From Faecalibacterium sp. CAG:74 (GTDB lineage: Bacteria; Bacillota; Clostridia; Christensenellales; Aristaeellaceae), in assembly GCA_000437595.1 (NCBI GenBank), contig FR899900.1:133729-197728 (forward strand): a DNA stretch of 64,000 nucleotides. Direction: 5' to 3'. Shown in pieces: positions 1 through 64,000 of the stretch. The position numbers and the translations under genes were made by a program. The first letter of the stretch is position 1. Every line of letters starts with the position of its first letter. The notes beneath the pieces were generated by a model, which saw only the letters and a list, made by a program, of their open reading frames with translations, was not told the origin of the DNA and searched no databases.

Positions 1-1067
1 GTGCTGGACACGTTGTACGCCCAGCGCAGACCCGCCTCGACGTCCGCCGAGTCATTGCTGACGACGAAACCGTCGATGTTCATGCCAAACCAGCCGTCCG
101 TGCCGGGGAACGTGAAGATGCCGTAGTCCTTGCCGTATTCCTGACCCATGCTGGTCATCAGCGGCTGCATCCAAGTGCCCATAATCTGCATGGCATACGT
201 CCCGGCGACAACCTGACCGCTCGCTTCGTACCAGTCACGGCTGGAATGGTCGGGCGCGACGTAATCCATCAGCTTGGCGTAGGTCGTCAGCACCTTCGTC
301 ACGTCTTCGACGTTGTAGATGCCGTTGATGAAGTCCTGATAAATCTTAGGATCGGTGCCCATCATGATGTCCTCGAACACCTGACACGCCGGCCAGCCCT
401 TGCGGTCGCCAAGGTCAATCGGGTACTCGCCGTCGGGCATTTTCGCCGCCAGCTGATCGCAGATGTCCCAGAACTCGTCCCATGTGATGTTCTCGTGATC
501 CGGAATCGCAATCCCGTACTTCTCAAACACATGGATGTTGTAGAAGATAACATTCGTCTTATGGATGCCGATCGGCACGACGTAGTTCTTGCCATCAGGC
601 GCGGTCAGCAAATCCTTGATGCCCGGCAGGATGCGCTCGTTGAGCTTCGCGTAGTCCCACAGCTTGGACAAGTCCAGCAGCATGTTCGCATCGAGGTACG
701 GCTGAATTTCCTGACCGGGATGCGCCTGGAATGTTTCAGGACTCTTGCCTACCTGCTGAAGCACCTTGACCTTCATAACCATGGCGCCGCCGGCGCCGCC
801 CGGAATGGCGTTCGACTTCGTTTTCACCTTGCCGTACGCGCCTTTGAATTCGTCGATGACGGATTCAATCGCATCCTTCTCGCCGCCCGCCGTCCACCAG
901 TGGTAGACGTTGACCGTGCCTTTCGCAGAAACATCCTCCAGCACAGCCGCGAAATCAATGTCATCGGCGCTGCGCTTCTCGCGTTTGGCGGCAAAGGCAC
1001 TGGTCGTCAGCGACGTGATCGCCAGCACACCCGTCAGCAGCAGCGCACCGAATTTTTTCAGCTTCAT
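1..1067 (-). CDS. ABC transporter extracellular solute-binding protein (family 1, sugar type); partial, 3' end lies beyond the window start
   Basis: Reverse-strand translation reads MKLKKFGALLLTGVLAITSLTTSAFAAKREK..., a signal peptide followed by typical SBP_bac_1 sequence (VNVYHWW..GG..). The ATG at 1067 is preceded by GAGGAGGAACAAGCA. The frame stays open to position 1, which is why it is absent from the ORF track (no stop inside the window). Confidence 0.7.
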   Translation of the reverse strand, partial: MKLKKFGALLLTGVLAITSLTTSAFAAKREKRSADDIDFAAVLEDVSAKGTVNVYHWWTAGGEKDAIESVIDEFKGAYGKVKTKSNAIPGGAGGAMVMKVKVLQQVGKSPETFQAHPGQEIQPYLDANMLLDLSKLWDYAKLNERILPGIKDLLTAPDGKNYVVPIGIHKTNVIFYNIHVFEKYGIAIPDHENITWDEFWDICDQLAAKMPDGEYPIDLGDRKGWPACQVFEDIMMGTDPKIYQDFINGIYNVEDVTKVLTTYAKLMDYVAPDHSSRDWYEASGQVVAGTYAMQIMGTWMQPLMTSMGQEYGKDYGIFTFPGTDGWFGMNIDGFVVSNDSADVEAGLRWAYNVSS

Positions 1068-1101
1068 TGCTTGTTCCTCCTCTGAGAATACAGGGAATCT
1101 G

Positions 1102-1926
1102 TTACTCTTCCACGAACGTCATCGTCGCCCACAGGCTGGGGTTCTCGTCCACGTTGTGCATTGTGGGTTTGCGGTCGCGGCCGTCCAGCTGCGCGGAGTA
1201 CTGCATCCGCAGGCTGTGAATGCCGGGGCACGGCAGGTCAACGTCAAGGATGGAGAAGTCAAAGCCAACGGTCGTGCCCGCAGCGGGAACCAGCTGCGCG
1301 ATCTTATCATTGGAGAGGTTGTGCAGCGGGATCTTGCTTTCGAGGATGTAGCCGCCCATTTCCTTGTCGCGGACGGTCACGGCTTCGTAGTCGTCGAATA
1401 CCAGCTCGTCGCCGTATTCACCCTGCGTCTCCCAGCCGAGATTGTCAGCGATCATGTCGCGGTCAATATAGTTGAAGAAGTCATATTCGTCCGTGGACTG
1501 CACGATGCGCCAGTCGGTCGCTTCGTACGCTGTACGGTTCGGGTCGGCGTTGGGGTTGGTGCTGAAGAAGAGGATGATGGCATCCAGTTCATCCAGCGGG
1601 AAACCTTCGCGGTAGACAAACGGCGTGTCATCCCACACCTTCGCGGCGATGTAGAGGTTCTCTTCATCCCACATAGCGTAGATTTCCATCGAGCAGTCCG
1701 CTTCGCCGTCCCAGTGCTCAATCTGATCGACAATCTGCTTCTCGCTGTCAATGCGCAGGCAGCGGCTCGTGTCCCACTCGCTCAGGTCGCCGTCAATGAC
1801 GACGTTCTTAGCGCGCGGGGCTTCCAGATTCGCGTCGGAATACGCCAGTGCAGCGGGGGCCGCAGCAAACATAGCCAGTGCCAGCACGGATGCGGCTGCC
1901 TTGCGAAGCCATCCAAAGTGTTTCAT
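1102..1926 (-). CDS. secreted carbohydrate-binding (CBM9-like/DOMON-like) domain protein
   Basis: The 1102..2067 ORF is trimmed to the internal start MKHFGWLRKAAASVLALAMFAAAPAALA (signal peptide), preceded by the RBS GAAAGGGAGGAAC. It carries the IDGDLSEWD motif and the aromatic-rich segments typical of CBM9-like sugar-binding domains. Confidence 0.6.
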   Translation of the reverse strand: MKHFGWLRKAAASVLALAMFAAAPAALAYSDANLEAPRAKNVVIDGDLSEWDTSRCLRIDSEKQIVDQIEHWDGEADCSMEIYAMWDEENLYIAAKVWDDTPFVYREGFPLDELDAIILFFSTNPNADPNRTAYEATDWRIVQSTDEYDFFNYIDRDMIADNLGWETQGEYGDELVFDDYEAVTVRDKEMGGYILESKIPLHNLSNDKIAQLVPAAGTTVGFDFSILDVDLPCPGIHSLRMQYSAQLDGRDRKPTMHNVDENPSLWATMTFVEE

Positions 1927-2194
1927 GTCTCGTTCCTCCCTTTCAACATCGGAAACAAACTCAATTCGCACCATAGCGGTGCTTTCGTGATTCAGTATAA
2001 TCCCAGCGCCTGTTTTGAACAAGGGAAAATCCAGCACTGCTATTGGGAAAATACAAAACACAACCAAACTTCTTTATGCGGTATTCGGTTTTTGTGCGCT
2101 TCCGTCAACACGGGGTACTTTTCTTTTGCATTTTCTCTGCGTATGTGCTATACTGCTTCCATCAGCACAATGCGAAATAGAAAGGACGGCATGT

Positions 2195-4045
2195 ATGCGA
2201 AAACTGACGTGTATGCGAATAAGCGCGAAAATGACCATCCTGTTTTCTGTGATTGCCGCCTGCATGATTGCCGTCAACTCTGTTCTTGCGACGCTCTCCG
2301 AGATACAGAACATCCTGCTGTACGAGGAAGACAACCTGAACGCGATGGCGAGCAAAATCGTCGCGGCGTTCGAGCAGAACATCACCGTCATGGGCTATGC
2401 GCTGGACGGCTTGAAACAGGATAATGACTTCATGGCTGCGCTCAATACCATCTACACATTAGGCGAAGACATGGAGACGACGTCCGAATACCATCAGGCG
2501 CAGAACACGCTTTCCGCCGCGCTTTTCCATGAGCCGCTGAACGACTACTTCTACCGTATCAACGTGCTGACAATGGACGGTTTCTACCTGTCCAGCCGCT
2601 ACGAAACGATTGGTCTGCTGGAAAACTACTCGGATGAGCTGCGCACCGTCATGCTCCGCCTGCCCTACCTGAACGAGCGCAACCGGGGGCTGAGCCAGAA
2701 GACGCTTGTCCGCCCGCACATTGACCCGTGGTTCGTCGCGCGCCCGATTTCTATCTATACGCTGATGTCCCCTGCCGTTTATCACGGCAAACAGATCGGC
2801 TTTGTGGAGGTCAATGCGCTTTCAACCGACCTGTTCGACATTTTCTCCTCCAACGACATGGCAGGATTCCGCGCCACCGCCTACGACGCGGACGGCCGCC
2901 TGTTCCACCGCAATTTCGATGACACCATCGACTACTCCGCCGCCGAATACGGCAGCATGACCGAGTGCAGCGACAAAAACGGCGACACCTACTACGTCGT
3001 CAAGGAGCATTGCAGCTGGCTGGGCTTCGACATTTATGCCGCCCAGCGTACCGCGGTTTTCGAGTCGTCCATCCACTCCGTCATCCTCCACCATGTGCTG
3101 GTCAGTCTGCTGGTGCTGTTCATCGCTGAAGTGTTCATCATCCTCTCGTCGCATCAGCTCAGCCGCTCGATTCTGCGCCTGACGCGCAAGGTTTCCCAGC
3201 TGTCCGACCCGGCGGCAATAGCTGAGCGTCCCCTGCTGCCCGAAGAAATGCCGAAGGTCACGAACCCGCACGACGTGGAGATGCGCGAACTGGAGGACGT
3301 GTTTGACAAGCAGGTAATGGAGCTGAAAACTGCCATGCGCAACGACGCAGAGCTGCGCGAGAGCAATCTCCGTTCACGGCTGAACGCGCTGCAGGCGCAG
3401 ATTAACCCGCACTTCATTTACAACACGCTCAACATCATCTCCGCAAAGTCGATGGAAGCCGGGAACGAGGAGGTCATCGACATCTGCGGGAAATTCGCCC
3501 GGATGCTGCGCTACTCCACCGACCTGCGCAGCAAAACCGCGACGCTCCAGGAGGAAATCGCCCACGTTCGCAATTATCTGGCACTCGCGAAAGCTCGTTT
3601 GGAGGATCGGCTGGAATACACCATCGACATACCGGACGCTTTCTCGCATCTGACACTGCCGAAGCTCTCCCTCCAGCCCATCGCGGAAAACGCCATTTCC
3701 CACGGTTATCAGGGGTCAAGCGGCACAATTCACATCACCATTTCCGGCACGGTCGATGAGGACGGCTGCCTGCATCTGCTGATTTGCGACGACGGCTGCG
3801 GCTTCGGGGAGGAAATCCTGTCGCACCTGCGGGAAGAATTCAGCCACATTGAAGCGGGTGAACTGACCGAGCCGGAAAACACGTCCGCCCATATTGGGCT
3901 TGTCAACACCTATCGCCGCCTGTTCTATTTCAGCCGCGGCGCAATTCGGATGCGCGTCCGCAATGACGGCGGCGCAGTAGTCGAACTGATTGAAACGCGT
4001 ACCAGTGAGGAGGAAGACGATGTACACCATTCTGATCGTAGATGA
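2195..4045 (+). CDS. sensor histidine kinase, YesM/LytS-like (two TM segments, cytoplasmic His_kinase + HATPase_c)
   Basis: Contains the LQAQINPHFIYNTLN H-box and G-box motifs (LLICDDGCGFG) plus an N-terminal TM helix. The start was moved to ATG 2195, which follows AAAGGACGG; the upstream part of the 2015 ORF looks non-coding. The exact start is uncertain (2213 and 2231 are alternatives). Confidence 0.75.
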   Translation: MRKLTCMRISAKMTILFSVIAACMIAVNSVLATLSEIQNILLYEEDNLNAMASKIVAAFEQNITVMGYALDGLKQDNDFMAALNTIYTLGEDMETTSEYHQAQNTLSAALFHEPLNDYFYRINVLTMDGFYLSSRYETIGLLENYSDELRTVMLRLPYLNERNRGLSQKTLVRPHIDPWFVARPISIYTLMSPAVYHGKQIGFVEVNALSTDLFDIFSSNDMAGFRATAYDADGRLFHRNFDDTIDYSAAEYGSMTECSDKNGDTYYVVKEHCSWLGFDIYAAQRTAVFESSIHSVILHHVLVSLLVLFIAEVFIILSSHQLSRSILRLTRKVSQLSDPAAIAERPLLPEEMPKVTNPHDVEMRELEDVFDKQVMELKTAMRNDAELRESNLRSRLNALQAQINPHFIYNTLNIISAKSMEAGNEEVIDICGKFARMLRYSTDLRSKTATLQEEIAHVRNYLALAKARLEDRLEYTIDIPDAFSHLTLPKLSLQPIAENAISHGYQGSSGTIHITISGTVDEDGCLHLLICDDGCGFGEEILSHLREEFSHIEAGELTEPENTSAHIGLVNTYRRLFYFSRGAIRMRVRNDGGAVVELIETRTSEEEDDVHHSDRR

Positions 4046-5528
4046 TGAGCGTCCCGCGCAGACGTTCATCAAAGCCATCTGCCAGAAATACTGCCCTGCG
4101 TTTGACACCATTCTGCTCTCCGGCAGCGCCGACGATGCCCTCCAGCTGATGGCGCAGCAGCACGTCCATGTGCTGGTAACGGACATCAGTATGCCGGGCA
4201 TCAACGGCATTGAATTGGCGCAGCGCGTCCGGCAGCTGTATCCGCGGACGCATACAGTGATTGTCTCCGGCTACGCGGAATTTGAGTTCGCGCGCGGGGC
4301 AATTCAGGCGGGCGTGGATGATTATCTGCTCAAGCCCGTGGAAATCCAGAGTTTCCGGCAAATTCTCGACCGAATCCGCGAAACGCTCGATGCAGAAGCA
4401 AACAACCTGATGGAGGAAACGCTGACTCGCCTGCTCTGCGGTGAAGCAGTCGATGAGCCGCTGCTCTGCTCTCTGTTTTCCAGCCGTATGATGCGCTTTG
4501 CCCTTGTCCGTCAGGGCAATTTGTTCACCGTACGCTTCGCAAAATTCCGCACAGCGCAGCTTCGTCAGGTGCATCAGGCGGGCTGGATTGCGTTTTATGG
4601 GCGCGATGAACAGGAAACCATTCTCCTGCGCAGCAGTGCCGATCGGCAGAAGCGTTTTCCCGACGAGCTGTCCGACCTGCTTAAAGCCGACTTTCCGGAT
4701 CTGCCCTGTACGGCGATTTACGCGCCGGAAGATGCCGACATTCTCACCTTGCCGCAGTTTTTGAGCCGCGCTGCAGGGCGCATGGTGAATACCGTCGTCA
4801 TCGGCAAGGGGCAGCTTGTTCCGCTGAACGCACCGCAAAGTGCCTTACAGCCGTCCGTCCTGTCCGCTGCGACAAAAAAGCGCATTGCGTCATTCGTCGA
4901 AACAGGCAATACACGGATGCTGAAAGAGCTGTTTGTGTCCCTTGCAATCGAATGGAATCAGAACAGCCTGCCGCAGATTCAGGCGGAAGACTTATGCTAC
5001 CAGCTGATTCTGTACACGGCTGACTTGGGCGTTCCCGGCCCCAAAAGGAAGCGCGAGCAGATTCTGCGCGAGGCAAACGAACTATACGGCAGCGCCTCCT
5101 CCTACGGCGACCTGCTGGCGAGCCTGTACTCCCTGATTTTTGAGGAAGGGTTCATCCGTGACAAGAACGTCAGCGCGAACGAGCTGTGCGAATACACGCT
5201 GAACTACATTCGCGAAAACTACGCCCAGCCGCTGAGCATCCCGCGTATCTGCACCGATGTTGGCATCAGCCAGACGTACCTGTCGCGCCTGCTGCGCAAG
5301 TATGCCGGAACGACGTTCAACACCTTCCTAACGCAGTGCCGCATGGACGCCGCGAAGCAGATGCTGCGTGAACATCCGGATATTCTGCTGCATGAAGTGG
5401 CGGCGTGCGTCGGGTATGACGACCAGTCGTATTTCAGCAAGATTTTCCGCAATGAAACAGGCATGACGCCATCGCAGTATGCTGCGACGTTTGCGGCAGA
5501 TGCGCCGACTCAGCCGCCGAAAACGTGA
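4020..5528 (+). CDS. response regulator with receiver domain and C-terminal AraC-type HTH (YesN-like)
   Basis: MYTILIVDDERP...DISMPGINGIEL receiver motifs, with a C-terminal AraC HTH (YAQPLSIPRICTDVGISQTYLSRLLRKYAGTTFNTFLTQCRMDAAKQML). The RBS GAGGAGGAAGACG precedes ATG 4020, and the gene overlaps the kinase stop. Confidence 0.85.
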   Translation: MYTILIVDDERPAQTFIKAICQKYCPAFDTILLSGSADDALQLMAQQHVHVLVTDISMPGINGIELAQRVRQLYPRTHTVIVSGYAEFEFARGAIQAGVDDYLLKPVEIQSFRQILDRIRETLDAEANNLMEETLTRLLCGEAVDEPLLCSLFSSRMMRFALVRQGNLFTVRFAKFRTAQLRQVHQAGWIAFYGRDEQETILLRSSADRQKRFPDELSDLLKADFPDLPCTAIYAPEDADILTLPQFLSRAAGRMVNTVVIGKGQLVPLNAPQSALQPSVLSAATKKRIASFVETGNTRMLKELFVSLAIEWNQNSLPQIQAEDLCYQLILYTADLGVPGPKRKREQILREANELYGSASSYGDLLASLYSLIFEEGFIRDKNVSANELCEYTLNYIRENYAQPLSIPRICTDVGISQTYLSRLLRKYAGTTFNTFLTQCRMDAAKQMLREHPDILLHEVAACVGYDDQSYFSKIFRNETGMTPSQYAATFAADAPTQPPKT

Positions 5529-5540
5529 TTTTTCCTTTTT

Positions 5541-5567
5541 GCCGCCAATCAACTGGCGGCTTTTTTG
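5541..5567 (+). terminator. rho-independent terminator after the response-regulator gene
   Basis: GCCGCCAATCAACTGGCGGC hairpin followed by TTTTTTG. Confidence 0.7.
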
Positions 5568-5619
5568 CTTTTCATCCGTTTTTCATTGCGGAAAAAAGCG
5601 TCACTTTTGCCCGTTCCCC

Positions 5620-5648
5620 TTGCAAATCAAACCAAAATCGGCTATGAT
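5620..5648 (+). promoter_or_regulatory. sigma-70 type promoter for lepA
   Basis: TTGCAA, a 17-nt spacer, then TATGAT, about 50 nt upstream of the lepA GTG. Confidence 0.5.
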
Positions 5649-5701
5649 AAGATTGTGGTATTTTGAGCCTGTGATAAGGCTTTTGACGGAGGGATTTCAG
5701 C

Positions 5702-7507
5702 GTGTCCGATAGATTATCGAAGATTCGCAATTTCTGCATTATTGCCCATATTGACCATGGCAAGTCCACGCTGGCTGACCGCATTCTGGAAACGACGGGC
5801 GTTTTCCAGAAGCGCGAGATGGTGGAGCAGATTCTGGACAGCATGGAGCTGGAACGCGAGCGCGGCATCACCATCAAGTCCAAGGCGGTGCATATGCACT
5901 ATACCGCCAAGGACGGCAAAACCTACACGCTCAACCTGATTGACACGCCCGGCCATGTGGACTTCACCTACGAAGTCAGCCGTGCGCTGGCGGCGTGCGA
6001 AGGCGCGCTGCTGGTGGTGGACGCGACGCAGGGCATTGAGGCGCAGACGCTGGCGAACTGCTATATGGCGCTCGACCATGACCTCGAAATCATCCCGGTC
6101 ATCAACAAAATTGACCTACCCAGCGCGCAGCCGGAAGAAGTCCGGCAGGAAATTGAGGACGTTATCGGGCTGGATGCGTCCTATGCACCGTGCGTGAGCG
6201 CGAAAACTGGCCTGAACATCGATCAAGTGCTGGAAGCAGTGGTGAATTACGTTCCCGCGCCGCAGGGCGACGAGAACGCACCGCTGCAGGCACTGATTTT
6301 CGATGCGTTCTACGACAACTACCGCGGTGCAATCTGCTTCATCCGCGTCAAGCAGGGCACAATCCGCACGGGAATGCGGATGCGCATGATGGCGACGGGC
6401 GGCGAGTTCGACATTGTGGAAGTCGGCACGTTCGCGCCGAGCTATCAGCCGTGCGACGAATTGAAAGCGGGCGACGTAGGCTATGTCGCGGCCTCCATCA
6501 AGGATGTGCGTGAAACCCGCGTCGGCGACACAATTACCGACGCCATGAATCCGGCGGATTGCCCCCTGCCCGGCTATCGGCAGGTGACGCCGATGGTCTA
6601 CTGCGGCGTGTATCCGGCGGACGGCGCGGACTATCCGGCGCTCAAAGATGCGCTGGAGAAGCTGCGCATGAACGACGCTTCCCTCTCCTTTGACCCGGAA
6701 ACGTCCGTCGCACTGGGCTACGGCTTCCGCTGTGGCTTCTTGGGGCTGCTGCACATGGACATCATCACCGAGCGGCTGGAGCGCGAATGGGACTTGAACC
6801 TCGTCACCACCGCGCCGAGCGTCATCTACCGCATTACGAAAACCGATGGCACGGTGCTGATGTGCGACAACCCGATGGCGCTGCCGCCCATTGGCGAAAT
6901 TGCCATGATGGAAGAGCCGTTCGTCCACGCGGAAATCTTCACGCCGCAGGACAGCGTCGGCACGATTATGGACTTGTGTCAAGACCGGCGCGGCATCTTC
7001 CTTGACATGCAGTACGAGGGCACGCGCGTCAAGCTGAATTACGACATTCCGCTCAACGAAATCATCTTCGACTTTTTTGACCAGATTAAGAGCCGCAGCC
7101 GCGGATACGCCTCGTTCGACTACGAATTCAAGGACTACCGCGAGAGCCAATTGGTCAAGCTGGATATTCTGCTCAACGGCGAAATCTGCGACGCGTTCTC
7201 TATCATCGTTCACCGCGACAAGGCGTATGGGCGCGGGCGTTCCATCTGCGAGAAGCTCAAAGACGTCATCCCGCGGCAGATGTTCGAGATTCCGATTCAG
7301 GCGGCCATCGGCGGCAAGGTCATCGCGCGTGAAACCGTCAAGGCGATGCGCAAGGACGTGCTGGCAAAGTGCTACGGCGGCGACATCAGCCGAAAGAAAA
7401 AGCTGCTGGAAAAGCAGAAAGAGGGCAAGAAGCGAATGCGGCAGTTCGGCACGGTGCAAGTGCCCAGCGAGGCATTCCTTGCCGTGCTGAAGATGGACAG
7501 CAACTGA
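5702..7507 (+). CDS. lepA: elongation factor 4 (LepA), translational GTPase
   Basis: [16 protein letters not shown]1 motif, [13 protein letters not shown], and the full-length LepA C-terminal domain. GTG start with the RBS GGAGGG. Confidence 0.95.
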
Positions 7508-7527
7508 CGCTGTCAGGAGGAAAAAAC

Positions 7528-8172
7528 ATGCTGTACCGCAAGTCTCAGGTCAGCGACCGCTGGCTTCGTGCGCCGCTCCAAGCGCCCACTGCGCTGCATC
7601 AGCCGCTTTCCTACATTTCCCGCAGCCATATTGCCGACGTGTTTGCGTCGCAGGAGAACGGGCGAAAGGACATTTCCGTCTGCTTCACGGGGCATCGGGC
7701 GATTCCGCCGCAGGAGCTTCCTGCGCTGACAGAGCGGCTTGACCGGGTGCTGAAAGCACTGTATCAGCACGGGTTTCGGGATTTTATCTGCGGCGGCGCG
7801 CTGGGATTTGACACGCTGGCAGCGCAGCGCATTCTGCTGATGCGGACGCACCATGCGGATGTTCGGCTTCGGCTGGCGATTCCGTGCAGCACGCAGTCCG
7901 CGCGATGGAAAGCGTCGGATTGCCTGATTTACGAGCAGCTGCTGTATGCCGCCGACGAGACAGTTGTCCTCTCCAGCCACTACTATGAGGGCTGCATGTA
8001 CATGCGGAATCGGTACATGGTGGACAACAGCGCATTTTGCGTCTGCTACCTGAATCGGCAGAAGGGCGGCACGATGTACACCGCGCTCTACGCCATGCAG
8101 GAGGGGCTTCCGCTGCTGAATTTGGCAATCGCCAGCGACTGCGAGCGCCTGATTCAGAAAGCAAAGGTATGA
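7528..8172 (+). CDS. DUF1273/SLOG-family protein (YoqJ/UPF0398-like)
   Basis: The CFTGHR motif near the N-terminus and overall similarity to DUF1273. The start was trimmed to ATG 7528 after AGGAGGAAAAAAC; the longer 7369 ORF would overlap lepA. Confidence 0.6.
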   Translation: MLYRKSQVSDRWLRAPLQAPTALHQPLSYISRSHIADVFASQENGRKDISVCFTGHRAIPPQELPALTERLDRVLKALYQHGFRDFICGGALGFDTLAAQRILLMRTHHADVRLRLAIPCSTQSARWKASDCLIYEQLLYAADETVVLSSHYYEGCMYMRNRYMVDNSAFCVCYLNRQKGGTMYTALYAMQEGLPLLNLAIASDCERLIQKAKV

Positions 8173-8176
8173 AAAA

Positions 8177-8209
8177 AGCAGGGGAATGCTTGTTTCCCCT
8201 GCTTTTTAT
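8177..8209. terminator. bidirectional rho-independent terminator
   Basis: AGCAGGGGAA..TTCCCCTGCT hairpin flanked by A-run and T-run, between convergent genes. Confidence 0.7.
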
Positions 8210-8372
8210 ACTAATTCGATTCTAAAACATGGCATCGAGCATAGCAGATTTTTCGTTCCGGCAAAGCTGAGTGAAGCGAGGCGTACTGGAGGTACGCGCG
8301 AGCGGAACGAAGCAAAGCCGGGGCGGAAAAGATGCTGTGCGAATGACATGCTTTAGATGAGAAGTAGTATTA

Positions 8373-8765
8373 TCACGGTTTTGATGTCTCTGCCGTTTTT
8401 TCGGCTTCCTCCATCGCTTTGAGCTTGAGCAGGCGCTCGTCATGCTCTTCTTCCACCTTGATTTCCCAGTGCAGCAGCAGCGTCAGCACACCGCGCAGCG
8501 CAATGACCGCACCCAGAATCAGCAGTTCCGTCCATTCGCGGACGATGACCGTGCGCAGCACTTCGCCGCCGAGCTTGAATTCCAACGCAAGTGCAATGCC
8601 CTGCGCCAATTCAAGCCGGAGATGCTCATTGTGCTTGAAGTAGCTGACGACGCCCTTCACCGCCGTGATAATCAGAATAGCGATGCCCGCCAGCTCCGCC
8701 AGCACAATGCCCAATTCTGCTGAATAATGTACCAGTTTTTCCAGAAAACTGATGATGGTATCCAT
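8373..8765 (-). CDS. DUF1622 family small membrane protein
   Basis: 130 aa with two hydrophobic helices (LAELAGIAILIITAV, LLILGAVIALRGVLTLLL) and a charged C-terminal tail, the typical DUF1622 layout. Confidence 0.55.
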   Translation of the reverse strand: MDTIISFLEKLVHYSAELGIVLAELAGIAILIITAVKGVVSYFKHNEHLRLELAQGIALALEFKLGGEVLRTVIVREWTELLILGAVIALRGVLTLLLHWEIKVEEEHDERLLKLKAMEEAEKTAETSKP

Positions 8766-8843
8766 TTTCGTACACCTCCTTTGCCACTTTTTCTATTGTA
8801 GCGGATTTTTCCGCATTTGAACAGTCCTTTACAGGTGATTTGA

Positions 8844-9986
8844 ATGGAAATTTACTTGCACGTTCCCTATTGTCGCCAAAAATGCCGCTACTGCGACTTT
8901 GCTTCCTTCCCCCATGCGGAATCTACACAGCGTGCCTATGTGGATGCGGTGCTGACCGAAGCCGCATCGCAGGCAGCGAAACTCCCGCATAGCATCATGG
9001 AAACCGCGTATTTAGGCGGAGGCACGCCGTCGATTCTGCCGCCAGAACTGCTGACGCGGCTATTGGAGGGCGTTGCAGCGCATTTTCCCCTTGCGCCCGG
9101 TGCGGAATTTACGTCCGAGGCGAACCCCGGCACGCTGACCCATGCGTGGCTTGATGCGGCGCTGAACTGCGGTATCAATCGCCTGTCAATGGGAATGCAG
9201 GCGGCCCAGCCTGCACTGCTGAAGATGCTGGGACGCATCCACGACTTTACGCAGGTGCAGCAGAGCGTCGAACTCGCGCGGCACGCTGGATTCCAGCACA
9301 TCAGCCTTGACCTCATGTTCGGGCTGCCCGGTCAGACAGTCAGCATGTGGCGTGAGACGCTGGAGAAGGCGCTGTCGCTGAATCCGGAGCATTTGTCCTG
9401 CTACGGGTTGATTCCTGAAGAAGGTACGCCGCTGTACCGTGACTTGCAGACCGGGCAGCTGACCCTGCCGGACGAGGACGACGAGCGCCGCATGTACGAC
9501 CTGACGCTTGATCTGCTGGCGCAATCAGGCTTTCGGCAGTACGAAATCAGCAATTTCGCGCGCCCCGGCTGCGAATGCCGCCACAACATCGGTTATTGGC
9601 AGCAAGAGCCGTATATCGGGCTGGGCGTGTCGGCGGCGTCGTATCTGCCCGCGAAGAACGGGATGATTCGCCTGACGAACCCGCGCACGCTGCCCGCATA
9701 TCTGCGGATGGTGCAGTCGCAGGACGATTCGCTGCGAGAGCGGGAGTTCGTCTCAAAAACCGACGGTCGGTTTGAAACGCTGATGCTTGGGCTGCGAATG
9801 ACCCGCGGCGTCAGCGAAACGGAATTTCAGGAGCGGCACGGCGTTTCGCTGGACGCGTTGTACGGCGAGAAGCTGCGGAAGTTCGAGCATGAAGGACTGC
9901 TTCAGCACAAAACCGACCGATGGTCGCTGACGCGTCGCGGGATGGACGTGCAGAATGCGATTCTTGTGGAATTGATGGATGACTGA
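8844..9986 (+). CDS. hemW: radical SAM family heme chaperone HemW (oxygen-independent coproporphyrinogen-III oxidase-like)
   Basis: The HVPYCRQKCRYCDF radical-SAM CxxxCxxC motif lies near the N-terminus, with a HemN C-terminal domain, at 380 aa. Confidence 0.85.
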   Translation: MEIYLHVPYCRQKCRYCDFASFPHAESTQRAYVDAVLTEAASQAAKLPHSIMETAYLGGGTPSILPPELLTRLLEGVAAHFPLAPGAEFTSEANPGTLTHAWLDAALNCGINRLSMGMQAAQPALLKMLGRIHDFTQVQQSVELARHAGFQHISLDLMFGLPGQTVSMWRETLEKALSLNPEHLSCYGLIPEEGTPLYRDLQTGQLTLPDEDDERRMYDLTLDLLAQSGFRQYEISNFARPGCECRHNIGYWQQEPYIGLGVSAASYLPAKNGMIRLTNPRTLPAYLRMVQSQDDSLREREFVSKTDGRFETLMLGLRMTRGVSETEFQERHGVSLDALYGEKLRKFEHEGLLQHKTDRWSLTRRGMDVQNAILVELMDD

Positions 9987-9991
9987 CCGAC

Positions 9992-10031
9992 GACCTCCGG
10001 CAGGGTGCTTTCCCGACCGGAGGTCTTTTTG
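9992..10031 (+). terminator. rho-independent terminator after hemW; a second hairpin at 10048-10070 serves ppk1 on the minus strand
   Basis: GACCTCCGG..CCGGAGGTC hairpin plus TTTTTG, then AACCGATGGTCGGTTTTTTT. Confidence 0.7.
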
Positions 10032-10073
10032 TTTGCCGATTTTATCGAAGCAAACCGATGGTCGGTTTTTTTC

Positions 10074-12143
10074 TTATTGCTCTTTGATGCCCTTTGCCAT
10101 GCGGTAGGCTTCGTCATATAGCACGTTCTGGCTCGCCAGCGGCGTTTGCGTGCCGGGATAGCGGCGGGTGTAGCTGCCGTCGGACTGCTGGTCGCGTGCC
10201 TGTACGTTGTCATGCCACATGACGTCGAAGATGTGGTCAATGCGGCGTTTCACGTCGTCCTGCAGAATCGGGGTTGCCACCTCGACGCGGCGCAGGGTGT
10301 TGCGGGTCATCCAGTCCGCCGAAGCAATGTAGTAGCGGGCTGCGTCGCCATCGCCGAAAATATAAATACGGCTGTGTTCGAGGAAGCGCCCGACGATGCT
10401 GATGATGTGCACATTGTCCGTCAAGCCGGGCACGCCCCCGCGCAGGCAGCAGATGCCGCGCACAATCATTTCGACCTGCACGCCCGCCTGACTCGCCTCG
10501 ACGAGCTTGTCAATCAGCATCTTGTCCGTCAGGCTGTTCATCTTCAGGCGGATCAGACCCTTCTGCCCCGCCTTCGCCTTGCTGATTTCGCCGTCAATCA
10601 TGTCAATCAGCTTATCTTGCAGGCAGTGCGGCGCGACCAGCAGCACGGACATGTGGTCTACTGTTTCGCCCAGCATCAGCGCTTGGAAAACCTGCAATGC
10701 CTCTTCGCCGATTTCGTCGCGCGCGGTGATGTAGCTCAGGTCGGTATACAGGCGGCTGGTCTTCTCGTTGTAGTTGCCCGTGCCAATCTGCGTGATGTAC
10801 TGGATGCCCTCATCCGTTTTGCGCGTAATCAGGCAAAGTTTGGAATGAACCTTCAGTTTATCCACACCGTAGATAACGTGGCAGCCTGCGCGCTCCAAAC
10901 GGCGGCTCCACTCGATGTTGTTCTCCTCGTCAAAGCGGGCTTTCAGCTCCACCAGCACGTCCACCTGCTTGCCGTTTTCGGCGGCTTCCACCAGTGCTTC
11001 CACAACCTTCGAGTCGCGCGCGAGGCGATAGAGCGTCATGCGGATAGAGACGACCTGCGGGTCATTCGCCGCTTCGGACAGCATCCGCAGAAACGGGCGG
11101 ATGCTCTGGTAGGGATAGTGCAGCAGCACATCCTTTTCCAGAATCTGCTCCATCACCGGGCGATTGTCCACGATATCCGGCGTTGCCTGCGGATGACGCG
11201 GCGCGTAGAACAGTTCCGCGTGGCTGCGCAGTTTATCCTGAATATTAAACAGGAAGCTAATATCCAGCGGCGTATCGTACTCGTAGACGCGCGCGGTGTC
11301 CAGTTTCAGCTGGTCGCACAGCTTCTCGATAATGTCGTGCCCGATTTTTCGGCTGAGTTCCAAGCGCACCGGGCAGAGTTTCTGGCGCAGACGCACGACT
11401 TCCGCCATGTGGTCGCGATAGTTGAGGTCTTCGTCGTATACGCTGTCCGCGTCAATGTCGGCGCTGCGGGTAATGCGCGCCAGCGTCTTGCTTGCGATGC
11501 GGTAGCTGCCAAAAAGCAGCGGCAGATAGTGCAGAATCAGCTCTTCAGAGAGGATATAGCAGCCCGTGCGCTCCGGCACCTCAATCAGGCGCGGGAACAT
11601 GTTCTCCCCGCACGGAACGATGCCGATTTTTTCCTTCTCGCTGCCCGTGCGCAGGACGGCGACGGCATAAATCTCCTTGTTTTTGAGGAACGGGAACGTC
11701 TGCTTTTTGCCCACGACATAAGTCGAGAGCAATGGCAAATAGTCCTCGCGGAAGATTTTCGCCAGATACTGCTCGCTTTCCGAGCTGATTTGGCGGAAGT
11801 TGACGATGCTGATGCCCTCGTCCTCCAGCTTCTTTAGCACATCGGCATACGTCCGGTCGCGGCGGTCGCACAGCGTGCGGATGCGGCTGACGGCAGCGTC
11901 AATCTGCTCGCCGGGGGTCATGTTCGTCTTGTTCTCGCGTGCCTCCTTATCCAGCAGCATCTGGTCATGCAGGCTACCGATGCGCACCATGAAAAACTCG
12001 TCCAGATTGCTCTGGAAGATCGAGAGGAACGACAGACGCTCGCACAGCGGTACGCGCTCATCCTCCGCTTCTTCCAGTACTCGCTCGTTGAACCGCAGCC
12101 ACGAAAGCTCTCGGTTTTCCGTGCAAGTCAGCATGTTGTCCAT
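10074..12143 (-). CDS. ppk1: polyphosphate kinase 1
   Basis: 689 aa. The N-terminus NRELSWLRFNERVLEEA and the PLD-like duplicated catalytic domains are characteristic of PPK1. Confidence 0.9.
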   Translation of the reverse strand: MDNMLTCTENRELSWLRFNERVLEEAEDERVPLCERLSFLSIFQSNLDEFFMVRIGSLHDQMLLDKEARENKTNMTPGEQIDAAVSRIRTLCDRRDRTYADVLKKLEDEGISIVNFRQISSESEQYLAKIFREDYLPLLSTYVVGKKQTFPFLKNKEIYAVAVLRTGSEKEKIGIVPCGENMFPRLIEVPERTGCYILSEELILHYLPLLFGSYRIASKTLARITRSADIDADSVYDEDLNYRDHMAEVVRLRQKLCPVRLELSRKIGHDIIEKLCDQLKLDTARVYEYDTPLDISFLFNIQDKLRSHAELFYAPRHPQATPDIVDNRPVMEQILEKDVLLHYPYQSIRPFLRMLSEAANDPQVVSIRMTLYRLARDSKVVEALVEAAENGKQVDVLVELKARFDEENNIEWSRRLERAGCHVIYGVDKLKVHSKLCLITRKTDEGIQYITQIGTGNYNEKTSRLYTDLSYITARDEIGEEALQVFQALMLGETVDHMSVLLVAPHCLQDKLIDMIDGEISKAKAGQKGLIRLKMNSLTDKMLIDKLVEASQAGVQVEMIVRGICCLRGGVPGLTDNVHIISIVGRFLEHSRIYIFGDGDAARYYIASADWMTRNTLRRVEVATPILQDDVKRRIDHIFDVMWHDNVQARDQQSDGSYTRRYPGTQTPLASQNVLYDEAYRMAKGIKEQ

Positions 12144-12162
12144 CCTATTTTGCCCCTTTCCA

Positions 12163-14169
12163 TCAGTTCATTGCAATATCTGCCAATTTATCGCGATAAT
12201 TGCGCAGCGCTTCCGCTTCCACTTGCTGACGCTCCGCCGCCAATTTTGGGTTTTCCCGCAGTCGCTTCATGCACTTCGCAGCTTCATCCAGCAGCTTCAC
12301 GTCACCATCAAGCAGGAAATCCGCCATCATTTCGCCAGATTGCCGCGTACCCATCAGGTCGCCCGGCCCGCGAAGCTCCAAGTCTTTCTGCGCGACGATG
12401 AAGCCGTCATTCGTCTGCGTCAGGATGCGCAATCGCTCATTTTCCGCTGCCAGCAGGAAGCACCAGCTTTCCGCTGATCCGCGCCCGACGCGCCCGCGCA
12501 GCTGATGCAATTGGCTGAGCCCGAAGCGCTCGGCATTCTCAATCACCATGACGCTCGCGTTCGGCACGTTCACGCCGACTTCGATGACCGTCGTGGACAC
12601 GAGGACATCGAGATTCCCGGCGGAAAACTCGCTGAGCACCTGCGCTTTTTCGTCCGCGGGCTGTGCGCCCCACGTCAATCCGACACGAAGTCCCGACAAT
12701 TCGCCGTTTTTCAGCGCGTCGAACGTCGCCTGTGCGCTGCGAACGTCCTCCATCATCTCGCTGTCCTCAACCAGCGGACAGACCACATACGCCTGATGCC
12801 CTTTCAGCACCTCCTGCCGCAGGAAGCCGTACATCCCGGCGCGCTTCTCTTCCGGCACGACTCGCGTCTTGACCGGCGTGCGCCCCGGCGGCAGCTCATC
12901 GACGATGGACACATCAAGGTCGCCATAGAGAATCAGCGCAAGCGTGCGTGGAATCGGCGTTGCGGACATGACGAGCACATGCGGCGCTTTCGTGCCGTCC
13001 GCACCCTTCTGCTGCAAGGTCGAGCGCTGCATCACACCGAAACGGTGCTGCTCATCCGTCACAACCAGTCCGAGCTTTTGATACGCCACCTTTTCGCTGA
13101 TCAGCGCGTGCGTCCCGAACACTGCCTGATACTCCCCGTTTGCGCAAGCCTCCTGCGCCTCCCGCTTCGCCTTCGGACGCATCGAGCCAATCAGCAGGCC
13201 GCAGTGGATGCCCAGCGGTTCCAGCATTGCCTTGGCGGATTCGTAGTGCTGGCACGCGAGAATTTCCGTCGGCGCCATCATCGCCGCCTGGTATCCGCAG
13301 GCGCATGTCATGGCAATCGCCCCGAATGCCAGCGCGGTTTTGCCGCAGCCGACGTCGCCCTGCACGAGGCGGCTCATCGCCCGGTCGCACCGCAAATCCG
13401 CCGCGATTTCCTCCAAGACGCGCTTCTGCGCCCCGGTCGGCGGGAACGGCAGCGTCTGCCAGAATTTTTCCGGCGCATCCGGCGGAATCGGCAGTGCCGT
13501 GCCATCCGCCTTGTGTCCGCGCAGCAGCCCCAGTGCCGCCTGATACATCAGCATCTGCTCAAATGCCAGCCGCCGCCGCGCCAGCCGCAGATTTTCTACA
13601 TTCAGCGGGAAATGTGCCTGCCGGATGGCAAAATTCAGCTCACACAGCTGATGGCGGATGCGCAGGTCGTTCGGCAGCGTCTCCGGGCAGCAGTCATCGA
13701 CCTGTTCCAGCGCCTGCTGCATCATTTCGCGGAAGGACTTCGCCGGAATCCCCTTCACAGCGCGGTACACCGGCAGGATACACGGCTCCGTCACCCGCTG
13801 CGCATTTTGGAGCACGGGTTTTCCCCGGCTCTGCCCCATACGCCCGAAGAGCATGATGGTCTGCCCGACCGGCAGGTTCTGCATCATCCACGGCTGATTA
13901 TACCACACCAGCGGCAGTTTTCCGCTGTCATCCCAGAGATACGCCGTCACGCGCGTCAAGCCGTTGAAGCGGCTGAGCTTCGGTGCGTCCTGCACAACGC
14001 CCATCACCAGCACCTCGCCGCCGTTTGCGTCCGCGCAGGGAATCGGGTGTGTTCTGTCCTCGTAGCGCTGCGGAAGAAAATACAACAAATCGCGCAATGA
14101 GCAGACGCCCACTGCGCGAAGGGATTCCAGCCGGGTTGGGCCAATGCCCTTGATGGCGGAAAGCTCCAT
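12163..14169 (-). CDS. recG: ATP-dependent DNA helicase RecG
   Basis: 668 aa with a wedge domain, the helicase motif DVGCGKT, DEQHRFG, and C-terminal helicase motifs. Confidence 0.9.
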   Translation of the reverse strand: MELSAIKGIGPTRLESLRAVGVCSLRDLLYFLPQRYEDRTHPIPCADANGGEVLVMGVVQDAPKLSRFNGLTRVTAYLWDDSGKLPLVWYNQPWMMQNLPVGQTIMLFGRMGQSRGKPVLQNAQRVTEPCILPVYRAVKGIPAKSFREMMQQALEQVDDCCPETLPNDLRIRHQLCELNFAIRQAHFPLNVENLRLARRRLAFEQMLMYQAALGLLRGHKADGTALPIPPDAPEKFWQTLPFPPTGAQKRVLEEIAADLRCDRAMSRLVQGDVGCGKTALAFGAIAMTCACGYQAAMMAPTEILACQHYESAKAMLEPLGIHCGLLIGSMRPKAKREAQEACANGEYQAVFGTHALISEKVAYQKLGLVVTDEQHRFGVMQRSTLQQKGADGTKAPHVLVMSATPIPRTLALILYGDLDVSIVDELPPGRTPVKTRVVPEEKRAGMYGFLRQEVLKGHQAYVVCPLVEDSEMMEDVRSAQATFDALKNGELSGLRVGLTWGAQPADEKAQVLSEFSAGNLDVLVSTTVIEVGVNVPNASVMVIENAERFGLSQLHQLRGRVGRGSAESWCFLLAAENERLRILTQTNDGFIVAQKDLELRGPGDLMGTRQSGEMMADFLLDGDVKLLDEAAKCMKRLRENPKLAAERQQVEAEALRNYRDKLADIAMN

Positions 14170-14176
14170 TTGCTTT

Positions 14177-15829
14177 TTACTCCACAGAAATCAGATAGTA
14201 ATACAGCGGCTGACCGCCCAGCAGGCAGTCCACATCGCAATTCGGATACTGATCGGCGATTTCCGCCGCCACCTGCTCCGCGTCTTCCTTCGTCGTATCC
14301 GCGCCGTAGTAGACGGTAATCAGCTCCGCATCATCCGTCACAACCGCTTTCATCATGTCCAGCACAACGTCATGCACAGAATTGCCGCAATACTCAATCT
14401 TGCCGTTGTGCATCCCGATGATGTCACCCTTGTGAATCTGCACGCCGTTGTACTCGCTGTCGCGCACCGCATACGTTACCGTACCGGTCTTGACGTGCTC
14501 CGCCGCTTCCGCCATGCGCTTGGCGTTCTCCTCGCCGGACACGTCATCTTGGAACGCGACCGCCGCGGCAATGCCCATCGCCACGTTCTTCGTGGGGATG
14601 ACGTGCACTTCCTTCTCCGCCAGTTCCGCCGCCTGATTCGCCGCGAAAATGACGTTGCCGTTATTCGGAAACACGAACACACACTTGGCGTTGACCTGAT
14701 TGATGGCGTTCAGAATGTCATCCACCGACGGGTTCATCGTCTGACCGCCCTCGACCACCACATCCACCGTCAAATCACGGAAGATGCTGGAGAAGCCGTC
14801 GCCCAGCGACACTGCCACCATGCCAAATTCCTTCGCAGGTTCGGCAGGGGCTTCCACGGCGGCAGGAGCCTTTTCCGCTTCCAGCGCACGCTTGCGCGCC
14901 AGCATGTTGTCCACCTTCACATTCACCAGTTCGCCCAGCTCAATGCCATACTGGATAGCATTGCCGGGGTCGTTGGTGTGCACATGCACCTTCGTCTCGG
15001 TCAGGTCGCCCGTCACCTTGACGCAGTTGCCAATGCGGTTCAGGCGGCGGCGGAAGGAATCCACGTCGCCCTCGGTGCAGTCCTCGCGGAAGTTCACGAT
15101 GTCGTACTCCGTGCAGTAGGCATAAGGCAGATCGCCGGACAGGTCGTGAATATCCTCCTCCACCTGACTATCGCCCGCCAGCAGCGCCGCCGGGTCAGCA
15201 ATTTCCTCGCCGCGCATGACCGCCGCATAGCCGGTGTAAATCAGCATGAGGCCGCGTCCGCCGGAGTCGACCACGCCCGCCGCTTTCAGGGGCGGCAGCA
15301 TGTCAGGCGTGCGCTTCAAAATTGCCTCGCCGCTGGTCAGAATGACGTTCATCAGCCCATCGTAGTCATCGGGATTGCTCTCGGTGTATTTGATGGCATC
15401 CTCCGCAATGACGCGCGCGACGGTCAGAATCGTGCCCTCCTTGGGCTTCATGACTGCCTTGTACGCCTTGTCAGAGCCCGCCTTCAATGCCTGCGCAAAC
15501 TGCACGGGGGTAATCTTCTCCACGCCCTTCAAGGACGTCGCGAAGCCGCGCAGCAGCTGGGACGTGATAACGCCAGAGTTGCCGCGCGCGCCCTTGAGCG
15601 CACCCTTCGAGATGGCAGCCGCCGCCTCGTCCGCGCGCAGGTACTCCTGCGCATTGACCTCACGGGTCGCGCTCTGCATGGTCAGGGACATATTCGTCCC
15701 CGTATCGCCGTCCGGGACAGGGAAAACGTTCAGCGCGTCCACCGCTTCCCGGTTCTTTTCGAGCAGTGCCGCACCCGCGACGACCATGTCGCGCAGCAGC
15801 AGCCCGTCAATGGTTTTATGCTGTATCAA
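14177..15829 (-). CDS. yloV: DAK2 domain fusion protein YloV
   Basis: 550 aa with an N-terminal DAK2 domain (PVPDGDTGTNM) and a DegV-like C-terminus, in the classic position between asp23 and recG. Confidence 0.85.
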   Translation of the reverse strand: MIQHKTIDGLLLRDMVVAGAALLEKNREAVDALNVFPVPDGDTGTNMSLTMQSATREVNAQEYLRADEAAAAISKGALKGARGNSGVITSQLLRGFATSLKGVEKITPVQFAQALKAGSDKAYKAVMKPKEGTILTVARVIAEDAIKYTESNPDDYDGLMNVILTSGEAILKRTPDMLPPLKAAGVVDSGGRGLMLIYTGYAAVMRGEEIADPAALLAGDSQVEEDIHDLSGDLPYAYCTEYDIVNFREDCTEGDVDSFRRRLNRIGNCVKVTGDLTETKVHVHTNDPGNAIQYGIELGELVNVKVDNMLARKRALEAEKAPAAVEAPAEPAKEFGMVAVSLGDGFSSIFRDLTVDVVVEGGQTMNPSVDDILNAINQVNAKCVFVFPNNGNVIFAANQAAELAEKEVHVIPTKNVAMGIAAAVAFQDDVSGEENAKRMAEAAEHVKTGTVTYAVRDSEYNGVQIHKGDIIGMHNGKIEYCGNSVHDVVLDMMKAVVTDDAELITVYYGADTTKEDAEQVAAEIADQYPNCDVDCLLGGQPLYYYLISVE

Positions 15830-15896
15830 AGGTAAATTCCTCCTACCTGCTTTCGGCGTCAGCTCCTTGGAGCTGCTGCCGTGTGGCTTTCCTGCA

Positions 15897-16247
15897 TTAC
15901 ACGCGGATACCTTCCACAGAGATGTTGACCTTGCGAACCTTCACGCCCGTCATGCTTTCCAGCTTGTAGCGCACGGTATCGACAATGGTCTTGCACACCT
16001 CGGCAATGGAGATGCCGTATTCCACGATGATGAACAGATCGACGTCCAGCATATCGCCAACACTGCGAATCTGCACGCCCTTGGAGAGGTTTTCCCTTCC
16101 CAGCCATTCGACGATGCCATCCTTGGCACGCTTGGAGGACATGGCGACGATGCCGTAGCATTCCAGCGCCGCGTATCCCACGACTTTGAGCAGGACATCC
16201 TCCGTAATATAGATTGTTCCGATGTCGTTCTTGATTTTGCAATCCAT
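15897..16247 (-). CDS. Asp23/Gls24 family envelope stress protein
   Basis: 116 aa, with the IYITEDVLLKVVGYAA motif, first gene of the asp23-yloV-recG operon. RBS GGAGGTCGACTACT. Confidence 0.8.
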   Translation of the reverse strand: MDCKIKNDIGTIYITEDVLLKVVGYAALECYGIVAMSSKRAKDGIVEWLGRENLSKGVQIRSVGDMLDVDLFIIVEYGISIAEVCKTIVDTVRYKLESMTGVKVRKVNISVEGIRV

Positions 16248-16498
16248 AGTAGTCGACCTCCTTCATCCAGGGGCTTCCCAGCTTTTGTCCTCGCGGACAC
16301 GATAAATGCACCCATAGCTGGGTCAGAGTATAGTATACAGGATTTTAGCGGAAATGGCAAGACTTTTTCGGCCCGTTTCACAAAAATGCCGCCAGAAATT
16401 CCAGAAAAAGCGCCGACATGTGTCGATTTCGTGAACATTTCTTGCAGATTGTGTGATTTTCCCGCCTTTGCGATACCGCCTGACCAAAAATTTTCCCC

Positions 16499-16527
16499 TT
16501 GACAAGCGGGAAAAACCGTGCTATCAT
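16499..16527 (+). promoter_or_regulatory. sigma-70 type promoter driving the T-box leader
   Basis: TTGACA (16499-16504), a 17-nt spacer, then TATCAT (16522-16527). Confidence 0.6.
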
Positions 16528-16533
16528 GCACCC

Positions 16534-16810
16534 ATCAGGGCAATGAGGAGACGGGTCATCCGCTTCTGCGGCGCAGGCAGAGAGCTTCCGGGCGGTGTGA
16601 GGAAGCAGGCGGCGCATAGGGTGACGTACAGCTCCGAGCCATCCGCTGAAACCGCGTCTGCGCGGCGGGTAGGCGGCATCCGGTGCGCCGGTTACAGCGT
16701 GCGAGGAATGACTGTTCCTCCTTGAGGGCTGTTCGCAGCCAGACGGAAGTGGTACCGTGGCATTTTGTCACCTTCCCCGGAGTTTGTCCGGAGAAGGTGT
16801 TTTTTATTCT
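16534..16810 (+). ncRNA. T-box riboswitch leader (probably Tyr-specific) upstream of the aminotransferase-tyrS operon
   Basis: A ~300-nt untranslated leader. It contains a GCAGAGAGC (AGAGA) stem-I motif and a T-box-like sequence GAAGTGGTACCGTGG (16746-16760). This is immediately followed by the terminator hairpin CACCTTCCCCGGAG/TCCGGAGAAGGTG plus a T-run (16769-16806). A UAC-A triplet at 16627-16630 is a candidate Tyr specifier. Confidence 0.65.
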
Positions 16811-16843
16811 TATTCTCTGAAAGTAGTAAGGAGTGATTGGATT

Positions 16844-18031
16844 ATGGCGCTTGATTCCCTGCGTTTCGCGCACCGCTTCGACCAGATCAGCGGCAGCGCC
16901 ATTCGCGAAATCTTCAAGATGATTGCCAAGCCTGGCATGATTTCCTTCGCGGGCGGCAATCCGGCGGCATCGGCGCTGCCCGATGCGGAATGCGCCGAAA
17001 TCGCCCGCGACGTGCTGCAAAAGGATGGCAAGCGCATCCTGCAATATGGCGCGACAGAGGGGTATCCGCCGCTGCTGGAAAGCCTGCACGCCTATGTGGA
17101 ACAGCAGCTTGGGTGCACCGTGCCTGCAGTGCTGCCCGTCACCGGCTCAACGCAGGCGATGGATTTGCTCTGCAAGGCGCTGATTGACCCCGGCGACGTG
17201 ATTCTGGTGGAGAACCCGTCGTTTCTGGGCAACATGCAGTGTATGCGGCTGTATCAGGCAACGCTGGTGCCGGTAGAGAGCGACGAGAACGGGATTATCC
17301 CGGAAAAGCTGGAAGAAGCCATGCGCCAGTATCACCCGAAGCTGCTCTACACCATCCCGACGTTCCAGAATCCGACGGGCATCACGCTGGCCGCCGACCG
17401 CCGCAAGCCCATTGCGGAACTCGCCGCGAAGTACCACGTCGTCGTGGCGGAGGATGACCCGTACCGCGACCTGCGATATGCCGGAGAAGCGTGCCCATCC
17501 ATCAAATCCTTCGACAAGGATGGCTGGGTCGTTTTCCTCGGCTCATTCAGCAAGATTATCAGCCCCGGTCTGCGCGTCGGATTCATGGCGGGCGACGCGG
17601 GTATCCTGCGCAAATGCACCGTCGGCAAGCAGTCCACCGACGTCCACACGGCAAACCTTACACAGGCGATCGTGGATCAGTACCTGCGGCGCGGTCTGCT
17701 GCCCGACCACATCACAAGCATCTGCCGCAGCTACAAGGCGCAGCTGGATGCTATGCTGAGTGAACTTTCGACCTTTCCCAAAGGCACGACGTACACGCGC
17801 CCGGACGGCGGTCTGTTCATCTTCGTAACGCTGCCGGAGGGCATTGACGCAAAAGTGCTGCTGGAGCAAGCGGTAGAGCGCCACGTTGCCTACGTCCCCG
17901 GCACGCACTTCTTCTGCGACGGCGGACATGAGAATACGCTGCGCCTGAACTTCTCCAACTCCAGCATCGCGCAAATTCACGAGGGCATGAGCACCTTGCG
18001 GGAGATTTTCGCGCAGGCGCTGGCGAAATGA
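16844..18031 (+). CDS. PLP-dependent aminotransferase (class I/II, aromatic/2-aminoadipate aminotransferase-like)
   Basis: Fold-type I aminotransferase with the SFSKIISPGLRVG lysine motif. The start was trimmed to ATG 16844 after AAGGAGTGATTGGATT. Confidence 0.8.
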   Translation: MALDSLRFAHRFDQISGSAIREIFKMIAKPGMISFAGGNPAASALPDAECAEIARDVLQKDGKRILQYGATEGYPPLLESLHAYVEQQLGCTVPAVLPVTGSTQAMDLLCKALIDPGDVILVENPSFLGNMQCMRLYQATLVPVESDENGIIPEKLEEAMRQYHPKLLYTIPTFQNPTGITLAADRRKPIAELAAKYHVVVAEDDPYRDLRYAGEACPSIKSFDKDGWVVFLGSFSKIISPGLRVGFMAGDAGILRKCTVGKQSTDVHTANLTQAIVDQYLRRGLLPDHITSICRSYKAQLDAMLSELSTFPKGTTYTRPDGGLFIFVTLPEGIDAKVLLEQAVERHVAYVPGTHFFCDGGHENTLRLNFSNSSIAQIHEGMSTLREIFAQALAK

Positions 18032-18070
18032 CACTGTTTCCCCTACTACTTAATATATAGGAGGTTCCCC

Positions 18071-19297
18071 ATGCACATTCTTGACGTTTTGAAAGAGCGC
18101 GGCTTCATCGCCCAGACCACCTTTGAGGACGAACTGTACAAGCAGCTCGAAGAGCCGACCACCTTCTACGTCGGCTTCGATCCGACCGCTGATTCCCTCC
18201 ACATCGGGCATTACATCCCGATTATGGCGATGGCGCACATGCAGCGCGCGGGGCATCGCCCGATTGCGCTGATGGGCGGCGGCACAGCGATGATCGGCGA
18301 CCCGTCCGGCAAGACCGACATGCGCAAGATGATGACCGTCGAGACGATTGACCACAACGTCGAGTGCATCAAGCAGCAGATGAGCCGTTTCCTTGATTTC
18401 TCCGACGACAAGGCGATTATCGTCAACAACGCGGACTGGCTGCGCAACCTGAACTTCATCGAGTTCATGCGCGACATCGGCGCGATGTTCTCCGTCAACA
18501 AGATGCTGACCGCTGACTGCTACAAGACGCGCATGGCGACCGACAACGGTCTGTCCTTCCTCGAATTCACCTACATGCTCATGCAGTCCTACGACTTCCT
18601 GGAGCTGTTCCACCGCTACGGCTGCCGGCTGGAAATGGGCGGCAATGACCAGTGGAGCAATATGCTGGGCGGCGCAGACCTGGTTCGCCGCAAGGACAGT
18701 GAAAAGGCGTTCGCCTGCACGTTCCAGCTGCTGCTGACCCACGACGGCAAGAAGATGGGCAAGACCGAGAAGGGCGCGCTGTGGCTTGACCCGAACAAGA
18801 CCTCCCCGTTCGATTTCTACCAGTACTGGCGCAACGTTGATGACGCGGACGTGGAAAAGTGCCTTGGCTTGCTGACCTTCCTGCCGATGGATGAAGTGCG
18901 CCGTCTTGGCGCGCTGCAAGGCAGCGAAATCAACGAGGCGAAGAAGGTGCTGGCATTCGAGGTGACGAAGCTGGTGCACGGCGAAGAAGAGGCGCAGAAG
19001 GCCGCCGATGCCGCTGCCGCACTGTTCGCGGGCGGTGCGTCTGCCGCGAATGTCCCCTCCTTCACGCTGACGAAGGACGAATTCGCCGCCGACAGCCGCG
19101 TGACGACCATGCTGGTCAAGTCCGGGCTGTGCAAGAGCCAGAGCGACGCGCGCAATCAGGTGAAGGCGGGTGCAGTGCTGGTGGCGGACAAGAAGGTGGA
19201 TGACCTGAACGCCACGCTGGCGGAGAGCGACGTCCCCGCAGATGGTCTGCTGATTCAGAAGGGCAAAAAGAATTTCCGCCGCCTGTTCCTCGCATGA
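18071..19297 (+). CDS. tyrS: tyrosine--tRNA ligase
   Basis: Class I HIGH motif (SLHIGHYIP), KMSKS-like KMGKT, and a C-terminal S4 domain, at 408 aa. Confidence 0.95.
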
Positions 19298-19941
19298 GTG
19301 CCTTGAACCCCTATCGGACGCTCCGGCAGTTCGCCAGCGACGAGTTCATCATCAACAAAAGCCGCTTTATCGGCTATGCCGCGCCGTGCGAAACGGAAGC
19401 GGAGGCGCTTGCGTTTCTGCAATCCATCCGCACAAAGCACAAGGACGCCACGCACAACTGCTATGCCTACATCATCGGGCAGAACGCGGGCATCATGCGC
19501 TATTCCGACGACGGCGAGCCGGGCGGCACTGCGGGGCTGCCGATGATGGAGGTATTGAAGCATCAGGGCGTAGTCAACTGCTGCTGCGTGGTCACGCGCT
19601 ATTTCGGCGGCGTGCTGCTGGGCGCGGGCGGGCTGGTGCGCGCGTACACGCAGGGGGCGGTCGTCGCGCTCAAGGCGGCGCAAGTCGTCGAGATGCTCCC
19701 CTCCTGCCAATACCTGTGCGAAGTCGCCTATCCGCTGTGGGACAAGGTGCAGTACGCGCTGAAAAGCCTGCCCGTGCAATTGCTGAGCAGCGAGTTCACG
19801 ACCGCCGTCGGCTTCACGCTGCTGATTCGCCAGACGGACGCGCAATCTGTCCTGGACACGCTGACCCGCGTGACCGACGGGCGCATTGAGACGCTGCTGG
19901 AGGAAGAATCCTACCGTGCGTGGGACAGCGAAAGCAAATAA
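19294..19941 (+). CDS. yigZ: YigZ/IMPACT family protein (UPF0029)
   Basis: 215 aa. The SRFIGY..THNCYAY motifs are typical of the IMPACT N-domain. Its start overlaps the tyrS stop. Confidence 0.8.
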
Positions 19942-19992
19942 CCGATTTTACCCGGAAATCGTTCTGATTCAGAACAGTTTTCGGGTTTTTGC

Positions 19993-20021
19993 TTGACCTT
20001 TATCAGCTTTCCTGCTATGAT
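19993..20021 (+). promoter_or_regulatory. sigma-70 type promoter for the AraC regulator gene
   Basis: TTGACC, a 17-nt spacer, then TATGAT. Confidence 0.5.
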
Positions 20022-20055
20022 GCTTTCATAAATACCGGGACAAGGAGAAAGGCAT

Positions 20056-20946
20056 ATGACAAGGAAACATCCAGCACATGAGCTTGAGGAAGATGTGCTG
20101 GTTCGCACAAGCAACATGGGGCAAGGGCGCTCGGATTATGAAGCGTTTCACACGCTGTCGCCCGCCATCCACCTGCGCGAAATCCATACGCATGATTTCT
20201 TTGAGCTGTATATTCACCTAAACGGCTTTCCCCGCCTGTATGTGGACAACAAAATCGTCACGCTCCAGCGCGGCAGCCTGATGATTTTCCCGCCATTCGT
20301 CATGCACGGCATAATCTCGCAGGACACCATCCGCAACTACGAGCGAGTGGTGCTGTTCATCTCCTCCGGGATGCTGCACCAGCTGGGGCAGGGACTTCTG
20401 CCGCTGGAGCAGCGCCTTTTGGACTGCACGCGCCGCACCGGGTATCATTATCAGCTGGATGAAGCGGCGCTTTCGCTGTGTACAACGTGCATTGACCGTG
20501 TGGCGCAGAACACAGGCGACGAGCGTCCCGAATCGCGCTTGGCGGATTATGCCGCGATGACCGAGTTTCTGCTGCAAATCCTCCGCGTGACGCAGGAAGC
20601 GCCAATGCTGCAGAGTGCCCAGCCCTCGCCAGACACCATCCAGCGCGTGATGGCGTACATCAACGAGCATTACGCCCAGCCGCTGACGCTGGAGGAAATT
20701 GCGGACGCGTTCTTCATCAGCAAATCGTACCTGTCACACGAGTTTGTCCGTTACACGAACACGTCGGTGTACGAGTACATCCAGTTCCGGCGCATCTGTG
20801 GCGCGAAGCTGCTGATTGCCTCCGGCGTATCGCTGACGGATGCTGCATTCCAGAGCGGGTTCAATTCGTACTCCTCCTTTCTGCGCACTTTTCGCAAAAC
20901 AGCAGGCATTTCGCCGACGGATTTCCAGCGAAATCTTGGCAAATAG
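20056..20946 (+). CDS. AraC family transcriptional regulator (cupin sensor domain + AraC HTH)
   Basis: N-terminal cupin-like domain and C-terminal HTH_AraC (YAQPLTLEEIADAFFISKSYLSHEFVRYTNTSVYEYIQFRRI). Confidence 0.85.
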   Translation: MTRKHPAHELEEDVLVRTSNMGQGRSDYEAFHTLSPAIHLREIHTHDFFELYIHLNGFPRLYVDNKIVTLQRGSLMIFPPFVMHGIISQDTIRNYERVVLFISSGMLHQLGQGLLPLEQRLLDCTRRTGYHYQLDEAALSLCTTCIDRVAQNTGDERPESRLADYAAMTEFLLQILRVTQEAPMLQSAQPSPDTIQRVMAYINEHYAQPLTLEEIADAFFISKSYLSHEFVRYTNTSVYEYIQFRRICGAKLLIASGVSLTDAAFQSGFNSYSSFLRTFRKTAGISPTDFQRNLGK

Positions 20947-20995
20947 CTTTTGCATTGTCGAATACGGATAATTTTTTCCCAGATATATCTGCACG

Positions 20996-21052
20996 ATTTG
21001 CATAGTAGTGTGGACAATTTGCATAGACGCGCCGCCCTTTCTCCGCTATAAT
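20996..21052 (+). promoter_or_regulatory. candidate AraC-type operator (two direct repeats ATTTGCATAG spaced 21 bp) overlapping the -35 of a TATAAT promoter for the esterase gene
   Basis: ATTTGCATAG occurs at 20996-21005 and again at 21017-21026. TATAAT is at 21047-21052, the right distance from the second repeat for class II activation. Confidence 0.45.
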
Positions 21053-21138
21053 GAGGGTAACTTCCGGATGAGGTAATGCAGCCGTCGCCTCCCGGACAAT
21101 GTGCAAAGGTTCGGCTGAAAGAGAAAAGGAGGATCTCT

Positions 21139-23919
21139 ATGAAACGATTTTTCCTGCTGCTGCTCGCTGCTATCATCGGGCTGCTGCCGCTGATGAGCGC
21201 CTGCGCTGAAGCGCCGCTGGACGGGTATCCCGGCATTGATGAGCTGCCCGCCATCGACACAATCAACAATCCATTTGAGTTTTTCGACGTGAAGAATGAC
21301 CCGAACGGCGACGGCATTGTGACCGACATCACCGAATGGGAAGCGCGCCGCACCGAAATCCGCGATTTGATCCAGCACTACTGGCTGGGCTACCGCTGGG
21401 AAACCGCGGCGGAGGACGTGTCTGGCAAGTACGAGATTGTCTACGAGGACAACACCGCGTCCTACGGCGGCTTCTATGGAATTTGGGGCACTTGCGTCTT
21501 CAACCTCGGCGACGAGTTCCGCAAGTTGTCCGCTGCGCTGCTGGAAGGTGAAGTGACGGTGGGCGACAAGACGTTCGGCCCTGCATCCACCAAGGCGGAA
21601 GCCAAGCAGCTTGCCATCGAGGCGTGGAACGCGGGCTACTCCGTCCACTACATTGGCGAACCGCCGTGGGGCACGGAAGGCGACGCGGTGTTCGTGAACA
21701 CCACCGGCGCGATTACCGCGGAAACCATCCCCGCCCGTGTGCGCCCCGTGTATCAGGCGGTCATTACCATCACGAATCCGGAAACGGGCGCAAAGGCGAG
21801 CTTCGCCGCGAAGCTGAATGTGCCCACGGATGCGCAGATTCTGGCGGCTTGGGGCGAAGAGAAGGATCAAGTACCGTTCGTGATTGATATCGGCGGTACC
21901 TCCGCATTCTCTGCTGCGAACTTGAACGGACAGGGCTACGGTCTGGTGACGTTCAAAGCCACTGACATTTACCCCGATGACTCCAATGCGGATGACGGCA
22001 TTGACCGTGCTGGCGTGTACACCACGCTCTACCCCTACGACGCGAACGACTACAAGCACGCATCCGGCGCACTGATGGCGTGGAGCTGGGCGGCCAGTCA
22101 GATTGTGACCGCCTTGGAAAACCAGGCAGAGGGCACGAGCCTGACGCTGGGCGAGCTGGTTCGCCTTGACCCGGCTAAGACCGTCATCACGGGTCATTCC
22201 CGCTACGGCAAGGCCGCCATGTTCACCTCGGCGTTTGACGACCGCATCAGCATCTGCGTGCCGAGCGAATGCGGCGGTTCGGGCATCCAGAGCTACCGCT
22301 ACAAGGTGGAAGGCAAGATTTTCAACTTCAACACCTCCGCCTACGCCAAGGCTGACCGTGTCTACGGCAAGACCGAAGTGCCGACCGTGTCCTACGGCAA
22401 GGGCAACAGCTGGTTCCCGGAGACGGCTGCTATGTTCGTCGCCCGTGACAACCAGATTCCGTTTGACCCGGTGGAAATCATCGCGCTGGTTGCGCCACGC
22501 CCCTTCTTCACCGTGTCAGGCATTGACACCCACTGGCTGGGCAATGAAGGCGCTGTCGCCAGCATGGTTGCAGCAGAAGAGGTTTACGATTTCGTCGGCA
22601 CGACGGAAATCGAGAAAAACAACATTGCTGTTCGTGCCCGCCAGAGTGACCACGTCTTCTACCCGCGTGACTTCTGCTTTGCGCTGGCGATTATGGATCG
22701 CGAATTCAAGCAGACGGACGACAAGCTGCTGCATGTGAAGGATCTGTTCCCGGAAGGCACTGGCATTTCCGGCATGTCCTACCCGGCGGCGGATTACGCA
22801 ACCATCAGCGAACTGAACGACTACCCGTTTGACATCAATTCTTCCTACATCCCGTGGTCTGCCGAAAGCAAGTACACGCTGTGGACGGCGCAGGAAACCT
22901 TCCTGACGAACCACAATGTTACCATTACCGCGCATTCCGACGCGCCCGACGTGGTGCTGGTGCTGCCGGACGGCAGGGAAGTCGCCGCCGCTTCGCACGA
23001 GGGTGACGTGTTCACCTTCACCTTGACTGCCGAACAGTCCGTCTACGGGCGCTACGAACTGCGCACCGTCGGCACGGACAAGGCGGCGCACAGCGTCTAC
23101 TTCTCCGCCGTTTCGCTGGCGGATGCGCTCCGTCACGGCACGACGAAGGGCGACGAGGGCGAAGAGAACCGCGTGCTGGGCTTCGCGTCCCGTCTGGCGA
23201 ACACGAAGGAGAATCCCCCGCTGGTCTACATCGGCAGCGAAACCGAACCCGCTTCTATGATTTTCACACCTGAACGTGTGGTGCCGGAAGACACGAGCCT
23301 GCTGGAATACGGCATTCTGTTCCACGACGCGCTGTTTATCCGCATTGCAAACGCTGGCTGGGACGCTTCGCAGACCTTCAAGGTGAAGAACCTGAAGTTT
23401 GTCTCCATGCCGGAATACACCTTCGAGTTCTCGATGGCGGACATTGCCGCTTCCGCTGAAAACAACGGCAAGCAGGATGCTGCGCTGTTCACCAAGCCGA
23501 TTTCTTGGAACGCTGAGCGCTACAACAACGGTTTCTCGCAGGTGTGGCCCGCGATTCCGGATACGCTGGAAGAGCGGCAGGCGCTTGAACGCGGCGAAAC
23601 CATCACCCGCCCCGAAGCGCCCGAAAAGACCGTGACCGCCTTTGACGCGACCGTCTCCGGCAAAGCGGCACTGTCGGACACCGCGCTGACCATCACGCTG
23701 ACCTTCTCCGAAGCGCTGCGCACGGGTGAATACGCTGTCGGCATGGACATTGCCGAAGCGTGGGAAACCGCGTGGAATGCGGACGGCACGCAGATGACGC
23801 TGACCGTCCCCGCGGACGCGCTGAATGGACAGCACACCGTGAACCTCATCATCTTCCGCCTGATGGATACCGATGGCAACCTCATCGGCGGTCCGGTGGA
23901 ACTGCATTTGGACTTCTAA
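21139..23919 (+). CDS. large secreted lipoprotein with a carbohydrate esterase family 15 (glucuronoyl esterase)-like catalytic domain
   Basis: The start was trimmed to MKRFFLLLLAAIIGLLPLMSAC (lipobox-like) after AAAGGAGGATCTCT. The motif TGHSRYGKAA matches the CE15 G-C/H-S-R-x-G nucleophile motif. The 927-aa protein carries extra N- and C-terminal beta-rich domains. Confidence 0.55.
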   Translation: MKRFFLLLLAAIIGLLPLMSACAEAPLDGYPGIDELPAIDTINNPFEFFDVKNDPNGDGIVTDITEWEARRTEIRDLIQHYWLGYRWETAAEDVSGKYEIVYEDNTASYGGFYGIWGTCVFNLGDEFRKLSAALLEGEVTVGDKTFGPASTKAEAKQLAIEAWNAGYSVHYIGEPPWGTEGDAVFVNTTGAITAETIPARVRPVYQAVITITNPETGAKASFAAKLNVPTDAQILAAWGEEKDQVPFVIDIGGTSAFSAANLNGQGYGLVTFKATDIYPDDSNADDGIDRAGVYTTLYPYDANDYKHASGALMAWSWAASQIVTALENQAEGTSLTLGELVRLDPAKTVITGHSRYGKAAMFTSAFDDRISICVPSECGGSGIQSYRYKVEGKIFNFNTSAYAKADRVYGKTEVPTVSYGKGNSWFPETAAMFVARDNQIPFDPVEIIALVAPRPFFTVSGIDTHWLGNEGAVASMVAAEEVYDFVGTTEIEKNNIAVRARQSDHVFYPRDFCFALAIMDREFKQTDDKLLHVKDLFPEGTGISGMSYPAADYATISELNDYPFDINSSYIPWSAESKYTLWTAQETFLTNHNVTITAHSDAPDVVLVLPDGREVAAASHEGDVFTFTLTAEQSVYGRYELRTVGTDKAAHSVYFSAVSLADALRHGTTKGDEGEENRVLGFASRLANTKENPPLVYIGSETEPASMIFTPERVVPEDTSLLEYGILFHDALFIRIANAGWDASQTFKVKNLKFVSMPEYTFEFSMADIAASAENNGKQDAALFTKPISWNAERYNNGFSQVWPAIPDTLEERQALERGETITRPEAPEKTVTAFDATVSGKAALSDTALTITLTFSEALRTGEYAVGMDIAEAWETAWNADGTQMTLTVPADALNGQHTVNLIIFRLMDTDGNLIGGPVELHLDF

Positions 23920-23932
23920 TCCTTGAATCCCC

Positions 23933-23968
23933 TGCCCGTGGCGACGTAAAATCGTCACGGGCTTTTTT
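23933..23968 (+). terminator. rho-independent terminator
   Basis: GCCCGTGGCGACGTAAAATCGTCACGGGC hairpin followed by TTTTTTG. Confidence 0.75.
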
Positions 23969-24077
23969 GTTCCCGGCAAACTTCATTTTCGCTTCCTCGT
24001 AACTTCACATTGGCTTCATCCAATTGTGTCATAATTGCTTCCGGAACATCCATGAGATGGAAGGAGTCAGAGGAACT

Positions 24078-24917
24078 ATGAAGAAGACTGGAAAAATCAT
24101 TGCCATCATCGTCGTGCTTGCGCTCGTCGTGAGCGGCGTTTTCCTTTTTGCGGGTGGACGGAAAAATGCGGCTTACAGCGAGGAAATCGCCCGCACGCAG
24201 GACATCAGCACCTATTACACCTTTTCCGGCAACCTGTCGACAAAGGACAGCCAAATCGTCACCTCCACCGCAAAAACAACCGTCAAAGAGTGCCTGTTCT
24301 CCGAGGGCGACGCGGTGAAGAAGAACGACATTATCCTCAAATTTTCAAGCGGCGGCACGGCACGCGCGCCGATGGACGGCACGCTCTCGAACCTCTACGT
24401 CGAGGAAGGCGACGAGGTGACCATGGGGCAGCAGCTGCTACGTGTCGCAGATTACAGCAATCCGCAGATTGTGTTCAACGTGGATGAATACGACCGTCCG
24501 GCGCTCTCCGTCGGGCAGGCGGCGGATGTGACCGTGCTGTCCACTGGCAAGATGCTCACCGGCACCATCACCCGCATTGCGCAGGAAGCAACCGTATCCG
24601 GCGACTTGGCGTACTACGAGGTGACGATGACCGTGCCGCAGGACGGAACGCTCGCCATGGGCTTGAGCTGCGAAATCCGCGTGCTGTACCAGAGCGTGAA
24701 GAACGTTACGACCGTGTCGATTGACGCGATTCAGTACGATTCGGACGGCAAGCCGTTCGTCTACTGCTACGACCGCAAGGACGATATTGTACAGCAGCGC
24801 GTGACACTGGGCATCAACAACGGCTCGATTGTCGAAATCGTCGACGGCATCCGCACGGGCGAAGCGGTGTTGATTCCCGTGAAGAACACAATGGAAATGC
24901 CCATGATGCATTATTGA
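24078..24917 (+). CDS. efflux transporter periplasmic adaptor subunit (HlyD/MacA family, membrane-anchored)
   Basis: The start was trimmed to MKKTGKIIAIIVVLALVVSGVFLF (TM anchor) after GGAAGGAGTCAGAGGAACT. It has biotin-lipoyl-like and beta-barrel segments and sits upstream of the ABC ATPase and permease. Confidence 0.75.
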   Translation: MKKTGKIIAIIVVLALVVSGVFLFAGGRKNAAYSEEIARTQDISTYYTFSGNLSTKDSQIVTSTAKTTVKECLFSEGDAVKKNDIILKFSSGGTARAPMDGTLSNLYVEEGDEVTMGQQLLRVADYSNPQIVFNVDEYDRPALSVGQAADVTVLSTGKMLTGTITRIAQEATVSGDLAYYEVTMTVPQDGTLAMGLSCEIRVLYQSVKNVTTVSIDAIQYDSDGKPFVYCYDRKDDIVQQRVTLGINNGSIVEIVDGIRTGEAVLIPVKNTMEMPMMHY

Positions 24918-24935
24918 CGGAAAGGGGCATTCACC

Positions 24936-25628
24936 ATGGCGGAAAATATTCTGACAATGGAGAACATCGTCAAAACATACAAAATGGGCGATGAACAGCA
25001 GACGGTTTTGAAGGGCATTGACCTGCAGGTGGACAAGGGCGAATTTGTCGCCATTCTTGGCCCCAGCGGGTCGGGCAAATCAACGCTGATGAACATCATT
25101 GGCTGTCTGGACACGGCAACATCCGGCACATACCACTTGCATGGGCGGGACGTATCCGCGCTGAGCGAATCGGAGCTGGCGCGCGTGCGGTCAAAGGAAA
25201 TCGGGTTCATCTTCCAGTCGTTCCAGCTGCTTCAGCGTCAGGACGCGCTGCAAAACGTGGAACTTCCGCTGATTTACGCGGGCATGAGCGGCCACGAGCG
25301 CGCCGCGCGGGCGCAGCAAATGCTGGAGCGCGTCGGTTTGAAGGACAAGATGCACCACTTTCCGAACCAGCTTTCCGGCGGACAGCAGCAGCGCGTCGCG
25401 ATTGCCCGCGCGCTGGCGAACAACCCGACCATTCTGCTGGCGGACGAGCCGACGGGTGCGCTTGACCGGGCGACGGGACGGCAGGTGATGAGCCTCTTCC
25501 ATGACCTGAACGACGAGGGGCGCACGATTATCATGATTACGCACGACATTGAGATTGCCCGCCACGCGCGGCGCATTGTGCGCATCCTTGATGGGGAAAT
25601 CAGTGAAGGAGTGGTGGAAGATGCTTAA
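24936..25628 (+). CDS. ABC transporter ATP-binding protein (MacB/LolD-like)
   Basis: Walker A GPSGSGKST, signature LSGGQQQRVAIARAL, and Walker B ILLADEPT. Confidence 0.9.
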   Translation: MAENILTMENIVKTYKMGDEQQTVLKGIDLQVDKGEFVAILGPSGSGKSTLMNIIGCLDTATSGTYHLHGRDVSALSESELARVRSKEIGFIFQSFQLLQRQDALQNVELPLIYAGMSGHERAARAQQMLERVGLKDKMHHFPNQLSGGQQQRVAIARALANNPTILLADEPTGALDRATGRQVMSLFHDLNDEGRTIIMITHDIEIARHARRIVRILDGEISEGVVEDA

Positions 25629-26811
25629 AGAGAGCATTCGCATGTCGTGGCAGAACATCCGCGGCAACAAAATGCGCACCTTCCTGACGATGCTGGGCAT
25701 CATCATCGGCGTGACAGCGATTATCGCGCTGATTACGACGGTCGGCAGCGCAACGGGCGAAATCACGAGTCAATTCTCTGCCTTGGGCGCAGGTAAAGTG
25801 AGCGTAAGCATCAGCGGCACAGCCATCAAGCATGGGCTGAACGAAAGCGACCTCGCGCACATTGCTGCGCTGGACAATGTGGCGGGTGTTGACCCAAATG
25901 TCTCCCTGCGCACCTATGCCGCGCAGGACGGTCAGCTTGTGGAGGATGTGACGCTGGAGGGGCGCAGCAACGACTATTTTTCCGTGCAGGATGACCTGAT
26001 TGGGCGCGGTCGGGCGCTGAAGGCGATTGACATGGATCGTTCGAGCCATGTTTGCATCATCGACCAGACCTTGGCGTCCGCTGCCTTCCCGAACGAAGAC
26101 CCGCTGGGGCAGTCGCTGATTCTGCACGGGCAGCAGTTCACCGTCGTCGGCGTGCTGAGCGAGGACAGCGGAAGCGACCTGATGGCTGCCATGTCTGCCA
26201 GCAGCGACGGCGGCAAGGCGATTGTCCCCTATCCGGCGGCGATGCGGCTGAGCGGCTCAAACACCGTGCGGTCGCTGACGCTGTACTTGAAGGACTCGTC
26301 GTTATCCTCCGAAACCGTCGACAATGTGAAGCAGCTGCTGGACAGCGCGTTCAACTACCGCGACAGCGCGTACTCCATCATCAATCTGGACAGCCTGCTG
26401 GATACGATGAACAGCATCACCGGCATGATGACGACGATGCTGGCGGGCATTGCGTCGATTGCCCTGCTGGTTGGCGGCATCGGCATTATGAACATGATGC
26501 TCGTCTCCGTCAGCGAGCGAACGACGGAAATCGGCCTGCGCAAGGCGCTCGGCGCGCGTCCGGGGCTGATTCAAATGCAGTTCCTGATGGAATCGGTCAT
26601 GCTGTCGCTCATGGGCGGGTTCATCGGCATACTGGTAGGCAATCTCGTCTCGTGGATGATTGCAATGGCGCTGGATATTACCTTCCAGCTCAACGCAGGC
26701 GCAATCACGCTGGCGTTCGTGTTTTCCGCCTCGGTCGGCATTCTGTTCGGCTGGGCACCCGCGCGCAAGGCTTCACGGCTGAATCCTATTGATGCTTTGC
26801 GGTCGATGTGA
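25621..26811 (+). CDS. ABC transporter permease, FtsX/MacB-type
   Basis: The start ATG overlaps the ATPase stop (ATGCTTAAAG). It has an N-terminal TM, a large extracytoplasmic MacB_PCD-like domain, and a C-terminal FtsX 3-TM bundle. Confidence 0.85.
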   Translation: MLKESIRMSWQNIRGNKMRTFLTMLGIIIGVTAIIALITTVGSATGEITSQFSALGAGKVSVSISGTAIKHGLNESDLAHIAALDNVAGVDPNVSLRTYAAQDGQLVEDVTLEGRSNDYFSVQDDLIGRGRALKAIDMDRSSHVCIIDQTLASAAFPNEDPLGQSLILHGQQFTVVGVLSEDSGSDLMAAMSASSDGGKAIVPYPAAMRLSGSNTVRSLTLYLKDSSLSSETVDNVKQLLDSAFNYRDSAYSIINLDSLLDTMNSITGMMTTMLAGIASIALLVGGIGIMNMMLVSVSERTTEIGLRKALGARPGLIQMQFLMESVMLSLMGGFIGILVGNLVSWMIAMALDITFQLNAGAITLAFVFSASVGILFGWAPARKASRLNPIDALRSM

Positions 26812-26846
26812 TATAATAGAAGCATCAGCACAAGGAGGTTTCCGCC

Positions 26847-27521
26847 ATGTTTACGATTCTGGTGGTTGAGGATGACGCGCCGCTGCAGCGGATGATGAGC
26901 GCGTTTCTGGGGTTGAACGGCTTTTCAGTCGTCGGGGCTGCCAACGGCGAGGAAGCGCTGAACGCCATCGACAAGGTGATGCCCGATCTGGTCATTGCCG
27001 ACGTGATGATGCCGGTGATGGATGGCTGGGAACTGACGCGTGAACTGCGCCGCTGCTATCCGCGCCTGCCCATCATGCTGGTGACGGCGCGCGACACCAT
27101 TGAGGACAAGCGGACGGGCTTCACCTCCGGCGCGGATGACTACCTGACCAAGCCGGTCGATTTGGACGAGCTGCTGCTGCATGTGCAAGCGCTGCTGCGG
27201 CGGTCGCAGGCCATGACGAGCCACCAATTGACCATCGGGCAGACGCACTTGGATTACGATTCGCTGACCGTGCAGCGCGGTGACACGCTGCTGACGCTGC
27301 CGAAGAAGGAGTTTTTCCTGCTCTTCAAGCTCCTGTCCAGCCCGATGCAGATTTTCACGCGCCGGCAGCTGATGGACGAAATCTGGGGCATGGATGCGCA
27401 GAGCGACGAACGCACGGTGGACGTACACATCAAGCGTCTGCGCGAAAAGTGCGAGATTTTCCCTGATTTCAGCATCGTGACAGTGCGCGGCTTGGGCTAC
27501 AAGGCGGTCAAGAATGGATAA
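26847..27521 (+). CDS. OmpR-family response regulator
   Basis: ILVVEDD, DVMMP receiver motifs and a winged-helix C-terminus (SIVTVRGLGYK). RBS AAGGAGG. Confidence 0.9.
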   Translation: MFTILVVEDDAPLQRMMSAFLGLNGFSVVGAANGEEALNAIDKVMPDLVIADVMMPVMDGWELTRELRRCYPRLPIMLVTARDTIEDKRTGFTSGADDYLTKPVDLDELLLHVQALLRRSQAMTSHQLTIGQTHLDYDSLTVQRGDTLLTLPKKEFFLLFKLLSSPMQIFTRRQLMDEIWGMDAQSDERTVDVHIKRLREKCEIFPDFSIVTVRGLGYKAVKNG

Positions 27522-28893
27522 GCGCCGCATCATCCGCAAACCGTACTCCTTCCGCGGGCGCATGATTGCGGCGCTGATGATTGGCTCGCTGCTGGCAACC
27601 GTCATCAGCCTGTTTCTCGCCTTCTGCGTGACGCACATCAACCTCTTGCAGGAACTGAAAGTGCGTGAGCGCGCCGTCGCCATCTACCTGATGGAACTGG
27701 AACAGCGCACGGAGCTGAGAACAGACGAATTAGCCCGCTTGGTGGAGCAGAACGGCATCGAAGTCGCTGTGCTGTCGGACGAGGATGTCGCTGCCCTGTC
27801 CGCGGGCACGCAGCGGGAGCTGAAACGCGCGGGCATTGCCTACGAATCGACGACGTGGAAATCGCAGCGAAATCCGGTAACGTATGTGCAGATGCGCACA
27901 GGCGTCCTTGCAATTACCGCTGGCGGCGACGGCAGCAGCTACGGCATCGCGTTTGCGCGCATTATCTTCGGCTCAACCAGCTTTCTGGCAGTCTTTGCGC
28001 TGATGGTGACGCTGGCATCCTCCTGGATTTCCAAGCCCGTTCATGAAATCACGAATGCGACTCGCAAGGTCAAAGAGGGCGACTTCACCGTCAAACTGGA
28101 TGCCGCCCACGCGCCGGGCGAAATAGAGGAACTCATGCGTTCCTTTAACGCCATGACCGACGCGCTCAGCCGAACGTCCTACCTGCAGAAAGACTTCATC
28201 AGCTCCATCAGCCACGAATTCAAAACGCCGATTGCGTCCATCCGAGGCTTTGCGCGGCTGCTGCAAATGCCCGGCTTGACCGAGGCGCAGCGGCAGGAAT
28301 ATGTGGACTTAATTGCGCAGGAAAGCGACCGCTTGTCGCGCCTGTCGCAGACGCTGCTGCGCCTGTCCGCGCTGGAGCAGCAGTCCGCGCCCGCGTCGCT
28401 GAAGGAGTTTTCGCTGGATGAGCAGCTTCGTCAGGTCATCCTGCGCTTAGAACCGACATGGAGCGCGCGCGGCATCAGCTGGCAGCTGGATTTGAACAGC
28501 GTTACCGTCGTGTCGGACGAAGAGCTGCTCAGCCACGTCTGGATGAACATCATCCAAAACGCCATCAAGTTTTCGCCGGAGAATGCAGTTATCGAGGTGC
28601 GCGTGTTCGCCACAGATACGGCGACCGTTGAGATTACCGACCACGGCATCGGCATGGACGACGCGACCGTGAAGCGCATTTTCGACCGTTTCTATCAGGC
28701 AGACCGATCCCGCAAGCAGGAGGGTGTCGGCTTAGGGTTGTGCCTCGTCAAGCGGATTTTGGATATGCTTGGCGGCACAGTATCGGTTGACTCGCGCCCC
28801 GGCGAAGGCTCCACCTTCCGCATCCACGTCCCTTTCCGGCCCAAATATGATGAGGCCGCACACACTGGCGAAAGAGAGGGTAAAAGCCCATGA
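27514..28893 (+). CDS. sensor histidine kinase (TM-HAMP-HisKA-HATPase_c)
   Basis: H-box SHEFKTPIASI, with N, G1 (DHGIGMD) and G2 boxes. Its start overlaps the regulator stop. Confidence 0.9.
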   Translation: MDKRRIIRKPYSFRGRMIAALMIGSLLATVISLFLAFCVTHINLLQELKVRERAVAIYLMELEQRTELRTDELARLVEQNGIEVAVLSDEDVAALSAGTQRELKRAGIAYESTTWKSQRNPVTYVQMRTGVLAITAGGDGSSYGIAFARIIFGSTSFLAVFALMVTLASSWISKPVHEITNATRKVKEGDFTVKLDAAHAPGEIEELMRSFNAMTDALSRTSYLQKDFISSISHEFKTPIASIRGFARLLQMPGLTEAQRQEYVDLIAQESDRLSRLSQTLLRLSALEQQSAPASLKEFSLDEQLRQVILRLEPTWSARGISWQLDLNSVTVVSDEELLSHVWMNIIQNAIKFSPENAVIEVRVFATDTATVEITDHGIGMDDATVKRIFDRFYQADRSRKQEGVGLGLCLVKRILDMLGGTVSVDSRPGEGSTFRIHVPFRPKYDEAAHTGEREGKSP

Positions 28894-29567
28894 ACACCGA
28901 TTCGCAGCATCTTCAGCAGGTCAGCGAGGAATTTCAGCGCATGGTGGAGGAATTTTTTCTGGTGCAGTCGCGCTACTCCGCCGCAATCAAGGAGATTCAG
29001 ACGAAGCTCGAAATCCTTGATGACGAGTTCCAAATGCGTCATCGCCGCAATCCCATCCACCACATGCAGAGCCGGCTGAAAACCATCCAGTCGATGCTGG
29101 AGAAGCTAAAGCGCAAGAACTACGAAGTCAGCATCAACAGCGCCGTCAAAAACTTGCAGGATATTGCCGGCATCCGCGTTATCTGCTCGTATGTGCAGGA
29201 CGTGTATACCATTGCGAACCTGCTGGTCAGCCAAGACGACGTGCATTTGGTTCGCATGGCGGATTACATCCGCGAGCCGAAACCGAACGGCTACCGCAGT
29301 CTGCATTTGATTGTTGAAATTCCTGTTTTTCTCTCCGAAGGGCGGATTCTTGTACCCGTCGAGGTGCAGATTCGCACGATTGCCATGGACTTCTGGGCTT
29401 CGCTGGAGCATTCGCTCCGCTACAAGGCGCAGGAGTACATTCCGCAGCACATTTCCGACGAATTGCAGCGCGTCGCGACGGACATTGCATCCCTTGACCA
29501 GCGGATGCAGGCGATTCACGATCAGGTGGACGAGCTGAGCGACGCGCGCAGTGACAACGCCACATAA
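28890..29567 (+). CDS. small alarmone synthetase, RelA/SpoT-domain GTP pyrophosphokinase (RelQ/RelP/YjbM-YwaC class)
   Basis: 225 aa single-domain protein with GIRVICSY, YRSLHLIV and EVQIRT synthetase motifs and no hydrolase domain. Its ATG overlaps the kinase stop (ATGA). Confidence 0.85.
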   Translation: MNTDSQHLQQVSEEFQRMVEEFFLVQSRYSAAIKEIQTKLEILDDEFQMRHRRNPIHHMQSRLKTIQSMLEKLKRKNYEVSINSAVKNLQDIAGIRVICSYVQDVYTIANLLVSQDDVHLVRMADYIREPKPNGYRSLHLIVEIPVFLSEGRILVPVEVQIRTIAMDFWASLEHSLRYKAQEYIPQHISDELQRVATDIASLDQRMQAIHDQVDELSDARSDNAT

Positions 29568-29589
29568 TATGATTTCCAGAGGTGAAGAC

Positions 29590-30264
29590 ATGGAACAGTA
29601 CCCGAAGAAACTGCCACCGCAGGTGGACAGCCGTCTGCGGCACAGTATCCTTGAAATGCCCATAGAAATCCGCAAGGCAAGCGGCATCGTGATTTACGGG
29701 CGCCGCATCAAGAGCCTTGTTTTTACGACCGATTTGGCGATTATCAAGAACTGCGACGCGGACGCGGTGTTCGCCGTCTATCCATTCACGCCGCAGCAGT
29801 CCATCAGCGATGCGATTATCAAAGCGTCCTATATTCCCGTTTTCTGCGGCGTGGGCGGCGGAACGACGCAGGGGCTTCGCACCGTTTCGCTCGCGAAGGA
29901 TGCCGAAGCGCAGGGGGCAATGGGCGTTGTGCTGAATGCGCCCGTATCGAACCTGAATCTGCTCGCGGTCTCGAAGGCGGTGGACATTCCTGTCATCATC
30001 ACCGTGATTGACGAAGTGACCGACATTGGACAGCGGATTGCATCCGGTGCGTCGATTCTCAACGTCGCGGGCGGGGCGAATACCCCGGCGATTGTGCGAA
30101 AAATTCGCACGGAGTACCCGGATTTTCCGATTATCGCCACCGGCGGCAATAAGCCAGATACCATCGCCGCGACGGTTGCGGCAGGCGCGAACGCGATTAC
30201 GTTTACGCCGCCATCCGCACAGGAACTGTTCAAAGCGATGATGACCCGTTATCGGGACGAGTAA
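29590..30264 (+). CDS. hypothetical protein, predicted phosphate-binding TIM-barrel-like fold
   Basis: 224 aa. The alternating beta-alpha pattern ends in IIATGGNKPDTIAATVAAGANAITF, reminiscent of the ribulose-phosphate-binding barrel phosphate clasp. No confident family assignment is possible from sequence alone. Confidence 0.45.
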   Translation: MEQYPKKLPPQVDSRLRHSILEMPIEIRKASGIVIYGRRIKSLVFTTDLAIIKNCDADAVFAVYPFTPQQSISDAIIKASYIPVFCGVGGGTTQGLRTVSLAKDAEAQGAMGVVLNAPVSNLNLLAVSKAVDIPVIITVIDEVTDIGQRIASGASILNVAGGANTPAIVRKIRTEYPDFPIIATGGNKPDTIAATVAAGANAITFTPPSAQELFKAMMTRYRDE

Positions 30265-30324
30265 AAAGTGCATAAAAGCCCGGCAATCAGCCATACTATC
30301 CGTATCAACAGGAGGTGTCGTTTG

Positions 30325-30756
30325 ATGCTGGGCTTTCTTTCTGCAATTCTGGCAGGCGCGGCGATGAGCGTGCAGGGCGTAATGAACACGCGCCTTGGCG
30401 AAAAGGTGGGTACGCTGGAGACGAACGCATTTGTGCAGCTGATCGGTTTTTTGCTGGCGCTGCTCATCGCGGTTTTCTTCGGCAAAGGCAACATCCGACT
30501 ATTGCCGCAAGCGCCGTGGTATGCGTGGCTGGGCGGTGTACTCGCGCCGGTTATCACGCTGACAGTGATGTGGGCGATTGGCAGCCTGACACCGACGGTC
30601 GCAATTTCCGCAATTTTGCTCTCACAATTGACCGTTGCCGCGCTGATTGACGTATTCGGCTGGCTGGGCGCGGAGAAAATGCCGTTCTCGTGGGAGAAGT
30701 GGGTCGGCGTGGCGCTGATGGTGGGCGGTGTCATCCTGATGAAAATCAAGACGTGA
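30325..30756 (+). CDS. DMT-superfamily small membrane transporter (DUF606/YdcZ-like)
   Basis: 143 aa with four hydrophobic helices. The start was trimmed to ATG 30325 after CAGGAGGTGTCGTTTG. Confidence 0.6.
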   Translation: MLGFLSAILAGAAMSVQGVMNTRLGEKVGTLETNAFVQLIGFLLALLIAVFFGKGNIRLLPQAPWYAWLGGVLAPVITLTVMWAIGSLTPTVAISAILLSQLTVAALIDVFGWLGAEKMPFSWEKWVGVALMVGGVILMKIKT

Positions 30757-30904
30757 TACGGCAAACGCGCGGAAATCAGCAGGATTCCGGGCGATTTTCC
30801 GCGAACGCTTCTGACCCATGCGACAAACACAGCCATTTTTCTTCGCAGGAAACAGGCAATCAAATGGCGAAACCTCCTGCGCAGAAAAACAGGAGGTACT
30901 TTTT

Positions 30905-31231
30905 ATGCTGCAATCCATCCGCGATGGCGATCGGCTGATTGTGCGCATCGGCGGCGAGCTCGACCACTTCTGCGCACAGAGCGTTCGCCGCGACTTAGAC
31001 GCGCTGCTGCTTGACCGCTCCGTCCGCACGCTGATTCTGGACTTCTCGTCGCTGACGTTCATGGACTCCTCCGGCATCGGGGTTGTCCTGGGGCGCTATC
31101 GGCTGCTGCGCGACCGGGGCGGGCACGTCGCGATTGTGGGCATGAACCCGCACATCGCTCGGCTATTCCACATGTCCGGGCTTGACCGGATTATCCGCCA
31201 GCTGGACAAGCATCAGGAGGCGCAAGCATGA
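30905..31231 (+). CDS. spoIIAA: anti-sigma factor antagonist, STAS domain (SpoIIAA-like)
   Basis: 108 aa, close to SpoIIAA throughout (LDFSSLTFMDSSGIGVVLGRY). RBS ACAGGAGGT. Confidence 0.85.
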   Translation: MLQSIRDGDRLIVRIGGELDHFCAQSVRRDLDALLLDRSVRTLILDFSSLTFMDSSGIGVVLGRYRLLRDRGGHVAIVGMNPHIARLFHMSGLDRIIRQLDKHQEAQA

Positions 31232-31665
31232 GCCATCACAACGAAATGGAAATCCGATTTCTCTCCCTGCCCGAAAACGAAGCCTTCGCGCGCGTCGTGA
31301 TTGCCGCCTTTGCCGTCCAGCTCTCCCCGACTGTCAGCGAAATTGCCGACATCAAGACCGCCGTCTCCGAAGCTGTCACGAACGCCATCGTCCACGGTTA
31401 CGAGGGCACGCGCGGCACGGTTATCCTGCGCGCAAGCATTGACGGCACGCTGCTGACCATTGAAATCACCGACAAGGGACGCGGCATCGCCGACATTCCG
31501 CAGGCGATGGAGCCGTTTTTTACCACGCACCCCGAACAGGAACGAAGCGGCATGGGTTTTGCCGTCATGCAGACGTTCATGGACGACCTGCGCGTTACAT
31601 CCACTCCCGGTCAGGGCACAACCGTGCGGATGAAGAAGCGGATTCTGACGACGCCGATTATGTAA
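31228..31665 (+). CDS. spoIIAB: anti-sigma F factor / serine-protein kinase (SpoIIAB-like)
   Basis: 145 aa, with strong similarity to SpoIIAB over its full length (ESFARV.., TAVSEAVTNAIVHGYE, ERSGMGFAVMQTFMDDL). Its start overlaps the spoIIAA stop. No sigma gene follows. Confidence 0.85.
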   Translation: MSHHNEMEIRFLSLPENEAFARVVIAAFAVQLSPTVSEIADIKTAVSEAVTNAIVHGYEGTRGTVILRASIDGTLLTIEITDKGRGIADIPQAMEPFFTTHPEQERSGMGFAVMQTFMDDLRVTSTPGQGTTVRMKKRILTTPIM

Positions 31666-31672
31666 AAGAAAT

Positions 31673-31706
31673 GGACTGCTCCGCATTTGAGAGCAGTCCA
31701 TTTTCT
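31673..31706. terminator. bidirectional rho-independent terminator
   Basis: AAATGGACTGCTC..GAGCAGTCCATTTT hairpin between convergent genes. Confidence 0.75.
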
Positions 31707-32935
31707 TATGCTTTTTTCTGCTTGCGAATGTCAAGCACCGCGTCGAGGATATCCTCAGCGAGCTGCTTTTTCGTCCGCAGCGGATACTCGGTCTGGCTGT
31801 CCGGCGTGATGAGCGTGGCAATGTTCGTATCAACATTGAATCCTGCGCCGGGCTGGCTGACGTCGTTCAGAACAATCAGGTCAAGATGCTTGCTTTCCAG
31901 CTTCCGATGCGCGTTTTGGAGCAGGTTCTCCGTTTCCGCCGCGAAGCCGACAAGCACCTGCCCCGGCCTTTTCGCCGCACCGACCGCCGCCGCAATATCC
32001 GGGTTCTCCACCAGCTCGACAACGAACGGCTGTCCGTCGTGCGCCTTCTTGTGCTTCTGCGGATACGTCACGGCGAAGCGGTAATCCGCCGGAGCCGCCG
32101 CTTGAATCACAACGTCCATGTCGGGCGCAGTCGTCGTGACCGCGTCGAACAAATCCTGCGTGCTTTCCACACGGCGGATGTCAATGCCGTCCGGCACGGG
32201 CGCTGTTGTGCTGCCCGCAATCACCGTCACCTGCGCGCCGCGGTTTCTCGCCGCCTCAGCAAGGGCAAAGCCCATTTTGCCGGAGGAATCATTGGTCATG
32301 TAGCGCACAGGGTCAAGGCGTTCGCGCGTTGCCCCTGCTGTCACCAGCACACGCAGACCCGCGAAATCGCGCTTCGGGCAGAGCAGGGAGACAATCGCGC
32401 GCACGATGGTTTCCGGCTCACTCATGCGGCCCGCACCCGTATCGCCGCACGCCAAAAAGCCCGCTTCCGGCCCTGCAAAATGCACGCCGCGGGCTTTCAA
32501 GGTCTGCACGTTCTGCTGCGTCACCGCTGCCGTCCACATGCCGGTGTTCATGGCAGGGGCAAGCAGAATCGGCGCTTTCGTCGCCAAGACGGTGGTGGAC
32601 AGCATATCGTCCGCAATGCCGCACGCCATCTTCGCCATGATATTCGCCGTCGCGGGCGCAATGGCAAAAACATCCGCGCGTTTCGCCAGCGCGATATGCT
32701 CCACCTCCCATGTCTCCGGGCGCGCGAACGTGTCCGTGACGACGGGATGGTTGCTCAGCGTTTCAAACGTCAGCGGCTGCACAAACTGCGCCGCGTTTTT
32801 CGTCATGATGACGTGCGTCTCCACGCCGAGCTTGCGCAGACGGGAGACAATTTCGCAGCTCTTGTAGACCGCGATGCCGCCCGTTACGCCCAGCACCACA
32901 TGCCGCCCGCGCACGTCGGGAAGTTCACAGCACAT
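31706..32935 (-). CDS. coaBC: bifunctional phosphopantothenoylcysteine decarboxylase / phosphopantothenate-cysteine ligase
   Basis: 409 aa with an N-terminal flavoprotein domain (GVTGGIAVYK) and a C-terminal DFP ligase domain. Confidence 0.9.
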   Translation of the reverse strand: MCCELPDVRGRHVVLGVTGGIAVYKSCEIVSRLRKLGVETHVIMTKNAAQFVQPLTFETLSNHPVVTDTFARPETWEVEHIALAKRADVFAIAPATANIMAKMACGIADDMLSTTVLATKAPILLAPAMNTGMWTAAVTQQNVQTLKARGVHFAGPEAGFLACGDTGAGRMSEPETIVRAIVSLLCPKRDFAGLRVLVTAGATRERLDPVRYMTNDSSGKMGFALAEAARNRGAQVTVIAGSTTAPVPDGIDIRRVESTQDLFDAVTTTAPDMDVVIQAAAPADYRFAVTYPQKHKKAHDGQPFVVELVENPDIAAAVGAAKRPGQVLVGFAAETENLLQNAHRKLESKHLDLIVLNDVSQPGAGFNVDTNIATLITPDSQTEYPLRTKKQLAEDILDAVLDIRKQKKA

Positions 32936-33158
32936 CGACGTCCTGATCCTCGTTTTCGTCGTTCGGTTCGTCGTAGGTAATCAGACCACGGTTGATTTCC
33001 TCCACCGCCGTCTTAAGCGGCTTCATGCCTTCATTGTCCAGCAGGGGCTTGCTGCCGCCGATAATCTGACGGCCGCGCTTGCTCGCCTCCACCACGAGGG
33101 TATAGCGGGAATCAGCGTGCTTGAGCAGCTCCAGAACGCAGGGTTCGACAATCGACAT
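32925..33158 (-). CDS. rpoZ: DNA-directed RNA polymerase subunit omega
   Basis: 77 aa, and the conserved gmk-rpoZ-coaBC gene order. Confidence 0.8.
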   Translation of the reverse strand: MSIVEPCVLELLKHADSRYTLVVEASKRGRQIIGGSKPLLDNEGMKPLKTAVEEINRGLITYDEPNDENEDQDVDVL

Positions 33159-33212
33159 AGGGTGTTCCTCCTTTTATGTTCAGCCGCAATTGCGGCAGGA
33201 AACGCTTTTATC

Positions 33213-33815
33213 TTACTCCGGGATTTCAACGGTGTAGCGCGCCGTGTTGTAGCGCTCCGCCTCGATGATGCCTGCAATCCGCGCAGCACAGGCGGCTACG
33301 TCATCGTTGATGACATTGTAGCGGTAGTGATTTTTGAGGGCGATTTCGCGCACGGCGATTTCCTGCCGCATGGCGATCTGCTCCGGCGATTCCGTGCCGC
33401 GCCCTTCCAGACGGCGGTGCAGCTCCGACATGCTCGGCGGCAGGATGAAGATGCTCACGCAGTCCTTCTCGCGCGCAATCACCTGCTCCGCGCCCTGCAC
33501 GTCAATATCCAGTACGACATTCTGCCCCTGCGCCAAGCGGCGGCTAACCTCACTGCGGAGCGTGCCGTAGTGGTGAGCGAACACCGGCGCATACTCAATG
33601 AACTCATCGTTTTCGACGCGGCGCGCAAATTCCTCTTCGCTGATGAAGTAATATTCGCGCCCGTTTTCCTCGCCCGGACGGGGCGAACGGGTCGTTGCGC
33701 TGACAGAAAAAACCAGTGAATCGTCATGCGCCATCAATTCCTTGATGACGGTGCCCTTCCCGGTGCCGGACGCGCCGGAAATGACCAGCAGCATACCCTT
33801 TCGTGCTTCACTCAT
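33213..33815 (-). CDS. gmk: guanylate kinase
   Basis: P-loop GASGTGKGT and guanylate kinase motifs. The start was trimmed to MSEARKGMLLVISG. Confidence 0.9.
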   Translation of the reverse strand: MSEARKGMLLVISGASGTGKGTVIKELMAHDDSLVFSVSATTRSPRPGEENGREYYFISEEEFARRVENDEFIEYAPVFAHHYGTLRSEVSRRLAQGQNVVLDIDVQGAEQVIAREKDCVSIFILPPSMSELHRRLEGRGTESPEQIAMRQEIAVREIALKNHYRYNVINDDVAACAARIAGIIEAERYNTARYTVEIPE

Positions 33816-33840
33816 GTTGCCATTCCCCTTCATGCTGGTA

Positions 33841-34710
33841 TCACACCGCATTTTGAATCTGTTCGCGCATCTTTTCAATCTCGCTCTTGAGATTGACGAC
33901 GTTCTGCGCCATTTGCGCGTCGGAGCATTTGCTGCCAATGGTGTTGGCTTCGCGGTTCATTTCCTGAATCAGGAAATCCATCTTCTTGCCCGTTTCGCCG
34001 GATACATCCAGATACACATGCATCTGCGCGATGTGGCTTTCGAGGCGCGACAATTCCTCGTCGATGGCGCATTTGTCCGCCATCAGCGCAACCTCCTGTG
34101 CCAGCCGCGCCGGGTCAACGGGTTCAATCGGCAGACGCGCCAGCCGTTCGGTCAGGCGCAGCCGGTATTCCTCCACCACCTGCGGGGCACGCGACGCAAT
34201 CTGCTCCCGCAGCGCCGCCGCCGCATCCAGGTGCACCTGCAAATCATCCCGCAGATGTGTCCCTTCGCGGATGCGCATGTCCGTGAGGTGCTGCATCGCC
34301 AGCGCCGTCACTTCGCGGCACTGTGCGGTGAGTGCTTCTTCATCCAGCGCACGTTCCGTCACAGTCGTCACGCCGTCGAGCTGCATCAGGCGGCTGACGG
34401 TCAGGTCATTCGCCGCGCCCGTCGCCGCTTGCAGCGTATTTGCCGCCTGCATGTACGCCGCGGCAAGCGTCTCATCCACCGTCACATCGCTGTCAGAACC
34501 GCTGATGCGCCGGAGTGTCAGCTGCACGTCCACATGTCCGCGGCAAAGCGGCGCAAGCGTCTTGCGAATCGTTTCCTCCAGGAAGGTCAGACCGCGACCG
34601 AGCCGCATGGACAAGTCCAGAAAGCGATGGTTCACCGCCCGAAGCTCCACTGTCATCTCCCAGTCGCCCTGGCGAGATGTCTCCTTGCCATATCCGGTCA
34701 TGCTCTGCAT
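33841..34710 (-). CDS. yicC: YicC/YloC family endoribonuclease
   Basis: MQSMTGYGK N-terminus and a YicC_N plus DUF1732 C-terminal domain. RBS GGGGAGGG. Confidence 0.85.
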   Translation of the reverse strand: MQSMTGYGKETSRQGDWEMTVELRAVNHRFLDLSMRLGRGLTFLEETIRKTLAPLCRGHVDVQLTLRRISGSDSDVTVDETLAAAYMQAANTLQAATGAANDLTVSRLMQLDGVTTVTERALDEEALTAQCREVTALAMQHLTDMRIREGTHLRDDLQVHLDAAAALREQIASRAPQVVEEYRLRLTERLARLPIEPVDPARLAQEVALMADKCAIDEELSRLESHIAQMHVYLDVSGETGKKMDFLIQEMNREANTIGSKCSDAQMAQNVVNLKSEIEKMREQIQNAV

Positions 34711-34910
34711 CCGGCAATCCCTCCCCTTCAGAAAATTTATTATACCACGTCCCGCCGCACTTTGCAAGTAGTTTCCCGTATTTGCGCGACTTCAGCTTTT
34801 TCGCATTGCAATCTTGACACGCAGTCGGTACGGTGTTATACTTTGGAACATCCGCGTATGTTTTTTCTTTGTTTTTCGCCAATTTGTCATGCGCAGGGAG
34901 GATGCAGCCC

Positions 34911-36227
34911 ATGAAACTCGACCGGAAGAAAATGCTGCTCATCAGCTTCATGCTCTTTTCACTCTTTTTCGGTGCGGGAAATTTGATTTTCCCGCCTTTT
35001 TTAGGGCAGAACGCGGGCAGCAGCACTGTCAGCGCCATGCTGGGTTTTCTCGCGACAGCGGTGATTCTGCCAGTGCTGGGCGTCATCGTTGTGGCGCGGT
35101 TCGACGGGCTGGAGCAGCTCGCACAGCACGCGGGGAAGAAGTTCTCCCTGATTTTCACCGTCCTCATCTACCTGTCGATTGGGCCGGGGCTGGGCATTCC
35201 GCGCGCGGCATCCGTGCCGTTTGAGATGGCGGTCGCGCCGTATCTGCCGCAGGACGCGAACATCCGCGTGTGGATGGTGGTGTATTCGCTGGTGTTCTTC
35301 CTGGTTGCACTGTGGCTGTGCATGACGCCGGGCAAACTCGTCAGCCGCATTGGAAATTTTCTCACGCCGTCGCTGCTGATTCTGCTCGTGTTTCTCTTCA
35401 TCAGCTTTCTGTTCCGCGGTCAGGTCAACATTGCCGCGCCGCAGACGGAATACAGCGCCGCCCCGTTCCTCAAAGGCTTCTCCGAAGGCTACCAGACGAT
35501 GGACACGATTGCCGCGCTGAATTTCGGCTTAGTGATTGCCACGACGCTGGGCAGCTTCGGGCTGACGCAGCGCAAGGATGTACTGCGTCACACGGTTAAG
35601 GCTGGGCTTTTCGCCGGATTGATTCTCTCCGCCGTCTACATGATGCTCAGCTACATGGGCATGTGCTCCTCCGGCGTGTACGACATTCAGGAGAACGGCG
35701 CGTGGACGCTGCGGTGCATCGTTTTCCAGCTCTTCGGCGAACCCGGCGCGTATCTGCTCGCCGCCATCTTCACGCTCGCCTGCCTGACGACGTGTGTCGG
35801 GCTGATTAACTCCATCTCGCAGTATTTCTCGCACCTTTTCTCCCGCATCAGCTACCGCAAGTGGGTCTTTCTCATTATTGGCTTTTCCTTCCTGATTTGC
35901 GATCTGGGTCTGACGGTCATTTTGAGCATTTCCATCCCGATTCTGAACGCCATCTATCCGATTGCGATTGTGCTGATTCTGCTGGGCATAACGCACCGCG
36001 TGTGGGCAAAGAACCGCTATGTCTACCCGATTGTTGTCGCCGGGACGGGCGTCGTCAGCGTGCTGTACGCGCTGGACACACTGCACCTGCCACTGGGCAT
36101 CCTCGGCACCCTCTGTCACGCGCTGCCGCTGTATGAGCACGGCTTCGGCTGGGTGAGCGTCGCGCTGGCGATGCTGCTGATTGCCCTGCCGATGCCGCGA
36201 ATCTTCGCAAAGCAGAAGCGCGCTTGA
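34911..36227 (+). CDS. brnQ: branched-chain amino acid transport system II carrier protein (LIVCS family)
   Basis: 12-TM protein with the FGAGNLIFPP motif typical of BrnQ. RBS GGGAGG. Confidence 0.85.
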   Translation: MKLDRKKMLLISFMLFSLFFGAGNLIFPPFLGQNAGSSTVSAMLGFLATAVILPVLGVIVVARFDGLEQLAQHAGKKFSLIFTVLIYLSIGPGLGIPRAASVPFEMAVAPYLPQDANIRVWMVVYSLVFFLVALWLCMTPGKLVSRIGNFLTPSLLILLVFLFISFLFRGQVNIAAPQTEYSAAPFLKGFSEGYQTMDTIAALNFGLVIATTLGSFGLTQRKDVLRHTVKAGLFAGLILSAVYMMLSYMGMCSSGVYDIQENGAWTLRCIVFQLFGEPGAYLLAAIFTLACLTTCVGLINSISQYFSHLFSRISYRKWVFLIIGFSFLICDLGLTVILSISIPILNAIYPIAIVLILLGITHRVWAKNRYVYPIVVAGTGVVSVLYALDTLHLPLGILGTLCHALPLYEHGFGWVSVALAMLLIALPMPRIFAKQKRA

Positions 36228-36284
36228 CAATTTCGGCGACTTCCTATACAATAGAAGCGTATGATATAAGGGAGCGAGTGACCC

Positions 36285-38222
36285 ATGAATACTCTTAACA
36301 AGACTTTTCTGCCCGTGACGCTGGACGAATGCCACGCGCGCGGCTGGGATGCGCCCGACTTTGTGTATGTCTGCGGCGACGCGTATGTAGATCACCCGTC
36401 GTTCGGGCTGGCGATTATCAGCCGCATTCTGGAGAAGGCAGGCTATCGCGTGGCAATGCTCTGTCTGCCGCCGTGGCAGGATGCTTCCGCGTTCAAGCAG
36501 TTCGGCAAGCCCCGGCTTGGCTTTCTGGTGTCCGCGGGCGTGATTGACAGCATGGTCAACCACTATACCGTCGCGAAAAAGCGCCGCCACGACGATGCCT
36601 ACGCCCCCGGCGGCAAAGGCTTCATGCGCCCCGACCGCGCGACCATCGTCTACTGCAACCGAATCCGGCAGGCGTACCGCGATGTGCCGATTCTCATCGG
36701 CGGCGTGGAAGCGAGCCTCCGCCGTTTCTCCCACTATGACTATTGGGACGACAAGGTGCGCCACAGTATTCTGGTGGACTCCGGTGCGACGCTGCTGATG
36801 TACGGCATGGGCGAAACGAGCATCATCGAATGCGCAAACTGGGTGGCGGACGGCATGAATCCGGCAGAACTGCCGAAAATGCGCGGCATCTGCTACATGA
36901 GCAAGACGCCTGACCCGACGTGCGTTCAGCTGCCAAGCCATCAGGAGGTCAGTACCGACAAGCGCAAGTACGCCGAAGCGTTCGTCATCCAGTACGACGA
37001 GCAGGACCCGATTCGCGGCAAGCGCATGTGTCAGCAGCAGGACACGGATCGGTATCTGATACAGAATCAGCCGTGCCTGCCGCTGAGCCGTGAAGCCCTC
37101 GACGCGGTGTACGACCTGCCCTACACGCGCACTTATCACCCGATGTACAAGGCGGAAGGCGGCATCCCAGCGCTGCAGGAGGTCGAATTCTCGATTGCCT
37201 CCACGCGCGGATGCTTCGGCTCGTGCAATTTCTGTGCCATCACGTTCCATCAGGGGCGCATCATCCAGAGCCGCAGCCCCGAAAGCATCCTCCGCGAAGG
37301 GCAGCTGCTGACACAGCTGCCGAATTTCAAGGGCTATATTCACGATGTCGGCGGCCCGACGGCGAATTTCCGCAAGCCTGCGTGTCCAAATCAGCTGAAA
37401 GTCGGCGCGTGCAAGCATCGGCAGTGCCTGTTCCCGCAGCCGTGCAAGAACTTGCAGGTTGATCACGAGGAATTTCTGTCCATCCTCAAGCAGCTCCGCG
37501 AGCTGCCGAAGGTGAAGAAGGTGTTCGTCCGCAGCGGCCTGCGCTACGACTACATCATGTCCGACAAGAACCCGACGCGCTTCCTGCGCGAATTCTGCAA
37601 GTACAACGTGTCGGGGCAGCTGAAAGTCGCGCCGGAACATGTCTGCCCGTATGTACTTGACCGCATGGGCAAGCCGCGCCGCGAGCTGTACGACGCATTC
37701 GTCGCGCGGTATCAGCAGGTGAACGAGCAGTTGGGCTTAAAGCAGTACTTAATCCCCTACCTGATGAGCAGCCACCCCGGCAGCGACCTGAACGCCGCGA
37801 TTGAGCTGGCGTGCTACCTGCGCGACACGGGGTTCTACCCGGAGCAGGTGCAGGACTTCTACCCGACGCCCGGCACGCTTTCGACGTGCATGTTCTATAC
37901 CGGGCTTGACCCGCGCACCATGCAGCCCGTTTTCGTCGCGCGGTCGCCGGAGGAAAAGGCGATGCAGCGCGCGCTGATGCAGTACAAGAATCCGCAGAAT
38001 CAGCCGCTGGTGCGCAAGGCGCTTCGGATTGCGAGGCGCGAAGACCTGATTGGCTACGGCAAGCAATGCCTTGTGCCGCCGGAGCGCGATATGCGGGACG
38101 ATCGCTATCCAACGCGTCCGGGCGACAATCCAGCGCACGCGCGCAAGGCGATTCGCCACCCCGACAAGCGGCAGCAAAACAGCGAAAAGCCGCAGAACCG
38201 CCGTCAACGGAGAGGATACTAA
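36285..38222 (+). CDS. ygiQ: YgiQ family radical SAM protein (UPF0313)
   Basis: 645 aa, with an N-terminal YgiQ domain, a radical SAM core (CFGSCNFC), and a basic C-terminal tail. Confidence 0.85.
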   Translation: MNTLNKTFLPVTLDECHARGWDAPDFVYVCGDAYVDHPSFGLAIISRILEKAGYRVAMLCLPPWQDASAFKQFGKPRLGFLVSAGVIDSMVNHYTVAKKRRHDDAYAPGGKGFMRPDRATIVYCNRIRQAYRDVPILIGGVEASLRRFSHYDYWDDKVRHSILVDSGATLLMYGMGETSIIECANWVADGMNPAELPKMRGICYMSKTPDPTCVQLPSHQEVSTDKRKYAEAFVIQYDEQDPIRGKRMCQQQDTDRYLIQNQPCLPLSREALDAVYDLPYTRTYHPMYKAEGGIPALQEVEFSIASTRGCFGSCNFCAITFHQGRIIQSRSPESILREGQLLTQLPNFKGYIHDVGGPTANFRKPACPNQLKVGACKHRQCLFPQPCKNLQVDHEEFLSILKQLRELPKVKKVFVRSGLRYDYIMSDKNPTRFLREFCKYNVSGQLKVAPEHVCPYVLDRMGKPRRELYDAFVARYQQVNEQLGLKQYLIPYLMSSHPGSDLNAAIELACYLRDTGFYPEQVQDFYPTPGTLSTCMFYTGLDPRTMQPVFVARSPEEKAMQRALMQYKNPQNQPLVRKALRIARREDLIGYGKQCLVPPERDMRDDRYPTRPGDNPAHARKAIRHPDKRQQNSEKPQNRRQRRGY

Positions 38223-38230
38223 TTGCATAA

Positions 38231-38281
38231 AGACCGCCCTCGGATGCAGTCAAATTCGACTGTCCGAGGGCGGTTTTTTCA
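38231..38281. terminator. bidirectional rho-independent terminator
   Basis: AGACCGCCCTCGGA..TCCGAGGGCGGT hairpin followed by TTTTTT. Confidence 0.75.
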
Positions 38282-38282
38282 A

Positions 38283-38960
38283 TTATTGCAACAGCCGCTG
38301 CGCCATGCTTTCTACGTCTTCCAGCGTCAGGAGCGTGATCGAGCCGAACGGCGCGTTGAGCAGCACTTCAACCGCACGGCGGTAGCGCGTCAGCAAATCC
38401 ACCAAGGCGGGCAAATCGCACGGCTGCTTGTCGTTTTTCGCCTGCATGAGCTGCCCCGCCAAATCGAAAAAGCAGTCACCCAGCAGGTGCAGGACGATGC
38501 CCGCCACGCCGCGAATCTCCGTGAACAGTGTGCCGCTCTGGACACCCTGCGCAATCGTTTGTTCCAGCAGCGGGTGGAAACGGTCGGACAGCGCGTCCAA
38601 GTACGTCAAAGCCATCGCGCGTCCTTCCGGCGAAGTGGCCATCGGCAGGAGCATCGCCGTGAACGCCGCGTCTTCATCGCGCATCGGCAGACACGCCGAC
38701 AGCAGCAGATTCAGCCGCGCAAGGTCATCCGGCGCATCCGCCAATTGGGCTTCGGCACGTTCCGCCGATTCCTGCGCGTGCTGGTGACTGAGCAGCGTCA
38801 TGATTTCTTCCTTGCTGGCGAAATGGTGGTAGATGCCGCCCTTGCTGACGCCCGCCGCACGGACGATTTCCTGCATACTGGCGGCTTCGTAGCCCTTTTG
38901 GCAGAAAAGCTGCTCTGCCGCCCGCAGAATCTCCCGTTTCGTTTCGTCACCCTTGCGCAT
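38283..38960 (-). CDS. TetR/AcrR family transcriptional regulator
   Basis: N-terminal TetR HTH (ILRAAEQLFCQKGYEAASMQEIVRAAGVSKGGIYHHF). The start was trimmed to MRKGDETK after GGGAGGAAG. Confidence 0.85.
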   Translation of the reverse strand: MRKGDETKREILRAAEQLFCQKGYEAASMQEIVRAAGVSKGGIYHHFASKEEIMTLLSHQHAQESAERAEAQLADAPDDLARLNLLLSACLPMRDEDAAFTAMLLPMATSPEGRAMALTYLDALSDRFHPLLEQTIAQGVQSGTLFTEIRGVAGIVLHLLGDCFFDLAGQLMQAKNDKQPCDLPALVDLLTRYRRAVEVLLNAPFGSITLLTLEDVESMAQRLLQ

Positions 38961-38976
38961 GTGATGCTTCCTCCCG

Positions 38977-39309
38977 TTACTCCGCGTTTTCGCGGTGCAT
39001 GGAGCGCTCCGACGAAAAGCCGTTCGGATAGCGCCCATGCAGTTTGTTAAGATTCCCCTGCAAAATTTCGCTCAGCGGCACATTCAGCCCCTGCGCCGCC
39101 TCCGCCAAGTACCATGCGACGTCGCCAAGCTCCTTTTTCAGCTTCTCCTTATCCAGCGGATGCCCCTGAAAGCGGTGCTTTTTGAGCAAATCAATCGCTT
39201 CGCCGCTCTCGCCGCAAAGCCCCATCAGCGCGTTTTCCAACACATCCTGCGGATTCAGCGCTGGATTAAGCAGGGACATGGCCTCCTGCTGATAATCATC
39301 GACATTCAT
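38977..39309 (-). CDS. MazG-like nucleotide pyrophosphohydrolase family protein
   Basis: 110 aa all-alpha NTP-PPase signature (EAMSLLNP...ELGDVAWYLAEAA). The start was trimmed to MNVDDYQQEA. Confidence 0.65.
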   Translation of the reverse strand: MNVDDYQQEAMSLLNPALNPQDVLENALMGLCGESGEAIDLLKKHRFQGHPLDKEKLKKELGDVAWYLAEAAQGLNVPLSEILQGNLNKLHGRYPNGFSSERSMHRENAE

Positions 39310-39794
39310 TGCGCCTGCTCCTTCCGCTGCATGAGTTCCAGCCCCATTTTGCCCGTGATTTGCTCCGGCGTCAGCACCATCAGGCACAGGCGGCTGGCAA
39401 ACTGCGTATATTCCACTTCGGCGGCGGATTCATCCGGATAGAAGCGCTTCGCCAGCGCAATGCACAGGTCATGCTTCTGCTTTTCGTCCGTCACGATGGC
39501 GATTCGCCCCTTGACGATGACGCTTCGGTACGCGGTCGTGTACTTCTCCGGAATCACGTCGTCCGCGTCAATCACGCAGAAGGACGCGCGGTTATCGCGG
39601 CGGATGCAGTCGATTTTCTGCCCTTCGAGCGCGCCGTGAAAGACAATCACGCCATCCACCAGCGCATAGGACAGCGGCACGCCGTACGGGAAGCCATCAA
39701 GGGAAATCAGCGACAAAACACCGCTGGTCGCCCGGCGAAGCACCTGCTCGCATTCTTCTTGGCACAATGCCTGTTTGTTCCTGCGCATGGTCAT
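39306..39794 (-). CDS. pyridoxamine 5'-phosphate oxidase family (FMN-binding split barrel) protein
   Basis: 162 aa with the PNPOx-like pattern (VLSLISLDGFPYGVPLSY..IVFHGA). Confidence 0.65.
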   Translation of the reverse strand: MTMRRNKQALCQEECEQVLRRATSGVLSLISLDGFPYGVPLSYALVDGVIVFHGALEGQKIDCIRRDNRASFCVIDADDVIPEKYTTAYRSVIVKGRIAIVTDEKQKHDLCIALAKRFYPDESAAEVEYTQFASRLCLMVLTPEQITGKMGLELMQRKEQAQ

Positions 39795-41305
39795 GCCTCT
39801 TCCACTGCCTTTTTCAGCGGCGTGAGGTCGATGCCTTCCGCGTCATTGAGCACCTTCAGCAGGCTCTCCAGCATCTGCTGCACGCCGCCGGGCACGTCGC
39901 TTTCCACATTCAGCGGCAACACGGGGTCATGCACGGACAGGCGGAGCAGGAACCAGCCGTTGTCCATGCCGCCGTCAAGGTCGAAGGAAATGCGCACGCC
40001 CTCGCGGTTATCCGGCGCGATATGCCAGTTCTCCGCCGCGTTCGCATAATCCAGCACGCGCTGAATGACTACCTTGCCCGCGTCGCGGAAGTCATCGGCG
40101 GTGATGTTCAGGCGGATTTCGCGGCTCTCGACCGGCTCTTTCAGGTCGGCAATCAGGCTGCCGAGCGTCTTGCCCTCCTGCTTGAGCTTCATGGCGCGGA
40201 CAATCAGCACCGTGACGAGATACATGCCGTCATCAAGGAAGTGATTCTCGCGCAGGGCGGCGTGTCCGCTCGTTTCAATCGCCAGCGGGCAGGAAATGCC
40301 CTCTTTGTTTAGGCGGATGGCTTCATCGATGACGTTGCGGTAGCCGCGCTTGTAGCGGTAATGCTCGCCGCCCCAGTCGTTGATGAACTTCTTGAGGCCT
40401 GAGGACGTCACCGAGTCCGTCACAATCGTTTCGCCGGGCTTTTCGTCCAGCAGAATCGCGGAAATCAGGGCAATCAGGCGGTTGCGGTTGATTTCGCGGC
40501 CGTCGGCATCCACCACGGCGGCACGGTCGCAGTCGGTATCGAAAATCACGCCGAGATCAGCGCCAACGCGCTTCACCGCCGCGGAAATCGACGCCATCGC
40601 CGCTTCATTCTCCGGGTTCGGGATATGGTTGGGGAACATGCCGTCCGGCTCCAAGAACTGACTGCCTTCAATCCACGCGCCCAGTTCTTCCATCAGCTGC
40701 GCATAGAATCCGCCCGCGCCGTTGCCCGCGTCCACCACGACGTGCAGCCCCAGCAGCGGCTTCGGCACGTCCGTACCCAGTCCGCGGCGGATGCGGTCGG
40801 CAAGCTGCTCCTTGTACGTCGGCAGGAACGGCTTCTTAACAATCGTGCCTGCCAGCGGGGTGTCTTCGGGTTCGAGCGTACTCGCCGTTTTGAGCAGTTC
40901 CTCCACCACGTCGCCTTCCACGCCGCCTTCCGCCAAGAAGAACTTCAGGCCATTCTTGTCATACGGGTGATGGCTTGCGGTAATCATAATCGAGCCGTCC
41001 GGCTGGAAACCGGGCGTGATGATGCACATGTACATTGCCGGGGTCGTGCACATGCCAAAATCCAGCACGGACGCGCCCGCTTTGCTCACACCCTCCGCCG
41101 CCGCGTGCAGCAGCGCCGGGCCGGAAATGCGGCTGTCACGCCCAATGGCAATCGTCACCTGCGTCACCGGCTTGCCGACATGCTTCGCCACATAGCGCGC
41201 GAACGCCATGCCAAGACACATGGCCACATGCTCCGTCAGCGGGGCATTCTCGCCCACCGCCACGCCGCGTACGTCCGAGCCGCTCTTGAGCTTCATCCAA
41301 TCCAT
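39791..41305 (-). CDS. phosphoglucomutase/phosphomannomutase family phospho-sugar mutase
   Basis: Active-site serine loop TASHHPYDKNG and Mg-binding DTDCDR. The start was trimmed to MDWMKLKSGSDVRG after GAGGAGGAAGAGAAG. Confidence 0.85.
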   Translation of the reverse strand: MDWMKLKSGSDVRGVAVGENAPLTEHVAMCLGMAFARYVAKHVGKPVTQVTIAIGRDSRISGPALLHAAAEGVSKAGASVLDFGMCTTPAMYMCIITPGFQPDGSIMITASHHPYDKNGLKFFLAEGGVEGDVVEELLKTASTLEPEDTPLAGTIVKKPFLPTYKEQLADRIRRGLGTDVPKPLLGLHVVVDAGNGAGGFYAQLMEELGAWIEGSQFLEPDGMFPNHIPNPENEAAMASISAAVKRVGADLGVIFDTDCDRAAVVDADGREINRNRLIALISAILLDEKPGETIVTDSVTSSGLKKFINDWGGEHYRYKRGYRNVIDEAIRLNKEGISCPLAIETSGHAALRENHFLDDGMYLVTVLIVRAMKLKQEGKTLGSLIADLKEPVESREIRLNITADDFRDAGKVVIQRVLDYANAAENWHIAPDNREGVRISFDLDGGMDNGWFLLRLSVHDPVLPLNVESDVPGGVQQMLESLLKVLNDAEGIDLTPLKKAVEEA

Positions 41306-41327
41306 CTTCTCTTCCTCCTCTGTTCGT

Positions 41328-42050
41328 TTATCTACGCATTTTCTGAACCATCTTGTCCACTTCTTCCGGCGGAACCGCCTCATACGCGCCGCGCAGCAGG
41401 TGATACAGCGGCGACAGGCTCAGGAAATCCTCCTGCACGCGCTTCGTCAGCTGCGGGCTGTGCACATCCACCGCGGCAGTGCTTTCCGGCGAAATGTACA
41501 CCTCGCGCAGGGCATACCAGCCCTTGAGGTCATCCGGCACACCCGCCGGCACTTCCAGCCGCTTGAAGGAGCTGCCGCCGACGAGCATGTGATGCTCCGT
41601 CAGGTGACACTGCTTGATGACGTTCCGCACTCCGTCCGGGTCGGCGACAATCCTCCGCCGCAAGATGTCCATCATCTGACGATTTTCACCCCATGTGCCG
41701 ACACCCCAGTTCATACCCGACGGCGCAAGTTCAAACCAATACATCACGCTGCCCTCGCGCGGTTCGCCCGCATGGCGGAACAGTACCCACAGATGGTCGC
41801 GGAAGGGGCTTTTGTCCTTCGTGAAACGAACATCACGCCGCAGCCGCGCCATGCAGCGGTATGGGCGGAGTTCCATCTGCGGGTCAATGGAGAGCATCGC
41901 GGGCGCGAGTTCCTGAATGAACGCCTCAAACGGCGCTTTCACGTCCCGCTCATAGCGCGCGCGGTTCTCCTCGAAGTAGTCAATGCTGTTATGGAAGCGA
42001 ATGTCCAGAAAGAACTGAATCGTCGCCTCCGGAAATCCGATAAACATCAT
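41328..42050 (-). CDS. DUF2461 (TIGR02453) family protein
   Basis: The N-terminus FPEATIQFFLDIRFHNSIDYFEENRARYE is typical of TIGR02453. Confidence 0.7.
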   Translation of the reverse strand: MMFIGFPEATIQFFLDIRFHNSIDYFEENRARYERDVKAPFEAFIQELAPAMLSIDPQMELRPYRCMARLRRDVRFTKDKSPFRDHLWVLFRHAGEPREGSVMYWFELAPSGMNWGVGTWGENRQMMDILRRRIVADPDGVRNVIKQCHLTEHHMLVGGSSFKRLEVPAGVPDDLKGWYALREVYISPESTAAVDVHSPQLTKRVQEDFLSLSPLYHLLRGAYEAVPPEEVDKMVQKMRR

Positions 42051-42172
42051 GCAGCCTCCTTGGGAATCTCCCTTCTATTATACCTGCTGAAAAGGGATTT
42101 TTCAACCGTTCCGGCAGCGCAAATCGCAAAAAAACAGAGGAATGCCCGCGCATTCCCCTGCTTTTCTATGAA

Positions 42173-44263
42173 TCACTCGAAGCGAATCGTCATCTTGACA
42201 GGCGTCTGCCCGGTCAGTTCCGCCGAACGCTCGTCCGGCTGATACAGCCCGCAGTACACGTCGAACACCTTGCCGTCCGCCACGCGCTCGCCCGCATCGT
42301 TGACGACGGTGAAGGCATTCTTATCCAGCGGAACAGCAATCTGCCGCTTCTCGCCTGCCTTCAGCGCCACGCGCGCGAAGCCCGCCAGATGCGGATGCAG
42401 CGTCTCCCACTTCGTGTCCACGTCCTGCACATACACCTGCACAACCGTCTCGCCGTCGCGGTCGCCCGTGTTCTCGACCGTCGCCGTCACCCAGCCCATT
42501 TCGGCATCCACCGCTTCGTTATCCAGCGCAAAGGTGGTGTAGGACAGCCCGTAGCCGAACGGATAGAGCGGCTTGCCCTCGAAGTAGCGGTAAGTGCGGT
42601 TCTTCATCGAATAATCAGTGAATTCCGGCAGTTCAGACAGATCATGATAGAACGTCACCGGCAGACGGCCGGACGGGTTGACCTCGCCGAAGAGGATTTC
42701 CGCCAGCGCCGTGCCGCCTGCCTGACCCGGATACCACGCCATAATCTCCGCATTGCCCTGCGGCACATTCAGCGCAGAGCCTGCCGCGACGACCGTGACC
42801 AACGGCTTGCCGGTCTTGACCAGCGCATCAAGCAGTTTCTGCTGGCTTTCGGGCAGATTCAGCGAAATCTTATCGCCGGACGCAAACGCATTGCCCGTGT
42901 CGCCCTCTTCGCCCTCCAGCGTCGCATCCAGACCGACGCACGCAATCACAGCATCCGCATTTTCCGCAACCAGTTCAGCTTCCGCCAAGCGGTCGTTCGG
43001 CTGACCCAGATTCTGCACGCGGTCTTTGAACAGGTGGCAGCCTTCGCTGAACAGCACGCGGATGCCGTGCTCCTCCGCATAAGCGCGGATGCCTTCGAGG
43101 AACGTCACATAGCGGCTGGAACGGCCGTTGTAGTTGCCTTCCAAAGCAGGCACGCTGTCCGCGTTCGGGCCGACGACGGCAATCGTGCGGATTTTGCCCG
43201 CGTCCAGCGGCAGCACACCATCGTTGCGCAGCAGCACCATGCACTTTTCCGCTGCTTCCAGCGCCAGCGCGTCATTCTCGTCGGTATCGTTGGCGGTATA
43301 GGGGATTTTGTCGTACTCACAGTCGTCCGCGAAGCAGCCCAGCAGATAGCGGGAGGTATACATGCGCTCGCAGGCGGTCGTGATGTCCTCCTCCGTCACC
43401 AGACCCTCCTGATACGCGGTCAGCATATGCAGGTAGGTGTTGCCGCAGTTGACGTCGCAGCCGTTTTTGAGCGCCAGCGCCGCCGATTCCGGCGCGGTAT
43501 CGGTCACATGGTGATGCTCGTGGAAGTCGCGAATTGCCCAGCAGTCGGACGTCACATGCCCCTCAAACTGCCACTTATTGCGCAAAATGTCCACCAGCAG
43601 CGTCTTCGACCCGCAGGCAGGTTCACCGTTGACGCGGTTGTACGCGCCCATGACGCTCTCCACCTTTGCTTCCTTCACCGCCGCCTCGAACGCGGGCAGA
43701 TACGTCTCGTTCATATCCTTCGGGTTCGCCACAGCGTCGAAGGAATGGCGGATGGCTTCCGGGCCGGAGTGCACCGCGAAATGCTTGGCGCACGCGGCGA
43801 CCTTGAGGTACTTGCCATTGCCCTGCAAGCCCTTGATGAACCGTACGCCCAGTCGGCTGGTAAGATACGGATCTTCGCCATAGGTTTCATGCCCTCTGCC
43901 CCAGCGGGGATCACGGAAGATGTTGATGTTCGGGCTCCACATGGACAAGCCCTTGTAAATGTCGCGGTCGCCATGCGCAGACTGCCCGTTGTATTTCGCG
44001 CGTGCCTCGGTGCTGATGACGCTTGCCACCATTTCGTGGAAGTCCTCGTCGAAAATCGCCGCCAGACCAATCGCCTGCGGGAACACCGTCGCCGTGCCCG
44101 CGCGCGCCACGCCGTGCAGGGATTCATTCCACCAGTTATACGCCGGAATGCCCAGCCGCGGAATGGCAGGCGAGTCAAAACGGAGCTGGGAGGCCTTCTC
44201 CTCCAGCGTCATCTGCGCAACCAGCTCGTGTGCCAGTCGGCGTGCTTCATCACGATTCATCAT
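42173..44263 (-). CDS. glycoside hydrolase family 3 beta-glucosidase/beta-xylosidase
   Basis: GH3 N-terminal and C-terminal domains (GFVTSDC nucleophile region, KHFAVHSGPE). The start was trimmed to MMNRDEARRLA after GGAAAGGAGAAACG. Confidence 0.85.
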   Translation of the reverse strand: MMNRDEARRLAHELVAQMTLEEKASQLRFDSPAIPRLGIPAYNWWNESLHGVARAGTATVFPQAIGLAAIFDEDFHEMVASVISTEARAKYNGQSAHGDRDIYKGLSMWSPNINIFRDPRWGRGHETYGEDPYLTSRLGVRFIKGLQGNGKYLKVAACAKHFAVHSGPEAIRHSFDAVANPKDMNETYLPAFEAAVKEAKVESVMGAYNRVNGEPACGSKTLLVDILRNKWQFEGHVTSDCWAIRDFHEHHHVTDTAPESAALALKNGCDVNCGNTYLHMLTAYQEGLVTEEDITTACERMYTSRYLLGCFADDCEYDKIPYTANDTDENDALALEAAEKCMVLLRNDGVLPLDAGKIRTIAVVGPNADSVPALEGNYNGRSSRYVTFLEGIRAYAEEHGIRVLFSEGCHLFKDRVQNLGQPNDRLAEAELVAENADAVIACVGLDATLEGEEGDTGNAFASGDKISLNLPESQQKLLDALVKTGKPLVTVVAAGSALNVPQGNAEIMAWYPGQAGGTALAEILFGEVNPSGRLPVTFYHDLSELPEFTDYSMKNRTYRYFEGKPLYPFGYGLSYTTFALDNEAVDAEMGWVTATVENTGDRDGETVVQVYVQDVDTKWETLHPHLAGFARVALKAGEKRQIAVPLDKNAFTVVNDAGERVADGKVFDVYCGLYQPDERSAELTGQTPVKMTIRFE

Positions 44264-44403
44264 CGGAACGTTTCTCCTTTCCTTTTCCAAGGGATTCTCA
44301 TGTACATTTCCACCAAAAAGCAAAAACTCCTGCTGATTTCGCACAAAAATTTTCACGAAATCCGACCTTTTTCTGCAAAACGCTATGGCGCAACCTCGAA
44401 TTC

Positions 44404-44415
44404 TTTGCTATAATA
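44404..44415 (+). promoter_or_regulatory. extended -10 promoter element (TGCTATAAT) for the HAD hydrolase-hprK-glcK genes
   Basis: TTTGCTATAATAG lies about 35 nt upstream of the proposed start. Confidence 0.4.
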
Positions 44416-44451
44416 GAACGTGAGAGTGATTTCTGCTGTGAGGTGAGAGAG

Positions 44452-45252
44452 TTGAAGCCGGTCATTCGCGCCATTGCGTTTGATTTGGATGATACGCTGC
44501 TGCGGGACGACCGCACGATTTCGGACGAAACAGTATCCGTCCTGCGCCGCGCAAGTGAAGCGGGCATCCTGATTCTGCCCGCCAGCGGACGCACCTATTG
44601 CAGCATGGCGGGGTTTGCAAAACGCATCGGGTGCGCGAGCCGGGTCATCTGCGCCAACGGAGCGGTAATCGCCCAGCCGGACGGAACAACGCTGCATGAA
44701 CTGACGATTCCCGCGGACATCGCACGGCAGGTCGCCCTGTTCGCCAAGGAGCGCGGATGCTACTGCCAGACGTACGCAGGCGATTGCTTCTACTATAATC
44801 AGCAGGGGGATTATGCCCGCGCATATGCGGAAAGCTCGTCCCTGCGCGGCGTGTATGTCGGCGATTTGGAGCAGCATCTATCTGCGCCGACGACGAAGCT
44901 GCTGATGATGGCGCCGCCGGAGCAGGTTGTGCAGATGCTGGCGGAGGCACAGGCGCAGTTTGGCGAATCCGTCGCGCTGACCTGCTCGAAGCCGTACTTT
45001 CTGGAGGTCAATCCCCCGCTGGCAACGAAAGGACACGCTTTGTCCGTCTGCGCGGAGGAAATGGGCTTCCCACTTTCGCAGTGCATGGCGTTCGGCGACA
45101 GCCTGAACGACGTGTCGATGCTGCGCGCCGCCGGGCACGGCGTGTGCATGGGCAACGGGCGCGAGGACGTGAAGCGCATGGGCTTTGCCGTCTGCGGGAC
45201 GAATCAGGAGGACGGCGTGGCGCGGTATATCCAGCGGATTCTTTTTGACTGA
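44452..45252 (+). CDS. Cof-type HAD-IIB family hydrolase
   Basis: IAFDLDDTLL motif I, cap domain, and GDSLNDVSML motif IV. The start is ambiguous (TTG 44452 after GGTGAG, or GTG 44443); the upstream part of the 44023 ORF overlaps the GH3 gene and is non-coding. Confidence 0.75.
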   Translation: MKPVIRAIAFDLDDTLLRDDRTISDETVSVLRRASEAGILILPASGRTYCSMAGFAKRIGCASRVICANGAVIAQPDGTTLHELTIPADIARQVALFAKERGCYCQTYAGDCFYYNQQGDYARAYAESSSLRGVYVGDLEQHLSAPTTKLLMMAPPEQVVQMLAEAQAQFGESVALTCSKPYFLEVNPPLATKGHALSVCAEEMGFPLSQCMAFGDSLNDVSMLRAAGHGVCMGNGREDVKRMGFAVCGTNQEDGVARYIQRILFD

Positions 45253-45279
45253 TTTTGCATAGTATTTAGGAGGTTTCCT

Positions 45280-46215
45280 ATGGTACAGGCAGCCGACTTT
45301 GCCAAGACGCTTCAATTGACGGTGCTGTCCCCTTCCACGCAGACGGAATGGGATATCCGCACCACCGACCTGAATCGTCCGGGTATGCAGTTCTGCGGCT
45401 TCTATGAATATTTCCCATTTGAGCGTCCACAGGTCATCGGCAAGGTCGAAATGACGTATTTGGAGAACCTTGAACCGGAAGTACGCCGTCAAATGCTCAA
45501 AAAGTACTTCTCCTTCGACATTCCCTGCGTCATCATCTGCCGCGGGATGCATCCGCCGGAAGAGCTGCTGGAAGCCGCCGCCGCGCGCAATATCGCCGTC
45601 TATCAGACCGGAATGGTGACGACGAAGTTCTTCTTCACCGCCATCAACTACCTGAACCGCTGCCTCGCTCCGCGCGTAACGCGCCACGGCGTTCTGGTAT
45701 CGGTATACGGCATGGGCGTGCTGATTACGGGCGACAGCGGCGTGGGCAAGAGCGAAGCCGCACTGGAGCTGATTCGCCGCGGGCATCAGCTGGTGGCGGA
45801 TGACGTGGTGGACATCTGCCGCGTGTCGGACAACCGTCTGACCGGCGAATGCCCGGAGATGGTGCGCCACTTCATGGAGATCCGCGGCATCGGCATCATC
45901 GACATCCGCGCCATGTACGGCATCGGCGCCGTCGCACAGAGCAAGTCCATCGACCTTGTGATTCACATGGAGAAGTGGGTCGAGGGCAAGGAGTACGACC
46001 GGCTTGGGCTGAATGACGAGTACATCACGATTCTTGGCGTGAAAGTACCCAGCCAGACCATGCCGGTGCGGCCGGGGCGCAACCTCGCCATCATCATCGA
46101 GGTGGCGGCGCGCAACCTGTCCATGAAGAAGCTCGGTTTCAGCGCCGCACGGGAGCTTGACCGCCGCATGAACGAAATGATCATGAAGCGTTCCAATCCC
46201 GACGCGCAGAATTAG
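45280..46215 (+). CDS. hprK: HPr kinase/phosphorylase
   Basis: Walker A GDSGVGKSE and the full-length HprK N and C domains. Confidence 0.9.
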   Translation: MVQAADFAKTLQLTVLSPSTQTEWDIRTTDLNRPGMQFCGFYEYFPFERPQVIGKVEMTYLENLEPEVRRQMLKKYFSFDIPCVIICRGMHPPEELLEAAAARNIAVYQTGMVTTKFFFTAINYLNRCLAPRVTRHGVLVSVYGMGVLITGDSGVGKSEAALELIRRGHQLVADDVVDICRVSDNRLTGECPEMVRHFMEIRGIGIIDIRAMYGIGAVAQSKSIDLVIHMEKWVEGKEYDRLGLNDEYITILGVKVPSQTMPVRPGRNLAIIIEVAARNLSMKKLGFSAARELDRRMNEMIMKRSNPDAQN

Positions 46216-46260
46216 GACTAACGTATTTTCACAATTACAATATACAGGAGGCTTTTTCCC

Positions 46261-47205
46261 ATGATTTATGTTGGTATTGACGTTGGCGGCACGGGCATTC
46301 AGGTCGGTCTGGTGGACGAAAGCGGCAAGATTCTGTGCAAGGGCGGCATCGTCACCCGCACGGATATTCCCTTCGACATGCAGGTGAAAGCGATGGCGGA
46401 CTGCGTGCTGGACACCATCGACAAGGGCGGCTACACGCTGGGTGACGTGAAGGCCATCGGCGCGGGTGTTCCCGGCGTAACCGACCCCCGCACGGGCAAT
46501 ATTGCGTTCTGCACCAACCTCGGCTGGGTGGACGTGCCGTTTGTGCAGGAGTTCAACAAGCACATTGCCAAGCCCGTTTTCGTCGGCAATGACGCGACGG
46601 TCGCAGGGCTGGCAGAGAGCGTTGCGGGCGTGAGCGCGGGTTCGGACAGCAGCGTGTTCATCACCCTCGGCACAGGCGTCGGCGGCGGCATCGTTTTTAA
46701 TGGCAAGGTCTGGAACGGCTTCCACGGCGTCGGCAGCGAAATTGGTCACATGATTCTCGAACTTGACGGCGAGCCGTGCACCTGCGGCAACTACGGCTGC
46801 GTCGAGCGCTACTGCTCCGCGACCGCCATCATCCGCATGGCGCGTGAGCTCTGCGCGGTGCACCCGGAAAGCGAAATCGTGAAGGTGTGCGAGGGCGACC
46901 TGAACCGCGTGAACGCGAAGGTTGTTTTCGACGCGGCGAAGAACGGCGACGAAATCGCGCTCAAGGTGTTCCACCGCTATGTGAAGTATCTGGGTCAGCT
47001 GGTTGCCAGCCTGGTTAACTGCATTGACCCGGAGGTTATCGTGCTGGGCGGCGGCGTAAGCAAAGCGGGTGACTTCCTGCTGGACGCTGTTCGTGCGGAA
47101 GCGCGGCGCTATGTGCTGTACAAGACGCTCCCGTCGGCGCGCATTGAGCTGGCGAAGCTCGGCCCGGATGCGGGTATCATCGGCGCGGCGATGCTGGGCA
47201 AGTAA
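46261..47205 (+). CDS. glcK: ROK family glucokinase
   Basis: IGIDVGGTGI N-terminus and the ROK zinc motif CTCGNYGCVERY. Confidence 0.9.
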   Translation: MIYVGIDVGGTGIQVGLVDESGKILCKGGIVTRTDIPFDMQVKAMADCVLDTIDKGGYTLGDVKAIGAGVPGVTDPRTGNIAFCTNLGWVDVPFVQEFNKHIAKPVFVGNDATVAGLAESVAGVSAGSDSSVFITLGTGVGGGIVFNGKVWNGFHGVGSEIGHMILELDGEPCTCGNYGCVERYCSATAIIRMARELCAVHPESEIVKVCEGDLNRVNAKVVFDAAKNGDEIALKVFHRYVKYLGQLVASLVNCIDPEVIVLGGGVSKAGDFLLDAVRAEARRYVLYKTLPSARIELAKLGPDAGIIGAAMLGK

Positions 47206-47230
47206 TTCATCCCCCCAAAAAAATAAATTT

Positions 47231-47265
47231 ATCCCCGGAGGCATGACGCTTCCGGGGATGTTTTG
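47231..47265. terminator. bidirectional rho-independent terminator
   Basis: ATCCCCGGAGGCATGACGCTTCCGGGGAT hairpin with flanking A-run and T-run. Confidence 0.75.
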
Positions 47266-47270
47266 TATCC

Positions 47271-48473
47271 TTATTTATTCAGGCTGAAGCGGAACGTGTA
47301 GCCTTCTTCGCCGTAATGCTCATTGCCAACCCACAGCACCGTCTTGTCCGTGAGGTTATAGACGGCAGAGTGAATCGTCAGCGAGTTGGAATCGCCCGGA
47401 TTGCCCCAGTCGCGGCGGCTGACCGCATCGAGCAGACCCATCGCCGCTTCTTCGTCCGCCACGACGCCATTCAACTCCGCCAGACGGTCGCGCAGAAGCT
47501 CGTAGCGGTCAAGACCCGGTTTGTTCGCGTCCGCCGTGTAGTAATCCGGCGTGATGATGAAGTTGGTAATCATCTGCCAGTCCGTCGCGCCGGAGAGCGG
47601 ATCAGCGTCGTTCCAGATGACGTTCAAGTGGCGGTTCGCGCCGTCCGCATCGTCGTCACTGCTGTCAGACACCCACTCCAGAATCGCGCTCTTGCCCGTG
47701 GAATCCGCAATCATATAATGGAAGCTCGTCTTCGCGGAGTCGTGCAGGTCGTACTTTTCCACCAGTTCGACCGCTTCTTCAACGGAGTCGGCGTAGTCCA
47801 GAACCATGCGGAGCATCGTGGTCGAGGTCAAATCCGGCTTGTCGGTCTGCTGATTCGTCGCGGCGACCTTCTCTCCGCCCTGATAGGACATGAAGATGCC
47901 GCACGCCACGCCCGCGTCATTCACGCCATCCAGCGGCGCAAAAGGAGCGGCAAGCGTGAGAATCTTCTGCCCGAAGGTGGTCACGTCCTTCGTGCTGTCT
48001 AAGCCGAGGAACTGCAAGTCCACCGTGGAATAGGAAGCATGACGTCCGTTGCCCGGATTCGTGTAGACGATGACGGTGTTCGTCTCGTGGAAATCGTAGT
48101 TGCGGCCGAAAACGCGGTCGCCGTCCGCCGTATCCGCGGTGAAAGCGGAGCAGGCGATTTCAGAGGTTTTGATGCTCATGGGGATAATGCCCTTGGTGAT
48201 GCTGTTCGTGATAAAGGAGATAAGCTCCGTGTCATTGGACGCGCCGCCCTGCGCCAGGAACTCATCGAAATGGTAGCCGCCGGAGACATTCAGCACATAC
48301 ACCGAGCCATCCTTATGGCTTTCATCGCGCTGCGTCACCTGCTGAAAGGACAGCAGCGTTGTGATTTCGTCGTGCCAGATGACGTAGACCGTGCCCACCA
48401 GCACGATCACCAGCGCCAGCAGGACGCCGAGGATGGTCAGCAATACTTTCTTCGCGGTTGATTTCTTCTTCAT
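47271..48473 (-). CDS. choloylglycine hydrolase family (linear amide C-N hydrolase, Ntn) protein with N-terminal membrane anchor and pro-region
   Basis: N-terminal TM helix (VLLTILGVLLALVIVLVGTV). A Cys-Ser-Ala-Phe-Thr ... GRNYDF block matches the catalytic Cys plus the GRN(L/M)D motif of bile-salt hydrolase/penicillin V acylase, here about 106 residues into the protein. Confidence 0.7.
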   Translation of the reverse strand: MKKKSTAKKVLLTILGVLLALVIVLVGTVYVIWHDEITTLLSFQQVTQRDESHKDGSVYVLNVSGGYHFDEFLAQGGASNDTELISFITNSITKGIIPMSIKTSEIACSAFTADTADGDRVFGRNYDFHETNTVIVYTNPGNGRHASYSTVDLQFLGLDSTKDVTTFGQKILTLAAPFAPLDGVNDAGVACGIFMSYQGGEKVAATNQQTDKPDLTSTTMLRMVLDYADSVEEAVELVEKYDLHDSAKTSFHYMIADSTGKSAILEWVSDSSDDDADGANRHLNVIWNDADPLSGATDWQMITNFIITPDYYTADANKPGLDRYELLRDRLAELNGVVADEEAAMGLLDAVSRRDWGNPGDSNSLTIHSAVYNLTDKTVLWVGNEHYGEEGYTFRFSLNK

Positions 48474-48638
48474 GGGGTCAGTTTTCCTCCCGTTGCGAAT
48501 TTGTTGATACAGTTAAGTATCATAGCATAAAAACGTAGATTTGTAAAGTGTGAATTTTTCGCGTCAAATTTGTGATTTCGCAAGGATTTTTGCCCCTCGA
48601 TGTTGTAATTATAATGCAATGAGAGGAGGGAAACGACG

Positions 48639-49643
48639 ATGACCATCAGGGAGCGATTGGAGCAGGAGGAGGCACAGCGTCTATCACCGCGGGCGGTCTG
48701 CGCGAAGGACACGCGCGGGCGCGAAAAGCCGATTGTCCCCTGCCCAATGCGGACGGACTTCCAGCGCGACCGCGACCGCATCATCCACTGCAAAGCGTTT
48801 CGCCGCCTGAAATACAAGACGCAGGTGTTCCTCGCGCCTGAAGGCGACCACTACCGCACGCGGCTGACGCACACGCTGGAAGTGGCGCAGATTGCCCGGA
48901 CGCTGGCGCGTTGTCTCCGGCTGAACGAGGACTTGACGGAAGCAATTGCGCTGGGGCACGATTTGGGGCATACGCCGTTTGGGCACATCGGCGAGCACGC
49001 GCTGGACAGACTAATACCTGAAGGCTTCCGGCACAACGAGCAGTCGAGGCGCTGCGTCGAGGCGCTGGAGAACGACGGAAACGGGCTGAACCTGACGTGG
49101 GAGGTGCGAGACGGCATCCTCTGTCACTCCGGCAAGCAGTTTCCCGCAACGCTGGAGGGGCAGTGCGTCCGCCGCGCCGACCGAATCGCGTATCTGAATC
49201 ACGATTTGGATGATGCCCTGCGCGCCGGGGTCTTGCAGCCCTTTGAACTGCCGGCGGACTGCTTGAAGGTGCTGGGGCAGACGCACGGCGAGCGCATCAA
49301 CACCATGATTTGCGACATTGTGGCGTGCAGCGCGGACAAGCCCGAACTGACCATGTCGCCGCTGGTTCAGGAGGCGATGGACGGCCTGCGGGAGTTCATG
49401 TTCGCGCGCGTGTACCGCGACCAGTGGCGGCAGGCGGAAGAAGCACGCTGCAAGCACGTTGTGGAAGCGCTGTTCAGCTATTACAGCGAGCATCCGGGCG
49501 AAATGCCGGAGGAGTTCGTGCTCATCGGCTACAAGGAAGGCACGGCACGCGCTGTGTGCGACTTTGTATCATGCATGACCGACCGCTACGCCATCCGCAC
49601 CTATCAGCAGCTGTTCGTGCCGAGCGGGTTTTCGGCAATATAA
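48639..49643 (+). CDS. dgt: dGTPase-like deoxynucleoside triphosphate triphosphohydrolase (HD domain)
   Basis: HD motif TRLTHTLEVAQI, HDLGHTPFGH, in the conserved position upstream of dnaG. Confidence 0.85.
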   Translation: MTIRERLEQEEAQRLSPRAVCAKDTRGREKPIVPCPMRTDFQRDRDRIIHCKAFRRLKYKTQVFLAPEGDHYRTRLTHTLEVAQIARTLARCLRLNEDLTEAIALGHDLGHTPFGHIGEHALDRLIPEGFRHNEQSRRCVEALENDGNGLNLTWEVRDGILCHSGKQFPATLEGQCVRRADRIAYLNHDLDDALRAGVLQPFELPADCLKVLGQTHGERINTMICDIVACSADKPELTMSPLVQEAMDGLREFMFARVYRDQWRQAEEARCKHVVEALFSYYSEHPGEMPEEFVLIGYKEGTARAVCDFVSCMTDRYAIRTYQQLFVPSGFSAI

Positions 49644-49865
49644 CAAGCGTTCTTCGCATTTTCCCGCTTTTTTTCCGAAGATTCCAAAAACACAAGGCTG
49701 AAACAAGCAGGAAATTTCGATTTCTTGGCGAATTAAACTGATGGATGAGCAGAGACAGCCCTGCAAGCCATCCAAATAACATGTTGTGTTCCCCGTTCCT
49801 GTTGGTTCCGGGTGTACTTTTTGTGTTCCTTGGCAGAACGCTTTTTGAGGGAGGTGAGCGGTGCC

Positions 49866-51653
49866 GTGCGTTTTCCGCCTTCATGGCTGGATGAGCTCCG
49901 CGCGCGTGCGGACATCGTTCAGATCGTTGGGCAGTACGTCCAGCTCAAAAAGAATGGGCGCAAATACTGGGGGCTATGCCCCTTCCATGGAGAAAAAACC
50001 GCATCTTTCTCCGTGGATCCGGAAAAGCAGCTGTTCTACTGCTTCGGCTGCAAGGCGGGCGGCAGCGTCATCCATTTTGTGATGGAGATTGAACATCTGC
50101 CGTTTCCCGAAGCGGTGAAGCATCTGGCGGATCAGCTGCACATGCCGCTGCCGCAGATGGAGGCCGACCCGGATTATCAGCGGCGGCAGACGCAGCGCGA
50201 GCGACTGCTGGCGTGCAATCGGGATGCGGCGCACTTCTTCTACGAAACGCTCTTCACCCCCGCGGGGCAGCCGATGCTGGATTATTTGAAGCGCCGCGGC
50301 GTATCCGACGGCGTCATCCGCAAATTCGGTCTGGGCGCAGCGCCGAACAGCTGGGATGCTTTAACCCGCGCGATGCAGGCAAAGGGCTACACCACCGAAG
50401 AGCTGCAAATGGCTGGGCTGATTGTCATCAAAGATGCGGAGGAAGCGACGGCGGATCGCCCTGCGCGCTCGCGCCGCGCTTTTGACATGTTCCGCAACCG
50501 CGCGATTTTCCCCATCATCGACCAATACGGCAACGTCTTGGCGTTTGGCGGGCGCGCAATTGAGAACGTGCAGCCGAAGTACCTCAACACGTCCGACACC
50601 CCCATTTTCAACAAGCGTTTGGGCGTGTACGCGGCAAATCTTCTGCGCAAAGAGCGGCACTTGGAGCGTGTGGTGCTGGTCGAGGGGTACATGGACGTCG
50701 TTTCGCTGACGCAGTTCGGCGTGACCGGCGTCTGCGCGACACTCGGCACGGCGCTGACGAACGAACAGGCAAAGCTGCTCAAACGCTTTGCGCCGATGGT
50801 ATACTTGTCCTACGATGGCGACAGCGCGGGGCAGCACGCCATCCTGCGCGGTCTGGATATACTGGAGGCGGAAGGCATTCCGGCGCGCGTGCTGGATTTT
50901 CCTGACGGGCTTGACCCGGACGAATTCATCCGCCGCGACGGGAAAGAAGGCTTCGACAAGCTGCCTGCCCTGACGCCGCAAGCCTACCGGATGCGTCGGC
51001 TTCGCGCGGAACACGACCTGACCACGCAGGAGGGGCGAACCGCCTACGCGAAGGCGTGCGCCGCGATCCTGCGGAACTTGGAGCCGGTGGAGATGGAGAA
51101 CGCCCTGCAGGAGCTCATCGTGCAGACGGGCTTCAGCCGCGATGTGCTGATTGCGCAAATCGGCATGACGCCGCCGAAGGACATCACTTCTGCGCCTCCC
51201 CTGCCCGCGCGAATCGCTCGTCCGCCTGCGACGCCTGTCCCGGAGCCGGAAAACGCCGACGAGGATGTACGCGCGGAGGAGCTGCTGCTTTCGCTGATTG
51301 CCACGTCGCGTCTGCCGGAAGATTTAGCGCAGGAGGACGACTTCCGCGACCCGCTGCTCAAGGAGCTGTTTCTGCAGCTGCAAAGCGGTGTGTCCGCCGC
51401 GTCACTGGTGGAAAGCCAGAGCGACGAGGTGGTGCGCGCCCGCGTCAGTCATCTGCTGATGGCGCAGAGCGGCGAAAGCACGGATCAAATGCTGCAAATG
51501 GCGCACGACTGCCTATCGCGGATGCGCTTGAAACGAGCGCGCGCGCAGTATGACGAGATTATGAAGCGCATCAAAACGCTCTCCGGCGCAGAAAAAATGC
51601 AGGCGCTGGATGAAGCAAAGCAGCTGACTGCCACCATCAACCGACTGAAATAA
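49866..51653 (+). CDS. dnaG: DNA primase
   Basis: Zinc ribbon (CPFHGEKTASFSV..CFGC), TOPRIM domain (EGYMDV), and C-terminal helicase-interaction domain. The start is uncertain: a GTG at 49866 about 11 nt after GGAGG was chosen, and the 49812 GTG is less likely. Confidence 0.85.
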   Translation: MRFPPSWLDELRARADIVQIVGQYVQLKKNGRKYWGLCPFHGEKTASFSVDPEKQLFYCFGCKAGGSVIHFVMEIEHLPFPEAVKHLADQLHMPLPQMEADPDYQRRQTQRERLLACNRDAAHFFYETLFTPAGQPMLDYLKRRGVSDGVIRKFGLGAAPNSWDALTRAMQAKGYTTEELQMAGLIVIKDAEEATADRPARSRRAFDMFRNRAIFPIIDQYGNVLAFGGRAIENVQPKYLNTSDTPIFNKRLGVYAANLLRKERHLERVVLVEGYMDVVSLTQFGVTGVCATLGTALTNEQAKLLKRFAPMVYLSYDGDSAGQHAILRGLDILEAEGIPARVLDFPDGLDPDEFIRRDGKEGFDKLPALTPQAYRMRRLRAEHDLTTQEGRTAYAKACAAILRNLEPVEMENALQELIVQTGFSRDVLIAQIGMTPPKDITSAPPLPARIARPPATPVPEPENADEDVRAEELLLSLIATSRLPEDLAQEDDFRDPLLKELFLQLQSGVSAASLVESQSDEVVRARVSHLLMAQSGESTDQMLQMAHDCLSRMRLKRARAQYDEIMKRIKTLSGAEKMQALDEAKQLTATINRLK

Positions 51654-51734
51654 TGCAGTCGTTATGGAAATTGCAATTTGTTTATCGCTACCGAGCCGGA
51701 AAACCCGGCTGTATCACAAGAAGGAGAGTTCAAC

Positions 51735-52850
51735 TTGACGCTTTCGCAGAATGGCCGTCCGTCACCGCTTGACGAACTGTACGAATACGCAAAAAACAAA
51801 GGCACGATCACTTATCAGGAAGTGACCGATCGTCTGGGCAATACTTTTTTTGAGGCCGATCAGCTGGAGAAGGTGCTGGACAAGCTGGAGAGTCTGGGCG
51901 TGACCGTGGTGGATTCCGCGGAAATCCCGGATACATCCCCCGCTGCCATGGAAGTGCCCGATCCCGCGCTGAACGACGACCTGAGCGAAGCTGATGTCAT
52001 TTCCGCCGACGACCCGGTGCGCATGTATCTGAAGGAAATCGGGCGCATTCCGCTGCTAACGAGCGAAGCGGAAATTGAAGTTGCCAAGCAGCTGGAAAGC
52101 GACGACCCCGCCATCCGCAACGAGGCGAAACGCCGCCTGAGCGAAGCGAACCTGCGCCTTGTCGTGTCGATTGCCAAGAAGTACGTTGGGCGCAGCAAGA
52201 ACTCCATGAGCCTGCTCGACCTGATTCAGGAGGGCAACCTCGGGCTGATGAAGGCCGTGGAGAAGTTCGACTACACCAAGGGCTTCAAGTTCTCCACCTA
52301 CGCGACGTGGTGGATTCGGCAGGCTATCACCCGCTCGATTGCCGATCAGGCGCGTACCATCCGCATCCCCGTGCACATGGTGGAAACAATTAACCGCATC
52401 GTGCGCGTGAACCGCCAGCTTCAGCAGAAGCTGGGGCGTGAGCCGCGCCCGGAGGAAATCGCAAAGGAACTGGGCATCAGCGTGAGCAAGGTGCAGGAAA
52501 TCATCAAGATTGCGCAGGAGCCGGTGTCGCTCGAATCCCCGATTGGCGAGGAGGAGGACAGCCACCTCGGCGACTTCCTCGAAGACGACAAGACGCCGCC
52601 GCCCTCCCAGATTGTGGCGGAAAGCATGATGAAGCAGACGCTTTCCGATGTGCTGCACATGCTGACGCCGCGCGAAGAGCAGGTCATTCGGATGCGCTAC
52701 GGGCTGGATGACGGTCAGCAGCGTACGCTGGAGGAAGTTGGCAAGGCGTTCAACGTCACCCGCGAGCGCATCCGCCAAATTGAGGTGAAGGCGCTGCGCA
52801 AGATTAAGCGCCCGAACATGTCCAAGAATCTGGTGGACTACATGGATTGA
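51735..52850 (+). CDS. RNA polymerase sigma factor, group 1-like (RpoD family) diverged paralog
   Basis: Complete regions 1.2, 2.1-2.4, 3 and 4.2 ([63 protein letters not shown]). It has an SKNSMS insertion in region 2.1 and a divergent C-terminal tail. Proposed TTG start at 51735 after AAGGAGAG. Confidence 0.85.
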
Positions 52851-52885
52851 TGATTCCCTGTTGGGCTGAAGGGAGTGGATTCCGC

Positions 52886-53986
52886 TTGACACAAACCCCG
52901 GATGGCCGCCAAAAGCGGCTTGATGACCTCTATGAATACGGCAAGAAGAAGGGCACGCTGACCTACAAGGAGATTATGGAACGCCTGATGGATCTCTACA
53001 TCGAGCCGGATCAGCTGGACAAGGTGCTGGAGAATCTCGAAGCGCTCGGCGTGACCGTCATCAATGAAAACGACCCGCAGCCCGCGCAGTCCAGCGAGGA
53101 CACCCCCCTTGACACGATTAACCTGTCCGTCCCCGACGGTGTGAGTTCCGACGACCCTGTCCGCCTGTATTTGAAAGAAATCGGCAAATATCCCCTGCTG
53201 ACCACCGAGGAAGAAATTGCGCTGGCAAAGCAGATTGCGGAAGGCACGCCAGAGGAGCAAGCAGCGGCAAAAAAGAAGCTCAGTGAAGCGAACCTGCGCC
53301 TTGTGGTGTCCATCGCCAAGCGCTATGTCGGGCGCGGAATGCAGTTTCTTGACCTGATTCAGGAGGGCAACCTCGGCTTAATCAAAGCGGCAGAGAAATT
53401 CGACTACACCAAGGGCTACAAGTTTTCTACCTACGCGACGTGGTGGGTTCGGCAGGCGATTACCCGCGCCATCGCCGATCAGGCGCGCACGATTCGCATT
53501 CCCGTGCACATGGTGGAGACCATCAACAAACTGATTCGCGTCAATCGTCAGCTGGCGCAGGAGCTGGGGCGCGACCCCACACCCGCGGAAATCGCGAAGG
53601 AAATGGGCATCAGCGAGAGCAAAGTGCGCGAAATCATCAAGATTGCGCAGGAGCCGGTGTCGCTGGAAACCCCGATTGGCGAGGAAGAGGACAGCCATCT
53701 GGGCGACTTCATCGAGGATGAGAACGCGCCCGCGCCGGCGGAGGTGGCGTCCAACGCCATGATGCGCGAACAATTGCAGGAAGTGCTGCACACACTGACC
53801 CCGCGCGAGGAGAAGGTCATCCGCCTTCGTTTCGGGCTGGAGGATGGACAGGCGCACACGCTGGAGGAAGTTGGCAAGGAGTTCAACGTCACCCGCGAAC
53901 GCATCCGGCAGATTGAAGCAAAGGCACTGCGCAAGATTCGCCACCCCGGCCGTTCCAAGAAACTGCGCGACTACTATACGGAATAA
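52886..53986 (+). CDS. sigA: RNA polymerase sigma factor RpoD/SigA (principal sigma)
   Basis: It is closer to canonical Firmicute SigA than the upstream copy ([48 protein letters not shown]). Proposed TTG start at 52886 after GAAGGGAG. Confidence 0.85.
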
Positions 53987-54038
53987 CATTTGCGGCTCTG
54001 TCCACTAATTGGCGGCAGGGCCGTTTTTGGGAGGCGTT

Positions 54039-54734
54039 ATGCTCGACGAAAGACTATCCCTCGCCGCGCAGCTGTACGAGCCGTGTGCGCTGGGCGCGGA
54101 TATCGGCACAGATCACGCGCTGCTCCCCTGCTATCTGCTGACGCACAACATTTGCCAAGAGATGGTTCTGGCAGATGTCAGCCCGAAGGCGCTTCTCCAC
54201 GCGGAAGAAAGTGTCCGCCGCCATCATTTGGAGAAGCGCGCGCATGTGCGGCTCGCCGACGGGCTGGATGCGCTGACCGAACCTTGCGGGTGTGTGTCAA
54301 TGATGGGCATGGGCGGCGAAACCATCCGCACAGTGCTGCTTAGCGGCGCAGAGAAGCTCTGCGGAGCGGTACTGGTGCTTTCCTCGCATACGGAGCAGCC
54401 GCTCGTCCGCCGGACATTGCCTGAAATCGGCTACCACATCGTGCAGGAGAAACTCTGCCAAGCGGCGGGGCGCTTTTACATCTTCTGGCGCGCCGAACCG
54501 GGGCAGGCGGACGACTGGACGGCGGAGGAAGTGCACTACGGGCGCTTGCTGTGGGTGCAGAATTCGCCGAAAATGCTGCTGGACTACTGCCGCTACCGCA
54601 TCAAGGTGATGGACGACCGCCTGACCGGGCTGGCATCCGCAGTGGGTGACGTAAGCCAGATTCGCGGCGAAATTTCGGCGGAAATCGACTTTTATCAACG
54701 GAAAATCACGGAATTGGAGGGTGCATTATGCTGA
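54039..54734 (+). CDS. trmK: tRNA (adenine22-N1)-methyltransferase
   Basis: YqfN/TrmK family, in the conserved sigA-trmK-nif3 order. The start was trimmed to ATG 54039 after GGGAGG. Confidence 0.75.
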   Translation: MLDERLSLAAQLYEPCALGADIGTDHALLPCYLLTHNICQEMVLADVSPKALLHAEESVRRHHLEKRAHVRLADGLDALTEPCGCVSMMGMGGETIRTVLLSGAEKLCGAVLVLSSHTEQPLVRRTLPEIGYHIVQEKLCQAAGRFYIFWRAEPGQADDWTAEEVHYGRLLWVQNSPKMLLDYCRYRIKVMDDRLTGLASAVGDVSQIRGEISAEIDFYQRKITELEGALC

Positions 54735-55486
54735 CGGTACAGCGGGTTTACGAGCTGATTGACGCGCTTGCGCCGTTTGACACACAGGCGGATTTCGACA
54801 ATTCCGGCTTGCTGGTGGGCAATCCACAGGCGGAAGTGACAGGCATCCACCTTGCGCTGGATGTGACCGACCGCGTGATTGACGATGCGCTGGCAGCGGG
54901 CGCGAACCTGATTGTGACGCATCATCCTCTGATGTTTTCCGCCCGGAAGCGCCTGACTGAGGCGGATTACGAGGGGCATCTGCTGATTCGGCTGATTGCA
55001 AACGGCTTATCGCTGATTGCCGCGCACACGAACTTCGACCAAGCATCCGGCGGCATGAACGACACGCTGGCGGGACTGCTGGGGCTGGAGAACATCGTCG
55101 GCGAGGGATTCCTGCGCGTGGGAGATTTATCCGCACCGATGACTGCGGAAGCATTCGCGGATTTTGCCGCGCGGCAGTTAGGCGACACAGTGCGCGTGAT
55201 GGGGCATCGGGAGGCGCTCATCCACCGCGTCGGCCTCTGCTCCGGCGGCGGGTGCGACGAGTGGGCAGATGCGCACGCCATGGGCGCGGATGCTTTCCTC
55301 ACAGGCGAGGTGAAGCACCACATTGCGCTGGATGCATCCTACCACGGCGTGGTGCTGTTGGAGGCGGGACACTTTGCCACGGAAAATCCCGGTATTTTTG
55401 CGCTCATGAAGGCTTTACAAAACGCGCCGGATATAGTACAATGGAAAATGCACATTTCGCGCTCCGAACGCAGCGCGTATGAGTGA
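54728..55486 (+). CDS. Nif3-like dinuclear metal center protein (YqfO)
   Basis: NIF3 family (LIVTHHPLMF, IAAHTNFD). Its start overlaps the trmK stop. Confidence 0.85.
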   Translation: MLTVQRVYELIDALAPFDTQADFDNSGLLVGNPQAEVTGIHLALDVTDRVIDDALAAGANLIVTHHPLMFSARKRLTEADYEGHLLIRLIANGLSLIAAHTNFDQASGGMNDTLAGLLGLENIVGEGFLRVGDLSAPMTAEAFADFAARQLGDTVRVMGHREALIHRVGLCSGGGCDEWADAHAMGADAFLTGEVKHHIALDASYHGVVLLEAGHFATENPGIFALMKALQNAPDIVQWKMHISRSERSAYE

Positions 55487-55522
55487 CCGTCCGTGCCCTC
55501 CGGCACGCTGTTTATCAAGGAG

Positions 55523-56236
55523 GTACTTATGGACCAGCTTGCTATGTTATGGCAGTATCAAGTGGAAGACCGCAAGGCTGACAAGCTCGAACAGGAGTTG
55601 AGCCGCAGTCCGCTGCGCCAGAAGATGAATACCTGCCGCACGCAGTTCAACGCCAAGCAGAAGCAGTACAAGCAGATGGAAGAGCAGGTGGCGATTCTCT
55701 CTGACCGCAAGGATGCCATCCGCGATGCCATCACCCGCTGCGAAGAACAGCTGCGCCACCTGCAAAGCCGCTTCGAGCAGAATCCTCCGACCGAATTGGA
55801 TGATACGAAAGCGCTGCTGAGCGAAGTGAACCGCTTTCTGGAGACGATTGGCAGCTATGAGCAGGAAATGAAGCGCATGGCAAAGGATGCCAACGATTAC
55901 GATCAGAAGGAACGCAGCCTGCGCCGCGATGCCATTAAGCTGAAGGAAGAATTTGATAATCTCAAGAAGCAGTACGACAAGGAATCACCGGAAAAGGAAG
56001 CTGCCCTGAAGGCACAGAAGGCCATCGTCGCAAAGAAGGGCGAGGGCATTTCGCCGGAGCTGCTGGCACGCTATCACGAGATTAAGAAGCGCATCACGCC
56101 GCCGCTCGCTCGGCTGATTAACAACCAGTGCAGCGGATGCAATATGTCGCTGCCGTCGGCAGTGCTGAGCCGCGTCACGTCTGCCAACGGCGAGATTGTG
56201 GAGTGCGAAAGCTGCGGGCGTCTGCTGATTCCCTGA
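55523..56236 (+). CDS. zinc-ribbon/coiled-coil protein (COG1579, DUF164)
   Basis: Long coiled-coil region followed by C-terminal CSGCNMSL...CESCGRLL. It typically follows nif3. The start was trimmed to MDQLAML after AAGGAGGTACTT. Confidence 0.75.
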   Translation, partial: VLMDQLAMLWQYQVEDRKADKLEQELSRSPLRQKMNTCRTQFNAKQKQYKQMEEQVAILSDRKDAIRDAITRCEEQLRHLQSRFEQNPPTELDDTKALLSEVNRFLETIGSYEQEMKRMAKDANDYDQKERSLRRDAIKLKEEFDNLKKQYDKESPEKEAALKAQKAIVAKKGEGISPELLARYHEIKKRITPPLARLINNQCSGCNMSLPSAVLSRVTSANGEIVECESCGRLLIP

Positions 56237-56252
56237 TTCTGCCGCATATGAA

Positions 56253-56294
56253 AAAGACCACGCATGACCGATTTTCGGTGCGTGGTCTTTTTCG
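56253..56294 (+). terminator. rho-independent terminator ending the dnaG-sigA-trmK-nif3 operon
   Basis: AAGACCACGCATGACCGATTTTCGGTGCGTGGTCTT hairpin followed by TTTTCG. Confidence 0.75.
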
Positions 56295-56380
56295 TATGTG
56301 CGATTTTACGGTACATCCTTGCAGACATGCACCCAGCCAAGCGCGCCGGAATAGCGCTCCAGTTCCGGCAGTGTCATCTC

Positions 56381-56541
56381 ATACTATTTCCAAATGAGAA
56401 TGCGCCAAGATGCGAAGCGAATTTTTCGCGCTGGCTAACGCGAATGAAACGCAGCGTAGCAGCGCTACGCTAAGTGGAATGAGCGGACGCAAGCGCGGAA
56501 AAGGCGCGAGCAGATGGCGCAGGTGAATTTGGAAATAGTAT
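56381..56541. repeat. perfect 15-bp inverted repeat (ATACTATTTCCAAAT / ATTTGGAAATAGTAT) flanking a 131-bp GC-rich segment with an internal 8-bp stem-loop
   Basis: The repeat arms are at 56381-56395 and 56527-56541. The AGCGTAGCAGCGCTACGCT hairpin sits inside. The right arm lies inside the annotated 3' end of the ybaK ORF. Confidence 0.5.
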
Positions 56542-56938
56542 CAATGGCGCTGTTGCTGCTGCCGCACGCGGGGAACACCGTCTCAAAGCGGCGCAGAGAA
56601 TCATCCAGATAGACCTCAACGCCCTCGTTGACTGCGAACGGGCAGACACCGCCGACGGCATGGCCAATTTTCTCCGGCACTTCCTCCGCTGCGAGCATCT
56701 TTGCCTTCACACCGAAACGCTCCTTGAAGCGGTGGTTGTCGATTTTGCCATCCCCCGCCGCAACAACCAGAATCGGCTGCTCCTTGCCCTGAAACGAGAG
56801 CGTTTTCGCAATGCGCCCCGGCCCACAGCCCAGCGCCTGTGCCGCCAAAGCAACCGTTGCGCTGGATTCATCGAGTTCGCGGATGCGGTCGGCAATCCCC
56901 TGCGCGGCGAATGCTGCGCGTACCTTTTCGATTGACAT
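56465..56938 (-). CDS. ybaK: YbaK/EbsC family aminoacyl-tRNA deacylase (Cys-tRNA(Pro)/prolyl editing domain)
   Basis: YbaK domain (ATVALAAQALGCGPGRIAKTLSF...VGGVCPF). The C-terminal 25 aa are low-complexity and read through the inverted repeat, so the true 3' end is uncertain. Confidence 0.7.
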   Translation of the reverse strand: MSIEKVRAAFAAQGIADRIRELDESSATVALAAQALGCGPGRIAKTLSFQGKEQPILVVAAGDGKIDNHRFKERFGVKAKMLAAEEVPEKIGHAVGGVCPFAVNEGVEVYLDDSLRRFETVFPACGSSNSAIDTISKFTCAICSRLFRACVRSFHLA

Positions 56939-56962
56939 GAATTGTGTAATTCCTTCCTGCCA

Positions 56963-58396
56963 TTATGCATCCAGCGCCGCGTCCATCAGCTTTTGCAGCA
57001 CCACCGGGTTCGCCTTGCCGCCGGAAAGCCCCATTGCCACGCCCATCAGCGCGTTTTTCAGCGTCAGCTTTCCCTTGCGGTAGCCCGCGACCATCTCCGG
57101 GTGCGTGTCGATGGCTTTGCGGACGTACTCTGTCAACACCGCTTCATCGCTGATTTGCATCAGTCCCATGCGGGTGACGTATTCCTCCGGGTCTTCGGGC
57201 GTGTTCCAGAGCGCGTCTATCGTCTTTTTCGCTGTGCCGACGCTGATAAGGCTCTGCTCAGTCATGTCCGCAATCTTCGCCAGGGACGCCGGGTTCAGCG
57301 GGATTTTCGCATCCTCGCCATCCAGCAGGCGGAACACTTCGCTGATCATCAGGTTCGCCAGCATTTTGACCGCCGCGGTGGACTGCGCCGCCGTCTCGAA
57401 GTAGTCCGCCAGATATTTGCTGGAGACCAGCTGCTCCGCCGCGTACGCCGTCAGCCCGTAATCCGCCATGTACGCCGCCTTGCGCACATCCGGCAGCTGC
57501 GGCAGCTCCTTGCGCCATCCGGCAATGACTTCGTCGCTCAGCACAATGGGCGCTAAATCCGGGTCGGGGAAATAGCGGTAGTCGTTGGCGTTCTCCTTGC
57601 GGCGCATGGAGAACGTTTTGCCCGTGGTCTGGTCGAAGCGGCGCGTCTCCTGCACAATCGCTTCGCCCTTCTTGACTGCCTCCACCTGCCGGCGGTATTC
57701 CTCCTCAATCGCGCGCTGAACGGACGTAAACGAGTTCAGGTTTTTCATTTCCGTGCGCGTGCCGAACGGTTCATCCTTTTTGTGGATGGAGAGGTTCACG
57801 TCACAGCGGAGCGAACCCTCCTGCATCCGGCAGTCACTCACACCCGTGTACTCGATGACTGCCTTCAGCTTGTGCAGGTACGCGACAGCCTCCTGCGGCG
57901 TGCGAATATCCGGCTCAGACACGATTTCAATCAGCGGAACGCCGCAGCGGTTGCAGTCGATGAGCGTCCCCTTCTCCGGGTCATGCACGAGCTTGCCCGC
58001 GTCCTCCTCGATGTGGATGCGCGTGATGCCGATGCGCTTCTCGCCCGCTTCCGTCTCCACCATCAAGTGCCCGCCGACGCACAGCGGCAGGTCATACTGG
58101 CTGATTTGGTACGCTTTGGGCAAATCAGGATAGAAATAATTCTTTCTGTCCTGCTTGGAGTAACGCGCAATCGTGCAGCCCGTCGCCAGCCCCGCCAGCA
58201 CCGCGTAATGCACCACCTGCCGATTGAGCACCGGCAGCGTGCCGGGAAAGCCCATACAGACCGGGCAGCACTGCGTGTTCGGCGCTGCGCCGAAGGTCGT
58301 CGGGCAGGCGCAGAAGATTTTGGTCTTCGTTTTCAGCTCCACATGAACCTCCAAGCCGATGACCATTTCATATCCGTCCATCATCTTCCAAGCCAT
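56963..58396 (-). CDS. gatB: Asp-tRNA(Asn)/Glu-tRNA(Gln) amidotransferase subunit B
   Basis: 477 aa. The N-terminus MIGLEVHVEL...CPVCMGFPG and a C-terminal YqeY-like domain. Confidence 0.95.
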   Translation of the reverse strand: MAWKMMDGYEMVIGLEVHVELKTKTKIFCACPTTFGAAPNTQCCPVCMGFPGTLPVLNRQVVHYAVLAGLATGCTIARYSKQDRKNYFYPDLPKAYQISQYDLPLCVGGHLMVETEAGEKRIGITRIHIEEDAGKLVHDPEKGTLIDCNRCGVPLIEIVSEPDIRTPQEAVAYLHKLKAVIEYTGVSDCRMQEGSLRCDVNLSIHKKDEPFGTRTEMKNLNSFTSVQRAIEEEYRRQVEAVKKGEAIVQETRRFDQTTGKTFSMRRKENANDYRYFPDPDLAPIVLSDEVIAGWRKELPQLPDVRKAAYMADYGLTAYAAEQLVSSKYLADYFETAAQSTAAVKMLANLMISEVFRLLDGEDAKIPLNPASLAKIADMTEQSLISVGTAKKTIDALWNTPEDPEEYVTRMGLMQISDEAVLTEYVRKAIDTHPEMVAGYRKGKLTLKNALMGVAMGLSGGKANPVVLQKLMDAALDA

Positions 58397-59856
58397 TACA
58401 GCGTCGCCTCCTTGCAGATTTCGCCCAGCGCCTCTTCCAGCGCATAGCCGACTCGGTAGAGCAGCGGTTCGGAGAAGGTCGCGCCCATCAGCTGCACGCC
58501 GACGGGCAGCCCCGCGCGGTCAAGCCCGCAAGGCAGCGACAAGCCCGGAATGCCCGCGATATTCACCGGGACGGTATCAATATCGCCGAGGTACATTTCC
58601 AGCGGCGACATCGTCTTTTCGCCAATTTTGTAGGCAGTCGTCGGCGCGACGGGCGAAAGCAGACAGTCAACGTCCTTCAGCACCGCGTTCAGTTCGCGGA
58701 TGACGAGCGTTCGCACCTGCAATGCCTTCTTGTAGTACGCATCGAAGTACCCGGCGGACAGCGTGTAAGTGCCCAGCAGAATCCGCCGCTTGACCTCCGC
58801 GCCGAAGCCCTCGCTGCGGCTCTTCAGGTACAATTCCTCCAAATCAGCATATTCCGCCGCACGATGCCCATAGCGAACACCGTCAAAACGCGCAAGGTTC
58901 GAGCTGGCTTCCGCCGAGGACAGGACGTAATACGCCGGAAGCGCGACCTTCAGCGACGGAATGCTGACTTCCTTCACCGTCGCGCCAAGGCGTTCGAGCG
59001 TCTTCGCGGCGTTCATGACGGCTTTGCGGACATCAGCGGACAAGCCCTCGCCGAACATCTCCTTCGGCAGACCAATGCGCAAGCCCTTCACGCCTGCTTT
59101 CATTTCGCGGTTCATGGGCGTATAGCCGCGTTTGATGGAGGTCGTGTCGCGGCAATCGTAGCCGGCAATCGCGTCCAGCACGAGCGCGTTGTCCGCAACG
59201 GTCTTCGTCATCGGGCCGATTTGATCCAGCGACGAGGCGAACGCGACCAGCCCATAGCGGCTGACCATACCGTACGTCGGCTTCATGCCGACAACGCCGC
59301 AGAATGCCGCAGGCTGGCGAATGGAGCCGCCGGTGTCGCTGCCGAGGGAGAACGGGGCTTCATCCGCCGCGACGCACGCCGCCGAACCGCCGGACGACCC
59401 GCCCGGCACGCGCGACAAATCACGCGGGTTATGCGTGGGGTGAAACGCGCTGTTTTCGGTGGATGAGCCCATGGCGAACTCATCCAGATTCGTCTTGCCG
59501 AGCAGGACGCAGCCCGCCGCCTGCAATTTCTCCCAGACCGTGGCGGAGTACGGCGATACGAAATCCGCCAGCATTTTGGACGCGCAGGTGGTTTTGCCGC
59601 CCTTGACGCAGATGTTGTCCTTCACGGCGACGGGAATGCCGCAAAGCGGCGACACCTTTTCGCCCTGCTGCCGCTTCTTGTCGCATTCATCCGCCTGCCG
59701 GAGCGCTTCTTCCTCGTTCAGGCTGATATACGCCTGTACCTTGCCCTCCACCTGATGGATGCGGTCGAGATACGCCTGCGTGACCTCGCGGGAGGTCAAA
59801 TCGCCGCGCTGCATGGCATCGGACAGCGCCAGCAGCGTCATTCGGGTAATTTTCAT
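58396..59856 (-). CDS. gatA: Asp-tRNA(Asn)/Glu-tRNA(Gln) amidotransferase subunit A
   Basis: Amidase signature GGSSGGSAA and Ser-cisSer-Lys triad context, at 486 aa. Its stop overlaps the gatB start by 1 nt. Confidence 0.95.
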   Translation of the reverse strand: MKITRMTLLALSDAMQRGDLTSREVTQAYLDRIHQVEGKVQAYISLNEEEALRQADECDKKRQQGEKVSPLCGIPVAVKDNICVKGGKTTCASKMLADFVSPYSATVWEKLQAAGCVLLGKTNLDEFAMGSSTENSAFHPTHNPRDLSRVPGGSSGGSAACVAADEAPFSLGSDTGGSIRQPAAFCGVVGMKPTYGMVSRYGLVAFASSLDQIGPMTKTVADNALVLDAIAGYDCRDTTSIKRGYTPMNREMKAGVKGLRIGLPKEMFGEGLSADVRKAVMNAAKTLERLGATVKEVSIPSLKVALPAYYVLSSAEASSNLARFDGVRYGHRAAEYADLEELYLKSRSEGFGAEVKRRILLGTYTLSAGYFDAYYKKALQVRTLVIRELNAVLKDVDCLLSPVAPTTAYKIGEKTMSPLEMYLGDIDTVPVNIAGIPGLSLPCGLDRAGLPVGVQLMGATFSEPLLYRVGYALEEALGEICKEATL

Positions 59857-59870
59857 GCCTGATTCCTCCC

Positions 59871-61949
59871 TTAATCAAACGTCTGCGGCACATTCACGCA
59901 GTCTTCGGTGCGCGTCGGCGCGTTGGAGAGCAGCAAATCGCGGTCAAAGGGCGCCGCCGGAATGTCCTCGCGCAGCACATTTTCCGTTGGAATGACGTGC
60001 GCCGTCTGCGGAACGTCGGTCGTGTCCACTTCCTGCAAGGCTTCGGCAAAGCCAAGAATTGTGTTCAGCTCCTCGCCCATTGTCACTTCTTCTTCTGCCG
60101 TCAGGGACAGCTTCGCCAGCTCCGCGACGGTCTTAATCGCCATCGTCGGACGCTTTTTCTGCGGATGCTTCTCTGCCTCCGCCGCCGTCGAAACGCCCAA
60201 TTGCAGCACTTCCAGCTGCTCGGCATCGACAAAATCCGGCGCGCTCGTCATCAAATCGGATGCGTCGCGCACCTTCGGGAAGGCAATCACGTCGCGCAGG
60301 GAATCCGCGCCAAGCAGCTGCATCACAAGGCGGTCAAGCCCGAAAGCGAATCCCCCGTGCGGCGGCGTGCCGTACTTGAAGGCGTCAATCATGAAGCCGA
60401 AGCGGGCGCGGGCGGTTTCCTCGGTGAAGCCCAAGGCGCGGAACATCAGCGCCTGCACGTCCGGGCGGTGGATACGAATCGAGCCAGAACCCAGCTCAAT
60501 GCCGTTCAGCACCACGTCATACGCCTGTGAGCGCACCCGCGCGGGATCGGTCATCAGGTAAGGCAAATCCTCCTCGTACGGCATGGTGAAGGGGTGGTGC
60601 ATCGCCATATAGCGCTGTTCTTCGTCCGACCACTCGAACTCCGGGAAGTCGGTGACAAAGCAGAAGCGGTAATCCTGCTTGGCGCGCAAGCCCAGCATAT
60701 CGCCGACTTCGAGGCGCAAGCCGCACAGCGTTCGACAGACGGTCTGGAACTTATCAGCGCAGAAGAGAATAAAATCGCCATTTTGGGCATCCAGCGCGGT
60801 CAGCAGCGCCTGCCACTGCGCCTTGGTGAAGTACTTTTGCAAAATGGAGTTGACCTCGCCGCTGTCGTGAATGAGAATCCACGCCATGCCCTTCGCGCCG
60901 TAACCCAGCGCGTGGTCGGTCAGCGTTTCGATGGTTGTGCGGGTGAATTTCTCCGCGCAGCCCTTGCAATTGAGCGCGCGCACCTTGCCGCCCTCGTCCG
61001 CCACGCGCCGAAAAACGGAGAAGGAGCATTCCGCCGCCAAGTCCGTCACGTCGCGGATCTCCATGCCGAAGCGCAAGTCCGGCTTGTCGCAGCCGTAGCG
61101 ATCCATGGACTCCTGCCACGTCAGGCGCGGGAAATCATAGCCGATTTCGCGTCCCATCACGTCACGGAAGATGCTCTTAAACAGGCGCTCCAAGTGCTGG
61201 AGGATATCCTCCTGCTCCACAAACGACATCTCCATATCGACCTGCGTGAACTCCGGCTGGCGATCGGCGCGGAGATCCTCGTCGCGGAAGCAGCGGGCAA
61301 CCTGATAATACTTGTCCATGCCGCCGACCATCAGCATCTGCTTGAAAATCTGCGGTGACTGCGGCAGGGCGTAGAACTTGCCGGGATGCACGCGGCTGGG
61401 CACGAGGTAATCGCGTGCGCCTTCTGGGGTGGACTTGCAGAGCATCGGCGTCTCGATGCAGGTGAAGCCGTCGCCGTTCAGGTACTTTTCCGCCGCCATC
61501 TGCACCTGATGCCGGAAGCGGAGTGCCTTCTGCAACTGCGGACGGCGCAAATCCAGATAGCGGTACTTGAGCCGCAGTTCCTCGCGCACCTTTGCATCCT
61601 CGTCCATCGAGTACGGCAGGGGCTGCGCTTCGCTGAGGACAACAAGGCGCTTTGCCAGCAGCTCCACCTCGCCCGTCGCCAGACGCGGGTTATACGTTTC
61701 TTCGTCGCGGTGACGAATTTCGCCCTCCACCTGAATCACGCTCTGCATATGCAGCGTTTCCGCATGGTGGAAGTCCTCCGGCGGCAGGTACTGCATATTG
61801 CAGACGACCTGCGCAACGCCCTCGCGATCCTTCACATCCAGAAAAATCACGCCGCCCATATCGCGCCGATTCTGCACCCAGCCGCACAGCGTCGCCGTCT
61901 GTCCCATATGCTCTTTGCGGATTGCGCCGCAGTAATGTGTCCGCTTCAT
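59871..61949 (-). CDS. aspS: aspartate--tRNA ligase fused in-frame to a C-terminal GatC domain (AspRS 602 aa + GatC 90 aa, no intervening stop)
   Basis: Class II AspRS: anticodon-binding OB fold, motif 1, QSPQ, motif 2 FRDEDLRADRQPEFTQVD, motif 3 GGFAFGLDRLVM. The ORF then runs straight into MAIKTVAELAKLSLTAEEE...IPTENVLRED...VPQTFD, which is a GatC-like sequence by length and by motifs such as VPQTF and ENVLRED. The internal ATG is at 60143 and has no recognisable SD. The start was set to MKRTHYC (ATG 61949) after AAGGAGGATGACC. Confidence 0.8.
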   Translation of the reverse strand: MKRTHYCGAIRKEHMGQTATLCGWVQNRRDMGGVIFLDVKDREGVAQVVCNMQYLPPEDFHHAETLHMQSVIQVEGEIRHRDEETYNPRLATGEVELLAKRLVVLSEAQPLPYSMDEDAKVREELRLKYRYLDLRRPQLQKALRFRHQVQMAAEKYLNGDGFTCIETPMLCKSTPEGARDYLVPSRVHPGKFYALPQSPQIFKQMLMVGGMDKYYQVARCFRDEDLRADRQPEFTQVDMEMSFVEQEDILQHLERLFKSIFRDVMGREIGYDFPRLTWQESMDRYGCDKPDLRFGMEIRDVTDLAAECSFSVFRRVADEGGKVRALNCKGCAEKFTRTTIETLTDHALGYGAKGMAWILIHDSGEVNSILQKYFTKAQWQALLTALDAQNGDFILFCADKFQTVCRTLCGLRLEVGDMLGLRAKQDYRFCFVTDFPEFEWSDEEQRYMAMHHPFTMPYEEDLPYLMTDPARVRSQAYDVVLNGIELGSGSIRIHRPDVQALMFRALGFTEETARARFGFMIDAFKYGTPPHGGFAFGLDRLVMQLLGADSLRDVIAFPKVRDASDLMTSAPDFVDAEQLEVLQLGVSTAAEAEKHPQKKRPTMAIKTVAELAKLSLTAEEEVTMGEELNTILGFAEALQEVDTTDVPQTAHVIPTENVLREDIPAAPFDRDLLLSNAPTRTEDCVNVPQTFD

Positions 61950-62278
61950 GGTCATCCTCCTTGCTTTTTTGCGGTATAAAAAAACGCCTTTCAACCCCAA
62001 CACATGGGGCGAAAGACTTCTCGCGGTACCACCCAATTTTCCCCGGCGCGCGCCGGAGCATCTCTGCCGCAACGGTCAAAAATGACGATTGCGCGAAGCT
62101 GTCACGGGCTTCCCCCGTCCGTGCCTACTAAGCAAACGCTTTTCGGGCGGCGGCTCTGAGCTGTTTCTTCCCCGGTGTCCGCCTGCCGCACTCGCACCTG
62201 TTCGCGGCTCTCTGCAAAAGCGACTTCCCGGCTACTGCTGCTCTTCATAGCCTTGTGGAGACTTGCGTCTCTGTTGAA
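61950..62278 (-). ncRNA. T-box riboswitch leader upstream of aspS-gatC-gatA-gatB
   Basis: The minus-strand leader contains GCAGAGAGC (stem I AGAGA). Candidate specifier triplets are GAC-A (Asp) and AAC-A (Asn). There is a near-consensus T-box AAUUGGGUGGUACCGCG (the complement of 62022-62038), then a terminator hairpin plus a U7 run just before the RBS. Confidence 0.85.
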
Positions 62279-62286
62279 TTGCGGTT

Positions 62287-62315
62287 ATCATACCATCTTT
62301 TCCGGCGCTTGTCAA
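62287..62315 (-). promoter_or_regulatory. sigma-70 type promoter for the aspS T-box leader
   Basis: On the minus strand: TTGACA (complement of 62310-62315), a 17-nt spacer, then TATGAT (complement of 62287-62292). Confidence 0.6.
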
Positions 62316-62403
62316 GCAAAAAACATTGGGAAAACAATTGCCGGACACAAAAAAGGGGCTGATGACCCCTGCAAACGCAGAAATCACCAGCCGAAGAATT
62401 GCT

Positions 62404-64000
62404 TTATTCCACCGCCACAATGCGGCCGTCGCCGTAGGGGTTGGCGTACTGTTCGCCCACCACGCCGCCGAGGGTGGTCGTGATGTAGGTAATCAGCACC
62501 TGATTGTCAACCATCATGTCCTCGCCCAGCACTTCGCAGCCGTCGAACATGGTGTAGCCGTCACCATGGCCAAGCAGCATGTAATTGTGGGATGCCAGCG
62601 TGTAGGTCTTGTCCAGTTCAAGGGGCTGACCGCCGACCATCACGTTCTTGACGCGGTATTCGCCCGAAACGCGCGTGAACATGCCGTTCTCGTCCTTCTC
62701 GGCGGAGGACGCGACGCCCGTGTGAATCTCGTAAGTCAGACCGGAGACCTGCAGGAAGCCGCCGTTTTCGCTCGGCACAGCGCGTGCGCCCCATTCCAGC
62801 GCGTCCAGCACCTGCTGACCCGTCACGCGGATGACGCACATGGTGTTGCCAAAGGGATGGACGCTGTAAATGTCGTCAAGCGTGATGTCGCCCGCTTCAA
62901 TCTGCTTGCGGATGCCGCCGCCGTTGACGAACGCAATGTCCGCGTTGGACAGCGCGCGGTACGCATCGGCGCACAGGTCACCCAGATTCGTTTCGGCGTT
63001 GCGGACGATGCGGACGGGAGTGCCTTCCGCCGTCACCGCGACGGGGTCATTGACGTAGAGCGGCACCTGAGAGGTCGCAACGACGGTTTGACGGATTTCG
63101 TCGAGCTTGGCGACCTGCGCCGCCACTGCGTCCGCCGCATCGCCCGTCAGATTCAGCAGCTTCGGCGCGGCAATGTCCACCGTCCAAGTGTACAGGCCCG
63201 TCGTCAGCTTGCCGTCCTTGGCGATGCGCAGATAGCCGACGGAGGACAGCTTCGTGCCGCAAGCCGCGCGCAGCACCGTCTTGCCCTCGGCGTTCTTGAC
63301 TTCGTTGCAAGCCATCGTTTCGTGCGCGTGGCCGTCAAGGAACGCATCAATACCCGTGGTATGCGTGATGACCTCGGTGCTCATGTAGGGCGAGCAGCTT
63401 TCCTCAATGCCCATATGCCCCATGGCAACGACGTACGTTGCGCCTTCCGCGCGCGCCGCATCCACCGCGGACTGCACCGCCGCGTAGAGCTTATCGCCCG
63501 TTTCATCCTGCATGAAGCCGTAGATGAAGTTGCCCGCATCGTCCTGGAAGTAGACTGGCGTGGAGGATGTAATCGTGTTCGGGGTAGTCATGCCGACAAA
63601 GGCGATTTTCACGCCGTCAAATTCCTTGATGACGTAGGGCGCGAAAACCAACTCATCGCGGCAGGTGAAGTTTGCGGAGATGTAGGGGAATTTCGCCTGC
63701 TTGGTCAGTTCGAGGAAGTTCTCCATGCCGTAATCAAATTCATGATTGCCGGGGATGGCGATGTCGTAGCCGACCGCGTTCATCAGCTCAATGATGGCGC
63801 TTCCCTTGGTCAGTGTGCCGATGGTTTCGCCCTGAATCGCGTCGCCGTCATCGACAAGCACCACATGGTTGTCTGCCTGCAGGCTGTTGCGCATATTCGC
63901 CACACCCGCGTAGCCCCAGCCCTGGTCAATGCCGCAATGAACGTCACTGGTAAAGAGCACCACAACGTCCTTGGTCAGCGCGGGGGCTGTGTCTTCCGCG
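62404..64000 (-). CDS. bifunctional metallophosphatase/5'-nucleotidase (UshA/CpdB family); 5' end lies beyond the window
   Basis: Calcineurin-like metallophosphoesterase motifs (DVHCG, GNHEFDYG, GHMG, GHAHE) and a C-terminal 5'-nucleotidase substrate-binding domain. The reading frame stays open upstream of the listed GTG to the window edge (…AEDTAPALTKDVVVLFTSDVH), so the N-terminus with its signal peptide is off-window. A terminator hairpin (AGGGGTCATCAGCCCCT plus T-run) lies at about 62352-62380. Confidence 0.8.
   Translation of the reverse strand, partial: AEDTAPALTKDVVVLFTSDVHCGIDQGWGYAGVANMRNSLQADNHVVLVDDGDAIQGETIGTLTKGSAIIELMNAVGYDIAIPGNHEFDYGMENFLELTKQAKFPYISANFTCRDELVFAPYVIKEFDGVKIAFVGMTTPNTITSSTPVYFQDDAGNFIYGFMQDETGDKLYAAVQSAVDAARAEGATYVVAMGHMGIEESCSPYMSTEVITHTTGIDAFLDGHAHETMACNEVKNAEGKTVLRAACGTKLSSVGYLRIAKDGKLTTGLYTWTVDIAAPKLLNLTGDAADAVAAQVAKLDEIRQTVVATSQVPLYVNDPVAVTAEGTPVRIVRNAETNLGDLCADAYRALSNADIAFVNGGGIRKQIEAGDITLDDIYSVHPFGNTMCVIRVTGQQVLDALEWGARAVPSENGGFLQVSGLTYEIHTGVASSAEKDENGMFTRVSGEYRVKNVMVGGQPLELDKTYTLASHNYMLLGHGDGYTMFDGCEVLGEDMMVDNQVLITYITTTLGGVVGEQYANPYGDGRIVAVE

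What the first reader, a model, noticed from the sequence alone, without database searches (positions are those of the whole stretch)
59871..61949. AspRS and GatC encoded as a single uninterrupted reading frame: a covalently tethered transamidosome?
A complete 602-residue class II aspartyl-tRNA synthetase runs directly into a full GatC-like sequence (90 aa) with no stop codon between them. The only ATG at the junction (60143) has no Shine-Dalgarno, so GatC would be made as an AspRS C-terminal extension.

gatA and gatB follow 14 nt downstream, and the whole unit sits behind a T-box leader. In organisms lacking AsnRS, a non-discriminating AspRS, GatCAB and tRNA-Asn form a non-covalent transamidosome. 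GatC is the subunit that wraps around GatA. A natural AspRS-GatC fusion would hard-wire that complex.

The alternative explanation is a single-base assembly error removing the aspS stop.
Basis: partly seen in the sequence, partly recalled or inferred. Interest (0 to 1): 0.8.

Follow-up and report, generated by a model that had tools for sequence, protein, structure and literature searches.

The report
Conserved AspRS–GatC fusion gene, T-box controlled
The aspartyl-tRNA synthetase and the small GatC subunit of the tRNA amidotransferase really are one gene here, a fusion conserved across many Clostridia and already catalogued in databases though apparently never studied biochemically.

Summary
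Window 59871-61949 (-) is one 692-aa ORF: a complete bacterial-type AspRS (residues 1-~586), a ~16-residue K/R-rich linker and a complete GatC (603-692). gatA starts 14 nt downstream, gatB overlaps the gatA stop, and a T-box leader precedes the unit.

It is not an assembly error. The exact protein recurs in 181 blocks of a public assembly collection. All 120 closest protein clusters (61-99% identity) carry AspRS and GatC domains. 57 genomes of Clostridia and Tissierellia have the same uninterrupted ORF followed by gatA and gatB.

The junction ATG occurs in only 2 of 58 sequences, and many loci have no start codon in the linker. GatC must therefore be made as the AspRS C-terminus.

The T-box specifier is AAC (Asn), and it is conserved in relatives. 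The operon therefore responds to uncharged tRNA-Asn.

Best reading: a dedicated tRNA-dependent Asn-tRNA(Asn) unit in which the AspRS dimer carries its own GatC and so recruits GatA/GatB.

Novelty is limited. NCBIfam NF009460 already names a "bifunctional AspRS/GatC", built on a Desulfobacterota lineage. UniRef labels a Clostridial member "Multifunctional fusion protein". I found no paper that characterises it. Complex formation, tRNA specificity and absence of AsnRS remain untested.

The parts
62357..62392 (-). Terminator-like hairpin plus T-run ending the upstream 5'-nucleotidase gene. It isolates the operon as its own transcription unit.
   Evidence: 16-bp stem followed by CCTTTTTTGT
62287..62315 (-). 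Sigma-70-like promoter: TTGACA, 17 nt, TG-TATGAT (11 of 12 matches)
   Evidence: This is a consensus match only; function is inferred from its position about 30 nt upstream of the T-box.
62002..62257 (-). T-box leader (RF00230), full length, transcription-attenuation type
   Evidence: 89.7 bits, E 3.4e-20, model positions 1-219 of 219, gathering score 93. T-boxes sit in the same place in 8 of 8 related loci tested.
62163..62165 (-). Specifier codon AAC (Asn) in the Stem I specifier loop (GAAGA-AAC-A, then helix GCUC)
   Evidence: Alignment and sequence. The same GAAGAAC(A/U) motif is aligned at that position in six related loci. A regex finds it in 39 of 49 evaluable fused loci.
61978..62017 (-). 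Terminator hairpin of the T-box (GUCUUUCGCCCC...GGGGUUGAAAGGC) followed by a U7 run
   Evidence: MFE -28.3 kcal/mol, z -2.4; sequence
61956..61962 (-). Shine-Dalgarno AAGGAGG for the fusion gene
60192..61949 (-). AspRS part of the fusion (residues 1-586): OB anticodon-binding domain, class II catalytic core and GAD insertion
60144..60191 (-). Linker (residues about 587-602: VSTAAEAEKHPQKKRPT). Variable in length and sequence among homologues and rich in K/R.
   Evidence: the equivalent segment, window residues 585-608, is 21-36 aa in 57 loci
59874..60143 (-). GatC domain (residues 603-692), complete. It includes the conserved NV(L/F)R-x-D motif (R660, D662) that contacts GatB in solved GatCAB.
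   Evidence: motif role from PMC4027206
59871..59873 (-). TAA stop of the fusion ORF
58396..59856 (-). gatA (486 aa), starting 14 nt after the fusion stop behind GGGAGG
   Evidence: TIGR00132 at 640 bits, cut-off 481
56963..58396 (-). gatB (477 aa). Its ATG overlaps the gatA stop, suggesting translational coupling.
   Evidence: NF004012 at 615.6 bits, cut-off 338
56465..56938 (-). YbaK-like aminoacyl-tRNA editing-domain ORF (157 aa), 24 nt after gatB. Probably the last gene of the unit. Specific to this lineage.
   Evidence: PF04073, E 7.5e-26; present in near-identical contigs; absent downstream of gatB in the 57 other fused loci

Best explanation
This is a genuine, selectively maintained fusion of a bacterial-type aspartyl-tRNA synthetase with GatC. 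It is the first cistron of a T-box(tRNA-Asn)-controlled operon, aspS::gatC-gatA-gatB.

Proposed mechanism:
1. When uncharged tRNA-Asn accumulates, its anticodon pairs with the AAC specifier. Its 3' end stabilises the antiterminator, so transcription reads through.
2. The 78-kDa product dimerises through the class II core, like other AspRS.
3. Each C-terminal GatC, on a flexible basic linker of about 16-35 residues, wraps the GatA-GatB interface as free GatC does.
4. Every AspRS dimer therefore carries two GatAB modules, giving an (AspRS-GatC)2 GatA2 GatB2 particle.
5. AspRS charges tRNA-Asn with Asp, and the tethered amidotransferase converts it to Asn-tRNA-Asn with little chance of release. 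The unit acts as a dedicated Asn-tRNA-Asn (and asparagine) synthase.

Shown here: the fusion, its conservation, the lack of an internal start, the operon, and the Asn specifier.

Inferred: dimer and complex stoichiometry, tRNA-Asn charging, substrate channelling, and that a second housekeeping AspRS (and GlnRS or another GatCAB) exists elsewhere in the genome.
For: Fusion real and conserved:
- The exact 692-aa protein is listed in 181 blocks of assemblies.
- Its 90%-identity cluster has 6218 members, and all 120 best clusters (61-99% identity, about 690 aa) carry PF02686 plus AspRS domains.
- In 57 of 57 genomes (Oscillospiraceae, Christensenellales, Limiplasma, Fimadaptatus, Peptostreptococcaceae, Fusibacter, Tissierellia, Epulonipiscium, Clostridiaceae) one ORF spans query residues 1-692 and is followed directly by gatA and gatB.

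Obligate fusion:
- The codon aligned with Met603 is ATG in 2 of 58 sequences (Ile 28, Glu 9, Val 7, others).
- Many loci have no ATG/GTG/TTG anywhere in the linker.
- The window's ATG has no SD.

Both halves intact:
- aspS and gatC equivalog models both score above their cut-offs.
- Motifs 2 and 3 are invariant in the fusion family, as is D662; R660 is conserved in at least 90% of sequences. R660 and D662 are the GatC residues that contact GatB.
- No other gatC lies in the operons or in the 64-kb window.

Asn logic:
- The T-box has an AAC specifier in the window and in six aligned relatives across orders.
- 39 of 49 evaluable fused loci have the T-box core plus GAA-N1-2-AAC. None of 21 unfused Lachnospiraceae aspS genes has the T-box core upstream.

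Distinct paralogue:
- Fused AspRS cores form one clade in a neighbour-joining tree.
- That clade has its own anticodon-loop signature: Thr85 in 52 of 52 sequences and one extra residue relative to unfused Lachnospiraceae.

Independent recurrence: a Desulfobacterales AspRS-GatC (41% identity) sits outside the Bacillota clade and is also followed by gatA and gatB.

Precedents:
- The T-box(tRNA-Asn) aspS-gatCAB operon of C. acetobutylicum (Saad 2012 and 2013, listed in the references of PMC4206432; details from my own knowledge).
- Non-covalent Asn-transamidosomes (PMC8406222, PMC7373986).
- An N-terminal extension on a GatC-like subunit is tolerated in yeast GatF (PMC4027206).
Against: - There is no direct evidence that the protein is made, stays uncleaved, or binds GatA/GatB.
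- tRNA specificity (non-discriminating, or tRNA-Asn-specific) cannot be read from the sequence with confidence.
- Whether the genome lacks asnS/asnA/asnB, or has a second aspS, gatC or glnS, could not be examined. Only 64 kb and 20-kb loci were available.
- About 10 of 49 evaluable fused loci show no T-box core motif within 600-700 nt upstream. Eight of them were rescanned at Rfam's gathering score: seven gave no T-box, and L023 has one about 960 nt upstream. T-box control is therefore common, not universal.
- The only characterised GatC fusion, the GatC-GatA mutant of M. smegmatis, lowers fidelity (PMC7541841). That fusion is at the other end of GatC.
- The AlphaFold model was too poor to use (mean pLDDT 60.6).
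- Linker reach against the AspRS C-terminus to GatC N-terminus distance in PDB 4WJ3 was not computed.
Confidence: 0.78

Rival explanations
1. Assembly or sequencing error: a lost stop codon or an indel artificially joins separate aspS and gatC genes in this window.
For: A single-base change could create such a fusion. aspS and gatC are adjacent separate genes in the known C. acetobutylicum operon (own knowledge).
Against: - The identical 692-aa product is called in 181 blocks of independent assemblies.
- All 120 nearest clusters are fused.
- 57 species-level genomes down to about 50% identity keep the frame open across a linker that varies in length and sequence.
- The Desulfobacterota lineage has its own curated fusion model.
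Confidence: 0.01
2. The ORF is continuous, but free GatC is the functional species. It would be produced by internal initiation at ATG 60143 or by proteolytic cleavage in the basic linker, so no tethered complex exists in vivo.
For: - The window and its closest relative L001 do have an in-frame ATG exactly at the start of the GatC homology.
- The linker is K/R-rich and poorly conserved, so it could be protease-accessible.
Against: - The ATG is absent in 56 of 58 sequences, and many linkers hold no start codon at all.
- The window ATG has no SD (-0.1 kcal/mol), whereas gatA and the fusion gene each have an obvious SD.
- If a free GatC were required, keeping the frame open in more than 57 species and in a second phylum would be unexplained.
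- Cleavage cannot be excluded in silico.
Confidence: 0.1
3. The GatC-like tail has been co-opted as an AspRS appendage that no longer serves GatAB, for example as a tRNA-binding or regulatory extension. The real GatC would be encoded elsewhere.
For: - aaRSs often acquire C-terminal appendages.
- Other AspRS fusions appeared in the searches: a tRNA_edit domain in P0134 and HisRS in P0131.
- The rest of the genome was not visible.
Against: - The tail matches the full GatC equivalog above its cut-off.
- It keeps the residues that contact GatB (R660 and D662).
- It is always followed within tens of nucleotides by gatA and gatB, with no other gatC in the operon.
- The same arrangement recurs independently in Desulfobacterales.
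Confidence: 0.06
4. The fused enzyme is the cell's only AspRS: a general non-discriminating enzyme serving both tRNA-Asp and tRNA-Asn, rather than a dedicated paralogue. The fusion would then tie all AspRS to GatCAB.
For: - No second aspS was seen in the window or in any 20-kb locus.
- In many bacteria a single non-discriminating AspRS does both jobs (PMC2330236).
Against: - Control by an Asn-specific T-box would leave Asp-tRNA-Asp supply unregulated by tRNA-Asp.
- The fused clade is a distinct branch, only about 50% identical to the nearest unfused AspRS.
- The C. acetobutylicum precedent has several aspS copies (own knowledge of Saad 2012).
- The test itself could not be run.
Confidence: 0.25

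Closest known systems
NCBIfam NF009460 / PRK12820, 'bifunctional aspartyl-tRNA synthetase/aspartyl/glutamyl-tRNA amidotransferase subunit C'
   Same: Same architecture: a bacterial-type AspRS with a C-terminal GatC. A near-member (Desulfobacterales P0186, 1188 bits, itself below the cut-off) has the same gene order, fusion then gatA then gatB.
   Different: - The window protein scores 595 bits against a cut-off of 1379, and five other Bacillota fusions score 590-663 bits.
- The AspRS cores are about 41% identical and fall in separate clades, so the fusions probably arose independently.
- The GatC part of P0186 is much more divergent (Pfam 20.8 bits).
- No T-box search was run on that locus (L085).
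T-box(tRNA-Asn)-controlled aspS-gatCAB transamidation operon of Clostridium acetobutylicum (Saad et al. 2012 JBC; 2013 PNAS)
   Same: A T-box leader with an Asn specifier is followed by an AspRS gene and the gatC, gatA and gatB functions in one unit. That unit is a dedicated tRNA-dependent Asn pathway in a Clostridium (references listed in PMC4206432; content from my own knowledge, because the papers are not held).
   Different: There aspS and gatC are separate cistrons (my recollection, not verified here). Here they are one ORF with no internal start. The two-codon (Asn/Glu) reading described for that T-box was not examined here.
Non-covalent Asn-transamidosomes (T. thermophilus 3KFU; P. aeruginosa 4WJ3; M. 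tuberculosis)
   Same: The components are the same: non-discriminating AspRS, GatCAB and tRNA-Asn. The AspRS part is close to P. aeruginosa ND-AspRS chain 4wj3_M (E 9e-175, residues 1-586). The presumed purpose is also the same, namely channelling of Asp-tRNA-Asn (PMC7373986, PMC8406222).
   Different: Those complexes are held together by tRNA and protein contacts, or by Hp0100 in H. pylori. They are not held by a peptide bond. No solved chain covers the AspRS-GatC junction.
Other GatC fusions and extensions: the GatC-GatA mutant of M. smegmatis and GatF of yeast mitochondria
   Same: These show that GatC-type subunits can carry extra polypeptide. The N-terminal domain of GatF is functional (PMC4027206).
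   Different: - The mycobacterial fusion is at the C-terminus of GatC. It is a laboratory mutant that raises mistranslation, and about 500 surveyed gatCAB loci showed no natural GatC-GatA fusion (PMC7541841).
- The GatF extension binds GatA and is not a synthetase.

Membership tests
Bacterial-type aspartyl-tRNA synthetase (NF001750 / TIGR00459) | Full-length match above the curated cut-off, with an OB-fold anticodon domain, a class II core carrying motifs 1-3, and a GAD insertion | tested here: met
   - NF001750 at 820.9 bits against a cut-off of 443, residues 1-587.
- TIGR00459 at 755 bits against 374.
- Pfam domains.
- PDB homologues aligned over residues 1-586.
GatC (PF02686 / TIGR00135) | Complete GatC sequence above the family cut-off | tested here: met
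   - TIGR00135 at 76.8 bits against a cut-off of 47.1, profile positions 5-93 of 93.
- PF02686 at 67-72 bits against 23.
GatC (PF02686 / TIGR00135) | Conserved Arg and Asp that contact GatB (S. aureus R64 and D66) | tested here: met
   NVLRED at residues 657-662. D662 is invariant and R660 is conserved in at least 90% of 20 fusion proteins. Role of the residues from PMC4027206. Equivalence rests on motif alignment only.
GatC (PF02686 / TIGR00135) | Encoded with gatA and gatB; assembles with them | tested here: inconclusive
   Gene linkage is met in the window and in 57 of 57 related loci. Physical assembly is not testable with these tools.
NF009460 bifunctional AspRS/GatC equivalog | AspRS followed by GatC in one polypeptide | tested here: met
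NF009460 bifunctional AspRS/GatC equivalog | Score at or above the curated cut-off (1379 bits) | tested here: not met
   595 bits for the window protein, and 590-663 bits for five other Bacillota fusions. Desulfobacterales P0186 scores 1188 bits. The lineage is separate in the tree.
T-box leader (RF00230) | Full-length covariance-model match at or above the gathering score | tested here: inconclusive
   89.7 bits against a gathering score of 93, E 3.4e-20, model positions 1-219. Homologous leaders in relatives score 85.6-107.3 bits; five of eight are above the gathering score.
T-box leader (RF00230) | Specifier loop with a codon followed by a purine, the conserved T-box sequence (UGGN), and a terminator/antiterminator upstream of an aaRS or amino-acid gene | tested here: met
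   - AAC-A at 62165-62162.
- GGGUGGUACCGCG at 62034-62022.
- Terminator hairpin plus U7.
- AAC conserved in relatives.
Non-discriminating AspRS / Asn-transamidosome | Aspartylates tRNA-Asn as well as, or instead of, tRNA-Asp | not testable with these tools
   Indirect evidence only: the Asn T-box, the gatCAB linkage, and a clade-specific anticodon-loop signature.
Non-discriminating AspRS / Asn-transamidosome | Forms a complex with GatCAB (and tRNA-Asn) | not testable with these tools
   Covalent linkage to GatC makes it likely. There are no structural or biochemical data, and the AlphaFold monomer was uninformative.
Non-discriminating AspRS / Asn-transamidosome | The organism depends on the indirect route (no AsnRS and/or no asparagine synthetase) | not tested
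   Only 64 kb were visible. The window holds no AspRS/AsnRS/LysRS paralogue and no second gatC, gatA or gatB.
T-box-controlled aspS-gatCAB operon (C. acetobutylicum type) | Asn-specific T-box followed by aspS, gatC, gatA and gatB in one unit | tested here: met
T-box-controlled aspS-gatCAB operon (C. acetobutylicum type) | aspS and gatC as separate cistrons | tested here: not met
   Single ORF with no internal start.

The most novel reading that the evidence does not exclude
The fused AspRS is a specialised paralogue that works only, or mainly, on tRNA-Asn. Together with GatA/GatB it would form an obligate, stoichiometric, tRNA-independent Asn-transamidosome, in effect a multi-subunit 'AsnRS' that is also the cell's asparagine synthase. 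On this reading, covalent tethering was selected at least twice (Bacillota and Desulfobacterota) because it prevents release of Asp-tRNA-Asn. No such natural hard-wired transamidosome has been characterised biochemically or structurally in the literature I could search.
Probability: 0.4. Interest if true: 0.55.

Novelty: new member of a known kind. Interest (0 to 1): 0.4.

Why it matters
Transamidosomes are described as dynamic complexes, often tRNA-dependent, whose stability tunes translational fidelity (PMC8406222). A natural AspRS-GatC fusion is evolutionary evidence that physical coupling of the mischarging and correcting enzymes is under selection. It is widespread in gut and environmental Clostridia and has arisen again in Desulfobacterota.

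It also offers a ready-made stable complex for structural and kinetic work on channelling.

In practice, NCBI's pipeline names these proteins simply 'aspartate--tRNA ligase'. gatC therefore looks missing from such genomes, and pathway reconstructions for abundant gut Oscillospirales could wrongly score GatCAB as incomplete.

It is not a new kind of system. The architecture is already catalogued and the operon logic is already known.

Tried and rejected
- **Rfam at gathering threshold** found nothing in the window. The T-box appeared only with the E-value threshold.
- **GatC-only alignment (A2)** was too variable for the genome scan. I used the AspRS C-terminus plus GatC instead (A3). It did not return the window's own species.
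- **50%-identity representative search** mostly returned unfused AspRS at 51% identity or less. It showed that the fused family is compact, and it yielded the Desulfobacterales fusion P0186.
- **AlphaFold** on a 20-sequence alignment gave a poor model (mean pLDDT 60.6, with even the catalytic core below 50 in places). I drew no conclusion from it and ran no fold search.
- **Literature:** eight full-text searches and several reviews gave no description of a natural AspRS-GatC fusion. The key papers are not held, so I could not check whether they mention it. These are Saad 2012 and 2013, Suzuki 2015, and Sheppard & Soll 2008 JMB.
- **The YbaK-like gene after gatB** is not a conserved part of the system. 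It is absent from the 57 other loci.
- **Assembly error** was considered and rejected.
- **Internal initiation** was rejected as the general mechanism, because the ATG is not conserved.
- **Specificity from the anticodon loop:** I did not try to call discriminating versus non-discriminating specificity. The published determinants I recall (H. pylori L81/L86) are from memory and were not verified.
Full report
**1. The observation**

On the minus strand an ORF runs from ATG 61949 to TAA 59873-59871 without interruption and encodes 692 aa. AAGGAGG lies 6 nt upstream of the ATG.

- Pfam finds an OB-fold anticodon domain (20-105), the class II core (123-560), the GAD insertion (313-408) and GatC (616-687, E 1.5e-18). 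The last 90 residues alone match GatC at E 3.9e-20.
- NCBIfam places residues 1-587 in the aspS equivalog NF001750 (820.9 bits, cut-off 443). It places residues 604-692 in the gatC equivalog TIGR00135 (76.8 bits, cut-off 47.1), covering profile positions 5-93 of 93.
- Solved AspRS structures, including the non-discriminating P. aeruginosa enzyme of the transamidosome (4wj3_M), align to residues 1-586. Nothing in the PDB covers the tail.
- gatA starts 14 nt after the stop, behind GGGAGG. The gatB ATG overlaps the gatA stop.
The one adjustment is that the AspRS homology ends near residue 586, so about 16 residues (VSTAAEAEKHPQKKRPT) form a linker.

**2. Not an artefact**

- The exact 692-aa sequence is recorded in 181 blocks of a collection of public assemblies, on contigs up to several hundred kb. 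Its 90% cluster has 6218 member sequences.
- All 120 best-scoring clusters (61-99% identity) carry AspRS and GatC domains. Nearly all are about 690 aa; a few are truncated fragments. One, from Clostridiaceae bacterium NSJ-31, is named 'Multifunctional fusion protein' by UniRef.
- I scanned one genome per GTDB species with the C-terminal 167 residues (AspRS motif 3 through GatC). This returned 57 loci in which the whole query matches contiguously.
- In each of those loci a single stop-free frame covers query residues 1-692, or runs to the contig edge, and is followed within tens of nucleotides by gatA and gatB.
- The hosts are labelled Oscillospiraceae, Christensenellales, Limiplasma, Fimadaptatus, Feifaniaceae, Mageeibacillus, Peptostreptococcaceae/Acetoanaerobium, Fusibacter (including isolate 3D3), Tissierellia, Epulonipiscium and Clostridiaceae.
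- The other 23 loci, mostly Lachnospiraceae, have ordinary ~600-aa AspRS genes with no gatA or gatB nearby.

**3. GatC cannot be made separately**

- In an alignment of 20 fusion proteins the Met at position 603 is replaced by Ile in most.
- Over 58 sequences the aligned codon is ATG in only two, the window and L001. Otherwise it is Ile (28), Glu (9), Val (7), Phe (5) and others.
- Many loci contain no ATG, GTG or TTG anywhere between the end of the AspRS core and the first GatC helix.
- The window's ATG has no Shine-Dalgarno complementarity (-0.1 kcal/mol).
- The linker segment (window residues 585-608) varies from 21 to 36 residues, is basic, and is essentially unconserved, as expected for a flexible tether.
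- GatC itself keeps 20 invariant positions. These include D662, with R660 conserved in at least 90% of sequences, in the NV(L/F)RxD motif. The corresponding residues (R64 and D66) contact GatB in S. aureus GatCAB (PMC4027206).
- Proteolytic processing cannot be excluded in silico.

**4. Regulation**

- A terminator-like hairpin closes the upstream 5'-nucleotidase gene (62392-62357).
- A near-consensus promoter follows (TTGACA-17-TGnTATGAT, 62315-62287).
- A full-length T-box lies at 62257-62002 (89.7 bits, E 3.4e-20). Its score is 3 bits below Rfam's gathering threshold, which is why the default scan of the window was empty.
- The specifier loop reads GAAGA-AAC-A just before the closing helix GCUC, so the specifier is AAC (Asn), at 62165-62163.
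- The T-box core GGGUGGUACCGCG is followed by a terminator hairpin and U7.
- In eight relatives from different orders, cmscan finds a T-box in the same position. The six shown as alignments all carry GAAGAAC(A/U) at the specifier site.
- By pattern matching, 39 of 49 evaluable fused loci have the T-box core plus GAA-N1-2-AAC.
- About ten fused loci show no T-box core motif within 600-700 nt upstream. Eight of these were rescanned at Rfam's gathering score. Seven gave no T-box, and L023 has one about 960 nt upstream, separated by an inserted small ORF.
- None of the 21 evaluable unfused Lachnospiraceae aspS genes has the T-box core upstream.
- The unit is therefore switched on by uncharged tRNA-Asn, not tRNA-Asp.

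**5. Evolution**

- In a rough neighbour-joining tree of AspRS cores (583 columns, no support values), all fused Bacillota sequences form one clade. This clade is separate from the unfused Lachnospiraceae enzymes and from the nearest unfused representatives, which are at most about 51% identical.
- The clade has its own anticodon-binding-loop signature: RDxETxNPx(L/I)xTG, Thr85 in 52 of 52 sequences, and one residue more than the Lachnospiraceae enzymes. That region contacts the anticodon in known AspRS (my own knowledge). I did not try to infer specificity from it.
- A second, distant fusion lineage exists in Desulfobacterales: P0186, 710 aa, 41% identical, with a weak Pfam GatC hit. It sits among unfused enzymes in the tree and is also followed by gatA and gatB.
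- NCBIfam model NF009460/PRK12820, 'bifunctional aspartyl-tRNA synthetase/aspartyl/glutamyl-tRNA amidotransferase subunit C', appears to be built on that lineage. P0186 scores 1188 bits on it. The window protein and five other Bacillota fusions score 590-663 bits. The cut-off is 1379.
- The architecture has probably arisen at least twice, each time in an aspS-gatCAB gene order.

**6. How it most likely works**

Shown: the fusion, its conservation, the absence of an internal start, the operon, and the Asn specifier.

Inferred from established knowledge of the families:
- Class II AspRS is a homodimer.
- GatC encircles the GatA-GatB interface and is needed for GatA folding (PMC2330236, PMC4027206).
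- Non-discriminating AspRS, GatCAB and tRNA-Asn form transamidosomes that limit release of Asp-tRNA-Asn (PMC7373986, PMC8406222).

Each AspRS dimer should therefore display two GatC tails and assemble two GatAB modules. That gives a fixed 2:2:2 particle dedicated to making Asn-tRNA-Asn when tRNA-Asn charging falls.

Tethering GatC to AspRS makes this GatCAB less suitable for Glu-tRNA-Gln. An Asn-only T-box is also an odd control for a sole AspRS. I therefore expect a housekeeping aspS and either glnS or a second gatCAB elsewhere in the genome. This expectation was not tested. The window itself has no further class IIb synthetase and no second gatC, gatA or gatB.

**7. Comparison and novelty**

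- The operon logic matches the T-box(tRNA-Asn) aspS-gatCAB operon of C. acetobutylicum (Saad 2012 and 2013, listed in the references of PMC4206432). The papers are not held, and my recollection is that aspS and gatC are separate genes there.
- The fused architecture is catalogued (NF009460; UniRef 'Multifunctional fusion protein'). However, NCBI names the Clostridial proteins only 'aspartate--tRNA ligase'.
- Eight full-text searches and the reviews of 2008, 2020 and 2022 contain no mention of a natural AspRS-GatC fusion.
- The only studied GatC fusion is a GatC-GatA laboratory mutant that lowers fidelity. Its authors found no natural GatC-GatA fusion in about 500 loci (PMC7541841).
- I therefore rate this as a new member (Clostridial lineage) of a known kind. 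It is real, widespread, annotated and biochemically unexplored. It is interesting to transamidosome specialists as a natural hard-wired complex, but it is neither surprising in kind nor unknown to databases.

**8. Limits**

- Whole-genome content could not be inspected.
- The tree is a distance tree without support values.
- The AlphaFold model was unusable.
- No coordinates were available to compare linker reach with the geometry of 4WJ3.

Noticed in passing
window 56465-56938 (-): A 157-aa YbaK-like aminoacyl-tRNA editing-domain ORF (PF04073, E 7.5e-26) starts 24 nt after gatB and looks like the last gene of the operon. It matches only profile positions 2-113 of 123, and its C-terminal ~25 residues look unrelated to the domain. 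Near-identical contigs call it as 114 or 157 aa. It is absent after gatB in the 57 other fused loci. A trans-editing factor riding on a mischarging operon would be worth a look.
   Followed up: partly
P0134, from the representative search: A 744-aa AspRS with a C-terminal tRNA_edit (YbaK-type) domain exists elsewhere. It is 28% identical to the window's YbaK-like ORF over 107 residues. This is a second, different way in which an editing domain is associated with AspRS.
   Followed up: partly
window 62002-62257 (-): This T-box scores 89.7 bits, just under Rfam's gathering score of 93. Three of the eight homologous leaders tested (L043, L024, L032) are also below it. Default Rfam annotation therefore misses part of this Asn T-box class.
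   Followed up: yes
L004 3784-4017 (-): A second, divergently oriented T-box (124 bits) with a UUC (Phe) specifier lies about 950 nt upstream of the Asn T-box of the fusion operon.
   Followed up: no
L023 7225-8426: The T-box lies about 960 nt upstream of aspS::gatC. The gap holds an ORF whose C-terminal part resembles small DUF559/Vsr-like endonuclease domains (by eye). This looks like an insertion between leader and gene, and it should disturb attenuation control.
   Followed up: no
L085 8168-10867: In the Desulfobacterales fusion locus gatA is short (414 aa). gatB is called as two ORFs (GatB_N 272 aa and GatB_YqeY 215 aa). This is either a frameshift in that contig or a genuinely split GatB.
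   Followed up: no
P0131: A 1029-aa HisRS-AspRS fusion protein is present in the representative library. It is consistent with fusion of the common hisS-aspS gene pair.
   Followed up: no
window about 49812-53986 (+); L081 17727-21859: dnaG is followed by two tandem full-length RpoD-like sigma-70 genes (371 and 378 aa in the gene calls) rather than one.
   Followed up: no
L005, L009, L025, L029, L038, L045, L047, L050: These fused loci show no T-box core motif within 700 nt upstream of aspS::gatC. The first seven also gave no T-box at Rfam's gathering score; L050 was not rescanned. Part of the fusion family is therefore regulated differently, or by a diverged leader.
   Followed up: partly
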